Source: the human T2T-CHM13v2.0 reference genome, Homo sapiens. Taken from it: a stretch of DNA of 64,000 nucleotides. Below, in pieces: positions 1-64,000 of this stretch. Within the stretch, counting starts at the first letter, position 1, and every line of letters begins with the position of its first letter. Position numbers and translations under genes: made by a program. Where the stretch lies: the NCBI RefSeq assembly GCF_009914755.1, contig NC_060941.1. The stretch is one strand, 5' to 3'. Under the pieces are notes generated by a model. The model saw nothing but the letters and a program-made list of their open reading frames with translations. It did no database searches and was not told where the DNA came from.

Positions 1-447
<447 letters not shown>

Positions 448-1794
448 TAATTTTAGATGGTGGCTTCTCTGTCTTCCTGGTCCCATCTGTGTGACTTTTA
501 TACTTTAAGGCAGGAGAGAATCCAAACAGGACTCCTGCAGAAAGTCTATTTACTGTCCTAAGAGTTGGTTGACCTTGAACTCTGGAAGTACAGGGTGTCA
601 CAAACCTAGGAAGGAACTAATGACTCCCAAGTCTGTTCCTATGGCTGACAAATGTCTGAAGTTCCTCCAGTAGATGAAAAACAGCTCATTCCTAAGCCAT
701 GATTTCTTCAGAAATCATTTTATTATCTCTAAGACTTGTGAAGTCTAAAGAGAGTAGAATTTGAAAGAATGTTGAATTCCATCTGGTTCAAAGAGCTTTA
801 GTGTTAGACATAAACAACTTTACCAGTTTGAAAAACCAAAGATGAGCAAAATCAAATCAGGTGGTAGAGCTTCCTGGGTAGGGGTGTAACATACAACTTA
901 AATCTAGGTGTCCTGGTCTATGTGGCACTTTGTTTGAATTATGGGGTCATTGACACAGCAAGATAGATAAGGCAGAGTAGTTGTTATGTAATCTCAGGAG
1001 AGTGGAGAAGGCACTCCCAAAACTGGAAATGATGTTACATTTTCCTTGGTGAGAATCTTTTAACCCCAGGAGGGTTTAAAATTAAGTATAGAAAGTTTAA
1101 GGGAATCATGATATTAATGTTTTCATGTAAAAGAATCTAGGCATGTTTATGTATATATAATGCTTACTAGAATTTAGCCTATTTACAGAAAAAAATGTCA
1201 AAATTCCAGTTGAAAATTAGTAAGTATTTAATTGATTCAGACTTATGACTTTAAACTGAAAACTTCCTAAGCGTATATATAGTATTGGAACATTTAAGAG
1301 AACCCTAAGGTTGTCATATTTGCAAGTTTAATTTATCGCATGAATAATCTAAACTTAAACACTTGAAAAGGTTTTGTTGTTAAGTCAGGCCATTAAAGTA
1401 CATAAAAGGAAACAGAACACAGTAAGTGTCTCAATGCAATTTTAAATCTTTAAAAGGAATTTAACCTTATAATTGGAACCACACATCCAAAATCCTTTTA
1501 AAAGTGATAGGTAAAATATGTTGGACATCAACGGGATAAGATTAGAAAGCTGAAGCTTAAAGAAGAGCTACGATTTTGAATTGTAGTTTCAATAAATATT
1601 AATTTTAAAAGTCAGCTAAACTTCTGTATCATCTATGAAATGAGATTTATGGTAATAATTGCCGTGTAAGATCATTAAGAAGATTAAATGAGACATTAGT
1701 TTAAAAGCGTCTGGCACTGTGCCTGTCACATGGTAAGCATGATATATGATGGCATTTATTAATATTATTAAGTCTTCCTTAAGGGAGAGCATAA

Positions 1795-1940
1795 AGCCAG
1801 GCATGGGGATGTACACCTGTACTCCCAGCTACTAGGAAGCCTGAGGCAGGAGGATGACTTGAGCCCAGGAGTTCAAGTCCAGGCTAGGCAACATAGTGAG
1901 ACTCTGTCTCAATTGAAATCAATCAATCAATAATAATAAA
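1795..1940 (+). mobile_element. Alu monomer (FLAM-like)
   Basis: gccaggcatgg...gagcccaggagttcaag. Confidence 0.8.
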
Positions 1941-2337
1941 AGAGTACAAAGATGTTTAGAAATGAGAGGAAATATGGGATAAGATGTGACCCATAGCACA
2001 AGTAATCCTGGTGGCAGGGGTGAGATATCCACCACACCCCTTTGCCCCTTAGCCCCTGTCTGGCTAACAAGGCTCGCCTTATCTTGTCTGGGTCTCCCCA
2101 AGAAGTGTTCAGCTTCTCCAGCAGGGGTAGTGTGCAATTCATTACCATTGCGTCACCCAGTAGCCCTTTGCTAAGATCCATAGGAGGCGTTTTTCCTAAA
2201 TCCCTCATTCTCTCACTCCATCTATCCTACGAACAATTGATGTTTGTACCAAGCACCATTCTAGGCAGTGGGGATAGTGCAGCCAGCAACAGCAGCAACA
2301 ACAAAAAAACCCTGCTCTCATGGAGCTTACGGTGTGG

Positions 2338-2338
<1 letters not shown>

Positions 2339-2378
<40 letters not shown>
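2339..2378. repeat. (GT)n microsatellite at an Alu tail
   Basis: About 20 GT units. Confidence 0.95.
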
Positions 2379-2660
<282 letters not shown>

Positions 2661-3199
2661 CATGGAGCTTACATTCTAACAATGGAGACAGATATTAAAC
2701 AAAATCGACAAGTAAGTTATGCAGTATGTTAGAAGAGGATATGTTGATAGAGAAAATGCACAGGGCAAAAAGATGGGTGTGGTGGGGTAAGGATTGGAAT
2801 TTTAGAAAGGGTAGCCACTCCACGGAGAAGCTGACATCTCAGCCATTTGAGCCAAGACTTTAAAGAGGTGAGAGAGCCTTCTGTGCACAGGGAACAGAAA
2901 GTGCAAGGACTGTGAGCTGGGAGTGTTCCTCACACATCGGAGGAATGTGGAGGACGCCCATGAGGCTGGAGAGAACAAGCGGGAGGGTAGGAGATGCGAT
3001 CAGACAAGCCATCGTGGAAGGTCTTGTGGCCTTTGTTAGGACTTTGGCTCTTACTCTGAATGAAGTGGGGAGCCATTAGGGCACTTTTGGGACAATTGGG
3101 GAAATTCCAACAGGAACCGTATATTAAATATTATTTAATCAGTATCGAAGTTTGTGGATGTTGTAATTCTCAATAAGTTGAAATAATTTTCCTGGGTGT

Positions 3200-4000
3200 T
3201 GGTGTGAACTGAAAGTTTGTGTCTTCCCACCTCCCAAATTTATGTGTTGAAGGCCTAACCCTCCAATATGATGGTATTTGGAGGTGGGCCCCTTGGGAAG
3301 TAATTTGGGTTAGATTAGGTCATGACAGTGGGGCACTCAGGACAGGATTAGTGCCCTTAGCAAAAGGTGAAGAGACATTAAATCTTCCTCTCCCCAAGCA
3401 TACTACAAGATGACAGCCACCTACAAGCCAGGAAGAGGCCTCAGAATTAAACCCACTTTACCAGCACCTTAATCTTGGACATCCCAACCTCCCAGCTGAC
3501 TATGACAGGTGTCACTGTTAGAAGAAACATGCTGACGTACTTAGAGGTAAAGGATCATGATGTCTAGAACTTATTTTCAAGTGACTGGGAAAAAAATAAA
3601 GGAAAAAAATTTAACCATTTGTCATTGTTACAGATAAGACTGTGTGCTCCCCAAAACTTGTATGTTGAAGCCCTAACTTCATGTGACTGTATTTGGAGAC
3701 AGAACCTTTAAGGAGGTTGGGGTTAACTGAGGTCATAAAGATGGGGCCCTAATCCAGTGACTGGTGCCCTTATAAGAAGAGGGAGACACACCAGGTGTGT
3801 GTGCAGAGAAAGGGCCATGTGAGGATACAGTGAGAAGGCAGCCATCTGCAAAGCCAAGGAGACAGGCTTCAGGAGAAACCAAACCTGCCCACACCTTGAC
3901 TCTGGATTTCCAGCCTCCAGAACTGTCAGAAAATAAGCTTCTGGTTTTAAAGCCACCCAGTCTGTGTGCTATTTTGTAATGGCAGCCCTAGAAGACTAAT
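3200..4000 (+). mobile_element. Two MaLR LTR remnants (MLT1/MST-like)
   Basis: tatgttgaagccctaac...gtatttggag; gccatgtgaggatacagtgagaaggcagccatctgcaaagccaagg. Confidence 0.7.
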
Positions 4001-4030
4001 CTACTGCATAACAAGTTACCTCAAATGTAA

Positions 4031-4355
<325 letters not shown>

Positions 4356-4514
4356 AATCTTACATGGTTTCTGAGGGTCAGAAATCTGGAAGACGCTCAG
4401 CTGCGTGGTTCTGGCTCCAGGTCCATCATAAAGTAGTCAGTAAGTTTTCCCCAGGGCTTCCATCATCTGATGGCTTATCTGAGGTAGAAGGCTGCATTTC
4501 CAACATCCACTCAC

Positions 4515-4840
4515 GGCCGGGCACGGTGGCTCACGCCTGTAATCCCAGCACTTTGGGAAGCCGAGGCCAGCGGATCACCTGAGGTCAAGAGTTCAAGACC
4601 AGCCCGGCCCACATGGTTAAAACCCCATCTATACTAAACATACAAAATATTAGCCCGGCATGGTAGTGGGCACCTGTAGCCCCAACTAATCAGGAGGCTG
4701 AGGCAGGAGAATGGCATGAACCCAGGAAGTGGAGCTTGCAGTGAGCCAAGATTGCGCCACTGCACTCCAGCCTGGGCAACAGGGCCAAGACTCCGTCTCG
4801 TTAAAACAAAACAAAACAAAACAACAACAACAAAAAAAAC
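4515..4840 (+). mobile_element. Alu (S/Y)
   Basis: Alu consensus; TSD ccactcac. Confidence 0.9.
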
Positions 4841-5095
4841 CCACTCACCTGGCTGTTGACAAGAGGTCTCAGTTCTTCACCATGTGGTCTTCTCCCCAAG
4901 GCCGCTTAAGTGCCCTTATATGAGGGCATGGCAGTTGGCTTTCCAGATTGAAAGAACCCAGGAACAGAGCAAGGAGGAAGACACAAGGCCTTTTACGACC
5001 TAGTCTTGGAAGTTGCACACCTTCGCTTCTGACACGTTCTAGTATCAGTGAATCACTAAGGCCACCCCACACTCAGGAGGAAGGGAGGTAAGCTG

Positions 5096-6690
5096 TGTCC
5101 CAAATTGGTGAGTTCTTGGTCTGACTTCAAGAATGAAGCCACAGACCCTCGGGGTGAGTGTTACACTTCTTAAAGGCAACGTATCCGGAGTTTGTTCCTT
5201 CTCATGTTCAGATGTGTTCAGAGTTTTTCCCTTCTGGTGGGTTCGTGGTCTCACTGGTTCAGGAGTGAGGCTGCACACCCTCGCGGTGTATTGCAGCTCT
5301 TAAGGAGGCGCGTCTGGAGTTGTTCATTGCTCCTGGTGGGTGAAGCTGCAGACCTTCACGTATTACAGCTCATTAAGGCTGTGTAGACCCAAACAGCGAG
5401 CAGCTGCAAGACTTACCTGCAAACAGCAAAAAAAAAAAAACAACAAAAAAACAAAAAAACAAAAAAACAAAAAACGAGGCTACCACCACAGGCAAAAGGA
5501 CCTCAGCGGTACTGCTGCAGCAAGCGCTGGCAGCCTGCTTTTATTCTCTTATCTGGCCCCACCCACATCCTGCTGATTGGTCCGTTTTACAGAGAGTTGA
5601 TTGGTCTGTCTTACAGAGAGCTGATTGGTCCGTTTTGACAGGGTGCTGATTGGTCCGTTTCGACAGGGTGCTAATTGGTGTATTTACAATCCCTGAGCTA
5701 GACACAAAAGTTCTCCACGGCCCCACTAGATTAGCTAGATACAGACTGCTGATTGGTGTATTTACAAACCCTGAGCTAGACACAGAGTGCTGATCGGTGC
5801 ATTTACAAACCTTGAGCTAGATACAGAGTGCCGATTGGTGTATTCACAATCCCTTAACTAGACATAAAGATTCTCCAAGTCCTCACCAGATGAGCTAGAT
5901 ACAGAGTGCCGATTGGTGCATCCACAAACCCTGAGCTAGACACAGGGTGCTGATTGGTGTGTTTACAAACCTTGAGCTAGATACGGAGTGCTGATTGGTG
6001 TATTTACAATCCCTTAGCTAGACATAAAGGTTCTCCAAGTCCCCCCTAGACTCAGGAGCCCAGCTGGCTTCACCCAGTGGATCCCGCACTGGGGCCACAG
6101 GTGGAGCTGCCTGCCAGTCTGGCGCTGTGTGCCCACACTCCTCAGTCCTTGGGCAGTGGATGGGACCGGGTGCCATGGAGCAGGGGGCGGCTCTTGTCGG
6201 GGAGGTTCAGGCCGCACAGGCGCCCACGGTGGCGGCGGGGAGGCTCAGGCATGGTGGGCTGCAGGTGCCGAGCCCTGCCCCGCTGGGAGGCAGCTAAGGC
6301 CCGTGAGAAATCGAGCACAGCGCGGTGGGCCGGCACTGCTGGGGGACCCGGCGCACCCTCCGCAGCTGCTTGCCCGGGTGCTAAGCTCCTCACTGCCCGG
6401 GCCCGGTGGGGCCGGCCGGCCCCTCGGGGTGCGGGGCCCGCCAAGCCCACGCCCACCCAGAACTCTAGTTGGCAGGTGCGCAGCCCCAGTTCCCGCCCAC
6501 GCCTCTCCCTCCACACCTCCCCGCAAGCTGAGGGAGCCGTCTCCGGCCTTGGCCAGCCCAGAAAGGGGCTCCCACAGTGCAGCGGTGGGCTGAAGGGCTC
6601 CTCAAGCACGGCCACAGTGGGCTCCAAGGCCGAGGAGGCGCCCAGAGTGAGCCAGGGCTGCGAGGGCTGCCAGCGTGCTGTCACCTCTCA
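5096..6690 (-). mobile_element. Solo LTR12C-type (ERV9) LTR
   Basis: Minus strand begins TGAGAGGTGACAGC and ends ...GGACA; 4-bp TSD GCTG (5092-5095 / 6691-6694); CpG-rich U3; tandem CTGATTGG repeats. Confidence 0.93.
5539..6000 (-). promoter_or_regulatory. LTR12 promoter/enhancer: about ten CCAAT (NF-Y) boxes, CACCC box, GATA site, AATAAAA TATA-like box
   Basis: Repeated ATTGG between 5576 and 5998; CCCCACCC 5557-5564; AGATAAG 5554-5548; AATAAAA 5545-5539. Confidence 0.8.
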
Positions 6691-7237
6691 GCTGCATCTC
6701 TTGAAGAGCAAAAAAACTCTTGGTACGTGCTATACAGGATTTGTTATTGTAATTATTATTATTATCAATGTATTTAAATCCACAGATACCTCCCCTGGAG
6801 GATCTTCTTCTAACCCGCCTACAACCCTCTCTCTGATTAGGGGCCTGAGCAAAGCCTGAGAAGGGACGCGCAGGACAAATTTGCGGGGAAAGAGAGAAGA
6901 TTGGGCAAAAATTTGGCATGAGAACAGCCTTTAACCTGTCCCTTCAATACATTTGCTGCCTCAGAAAGGAAGAGGCCACAAGGAGCTCCTGGTTTCTACT
7001 ACAGCCTCCAGAGTCTCTAATTCCGTCCCCAAGGATGGTGTGGGCAGCATGGTTGGGGGGCATCCACGGTCTTCAGCGGTCCCACTCTGGAGCCTCCCAC
7101 ACCACACTGTGGGCACTGTGGACATTCAGTAAGTATGTGATGCTGATGATCTTGAAGGTTCTCAGAGGCTGGCTGATTCTTCCTGTCTGTGTATTCACAC
7201 TTGGTACTTGTTGATTAGTTAAGGATCAAGGATCCCA

Positions 7238-7539
7238 ATTTTTTTTTTTTTTTTTTGGAGATAGGGTCTCACTCTGTTGCCCAGGCTGGAGTGCAGTGAC
7301 GTGATCTTGGCTCACTGTAACCTCCGCTTCCTGGGTTCCAGTGATTCTCCTGCCTCAGCCTCCCTAATAGCTGAGATTACAGGCGTGAGGCACCACATCT
7401 GGCTAATTTTTGTGTTTTTAGTAGAGATGGGGTTTCACCATTTTGGCCAGGCTGGTCTTGAACTCCTGACCTCAGGTGATCCACCTACCTCGGCCTCCCA
7501 AAATGCTGGGATTACAGCTGTGAGCCACTGTGTCCGGCC
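7238..7539 (-). mobile_element. AluS
   Basis: TSD aaggatcccaatttt. Confidence 0.9.
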
Positions 7540-7659
7540 AAGGATCCCAATTTTGAGGAGAGACTGGTATCATGAGTTCAACCAACCAGCAGGCTTCCGG
7601 TGAGCACAGTGAGCCAGAATGATGGCTTGTGGCTTCATTCAACCAGTAGAATCACAGCA

Positions 7660-7870
7660 ATAAAAATACCTAATACATCTCCTATTCCAGGTTCTGTTCT
7701 AAATGATATACACACATATTAATTGAGTTAGTTCTCAAAGCAACCCTATGAACTATGAATCTGTCCATTTTACAGATGAGGAAATAGAGGCACAGAGAGA
7801 TTAAGAGACTCGCCCAAGGTCAGAGTTCAGAGTTTGATTCCAAGAGTATGTGTTTAAAACTGCTATGCTA
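7660..7870. mobile_element. MIR; other MIR fragments at about 1620-1760, 15090-15140, 20540-20620 and 28890-29040
   Basis: ccattttacagatgaggaaatagaggcacagagagattaag. Confidence 0.8.
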
Positions 7871-8523
7871 GATTGCCTCTTAAAAATTGTGCAATTCATC
7901 CTTAACATTTAAAGGTATCTAAATATGAGCAGGAGGTGGTACTTAAATAATAGAAATAATTGAGAGTAAGATTTAGGGACTAGAAAGTTCAGGTAACATA
8001 GAATGCTAAGCAGGAAGGAACCTGAGACATACCAGGGCCATAAATTTTCAAACTGGATTCTGAAGAGTCCTAGGATTCTTGTGGTATCTCTGGATCTGCT
8101 TGTCCAGGAGTGAGGGAAATCTTTGGACTCCACCACCCCAATTCAACCACAGCACCCACCAGGATCTGTTTCACAGGGTGTTCCTGTGCAGAAGTCACAA
8201 GCCCAAGTTTGGCTGGACCACAGCCTCAGATTGTCAGGGAAGTTTGCAAATGGCTTTGAAGTGGCTGAAAATATTACTGGGTTTCCTTTCCATGATATTG
8301 TCTCTAGAAAACCTTTCCGGGGTTGATTCTATAGGGATTTGTGTCTTTCTTTTTGTTTTTCTTTTTACCATTTTGCAACTCTGAACTCTGTTGACACAAG
8401 AGTTAACTTACGTAGCAAGTGATTTCTGCCCTGTAGAAGACAACATTTTTGTATCTATTAGCAAATTAGTTTCTACATTCCTGATTGTGCATATGTGTGT
8501 CTGTTCTGTGGATTCTTCTTTGA

Positions 8524-8892
<369 letters not shown>

Positions 8893-9519
8893 TAAAATCT
8901 TTGTGACATCTCCATTTATGTTTATATGTATATGGCAGTCATAACTTTAAGAAAATTATCCTTTAACAAGATGGTCTTCCTGCATTGATTCTGGCCTCCT
9001 CCTATTCTTGCCCCCTATCCAGTCCATTCTCTGTGAAGGAGCTAGAGCCATCTTTGCCAAGAGCAAACCTGATCATAATCCTCCCCGGCTTAAAACCGAT
9101 ATGCAGTATAGCCTGCTGATAGCAGTGCAGACCTCGCTTCTGCTAGGACAACTGGATGCCATCATCCTGAATTGGACACCTCACCTGACATCAAACAGCG
9201 GGACAGGGCCCAAGGCCCTTGGGTGCCCACAACACACTGATTGATCAGCCCAGATCTCACCACCATCGCTCACTTGCCTTTCTAATTTGGGACAGAGAAA
9301 GTTTGTGAGTTTTATTTTGTCTTTTTTTTTTCTCCAGATTTAAAGATCTATTCCCTTTCCTCTCCCCCAAACCTCATTCCCCAGAACCTAGATTCTGTGC
9401 CAAATTGGGTTTCCAAGCCTAGCAGTATAAAACAAAAAAACAAACAAACTCCTACCCAGAGCTCAATCTTTGGTCTCTTATTCTTTCTTTTTTTTTTTTC
9501 CTTTAGTAAAATCTCAGTG

Positions 9520-9848
9520 CTGCCAGGAGCAGTGGCTTCTGCCTATAATCCTAGCATTTTGGGAGGCTGAGGTGGGTCTTGGTGCAAGGTGAAATCACTT
9601 GAGGCCAGGAGTTCGAGATCACCCTGGCCAACGTGGTGAAACTGTCTGTACTTTAAAAATACAGAAAATTAGCTGGGTGTGGTGCATGTGCCTGTAATCT
9701 CAGCTAGTAAGGAGGCTGAGGTGGGAGGATCACCTGAGCTTGGGAAGTTGAGGCTGCACTGAGCTGTGATCCCGCCACTGCACTCCAGCCTGGGTGACAA
9801 GAGTGAGTGAGACTCTGTCAAAAAAAAAAAAAAAGAAAAGAAAAAAAC
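9520..9848 (+). mobile_element. AluJ-like
   Basis: Alu consensus; TSD ctcagtgct. Confidence 0.85.
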
Positions 9849-10365
9849 CCTCAGTGCTCTCCAGTCCCCTTAGAATAAAAGCCAAAATCCTGGAAAAGGC
9901 CTCCCTGAAAGGTCTCACATGATCTAGCCCCTGCTTGCCTCTGTTCTCACCCTCGCCCTCTTCATTCCAGCTACCCTGACCTTTGGCCCACCCTTTCCAG
10001 ACCCAGCCTCTTCCCATTTTGTGTTAGGACACTGTGACACCCTCTCTTTCTCCTCCTCCTTGCCATTGTCTGGCGGAAACAAAACAAAACAAAAATAACA
10101 TGTATTCATTTTCAAGTCTCTTGCTAAACCTTACCTTGCTGCCTCAAAAAGACCTGGTTGGTTCCCCACCTCCTTCCCTCATAGGATCCCCTAGCACCAG
10201 AACTTCCTAACAGCCAGTGCAGTGATGATTATTTAATGATTTAGCTATTTATATATAGGGGTGGAATGTCTCTCTTTCCCAAGAGGCCAAAAGCTCCAAG
10301 AGGCAGGACTCAGATCAGTTGTTTACTACTTTGTCCCTTCTGCTTTACTTGGTGCTTGCATATAG

Positions 10366-10693
<328 letters not shown>

Positions 10694-10769
10694 GCCAGGC
10701 TGATCTTCCTTTGTACTACTTTGCCATTAATCCCTGAAATAGAAATGCTCCTGATGTATCTCAAAATCC

Positions 10770-11672
<903 letters not shown>

Positions 11673-11930
11673 TGTTAATTATTTTAAAAAGCAGTAATTT
11701 CTAACCTTATTGGGTTAAGATTTCTGGGAGAATTGGAAAGCTGTAGAGTTTCTCTTGATCCACCTCCATCCTCACCCGCCTCAGCCATGAAAAATCCACA
11801 TATGCTTATATATAAAAGTTTCATAAAAAATTAGGTGATTCCCAGTCTGAAGCCCATTTATTGACTCCCTAGACATCTATAATCCCCATAGAAACCTGTG
11901 TTGATAAAAACTATCACTAGTAACTGTTAG

Positions 11931-12240
<310 letters not shown>

Positions 12241-12339
12241 TAAAATATTTTTTTTTCCCATCCTTGTCATAGTCACTCTTCGCCCCCTCCTCTTCTTTCT
12301 TCAGAAGCTGTTTTGACATCCTTTCTCCATCAGTGTGGT

Positions 12340-12860
12340 AGGAAGAGTTTTAAGACAGTTCCCATACCTTTGCCTTCCGGTATTGGGGCAAAAGGAGGAG
12401 ATTATCTGGGTGAGTCTAATTTAATTGCAGGAGCCCTCTGAAAGCAGATAATTTCTCTAGCTGGTATTGGAAGAGAGTCAGATTCAAAGCCTGACAGGGA
12501 CTCCACATGCTGTTGCTGGCTTTGAAGATGGAAGAGGCCGTGCAATGAGGAATGCAGTTGGCCTCTAAGAGCAGAGGGGCCCCTAGCTGACAGCCAACAA
12601 GGAAATGAGGACCTTAGCCCTAGAGCTTCAGGAATTGGATTATGTCAGCAACCTGAAGGAGCTTGGAAGTGGATTCCTCCCCTGAGCCTCCAGGTGACGG
12701 CCCAGCCATTGCACAACATGGTTGCAGCCTCATGACACGCTGAGCAGAGCCAAGCCAGCCCATGCGGACTCTGAGCTGCTACCGTGAGGTAACATGTGAG
12801 TGTTGGTTCAGGACCCCCAGTTTGCAGTAATTTGTTATGCAGACTAGAAAACTAACACAA
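12340..12860 (+). mobile_element. MLT1D-like MaLR LTR
   Basis: gattatctgggtg...gctggctttgaagatggaag...gtaatttgttatgcag. Confidence 0.65.
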
Positions 12861-13006
12861 TCAGCCTCGCGTCGCTGTGCAGCTGGCTGTCTTTCTGTTG
12901 GATGTTTCTAGAGCCACCTCTTTTCCTCATAAGATTCCTAAAATGGTTATTTGTCCCCCCCTCTACCCCGAGGGTGACATCATACTCCGGTTGCCTCCGA
13001 GCCTGG

Positions 13007-13765
13007 CTCATCATTCCGCACTCCATGGCCTACACTGGGAGCCTCTTCCTGGTGTTTCAAAGGTGAAAGCTAAGGGGAACCTCAGGCCATTGCAGGTGAG
13101 GAAGCTGCACTGGGCTGGTGTCACAGCTCTCAGCAGCTCTGATCTCCCAAGAGAAGAAGTTTGGCCTGAGACAGGGGTCTCGTGGGACTCCGCTTGGCCT
13201 CAGCACCCTGCTATGCACATGGAAGGCTTCCAGTAAACATTGCTGGGACCGAAAGTCCAGGAGCATAGGAGCTCACTCAGATGCCCAAGTGATCAACCCT
13301 AAGATGGCTTGAAAGGAGAAGCACAAGGTTCTAGAGCCCTTCCAGCTGACCGAAAGCCTTGTCCGTAATACGTGGGACCCTGGTCTGGAAGCTAGGGAAA
13401 GGGCTTTGAGGGTAAAACCTTGTGAGGAGGGGGGCTGATCCCAAGGGCTAGTAGCTGATCTCACAGAAGCAGAGGCTCTTCAGCTACTCCAGGGAGACCG
13501 AGATCACCTGGAAGGGTGCTCAAAGCTTGGTTTTAATCCCATCTTTAGCAGCAGTTTGGAGGTTGTGTATATGGCAAGGCGTTGTGACAGACATGCAGCT
13601 GTCTGCCCACCTGCCTGCTTGCAGGCTCAGCTCTTAGTCCCCCAAACCCCTCCAACCCCCTCTTCTGTCCTTCCCCTACTCATCATTCCGCACTCCATGG
13701 CCTACACTGGGAGCCTCTTCCTGGTGTTTCAAAGGTGAAAGCTAAGGGGAACCTCAGGCCATTGC
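13007..13765 (+). repeat. Perfect 87-bp direct repeat (13007-13093 and 13679-13765)
   Basis: Base-by-base identical CTCATCATTCCGCAC...CCTCAGGCCATTGC. Confidence 0.95.
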
Positions 13766-14236
13766 TCACGGGTTTGGAGGGGAACCGAGTGCTCTACACT
13801 GAGAGTGAGCTCCTGAAGGGCTTCCTTCCTCTTCCCTCCCTTTATCCATAAAACACCCAGAGCCCTACTTCCTGCCTTTGCTGATGAGAACCATTCATTT
13901 CTGGAACAAATCAGTTATTTCTGCTCTCGTGAGTTAGTGTCTTTTCTTGCTGGGAAAAACTCCAGTTAGGCCCTTACCTTCATCTTCTTGTTCTTGGAGC
14001 GTGATCTCATGCATCTGAGAGTTGGAATCCCTCTTGACCGGGTTGTCTTGGCTTCTTTATGTGGCTATAGGGCCCCGGGTAGCCATGCAGAAGGCCTGAG
14101 ATGGGGCTGGGGTGGGGTAGGGAAGGAGCGAGGGCCTGTCTGTGACTGCCATTACCCTCCTGATGGGGAGACCCCGTCACTCCGGCGCCTGGGAATCCCT
14201 GCACCATTTGGATTTGTTCTCCCTGTGTCTGTGGGC

Positions 14237-15381
14237 TTGAGTAGGTTTGCGGATTTGTGGCTTCTCTTGTACTCAAGAAATCTGCCTAGACCCACAGAAT
14301 TTCTTCTGCCCCAGGGCTGGACCACCCTTTTTAAGCATGAAATATGCAACAATATCAGAGTGAGTTATACACATACATAATATGCACATACTAGTTATAC
14401 ATCTGCAGTATTGGGGTGAGTGTATGCACACTTAACAGCATGCACATGCAGAGTTACACACAGGCAATATCAGCGTAAGTTATACACACGTGTAAACACG
14501 TGTGTCTCAGGATAAGCTTATGTGTGATCACAGGAGTTCTGAGTGTGACCCTGAGGAGTCCCTGTTTCAGTCAAGCCCTGGAAACTTGGTGGCGCAGGGT
14601 GGTGAAGCCGAGGAGGGAGTGCAGAGGAAGGAGGCAGAGGGAGTGCCTTCAGCTTCTCGCACAGGGCCTTGGGTGGTGCTGTAGGGGTGGTGCTGAGGGG
14701 GCCTTGCACACTCCAAGAGGAAGTGTGTTCAGGCCGAACAGCCTGGGCTTCTCAAACACCACCTTACAGCGACAGCAGAAGACGGGGCTGTGGGGGGAAG
14801 TGTGTATATTGGGGAGTTGGGGGAACTGCCTGTTCTGCGCCTTCTCCCACCTCCCAGGACCCAGACCAGGAGGCTGAACGTGGAGAAGTTATTTCAGCAG
14901 CATATCCTTCACCCACGGCCGTTTCTGGAGATCCCCAACCCCTCCATGCCCCTCTGAGCACCCCCTTAGCACTCGCTGTCCTGGGTGTGTGAGGTGACCT
15001 CTGCCCTCCATCCACTAGAGACGCCTGTTTGGCCAGGGCCAGCCGGCAGGACTGCAGCCTCCAGCATCCGTTCCTCGCTTCTGAAGGCAGATTTGCCTTG
15101 GTTTCGTCACCTGTGAAATGGAGATGATGATAGCATGGAGGCTTCGGGATAAGTCAGCGTGCCTAGGCAGAATTGTATTCTCAGAATTCCTTTTCTTGGG
15201 TGTGTCCTGTTAGTGTGGGTCACAGAAAGCTTCCCGTAGGGGATTTGGGGGCGGACTCACTCTGATATTGTTGCATTTTTCAGGCTTAAAGAGGGGCCCA
15301 GCCCTGGGGCAGAAGAAATTCTGTGGGTCTAGGCAGATTTCTTGAGTACAAGAGAAGCCACAAATCCACAAACTTACTCAA
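14237..15381. repeat. ~128-bp inverted repeat (14237-14365 vs 15255-15381), ~890-bp spacer
   Basis: About 70-bp perfectly complementary core GGATTTGTGGCTTCTC...CCCCAGGGCTGG. Confidence 0.93.
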
Positions 15382-16320
15382 TGCCTGCTGACTGGCGGCA
15401 TTGGTGTGAGGCGGTGGCCAGGCCTGCATCTGCCCGCCCTCCCCTGGAACCTCCTTCAGTCTCCTGCCCCTGGGCCAGGCGTATGTGTTCATTTCCAGGA
15501 CGAAGGATCCTGGCTTTGGCAGGACGCCCACACCACCAATTTCAGAAGCAACAAGAACTGACGTGGGTTTCTGTCTGCCTGTCTGTCCTCGGGTCTCCAG
15601 CCTGTGCTATGGATTCTGACTTGTCCTTGATCTGCCCCACTTTACCTCCATGCTTCCTTCCCAACCATCTCCCCTGCGAACTTCAAGCCTCAGCATCAGA
15701 TGGGAAGACAGCTGCTTTATAGACACTGCTTACCCAGTGCCCACGACTGCCTACAGTCAAATCCCTGAAACAAAGCCCTTCACATATACCAGAAGAATCT
15801 CTCTCTACCATCTATCTATCTATCTATTTATCTACCTGTGTATCTATCTATGTATCTATGTATCTATTATCTATCTATCTATCTCTACTATCTATTGTCT
15901 ATCTCCTATCTATCTACCATGTATCTTCTATTTACTATTTATCATCTATCTGTTGATCTATTGATCTGTATCTATCATCTATCTACTATGTATTGTCTAT
16001 CTCCGATCTATCTACATATTATCTATCTTCTATTTGCTATTTATCTATCATCTAATTTATCATCTATCTTCTATATCTATGTATCTATCATCTATCTGCT
16101 ATTATCTCCTATCTTATCTACCTACCATCTATCTTCTATTTACTATTTATCTATCCCATCCATCCATCTATCCACCCATCCACCCATCCACCCATCCACC
16201 CACCCATCCACCCATCCACCCACCCATCCATCCATCCATCCATCCATCCATCCATCTCTATCTATCTATCTATCTATCTATCAATCTACTTACTTCTCTT
16301 GCTAAACGCTGACCCAGGTA
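15150..16320 (+). mobile_element. ERVL-type LTR remnant (MLT2/LTR41-like) containing an expanded TCTA/CCAT microsatellite
   Basis: cagaattcctttt...; cttcaagcctcagcatcagatg...caaatccctg; subfamily uncertain. Confidence 0.5.
15800..16288. repeat. Compound (TCTA)n/(CCAT/CCAC)n microsatellite
   Basis: Read directly from sequence. Confidence 0.95.
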
Positions 16321-16392
16321 GACACGTATTGCTTCTTGAGGTAGGAAATGAGTGGAGCCCAGGTGCTTGAAAGTGTTTGGTCACTGCAGGGC

Positions 16393-16575
16393 AGTGGTTC
16401 TTCAACTTGAGCACGCATCAGAATCATGTGGAGGGCTTCTTAAAACCCAGAGTGCTGGGTCCCACCCCTGGAGTTTCTGATTCTCAGGTCTGGAGTGGGG
16501 CCTGAGAATTTAACTGGTAAAGTTGCCAGGTGATGCTGACGCTGCTGGTCCGGGAACCACGCCTGAGAATGACTG
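16393..16575. mobile_element. MER5A (hAT) element; similar copies at about 22888-23060, 23905-24090 and 30748-30935
   Basis: cagtggttcttcaac...catcagaatca...gagtggggcctgagaattt...ccaggtgatgctga. Confidence 0.8.
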
Positions 16576-17384
16576 CTGTAAGGTGTTGTATGTGAAGGTG
16601 AGGGGTTACTGCGGCCACGCAGCGATCCTGGCAGGGCAGCTGCAGCAGTGCCTTCCCTGAGACAACAGGAATCCGGGCAGTCTGAGGGCCCTCTAGGATC
16701 ACAGGGCCAGGGAGGAGACACGGAGCCTTGTTAAGTCTGCTCCTCAGCCTGCTTTGGGGACAAAAGCACAGGGCCTCTGCTTTCTGGGAGGCAGACTGAC
16801 GACGGGGAGAGACCAGGCTCAGGAAGAGCAGACCCAGGGGTGAATCCTGACCCTGTCGTCCTGTAGCCAGGGTTCCCAGGCAAGCATCCTGCTCTGTGAG
16901 TCAGGATAATGATGCCTCACTGGGTTTTCAAAAGGCGGATACAAATGAAGTCCCTGTTGAATACATGTTACTTCCCCACGGCTCTCTGACTTGGCTTTTG
17001 CTATTGATTTAAAAATGTGCAATTGAGTTTTTGAACCTAAGTTTGAGATTTTACATTGACCTCGATTGAGTTGAGTTTGGCTGGTTTTAATCCATCATCC
17101 CAGCCTGCTGAGGTGCTCCTGAGCCTTGAGCTTGTCATTTGGCACATTAGTGATCCCTCCCTAGTTACTGGTGGCCTGCCCAGTAACTAGGGCAGTAACT
17201 AGGGCTGTTCCTTCCTTAGCGTTGCTGACACTGGCTTGCATGTTTTAGCGCACACAGTGGGGCAGGGGAGCAGAGCTTGCTCCTGAAGTCAGGGAAGAGT
17301 GCTCGACTCAGCACTTTTGCAGCTCTGACCTGGGAAGCTGCCTTCGTAGTTTTAAGTGGGTCTTTGCACCCAAATTAGAAACAC

Positions 17385-17783
<399 letters not shown>

Positions 17784-18207
17784 AGTTTGAAGTGGTGGAT
17801 GAGAGAAGAGTCCTCTGTACTGACCCTACTGGTTTGTTGCCCACCTGAACACTGACTGTGTGTGAGCCCAAAGGTGAGGGGACACCAGACCTAAGATGTG
17901 GTTTCTAGTTCCCAGGCAGCCTAGGTGACCAGCTTTGAGAGTGAGTGCTTGTTGGGGGGGTCCCCCGTCACTGCACTCTTCCCCATGAATAAACTACCAA
18001 AGGGCTAGAGAGAACTTGAGAACAAACTTCATATAACATTCACTGTTTTCAGGGATAGAGTGAGGCCCACGGGGGAAAATAAGCAGGTGTCCCTCAGCAG
18101 GAAGGCACAGCAGGCATCGGTCCCGAGCTGGACTGACTGGACCGCAGGCTCACGACTTCTTCTTTCACGATCTCTGTCTCAGGACATTCTGGAACAAGGC
18201 TGCCTCC

Positions 18208-32671
<14,464 letters not shown>

Positions 32672-32885
32672 GGTGGCAGTGACCTCACGGCCCAGGCAGC
32701 TGACTCTTCACAGTGAAATTGTGGGTAGCAGAGCCACAGGTGGCTCAGGGGTGGTGGCTGCACTCTTGTTTCTCCCTTCGGCCTACAGGGTCCCACAGAT
32801 GATGGAGTTTGAGACTCCACAGAAGGTGGCTGGAGACAGGTTGGGCGGCTCAGGACGATGTGCTGGGGCAGTTATGGGAGATGTG

Positions 32886-32898
32886 GTTACCTAGCAAC
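32886..32898. promoter_or_regulatory. RFX X-box in CCDC42 proximal promoter
   Basis: GTTACCTAGCAAC about 215 bp upstream of the ATG; second X-box-like GTTGCCATGGAGCC at 33059-33072; fits RFX2/3 control of ciliary/flagellar genes. Confidence 0.7.
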
Positions 32899-33109
32899 AG
32901 GCTGCCTGGTTCTGTGGCCGGCACGTGGAGTCCAGGCGCTGCCCTCTGCCCCCTGCCCCCTGCCCCCATTGGTCCTCCCCTTGCTGGGGTCCTGCTCTCT
33001 GCTCCTGCCCTTTGCCCTCAGGAACTTCTGGGAAGGCATTAGGCCTGGTTAGATGCTGGTTGCCATGGAGCCCAGGGCCAGAGGCAGTTTCTGGTGAGTG
33101 TGGCTGAGA

Positions 33110-34330
<1,221 letters not shown>

Positions 34331-34890
34331 GCAAGACAGTCCCTACCCCACGCAGAACACACCCACACAATGGCCACCCCACCCCTAAACAAGAGGTGGT
34401 TCTCCACCGGAGCCCCGGAGGAACACGCCCAGCAGGGCGACAATAAGACCGCCAAGAACGATTCAAGCTCCTCGGAGGGGCATGTTTCCTTGTTTATCCA
34501 CAGAGGCTGGCACAGTCAATCTGGGCTTCCCCTCCCTTTCTTTAAGGTCGTGCCTAGGAGCTGTGCAACGCCAGCCCTTGAGGAGGAAGCCATCTGTTTC
34601 TGGAATCACCCTCCCCGCCACGTATATGAGACATATCCTTGATTGTCCGTGAAATCAGGTGGTCCAGGGCCAGGTTGGTCCATAGAGGTAGGTGTAAGAC
34701 ATCCTCTGCTCCTGCCCAAGGGTCTCCTCGTATCTGGAAGCTCTTTCTGCTGCTTGGTTTGGTACCTATCATGGGAGTTTTCGTGATCCTTGCACACCAC
34801 CATCCCTCTCTGGAGTCTCACTGCCCTCCCAGGGACCCTGAGCAAGACGCAGGGCTGTCTCGGATTTACAGAGGTCTGTCCTATCCCCAT

Positions 34891-35103
34891 CTTTTCCCTT
34901 CCCTTCCCTTCCCTTCCCTTCCCTTCCCTTCCCTTCCCTTCCCTGCCCTTCCCTGCCCTGCCCTGCCCTGCCCTGCCCTGCCCTGCCCTCCCCTCCCCTC
35001 CCCTCCCCTCCTCCTCCCACCACCCTCCCCCTCCCTTCCCCCTCCCCTTCCCTCTCCCTCCCCCTCCCGCTTTCCCACCCCTCTCTCCTCCCCTCCCCTC
35101 TCC
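34891..35103. repeat. Polypyrimidine (CCCTT)n(CCCTG)n(CCCTC)n tract
   Basis: Read directly from sequence. Confidence 0.95.
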
Positions 35104-36036
35104 TGAGGATATAAAATAACTGAATAGACTTACAAAATGTCTAAATGATGGTTCAGTATGGTAAAGCTGTAAATTCCATCCAAATGAATTTAGGAATTTA
35201 ATGCGATTGCAATCAAAATTTCAGAGAGTTTTTTTCCCCATAGATGTTGACAGAACAATGTAAAAGTTCATCTAGAGAACTGAGTACTTAAGGAACTATC
35301 ACAAAAGAAGAATGAGAGGGAATGTCCACTGCCAGACACCAAAATGTGTTCTAAGGTGAAAGTGTTAAAACAGCATGTTGCTAGTGCCACTCCAGGCAAA
35401 ATCCTCAAGTGCTCTAAGGGCTTGGGCAAGTACCTTGCTCTAAGATAGCCCTGACTTTGTGAGCTGCCTAAAGGCATGAAAATTCACAATATTCAAACAC
35501 ACTTCTGACAAAAACCAAAACAAGATCAAAAACACATCTGGAGCCCTGAAATGGGGTACAGGGACCCAGTTTATGATCCTTGACACAATAAACAGAATAG
35601 AAAATCCAGAAAGAGTCTCAAGTTTCTATAGGAATGCATTATATGCTATTACGGCATATCCCAGTGGGGAAAGTATAGATTATGCCACAAATGGTGCTGG
35701 GATAACTAGCTAATTATTTGGAAAAAAGAAACACATATAGAAATCAAATTCCAGATGGGTTTATTTAAATGGGAAATTAAATGTTCAATGTGAAAATTCA
35801 TTATGTAGCAGGATATTCAATGGGAATGATACTTTTTTGGTTTTTTTGCCACTGGTGAGAGACCTGCCAGAACACAGCCTTGATCTCGCAAGTCATATGT
35901 GAGTCTCTGAAGACTTTACAAGTCTAATTTACAAGTTTAAATTCCAACCCAAAGCGTAGAGAGTCTTCATTTCCCTGCATCCTCACTGCTGTGAACTGAA
36001 TCTGTGTGCCCCCTCAAAATTCATATGTTGAAACCC

Positions 36037-36385
36037 TGTCTTAGTCCGTTTTCATGCTGCTGATAAAGACATCCAAGTCTGAAAAGAAAAAGAGGTTTAA
36101 TTGGACTTACAGTTCCACATGGCTGGGAGGCCTGAGTCATGGCGGGAGGTGACAGGCACTTCTTACATGGTGGTGGCAGGAGAAAATGAAAGGGAAGCAA
36201 GAGTGGAAACTCCTGATAAACCCATCAGATCTGCTGAGACTTATTCACTATCAGGAGAATAGCACAGGAAAGACCAGCTGCCACAATTCAATTACCTCTG
36301 CCTGGGTCCCTCTCATGACATGTGGGAATTCTGGGAGATACAATTCAAGTTGAGATTTGCATGGGGACACAGACAAACCATATCA
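36037..36385 (-). mobile_element. THE1-type LTR nested in an MLT1/MST LTR (duplicate copy 1)
   Basis: ttagtccgttttcatgctgctgataaagac...aaccatatca; TSD AACCC. Confidence 0.8.
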
Positions 36386-37309
36386 AACCCTAATCTCCAA
36401 TATAATTGTACTTGGATATAGAGCCTTTGGGATGTATTAGCTCCTAAGGGTGGTACCCTCATGATAGCTTTAGTGCCCTTTTAACAAAAGAGACAGCTTG
36501 CTTTCTCTCTCTTTGCTCTCTGCCATGTGAGGGAGCAACAGGAAGACAGCCATCTGCAAACCAGCAAGCTGACTTTCAGCAGATGCTGCTTCTCCTGGCA
36601 CCTTGATCTTGGACTTCCTGGCCTCTAGAACTATGAGAAAGAAATGTTTAAGATTTCCAGTCTGCAAACCAGCAAATGGGCCCTCACCAGACACTGCCTG
36701 TCCTGGCACCTTGATCTTGGACTTCTCAGCCTCCAGAAATGTGAGAAAGAAATGTTTTAAGTTTCCCAGTCTATGAGAATTTGTTAGAACAGAACAAACT
36801 GACTAAGACACTCACTAACATGGTATATTACCAATCTCTTAAATTTTGCCAGTCTGATAGGTGAAGTTACTCATCTTTATACAGCCATTTCTTCTTCTGT
36901 GAGTCTCCTGTTCATGTTTCATGCGCATTTTAAACATCAAGTTGCTTTGCATTTTTATTGATTTATAGAAGGTCTTTATGTATTCTGGAAAGTAATCCTG
37001 TATTTTTCATGCTTACTGCTACTCATCCTAATACTTTTGAGTGGATTGGTTGGACCCTCATTGGATGCAGCAAGGGACAGGAAGGCAACTCAGGCAGCAA
37101 ACCATGGCAGGCTGACCAATAGCCAGTCACACAGGCAGATTCACCAAGTCAGCAGAAGAATTAGCTTTCCCTCCTTCTAGGCTTGGGATTCTCTAACAGC
37201 AGAGATGGCACTAAACAGGAGATGTGGGCAATATTTGGTCTGTTTACCCTGTGACTACATCATTGGCAGATAGATACAACAGACCTGCAGTCCCCAAGAA
37301 TGTTTTGAA

Positions 37310-37913
37310 TTTTTTTTTTTTTTTTTGAGACAGGGTCCTGCTCTGTTGCCCAGGCTGGAGTGCAGTGGTATGATCATGGCTCATGCAGCCTCGACCTCCC
37401 AGGCCCAAGCAATCCTCCCACCTCAGCCTCCTGGGTAGCTGGGACTGCAGGTGTGCACCACCACACCTGGCTAAGTTTCGTATTTTTTTTTTTTGAGATG
37501 GAGTCTCGCTCTGTCACACCCAGGCTGGAGTGCAGTGGAGTGATCTAGGCTCACTGCCACCTCTACCTCCCAGGTTCAAGTGATTCTCCTGCCTCAGCCT
37601 CCTGAGTAGCTGGGACTACAAGCGCATGCCACTACGCCCGGCTAATTTTTTGTATTTTTTTTTGTAGAGACAGGGTTTCACCATGTCAGCCAGGATGGTT
37701 TCGATCTCCTGATCTTGTGATCTGCCCACCTCGGCCTCCCAAAGTGCTGGGATTACAGGCTTGAGCCACCGTGCCAGGCCCAGTTTTGTATTTTTATAGA
37801 GGTGTGTTTCGCCATGTTGCCCAGGCTGCTCTTGAACTTCTGGGCTCAAACCATCTGCCCACCTGGGCCTCCCAAAGTGCTGAAATGACAGGCATGAGCC
37901 ACTGTGCCTGGCC
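37310..37913 (-). mobile_element. AluJ with an AluSc-like element (37482-37781) nested in its A-rich linker
   Basis: Outer TSD cccaagaatgttt; inner TSD-like agttt(c/t)gtattttt. Confidence 0.85.
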
Positions 37914-38317
37914 ATCCCAAGAATGTTTGGAGTGTTCAGGGTCAGTGCAGACTCTTGTTAACTCCCTAAGTTCATCCCATTATAAGTTCACCCCTGGACA
38001 TTGCACAAACGCTTCTCAAATTCCTCCCAGATCTTACTTGCCTCATTTGCATGTGGTTTATGGTATTGGTGACACGAGGGTCCTAGAATGAAGGTAATCT
38101 GTAACAATAGCTTCACGGTTCCATGTGCTGGAATAGTAATTGCATTCTAGGCTCAGCCATGCTTGTGGTTACACAAACATCAACACTTTGCAAACTCCTC
38201 CTCCTTATCTTGTGTGTCTGTCAAGCATCTCCTCAGAGTTCATTGACTTCAGTGATTTGATGTCTACTAACTAACCCGAGATACTTCCCTCCTGTCATAA
38301 ATAGTTTTACTGTATGG

Positions 38318-38986
<669 letters not shown>

Positions 38987-39088
38987 TCAAATAACTAAAA
39001 CCGCATTAAACAAAAATGTCATTGGACAACAAATAAGCAATCCAGACCAATATGGTCACAGTCGTTGTGAAGATGAGAAAACTTCATC

Positions 39089-39094
39089 TTTATT
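39089..39094 (-). terminator. Poly(A) signal AATAAA of SPDYE4 3' UTR
   Basis: GCAATAAAGATG on minus strand, followed by GT/T-rich downstream sequence. Confidence 0.65.
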
Positions 39095-39350
39095 GCATTT
39101 TCCCAGGTAGCGCAGTGCACTGTCCTCTTTGAAACACACAGCTCCTGTCCTCCTTTCAAACACATGTCCTCTTTAAAGTAACATACAAACCTTTCAATAC
39201 AAGCTAAAAAATTACGTCTGAATTCTCACAGTTCAATAACAAACAAACACTCAACATCAAATAAAAATTTATTTTTACAAGAATTTCGGGGAAATGCCAC
39301 CTAGCTATAAATAGAATAGATATATTATGTAACTACTCTAGGTCATAACA

Positions 39351-39400
39351 GTGCTCCCTTCAGCAGCACATGTAATAACAGATAAAAAGATTTAAAAATA
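39351..39400 (+). pseudogene. Degenerate U6 snRNA 5' fragment (copy A)
   Basis: GTGCTCCCTTCAGCAGCACAT, 19/21 match to U6 nt 1-21 GTGCTCGCTTCGGCAGCACAT. Confidence 0.6.
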
Positions 39401-39778
39401 AAACATTTAGGATAAAAAGAATCCTCTCTTAAAAATGAAAACAGAATTATATCTATGTGTATATAACAGGTGTAACACCCATCACACAACTTCATAAGAA
39501 CAGTGTCTTTTAAAAAATACTTGTATTTCTAAACTAGTTAAATAAATGTAGTAATAATGCCATGCCCATCATTTTCAAAATAAACAAATAAAATGTATAG
39601 TATATATTGGACATGTTAGTATATATGGAAGGCATGTTAAAAATCACAACTGAATTCTCACAATTCAGTAACAAACAGTAAACAGAAAATAAACATTTCT
39701 ATTTACAAGAATGTAGGGGAACTACCACCTAGCTATAAATATAATGGATATATTAGGTCAGTATCATAGATTACAAGA

Positions 39779-39830
39779 GTGCTCGCTTCAGGAGCACATT
39801 TAATAATAGATAAAACGATTTAAAGAGAAA
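39779..39830 (+). pseudogene. Degenerate U6 snRNA 5' fragment (copy B)
   Basis: GTGCTCGCTTCAGGAGCACAT (19/21), followed by AACGAT..AGAGAA resembling U6 GGAACGATACAGAGAAG. Confidence 0.65.
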
Positions 39831-41352
39831 ACATTTACGATAAAAAGAATCCTCTCTTAAAAATGAAAACTAAATTATATTTATGTGTATATAACAACCG
39901 TCAGAGAACTCTATAGGAACAGCATGTTTTCAAAACTACAAAAACCCCAAACTATTTTAAATCAACCTAGTAATAATTCTATGGCCAACATTTGAAAAAT
40001 AAACCAACAAAATGTACAGTATCTATTAAACTATCTCTTAAAATCCTATGGCAGTAATTTCATATTTTACAAAGAATTCCGTAACAATCTGAGTGCCTGC
40101 GCTGTGCCTTCAAATGCTCTGGACTGTGGCAACCAAGTCCATAGGAAACAGGAACTCCAGCTTCCAGCCCAGGGGAGGCTGGGATTCAGCAACGTGAAAA
40201 GGGAGGTTTTGCCGCAGGAAGGGGTGGAACCAGAAACACCCCTGGTTTCTCACTTTCCCTCCACTGACTCCTAGAAATACCTCCATGGCTCCTAGGAGGA
40301 AAACCTGGTCACTCTATTTTGCCCCTTCTAGAAGAGTCCAGCTTCTTCTAGATGATCTGCACAGGAGGCTCCTCTCTCCCTTCCTGGTGTCTGGCATTAG
40401 CGTCGCGATAAACTTCCTGCTGAAAATTCCCATCTCCCCTGGGCCCAGTGTTCTGGAAGTGAGAGAGAGGATGTCACACTTCAAGGAGGGAGATCTCTAG
40501 ATAGGAAGGTTATTCCCATCCCACATCAATCCTAACTAGAGTTCAGAGCAATATATAAATCTGATTTTATCTCTAACCCTTTATTGTAAACCCTGATTCT
40601 GAACCATCATTTTTGATTCTGGTACTCACACTTTGGTGAGCTTGACTCCAAAAATCACTTAATATACCCAAGGTTAGCCCCAGTGATCTGCTTCATAGCA
40701 AGGACTTTGGGTGGCTCCACCCAGGGAGTAGAGCACCCTTGGAGGACGTGGCTTTGGACTTCATCACACTTGGGGCCCTTTATATTGCTTAAGATCTAAA
40801 CTTTTAACCATGCTACAAACATGTCTAACACGACAACCTCAGGAACCAGCAGACCAGATTCCTAATCCCCAACCTTAATCTCTCATGTTTTAGTCTAATG
40901 CTTGGTCCTAAATGTGGTTAGCTGCACAAGATGTCAACCAAATCTTCACTGAATCCTTTCCTCAAATCAGTAACTCAAGTGTATCAACCATAATGAACCT
41001 CCCTGGACCTAGGTAGTATTCTCATTTTTGAGAAAGAGTGTCACTCTGTCGTCCCGGCTGGAGTGCAGTGGCAGAATCACAGCTCACTGCAGCCCCGACC
41101 TCCGGGGCTCTGGTGTTCCTTCCGCCTCAGGCTCCTGAGTAGTGGGGACTAGAGGCGCCCACCAGGACGCCCGGCTAATTTTTGTATTTTTGTGGAGACG
41201 GGGTGTCGCCATGTTGACCAGGCTTGAAGCTGGATCAAGCAGTTGAGTTCCTTGGATTTTCTTATAGATGAGAATATTCTGCCTTTACCCTGGAGGATAC
41301 ACACGTACCTTCCCTCAGGCCGATGACCTCAGGCCTCCATGTCCCCGGAGCT

Positions 41353-46602
<5,250 letters not shown>

Positions 46603-47566
46603 AATCTCTCCCAAACACTTTGTTTCTGTCCACAAAACCTAGTCCCTGTTCTGTCCAAAGCCTTCTTCCAGACTCCGTTAGGACCCAGAAGAGTGCGTTT
46701 CTCTTCTAGAGGCTCGGGAGAAGTTAGGAGTGAAGAGTAGTTCTGAGAAGTTGCTGTTGTCCACCTGAACTCCCAAGCAACCAGAGTCCGGTCCTTCCAA
46801 TCAGGAAAGTCGGAATCTCTGATGTCATCGGTCATTCCAAACTGGCAACTACTTTGAAGAAAAACACATGTAACTGCCAGACTGATCTCTTTTCTTGGAG
46901 ATCCGGGGTGAACGGTATCTCCTGGCAATGTCCCAACCTCTGAGCATTGTCCAAAAGCATCCTCAGGGTCTCCACATTCCTCTTTTCCCTGTCCCAGCAG
47001 AGGCTGTGTCCTCTCCACTCTAAACTTGAGGGGGTGTTGGGCTCTCCTCCCCGCTTCTCCTTCCCATTTCAGAGTCTAGTCTGGTGAGAGAGGGAGGAAG
47101 GTGGAAGGAAATTTAGGGTAAGCAGAATGATGAGTCCTTCCAAGAGTGAGATTAACATATACAGGAGATCCTGGGTAAATTGACTTGTTGAATGGAGACG
47201 TTACGTCGAAGTACTCAATGTGGCAAAGCTTTTTTGCTGAATGTTTACTGATATTCACTATCCTGGATCCTATAGTAGGGGAACATGCATCCTTTGCTCT
47301 CAGGCATCTTTGAGTCCAAGAGACATTTTGAGGAATGAAAATCACAGGAGACTGTCCATGGTTTCGTACAGATTTTCAATGGTGTCCACAAGTTCAGGGC
47401 ATCCATGGATCACCTAAAGCCTGCCCTCCAGTTCAGCTAAGGAACTCTGGTCTATATATCAACTATTACAACATATCTATTTCACTTGACCCCAAAATTT
47501 GCCTACTATTTATGTATTTTATGAATAAAATATCCTGTGTATAAAAAGACTAAGGGGAAAAATCTC

Positions 47567-49320
<1,754 letters not shown>

Positions 49321-49336
49321 ACACTAAAAATTTTCA

Positions 49337-54045
<4,709 letters not shown>

Positions 54046-55539
54046 AATTATGTTATTTTTTAATTACAAAGCTAATAAGTGACTACATTCTCATTATACA
54101 TCATTCGAACAATAGAAATACATCTGGAGCCCTATTTGTCCACCACCGAATCCCGTTCCCAGAGGTGACCGTGCATTCAACAAATACTTATGTCGAGTAT
54201 CTGTGATGGGCCTGATGCTCTTCTGGGCTAGGGATGCAGCAGTGAACAACACAAGCTCTTCACTGTTATGGAAGTGGGAGGAGGAAACAACCAATGAACA
54301 GTGACCATGGGTGGGGAGGTATGGGGAATTGAGATAAAGGAACCAGTCAGTGCCCACAGACACAAGTACCTCCCATAAAACCTTCTCACGGGGTTGCTGA
54401 TCCTCCAGGCCTGTGGGCACAGGGCCTAGGCCCTATGAGCTTCTTGGGAGCCTATACCAGTGTTTCCAGCTTGAAAATAATCGCTGGCTCTAAAATGCAA
54501 AAAGGAAGCCACAAAATAAAGAATACATGTTTAATTAGATGCTTACAAATGTTAACACACCAGCTTCATGAATTGCTAACTTTAGCATTCATACAACATT
54601 TCACACATTTGAAAGTAATCTGTGGATTTAATTTCCTCACTTCCCGAGAATTCCCAATTATGCACAGATTTTTTGGGGAAAAAAGCTAAGCAAATTGTGA
54701 ATTAAATGAGTTACTCAGACAAATAATTTCAAAAGCAAAATTAGAAAAATCTTTTTGCCTTTTTTTCCTCCCAAATTATTTTTAATGTCGATGAAAGTGA
54801 ATTTTAATCTGTTTGTTATGGCAACGTTTAGGGCTTAGTTAAGTTTGCTGCAGGGTTAGGTTGTCTAAAGATGGCCCCAGTGGGTTTTCAATAATACAAC
54901 GGTGCAAGGCCGGTGGCCTCCCTGAACCCAACCATCTTTTCATGGAATGATTCTATGATTCCATTTTGGCAGTTTGCTGAGGCTGAGGAAGACAGGACCC
55001 CTCAGAGGCAGTTTCAAGGGCCACTCTCAGGGAAAGGATGAGGCAGAACACTGGTTGTACTCATCTCACTGGGCAGTCATGCCTAAGTCTGGTCTTGGAG
55101 ACCAGCCTCAAACCTCAGCCTGTGCTGTGGCTTGTCCCTGACATGTTAAATGGCCTCCTGTTCTGTTTTCATGACCAATTTCCCAATGCTGGGATTACTC
55201 AGAAGAGAACTCCCACTGGTCCAAACTAACAGCTCTGCTAGGCAGTAGCTGAAATAACGCCTTTCCTTCTGACCTTGAGTGTTCTGGAACTGTGGCTCTC
55301 TGCCTTCACCAGGAAGCTGACCGATGCTCTAGGTCCACATATGGAAGTGACTGCTAGTGACCTCTTCATCTAGAAAGACATAAGTGGGTAAAAGGAAGCT
55401 TCTTATGCTCTGCCCCAACTTATTCCATCCATTTTCTTTTTCTCCTTGCCCAGACCCCTTCAGCGAGGACAACTTTCTTTTATCTGAAGCATTTCAATAG
55501 TCATACTTCTCAGTCTTCAGACTTCAAATTTGATTCTCT

Positions 55540-55866
55540 TTTATTTATTTATTTATTTATTTATTTTTTGAGACAGCATCTCATACTGTTGCCCAGGCTG
55601 GAGTACAAGTACAGTGACGCAATCATGGCTCATTACAGCCTCGACCTCCCTGGGTTCAGGTGATCCTCCCACCTCAGCCTCCCGAGTAGCTGGAACTACT
55701 GGGATACGCCACCACAAAAAAATTACAAATTTTTTTTGTATTTTTTGCAGAGGTGGGGTTTCGCCATGTTGCCCAAACTGGTCTTGAATTTGCAGCCTCA
55801 AGGAATCCTCTTGTCTCAGGCTTCCAAAATGCTAGGATTACAGGTATGAGCCACCTCGCCCGGCCC
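55540..55866 (-). mobile_element. AluJ
   Basis: Alu consensus; TSD caaatttgatt. Confidence 0.85.
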
Positions 55867-56687
55867 AAATTTGATTTATAAAAAGAAAATGTTGCCCCCG
55901 AACACATCCCTATGTAGTGGAAGTGTACAGAATAACAAATTTAGCATAATAGTTACCATCTCCTGGTGATGGTGGAGGGAAGGACATGGCACCGGGGAGG
56001 CTTACTATATATTGGTAATGAGTAATAGTTTAGATTGAGCTCTGGGGACATGGTGCTTATTATTATTATGTGTACCTTTTGCTATATCTGCAATATTTAA
56101 TAATAAATTAAAAAGAAAATACTACAATTGCTTATATGGTGGTTAATCATTTTTGTCATTCTTCAGTCTTGGAGATTCTCCTCCAAATCTCGTTTCAATC
56201 AGTCGTTTTCCCTTTCTTTTGTGAACCTCGACTAACATCCTTCACCTTCTTATTTCCTGAAACTTGATTGACATTCCACCTTCTAAATGTGACATCCATT
56301 CTTGCTAATAACTCTCTCTTGTTGGGTATTCCCCCACTTTGTCTCTTTATCTCCTTGGAAACTGTGTAGTCTTAAAATATTTCAATGTTCCTTACCTGCC
56401 ACTTCTTCACTTACCACACAGAATCCCAGAATTGTGGAGCTAGAAACACCTGAGATCATCGACTCCAAGCTTTTCATGATAATAGAAGAAAAACAGTGGA
56501 GACTTGGAGATTAAACTTCATCTCCAGCAATGGCGAAGCTGGGAACTGAAATGAGGCTAACGTCAGGCTTCCTATGAGATTGTAACCAGGAAAGGGTCCT
56601 GTCCCTGGAGATGCTGCAGAAATGGGAGGGAGGTTGATCTCTGGAGGTTCCTCCAGAAGAGGAACAGATATTATGGATGGGGACTAG

Positions 56688-57194
56688 TGTGGGATACGAT
56701 GAGGTTTCTCTTCAAAAAATCTGATCAATCTTTTATTCTTTAATTTATAGTAACCCCCCCCCATTTTTCTCCCTTTTTCTGTTTTTTTCCTTCTTGCCTT
56801 TGTTAGATGCCCAGGCACGCCACAGTACCAGGTGTTATCAGTACCAGCTCACATTCCTTTCCTTATTTGGAAAGAGGACTAACTTTCTGGCTCATTACAG
56901 ACACCCCTTCCCCTTTCCCTCCACTTTCTTTTACGTGCCCACCCTATCTAAAAAAAAACAATGTTTAGCCAACCGGGATTAGTTTACATTGTACAACCCG
57001 ACCCCAGCCAATGGGGAAAGGGTAGAGGGCAGGACTTGCGTCAGGAATAAAGGCTCTCGTGCCCCTTTGTTCAGGTGTGCTCTCACGGCAACTGGCCAAG
57101 GAGGTACCCCTCTGCACAGAAGTAAAATTGCTTTGCTAAGAATCCTTTTTTCGTGTGTTCAATTTCCTTAGGATTTTGAGCATTATTCCTAACA
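56688..57194 (+). mobile_element. Solo ERV1 LTR, LTR10-like
   Basis: TG...CA termini; near-TSD CTAG/GTAG; CCAAT boxes, AATAAA TATA-like box and AGTAAA poly(A)-like signal. Confidence 0.6.
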
Positions 57195-57404
57195 GTAGGG
57201 GATGTCAGACTGTTGATCTGTCGCCTTCGTTTTGCCCTGGCAAGACCCCGGCACACCCTGTTGCCACTGTATGGCAAAAAAACAGCATTAGTCCAGGGCC
57301 AACTTAATGCCAACTCGGAGCAGCGAGGTGAGAAGGGAGCAGTGTTACAGCAGATACAAGGGCCCTCCAGTGGGAGAAGGCTGACTACGCCCTCTTCCAC
57401 AGGT

Positions 57405-57810
57405 GCTATAGACTGAATTGTGATCCCCCACCGCCACTCCCAAATTTGTATGTTGAAATCCTAATCCAATATGACTGTATTTGGAGACAGGGTCTTTAGG
57501 AGGTAATTAAGGCTATATGAGGTCATAAGGATTGGCCCTGATCTCATAGGATCAGTGTCTTTATGAGACACCGGAGAGCTTGCTTGCTCCCTCTCTCCGT
57601 GTTCACGCACAGAGGAAAGGCCATGTGAGCACACAGTGAGAAGGCAGCCATCTGAAACCCAAGGGAGAGCCCTCACCAGACACCGTTCCGGCCGGCACCT
57701 TCATCTTGGACTTCCCAGCCTCCAGAACAGTGAGAAATAAATGTCTGTTATGGAAGCCACCCAGTCTGTGGTATTTTGTTACAGCAGCCTGAGCAGATGA
57801 ATATAATGGA
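57405..57810 (+). mobile_element. MLT1A/B-like MaLR LTR
   Basis: tgctatagactgaatt...gtattttgttacagcagcc. Confidence 0.75.
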
Positions 57811-58099
57811 ACAGGCAGTTGCAACAGAGGGAGGCAGCCCTTGGAAAAGAATAATATCTGAGAAAGAGGCTCTGGAAGATTTGCTGAGGAAAAGTATTGC
57901 CTGATTTGGGGAGACAAAAGGGAAGTGGTTGGTTTCAGACTGCAACACCAGAGGCTCTCTCAGTCGACACATATGCATTGGCAGCCAATGTAGTTGGTAG
58001 TCCCAAGGACAAGAACTCACAAGGAAAAAGAACGGGATGTCTGAGGAGGGCAACGGTCATATGAAGGGCAACGGTCATATGAGAAAGATAAATGGAACA

Positions 58100-64000
<5,901 letters not shown>

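What the first reader, a model, noticed from the sequence alone, without database searches (positions are those of the whole stretch)
5411..5545. LTR12C poly(A) signal replaced by a perfect splice donor: candidate exapted first exon
Seen (minus strand): intact promoter (about 10 CCAAT boxes, CACCC, GATA, AATAAAA at 5545-5539), then an ATG-free stretch of about 100 nt ending GCTGTTTGCAG|GTAAGTCTTGC (exon end 5417). Established/recalled: the LTR12 consensus here reads TTTGCAATAAATCTTGC, which is the LTR's own poly(A) hexamer. LTR12 LTRs are known NF-Y-driven, testis-active and HDAC-inhibitor-inducible promoters of chimeric mRNAs (e.g. GTAp63). About three changes (a G insertion and two A>G) both destroy termination and create the consensus CAG|GTAAGT. 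Inference: a hominoid LTR-derived 5'-UTR exon that splices to something at lower coordinates, either the acceptor at 605 or, outside the window, the next minus-strand gene (MYH10 by recalled 17p13.1 gene order).
Basis: partly seen in the sequence, partly recalled or inferred. Interest (0 to 1): 0.8.

Follow-up and report, generated by a model that had tools for sequence, protein, structure and literature searches.

The report
Old retroviral LTR with splice-donor motif
This is an ordinary solitary LTR of the HERV9 family whose own poly(A) site has decayed into a perfect splice-donor motif, which makes it a possible but so far unsupported start exon for a host transcript.

Summary
The letters are as described. 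On the minus strand there are 10 CCAAT boxes, AATAAAA at 5545-5539, then 122 nt without ATG ending in CAG|GTAAGT, with the last exon base at 5417. The element is a solitary HERV9 LTR of LTR12C type, 6690-5096, with a 4-bp target duplication. It aligns end to end with six copies that a review names LTR12C.

The donor is private to this copy. Its 18-mer occurs once in the genome, against 1295 places for the poly(A)-hexamer form and 8 for a weaker GTAAGT form. None of 46 other copies has a strong donor anywhere after the start site.

Nothing supports exaptation:
- RefSeq has no minus-strand transcript, CAGE cluster or regulatory feature here.
- The published start-site motifs are absent.
- The promoter-to-U5 part is the most diverged of 47 copies.
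- Known LTR12C promoters such as GBP2 and GBP5 keep their hexamer.

My reading is neutral decay that left a latent first exon at about 5516-5417. Expression and ape orthologues could not be checked with these tools.

The parts
6691..6694 (-). 5' copy of the 4-bp target-site duplication (CAGC)
   Evidence: 29 of 32 other copies have a perfect 4-bp duplication flanking TG...ACACA, against 1 of 32 in the control. The window has CAGC on both sides if its LTR end is two bases short.
5096..6690 (-). Solitary HERV9 LTR, LTR12C type, 1595 bp. The 3' end could be read as 5094, which would then overlap the duplication.
   Evidence: 4125 first-look candidates in the genome; aligns over query 1-1595 with copies at the HBB-LCR, IRGM, GBP2, GBP5, TP63 and TNFRSF10B loci, which the review PMC11853044 (Table 1) names LTR12C. 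The ends are TG...CA.
6051..6690 (-). G+C-rich 5' extension of U3
   Evidence: It is absent from the ADH1C LTR12 copy, which matches only query 617-1476. Print assigns a ~600-bp 5' extension to LTR12C/D/E (PMC8767690; PMC11853044). Its divergence is typical of the family: rank 23 and 20 of 47 for the two halves.
5571..6024 (-). U3 tandem repeats with 10 CCAAT boxes and GATA-site motifs
   Evidence: TRF finds a 41-bp unit x7.2 at 5733-6024 and a 25-bp unit x4.5 at 5571-5679. CCAAT positions are and 3 exact GATA-site motifs. This region is well kept: branch ratio 0.7, rank 10 of 47.
5539..5545 (-). TATA-like AATAAAA box
   Evidence: Present in 39 of 46 other copies. Print places it about 30 nt upstream of the start site (PMC11853044; PMC7641743).
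5417..5516 (-). Predicted, unproven first exon (R region), 100 nt, no ATG. The start is inferred by alignment.
   Evidence: The RefSeq 5' ends of IRGM and TP63 align to ~5516, GBP5 to ~5507 and TLCD4 to ~5484. The printed start-site motifs are absent here. This is the most diverged stretch: p 0.41 against 0.16, rank 47 of 47.
5427..5474 (-). T-rich microsatellite-like run, private expansion
   Evidence: TRF gives period 8 x5.9. The spacing from the box to the site is 122 nt, against a median of 80 and a range of 58-90 in 46 copies. There are 42 private insert columns in the 3' part.
5411..5419 (-). CAG|GTAAGT, a 9/9 match to the 5' splice-site consensus, on the columns of the family's poly(A) hexamer
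   Evidence: The 18-mer around it is unique in the genome. 0 of 46 other copies have an 8/9 or better match anywhere from the start to the LTR end. The consensus is in print in PMC3245539.
5096..5410 (-). U5 region, which would be intronic if the donor were used
   Evidence: Alignment. Divergence is 1.5-2.9 times the median, rank 45-47 of 47. The + strand lncRNA LOC105371526 has its last exon, 4901-5247, overlapping it antisense.
5092..5095 (-). 3' copy of the 4-bp target-site duplication (CAGC)

Best explanation
This is a solitary LTR of the endogenous retrovirus HERV9 (ERV9), of the LTR12C type. It inserted in the minus orientation between CCDC42 and MYH10 and was reduced to one LTR by recombination.

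Its U3 enhancer and promoter part is kept about as well as in other copies: the 5' extension, the 41-bp repeats with 10 NF-Y-type CCAAT boxes, and the TATA-like box. The stretch from the core promoter through R into U5 has decayed more than in any of 46 compared copies. A T-rich microsatellite-like run has expanded there, the printed start-site motifs are gone, and the family's poly(A) hexamer is gone.

On the columns of that hexamer the decay happens to have produced a full consensus 5' splice site (shown). I infer that this is a by-product of neutral change, not an adaptation.

The result is a latent first exon of about 100 nt (5516-5417). If the LTR is derepressed, Pol II starting behind the TATA-like box would meet a strong U1 site and no poly(A) hexamer until 3139. 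Transcripts would then be expected to elongate and splice opportunistically to a nearby acceptor, such as the acceptor-like sites at 3584 or 2965, giving an unannotated non-coding RNA. Such derepression is reported for the family in testis, oocyte and cells treated with HDAC or DNMT inhibitors. In ordinary tissues the LTR is most likely silent, as most LTR12C copies are.
For: Family and solo state:
- End-to-end alignment with six copies named LTR12C in print.
- A 4-bp duplication as in 29 of 32 other copies.
- 41-bp repeats.

The donor is private:
- Genome counts of 1, 8 and 1295 for the three forms.
- 32 of 46 aligned copies have the hexamer, 13 neither and 1 GTAAGT.
- 0 of 46 have any 8/9 or better donor in R-U5.

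Decay rather than design:
- The 3' part 5586-5096 has a branch of 0.153 against a median of 0.055, rank 47 of 47, while U3 has 0.068 against 0.075, rank 11. The peak is on the start-to-site stretch.
- GTGGC and the inverted repeat are absent here but present in 32 and 30 of 46 others.
- A weaker GTAAGT form arose at the same site in 8 other places, and locus L002 also carries GTAAGT there. The site therefore drifts readily towards a donor look.
- With 2453 LTR12C copies (PMC8767690) and a 421-nt R-U5, my arithmetic gives about 16 chance 9/9 matches family-wide under equal base use.

No sign of use:
- No RefSeq minus-strand transcript or functional element.
- No paper joins LTR12C with CCDC42, and the one paper that holds both LTR12C and MYH10 is unrelated by title.
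[quoted passage not shown] It also gives an example of a structurally capable LTR12C with no transcript (ELMO1 intron 16, PMC12147996).

Latent-exon logic:
- Mapping of annotated 5' ends.
- First minus-strand hexamer at 3139 and acceptor-like sites at 3584 and 2965.
Against: - The U3 part is comparatively well kept and CpG-rich: 63 CpG, at least as many as 38 of 46 copies. That would fit a copy that escapes germline methylation, or one that is used.
- The excess change peaks on the predicted start site. In U5 it is strand-asymmetric in the direction I recall for a sense-strand non-template strand (rank 2 of 47). That could be a footprint of germline transcription rather than of neglect.
- IRGM and TNFRSF10B copies also lack the start-site motifs, yet they are named promoters, so their absence here proves little.
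- RefSeq is a thin record of testis, oocyte and drug-induced transcripts. The supplements that list LTR12C-driven transcripts (PMC8767690, PMC5085097 and others) were closed, and Brocks 2017 was not held.
- My 46 copies are the best matches plus named loci, not a random sample.
Confidence: 0.6

Rival explanations
1. The LTR is an exapted, regularly used promoter whose R region became a 5'-UTR first exon. Loss of the poly(A) hexamer and gain of a U1 site let transcripts run on and splice to a downstream acceptor, giving a hominoid-specific lncRNA or, at 86.6 kb, a chimeric MYH10 mRNA.
For: - A perfect 9/9 donor, unique among 47 copies and in the genome.
- The exon would be ATG-free.
- 10 CCAAT boxes and the TATA-like box are kept, and U3 is well preserved.
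- No hexamer for 2.3 kb downstream.
- LTR12C is the leading LTR source of chimeric transcripts in oocyte and testis (PMC8767690).
- GBP2's LTR12C-derived extra exon also lacks start codons (PMC7641743).
- MYH10 is the next gene on that strand.
Against: - No annotated transcript, CAGE cluster or MYH10 upstream exon.
- The start-site motifs are lost.
- The supposed exon is the fastest-changing part of the LTR, the opposite of constraint.
- Hexamer loss is not required in known cases.
- None of the 8 GTAAGT-type places, nor L002, has an annotated 5' end nearby: 0 of 10 places including this one.
- No paper links LTR12C with CCDC42, and none usefully with MYH10.
Confidence: 0.2
2. The LTR matters, if at all, only as a distal NF-Y-bound enhancer or ZNF676/KAP1 target for neighbouring genes. 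The nearest candidate is CCDC42, 11.3 kb upstream of the LTR's 5' end on the same strand. The R-region donor is irrelevant.
For: - U3 with its 10 CCAAT boxes and GATA-site motifs is the best-kept part, and the 5' extension is present.
- Print reports that LTR12C copies act as enhancers and that genes within 50 kb of germline-active LTR12C are enriched for cilium and flagellum terms (PMC8767690).
- CCDC42 is a sperm-flagellum gene by my recollection; no call here shows it.
Against: - No RefSeq enhancer or regulatory feature lies on the LTR, whereas another chr17 copy (L019) has one.
- CCDC42 is not in the main text of any LTR12C paper.
- U3 preservation is unexceptional, rank 10 to 23 of 47.
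Confidence: 0.15
3. The (Y)n-CAG|GTAAGT motif works as an acceptor or as a recursive splice site for minus-strand transcripts that read through from upstream, for example beyond the CCDC42 3' end.
For: An acceptor-like tract (82% pyrimidine, 78% T over 50 nt) abuts a perfect donor. An LTR12C-borne acceptor is known in CHM (PMC11853044 section 10).
Against: No minus-strand gene or transcript spans the site. CCDC42 ends at 18013 and only + strand lncRNAs cover the LTR. The recursive-site definition is recalled and only partly seen in print.
Confidence: 0.03

Closest known systems
LTR12C alternative or primary promoters with LTR-derived non-coding first exons (GBP2, GBP5, TP63/GTAp63, IRGM, TNFRSF10B; Table 1 of PMC11853044)
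   Same: Same family and architecture, and end-to-end alignment. The TATA-like box and CCAAT repeats are shared. The annotated 5' ends of IRGM, TP63 and GBP5 map to 5507-5516 here. The leader is ATG-free, as reported for GBP2.
   Different: Those loci have transcripts and this one has none in RefSeq. GBP2 and GBP5 keep the hexamer-bearing 17-mer. None of the 46 compared copies, the named ones included, has an 8/9 or better donor inside R-U5.
LTR12C-borne splice acceptor in CHM (isoform b), cited in PMC11853044 section 10
   Same: A splice site that the review says was most likely acquired after fixation inside an LTR12C. The review calls LTR12-derived splice sites relatively uncommon.
   Different: It is an acceptor inside a gene with a documented isoform. 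Here the site is a donor in an intergenic solo LTR with no documented use.
ELMO1 intron-16 LTR12C (PMC12147996)
   Same: The authors describe it as structurally capable of driving transcription but found no transcript in the databanks. This locus is in the same position.
   Different: That copy is dated at 6-10 My and lies antisense in an intron. No splice-site gain is reported for it.
U1 snRNP suppression of the 5' LTR poly(A) site by a nearby major splice donor (HIV-1, foamy viruses)
   Same: The logic is the same: a donor close to the LTR's poly(A) site favours read-through. I saw the abstract start of PMC3694450 and the abstract start plus a reference title in PMC3826338.
   Different: In those viruses the poly(A) signal stays and is masked from a donor further downstream. 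Here the hexamer itself is absent and the donor motif occupies its place, in a solo LTR with no provirus behind it.
Recursive splice sites (juxtaposed 3' and 5' splice-site motifs in long introns)
   Same: A polypyrimidine tract plus CAG directly followed by GTAAGT.
   Different: No same-strand intron contains it. The definition is largely recalled.

Membership tests
HERV9 (ERV9) LTR, LTR12C subfamily | Aligns over its whole length with copies named LTR12C | tested here: met
   Query 1-1595 aligns with the HBB-LCR (1693 bp found, 1695 in the table), IRGM (1647 vs 1652), GBP2 (1589 vs 1591), GBP5 (1437 vs 1438), TP63 (1217 vs 1218) and TNFRSF10B (1414 vs 1416) copies. I matched the T2T copies to the table's hg38 rows by gene neighbourhood and length, not by liftover.
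HERV9 (ERV9) LTR, LTR12C subfamily | About 600-bp 5' extension (shared by LTR12C, D and E; absent from LTR12) | tested here: met
   6690-6051 aligns with the LTR12C copies. The ADH1C LTR12 copy matches only query 617-1476. The print basis is PMC8767690 and PMC11853044.
HERV9 (ERV9) LTR, LTR12C subfamily | U3 with 5-17 tandem ~41-bp units carrying CCAAT and GATA-site motifs | tested here: met
   A 41-bp unit x7.2 and a 25-bp unit x4.5. 10 CCAAT and 3 exact GATA-site motifs, but no exact GTGGGGA.
HERV9 (ERV9) LTR, LTR12C subfamily | AATAAAA about 30 nt upstream of a start site within GCCAGCAGTGGC or GTGGC | tested here: inconclusive
   AATAAAA is present at 5545-5539. GTGGC and the inverted repeat are absent here and present in 32 and 30 of 46 other copies. 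They are also absent in the IRGM and TNFRSF10B copies.
HERV9 (ERV9) LTR, LTR12C subfamily | TG...CA ends with a 4-bp target duplication; length near the 1577-bp reference given in print | tested here: met
   The LTR starts with TG. CAGC lies on both sides if the 3' end is two bases short. 29 of 32 other copies have a perfect 4-bp duplication. Length is 1595 bp against 1577 (PMC5134097).
HERV9 (ERV9) LTR, LTR12C subfamily | Distinction from LTR12D and LTR12E; Dfam/RepeatMasker call | tested here: inconclusive
   The LTR12D copy in DHRS2 aligns only in pieces (query 27-200 and 617-1588, 69% over the longest piece), so LTR12D is unlikely. I had no named LTR12E copy and no Dfam model.
Exapted LTR-derived first exon or alternative promoter | Transcript 5' ends in the LTR (annotation, CAGE) | tested here: not met
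   No RefSeq minus-strand transcript, CAGE cluster or promoter feature on 5096-6690.
Exapted LTR-derived first exon or alternative promoter | Spliced junction from the LTR donor to a host exon | not testable with these tools
   No read data. The relevant supplements were not opened because the brief says supplements are closed, and Brocks 2017 was not held.
Exapted LTR-derived first exon or alternative promoter | Donor of consensus strength downstream of the start site | tested here: met
   9/9 match at 5419-5411.
Exapted LTR-derived first exon or alternative promoter | Conservation of the exon and donor in related species | not testable with these tools
   No primate genomes were available. 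Within the family the stretch is the most diverged of 47 copies.
Recursive splice site | Juxtaposed polypyrimidine-AG and GTAAGT | tested here: met
Recursive splice site | Lies inside a long intron on the same strand | tested here: not met
   Only + strand lncRNAs span it.

The most novel reading that the evidence does not exclude
The private burst of change centred on the predicted start site, with its sense-strand C>T and A>G excess in U5, is the footprint of long-standing germline transcription from this LTR. On this reading, replacing the LTR's poly(A) hexamer with a full U1 site, right behind a long U-rich leader, turned a self-terminating solo LTR into an elongating promoter. That promoter would feed an unannotated hominoid-specific spliced transcript running towards MYH10.
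Probability: 0.08. Interest if true: 0.55.

Novelty: new member of a known kind. Interest (0 to 1): 0.25.

Why it matters
If the donor were used, this would be a rare documented case of a splice site born inside an LTR12 repeat. The review I read names only the CHM acceptor and calls such sites relatively uncommon. It would also be a tidy natural example of a switch from a poly(A) site to a U1 site making a solo LTR productive.

As the evidence stands, it is one of roughly 2,450 LTR12C copies (PMC8767690) with a chance-level motif and no sign of use. Its main value is as a specific locus to look up in existing testis, oocyte and HDACi/DNMTi transcript data.

The uneven decay along the LTR is a small curiosity of its own: typical U3 against an extreme promoter-R-U5 part.

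Tried and rejected
Ideas rejected:
- Subfamily-wide variant. Genome counts of 1, 8 and 1295 and 0 of 46 copies with the full motif rule it out.
- R/U5 swapped in from another living subfamily. No copy in the genome is close to this R region. The best others reach 73-79% across it, and 27 of 29 loci did not align over it at all. The LTR12D and LTR12 comparators are more distant still.
- The T-rich run as the tail of a foreign insertion. Both flanks are LTR-homologous and other copies have a short T-rich seed at the same place.
- APOBEC-type editing of the sense strand. The excess is C>T, not G>A.
- A known RNA family. Rfam gave 0 matches at gathering score on 4000-8000.

Dating that did not work well:
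- Star-tree branch lengths are 0.093 for the whole LTR and 0.068 for U3. With the rates I recall, these give ages above the family's printed age. They lump source-lineage differences and CpG decay, so I use them only as ranks.
- For the age itself I fall back on print. Elements with the 5' extension expanded in hominoids about 20 My ago, and the family stopped about 6 My ago.

Literature that led nowhere:
- LTR12C+MYH10 gave 1 unrelated paper, seen as a listing only.
- LTR12C+CCDC42 gave 0.
- LTR12C+TINATs+splic gave 0.
- PMC11317136 and PMC5085097 hold none of my terms in their main text.
The tables of LTR12C-driven transcripts in PMC8767690, PMC5085097 and PMC7641743 may list or exclude this locus.

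What I saw of each paper:
- PMC11853044: outline, sections 3, 5 and 10 in full, and passages.
- PMC4574318, PMC5134097, PMC7641743, PMC8767690, PMC12147996, PMC3245539: passages only.
- PMC3826338: abstract start and one reference-list passage.
- PMC3694450: abstract start only.
- PMC6005702 and PMC1112121: nothing, not held.

Items that rest on recall:
- The hg38 coordinates of HBB, which I used in my working to place L022 in T2T.
- The role of CCDC42 in the sperm flagellum.
- The transcription-linked mutational asymmetry.
- The neutral substitution rates.
- The definition of a recursive splice site.
Full report
OBSERVATION

- There are ten CCAAT boxes between 5998 and 5580, an eleventh at 5108, and none on the + strand of the same stretch.
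- There are eight CACCC and one [AT]GATA[AG], at 5554.
- AATAAAA lies at 5545-5539.
- The next 122 nt (5538-5417) hold no ATG.
- CAG ends at 5417 and is followed by GTAAGT at 5416-5411.
- No other AATAAA or ATTAAA lies on the minus strand of 5100-6710.

The 9-mer CAGGTAAGT, printed as the consensus 5' splice site in PMC3245539, occurs once in the 64-kb window on both strands. That compares with 0.43 expected, and 30 of 100 shuffles have at least one. The motif alone is therefore not beyond chance; its position is what is specific.

The site therefore reads as a polypyrimidine tract plus CAG directly followed by GTAAGT.

WHAT THE ELEMENT IS

A DNA search of the window's own genome with 5100-6710 found 4125 first-look candidates. 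Of these 39 were scored, and the best other copy was 82% identical over nearly the full length.

With 6690-5096 as query, many copies align from the first to the last base. Six of them sit at loci that Table 1 of the review PMC11853044 lists as LTR12C: upstream of the beta-globin cluster, and at IRGM, GBP2, GBP5, TP63 and TNFRSF10B. The lengths I recovered differ from the table's by 1-5 bases. I matched the copies to the table rows by gene neighbourhood and length, not by liftover.

Comparison with other LTR12 subfamilies:
- The LTR12 copy at ADH1C matches only query 617-1476.
- The LTR12D copy in DHRS2 matches only in pieces.
- The window copy has the ~600-bp 5' extension that print assigns to LTR12C, D and E.
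- It has 41-bp U3 repeats (x7.2), a 25-bp array (x4.5) and 3 exact GATA-site motifs.
- It is 1595 bp long, against the 1577 bp given for LTR12C in PMC5134097.
- I had no named LTR12E copy and no Dfam model, so 'C rather than E' is not formally tested.

The copy is a solitary LTR.
- 29 of 32 other copies carry a perfect 4-bp duplication directly outside TG...ACACA, against 1 of 32 in the control.
- The window has CAGC at 6694-6691 and at 5095-5092, with the LTR end two bases shorter than usual.
- No further copy or internal retroviral sequence lies next to it in the window.

AGE

No primate genomes were reachable, so the age rests on print and on ranks.
- Print: ERV9 entered about 30 My ago. 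The forms with the 5' extension expanded in hominoids about 20 My ago. Proliferation ended about 6 My ago (PMC11853044 and PMC8767690).
- Ranks: from pairwise distances in a 47-copy alignment I computed star-tree branch lengths without building any consensus. U3 of this copy is 0.068 against a median of 0.075, rank 11 of 47. The whole LTR is 0.093 against 0.070, rank 44 of 47.

By U3 this is an ordinary LTR12C of hominoid age. I cannot narrow that further.

THE SITE

In the 47-copy alignment, the columns under window 5426-5403 carry the following in the 46 other copies:

| State at the site | Copies |
|---|---|
| Poly(A) hexamer | 32 |
| Neither | 13 |
| GTAAGT | 1 (L017) |
| Full 9-mer | 0 |

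In the first sample of 28 other copies the numbers were 20 with the hexamer, 2 with GTAAGT (L002, L017) and 6 with neither.

Genome-wide exact counts:

| Stretch searched | Places |
|---|---|
| Window's 18-mer | 1 |
| 17-mer of L017, with GTAAGT but no exonic match (6/9 by my consensus scoring) | 8 |
| 17-mer of L022, with the hexamer | 1295 |

From the predicted start to the LTR end, none of the 46 other copies has any 8/9 or better match to MAG|GTRAGT. The donor is therefore real, strong, private to this copy and unusual for the family.

The weaker form has also arisen several times at the same place, so the site drifts readily towards a donor look. With 2453 LTR12C copies and 421 nt of R-U5 each, my own arithmetic gives about 16 chance 9/9 matches family-wide under equal base use.

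IS IT A FIRST EXON?

Points in favour:
- The RefSeq 5' ends of IRGM and TP63 fall 23 nt behind the TATA-like box of their LTRs and map to window ~5516. GBP5 maps to ~5507 and TLCD4 to ~5484.
- Below the donor, the first minus-strand poly(A) hexamer is at 3139. Crude acceptor-like sites lie at 3584 and 2965.

Points against:
- RefSeq has no minus-strand transcript between CCDC42 (18013-32898) and MYH10, whose 5' end is 86.6 kb below the donor. It has no CAGE cluster, promoter or enhancer feature on the LTR. Only + strand lncRNAs cross it.
- None of the 8 GTAAGT-type places, L002 or this copy has a same-strand RefSeq gene 5' end nearby: 0 of 10. By comparison, 3 of the first 100 listed hexamer-type places have one: GBP5, TLCD4 and LINC02818.
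- The GBP2 and GBP5 copies keep the hexamer-bearing 17-mer, so losing the hexamer is not a precondition for LTR12C promoter use.
- The start-site motifs in print are absent here: GTGGC, the inverted repeat GCCANNNNTGGC (said to be essential for start-site use) and TGGCAACCC. GTGGC is present in 32 of 46 other copies and the inverted repeat in 30 of 46. The IRGM and TNFRSF10B copies lack them too.
[quoted passage not shown] It also gives a case of a structurally capable LTR12C without transcripts.

UNEVEN DECAY

Branch length relative to the median of the other copies varies sharply along the LTR:

| Region | Ratio to median | Rank of 47 |
|---|---|---|
| 5' extension, two halves | 1.0 and 0.9 | 23 and 20 |
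| U3 repeats | 0.7 | 10 |
| Core promoter 5586-5517 | 2.3 | 46 |
| Start to site 5516-5417 | 2.6 (ratio of median p, 0.41 vs 0.16) | 47 |
| First half of U5 | 2.9 | 45 |
| Second half of U5 | 1.5 | 47 |

- For 5586-5096 as a whole the branch is 0.153 against 0.055, rank 47 of 47.
- The spacing from the TATA-like box to the site is 122 nt, against a median of 80 and a range of 58-90.
- The 3' part has 42 private insert columns.

The donor thus sits in the most heavily altered stretch of the most altered 3' part among 47 copies. That fits a chance product of decay better than a clean conversion.

The cause of the local excess is open. Instability around the T-rich run is one option. The pairwise spectrum in U5 is asymmetric on the sense strand: C>T 11.6 against G>A 4.5, and A>G 7.4 against T>C 5.6. 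That asymmetry ranks 2 of 47. I recall this as the direction for a non-template strand. It is weak evidence, because another copy reaches the same value.

VERDICT

The family assignment and the statement that a donor stands where the poly(A) hexamer should be are supported. The claim of exaptation is not.

The most likely reading (0.6) is a decayed solitary LTR12C carrying a latent first exon that would be used only if the LTR fires. Other readings:
- Regular use as an exapted exon: 0.2, with MYH10 as target only a small part of that.
- An enhancer-only role: 0.15.
- An acceptor or recursive-site role: 0.03.

Expression data and ape orthologues would decide between them, and neither was reachable here.

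Noticed in passing
window 5096-5586 versus 5587-6690: The promoter-R-U5 third of this LTR is the most diverged of 47 copies (branch 0.153 against a median of 0.055). Its U3 is slightly better kept than the median (0.068 against 0.075, rank 11). The excess peaks on the predicted start site. The cause is unknown.
   Followed up: partly
window 5096-5410: The pairwise substitution spectrum in U5 is asymmetric on the LTR sense strand: C>T 11.6 against G>A 4.5, and A>G 7.4 against T>C 5.6. The asymmetry ranks 2 of 47. I recall this as the direction for a transcribed non-template strand. The signal is weak.
   Followed up: partly
L002 (chr17:4.545 Mb) and L003 (chr20:33.30 Mb), about 1500-1650 in each locus: Two other LTR12-type copies have independent T- or TG-rich expansions at the same place in R. 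L003 has a long poly-T there, and L002 also carries GTAAGT at the aligned site. The short T-rich seed in R seems prone to microsatellite growth.
   Followed up: partly
window 4901-5247 (+): The last exon of the predicted lncRNA LOC105371526 ends inside U5 of the LTR, antisense to it. LOC105371525 has the whole LTR in an intron, and its exon 6841-7128 starts 151 nt beyond the LTR's 5' end.
   Followed up: no
window 18013-32898 (CCDC42) relative to 5096-6690: The LTR lies 11.3 kb downstream of the 3' end of CCDC42, on the same strand. PMC8767690 reports that genes within 50 kb of germline-active LTR12C copies are enriched for cilium and flagellum terms. CCDC42 appears in the main text of no paper that mentions LTR12C.
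   Followed up: partly
G000 chr5:16,929,604 (-) and chr5:17,002,577 (+); chr22:18,828,316 and chr22:42,618,811: Some of the 8 places with the GTAAGT-type 17-mer lie close together or in regions I recall as rich in duplications. They may not be 8 independent events.
   Followed up: no
window 4800-4840 and 7230-7300 (minus strand): A (TTG/TTTG)n-like run lies at about 4800-4840. The 3' end of an Alu-like repeat with its A-tail lies at about 7240-7300, within the stretch 7230-7542 that the annotation lists as masked repeat.
   Followed up: no
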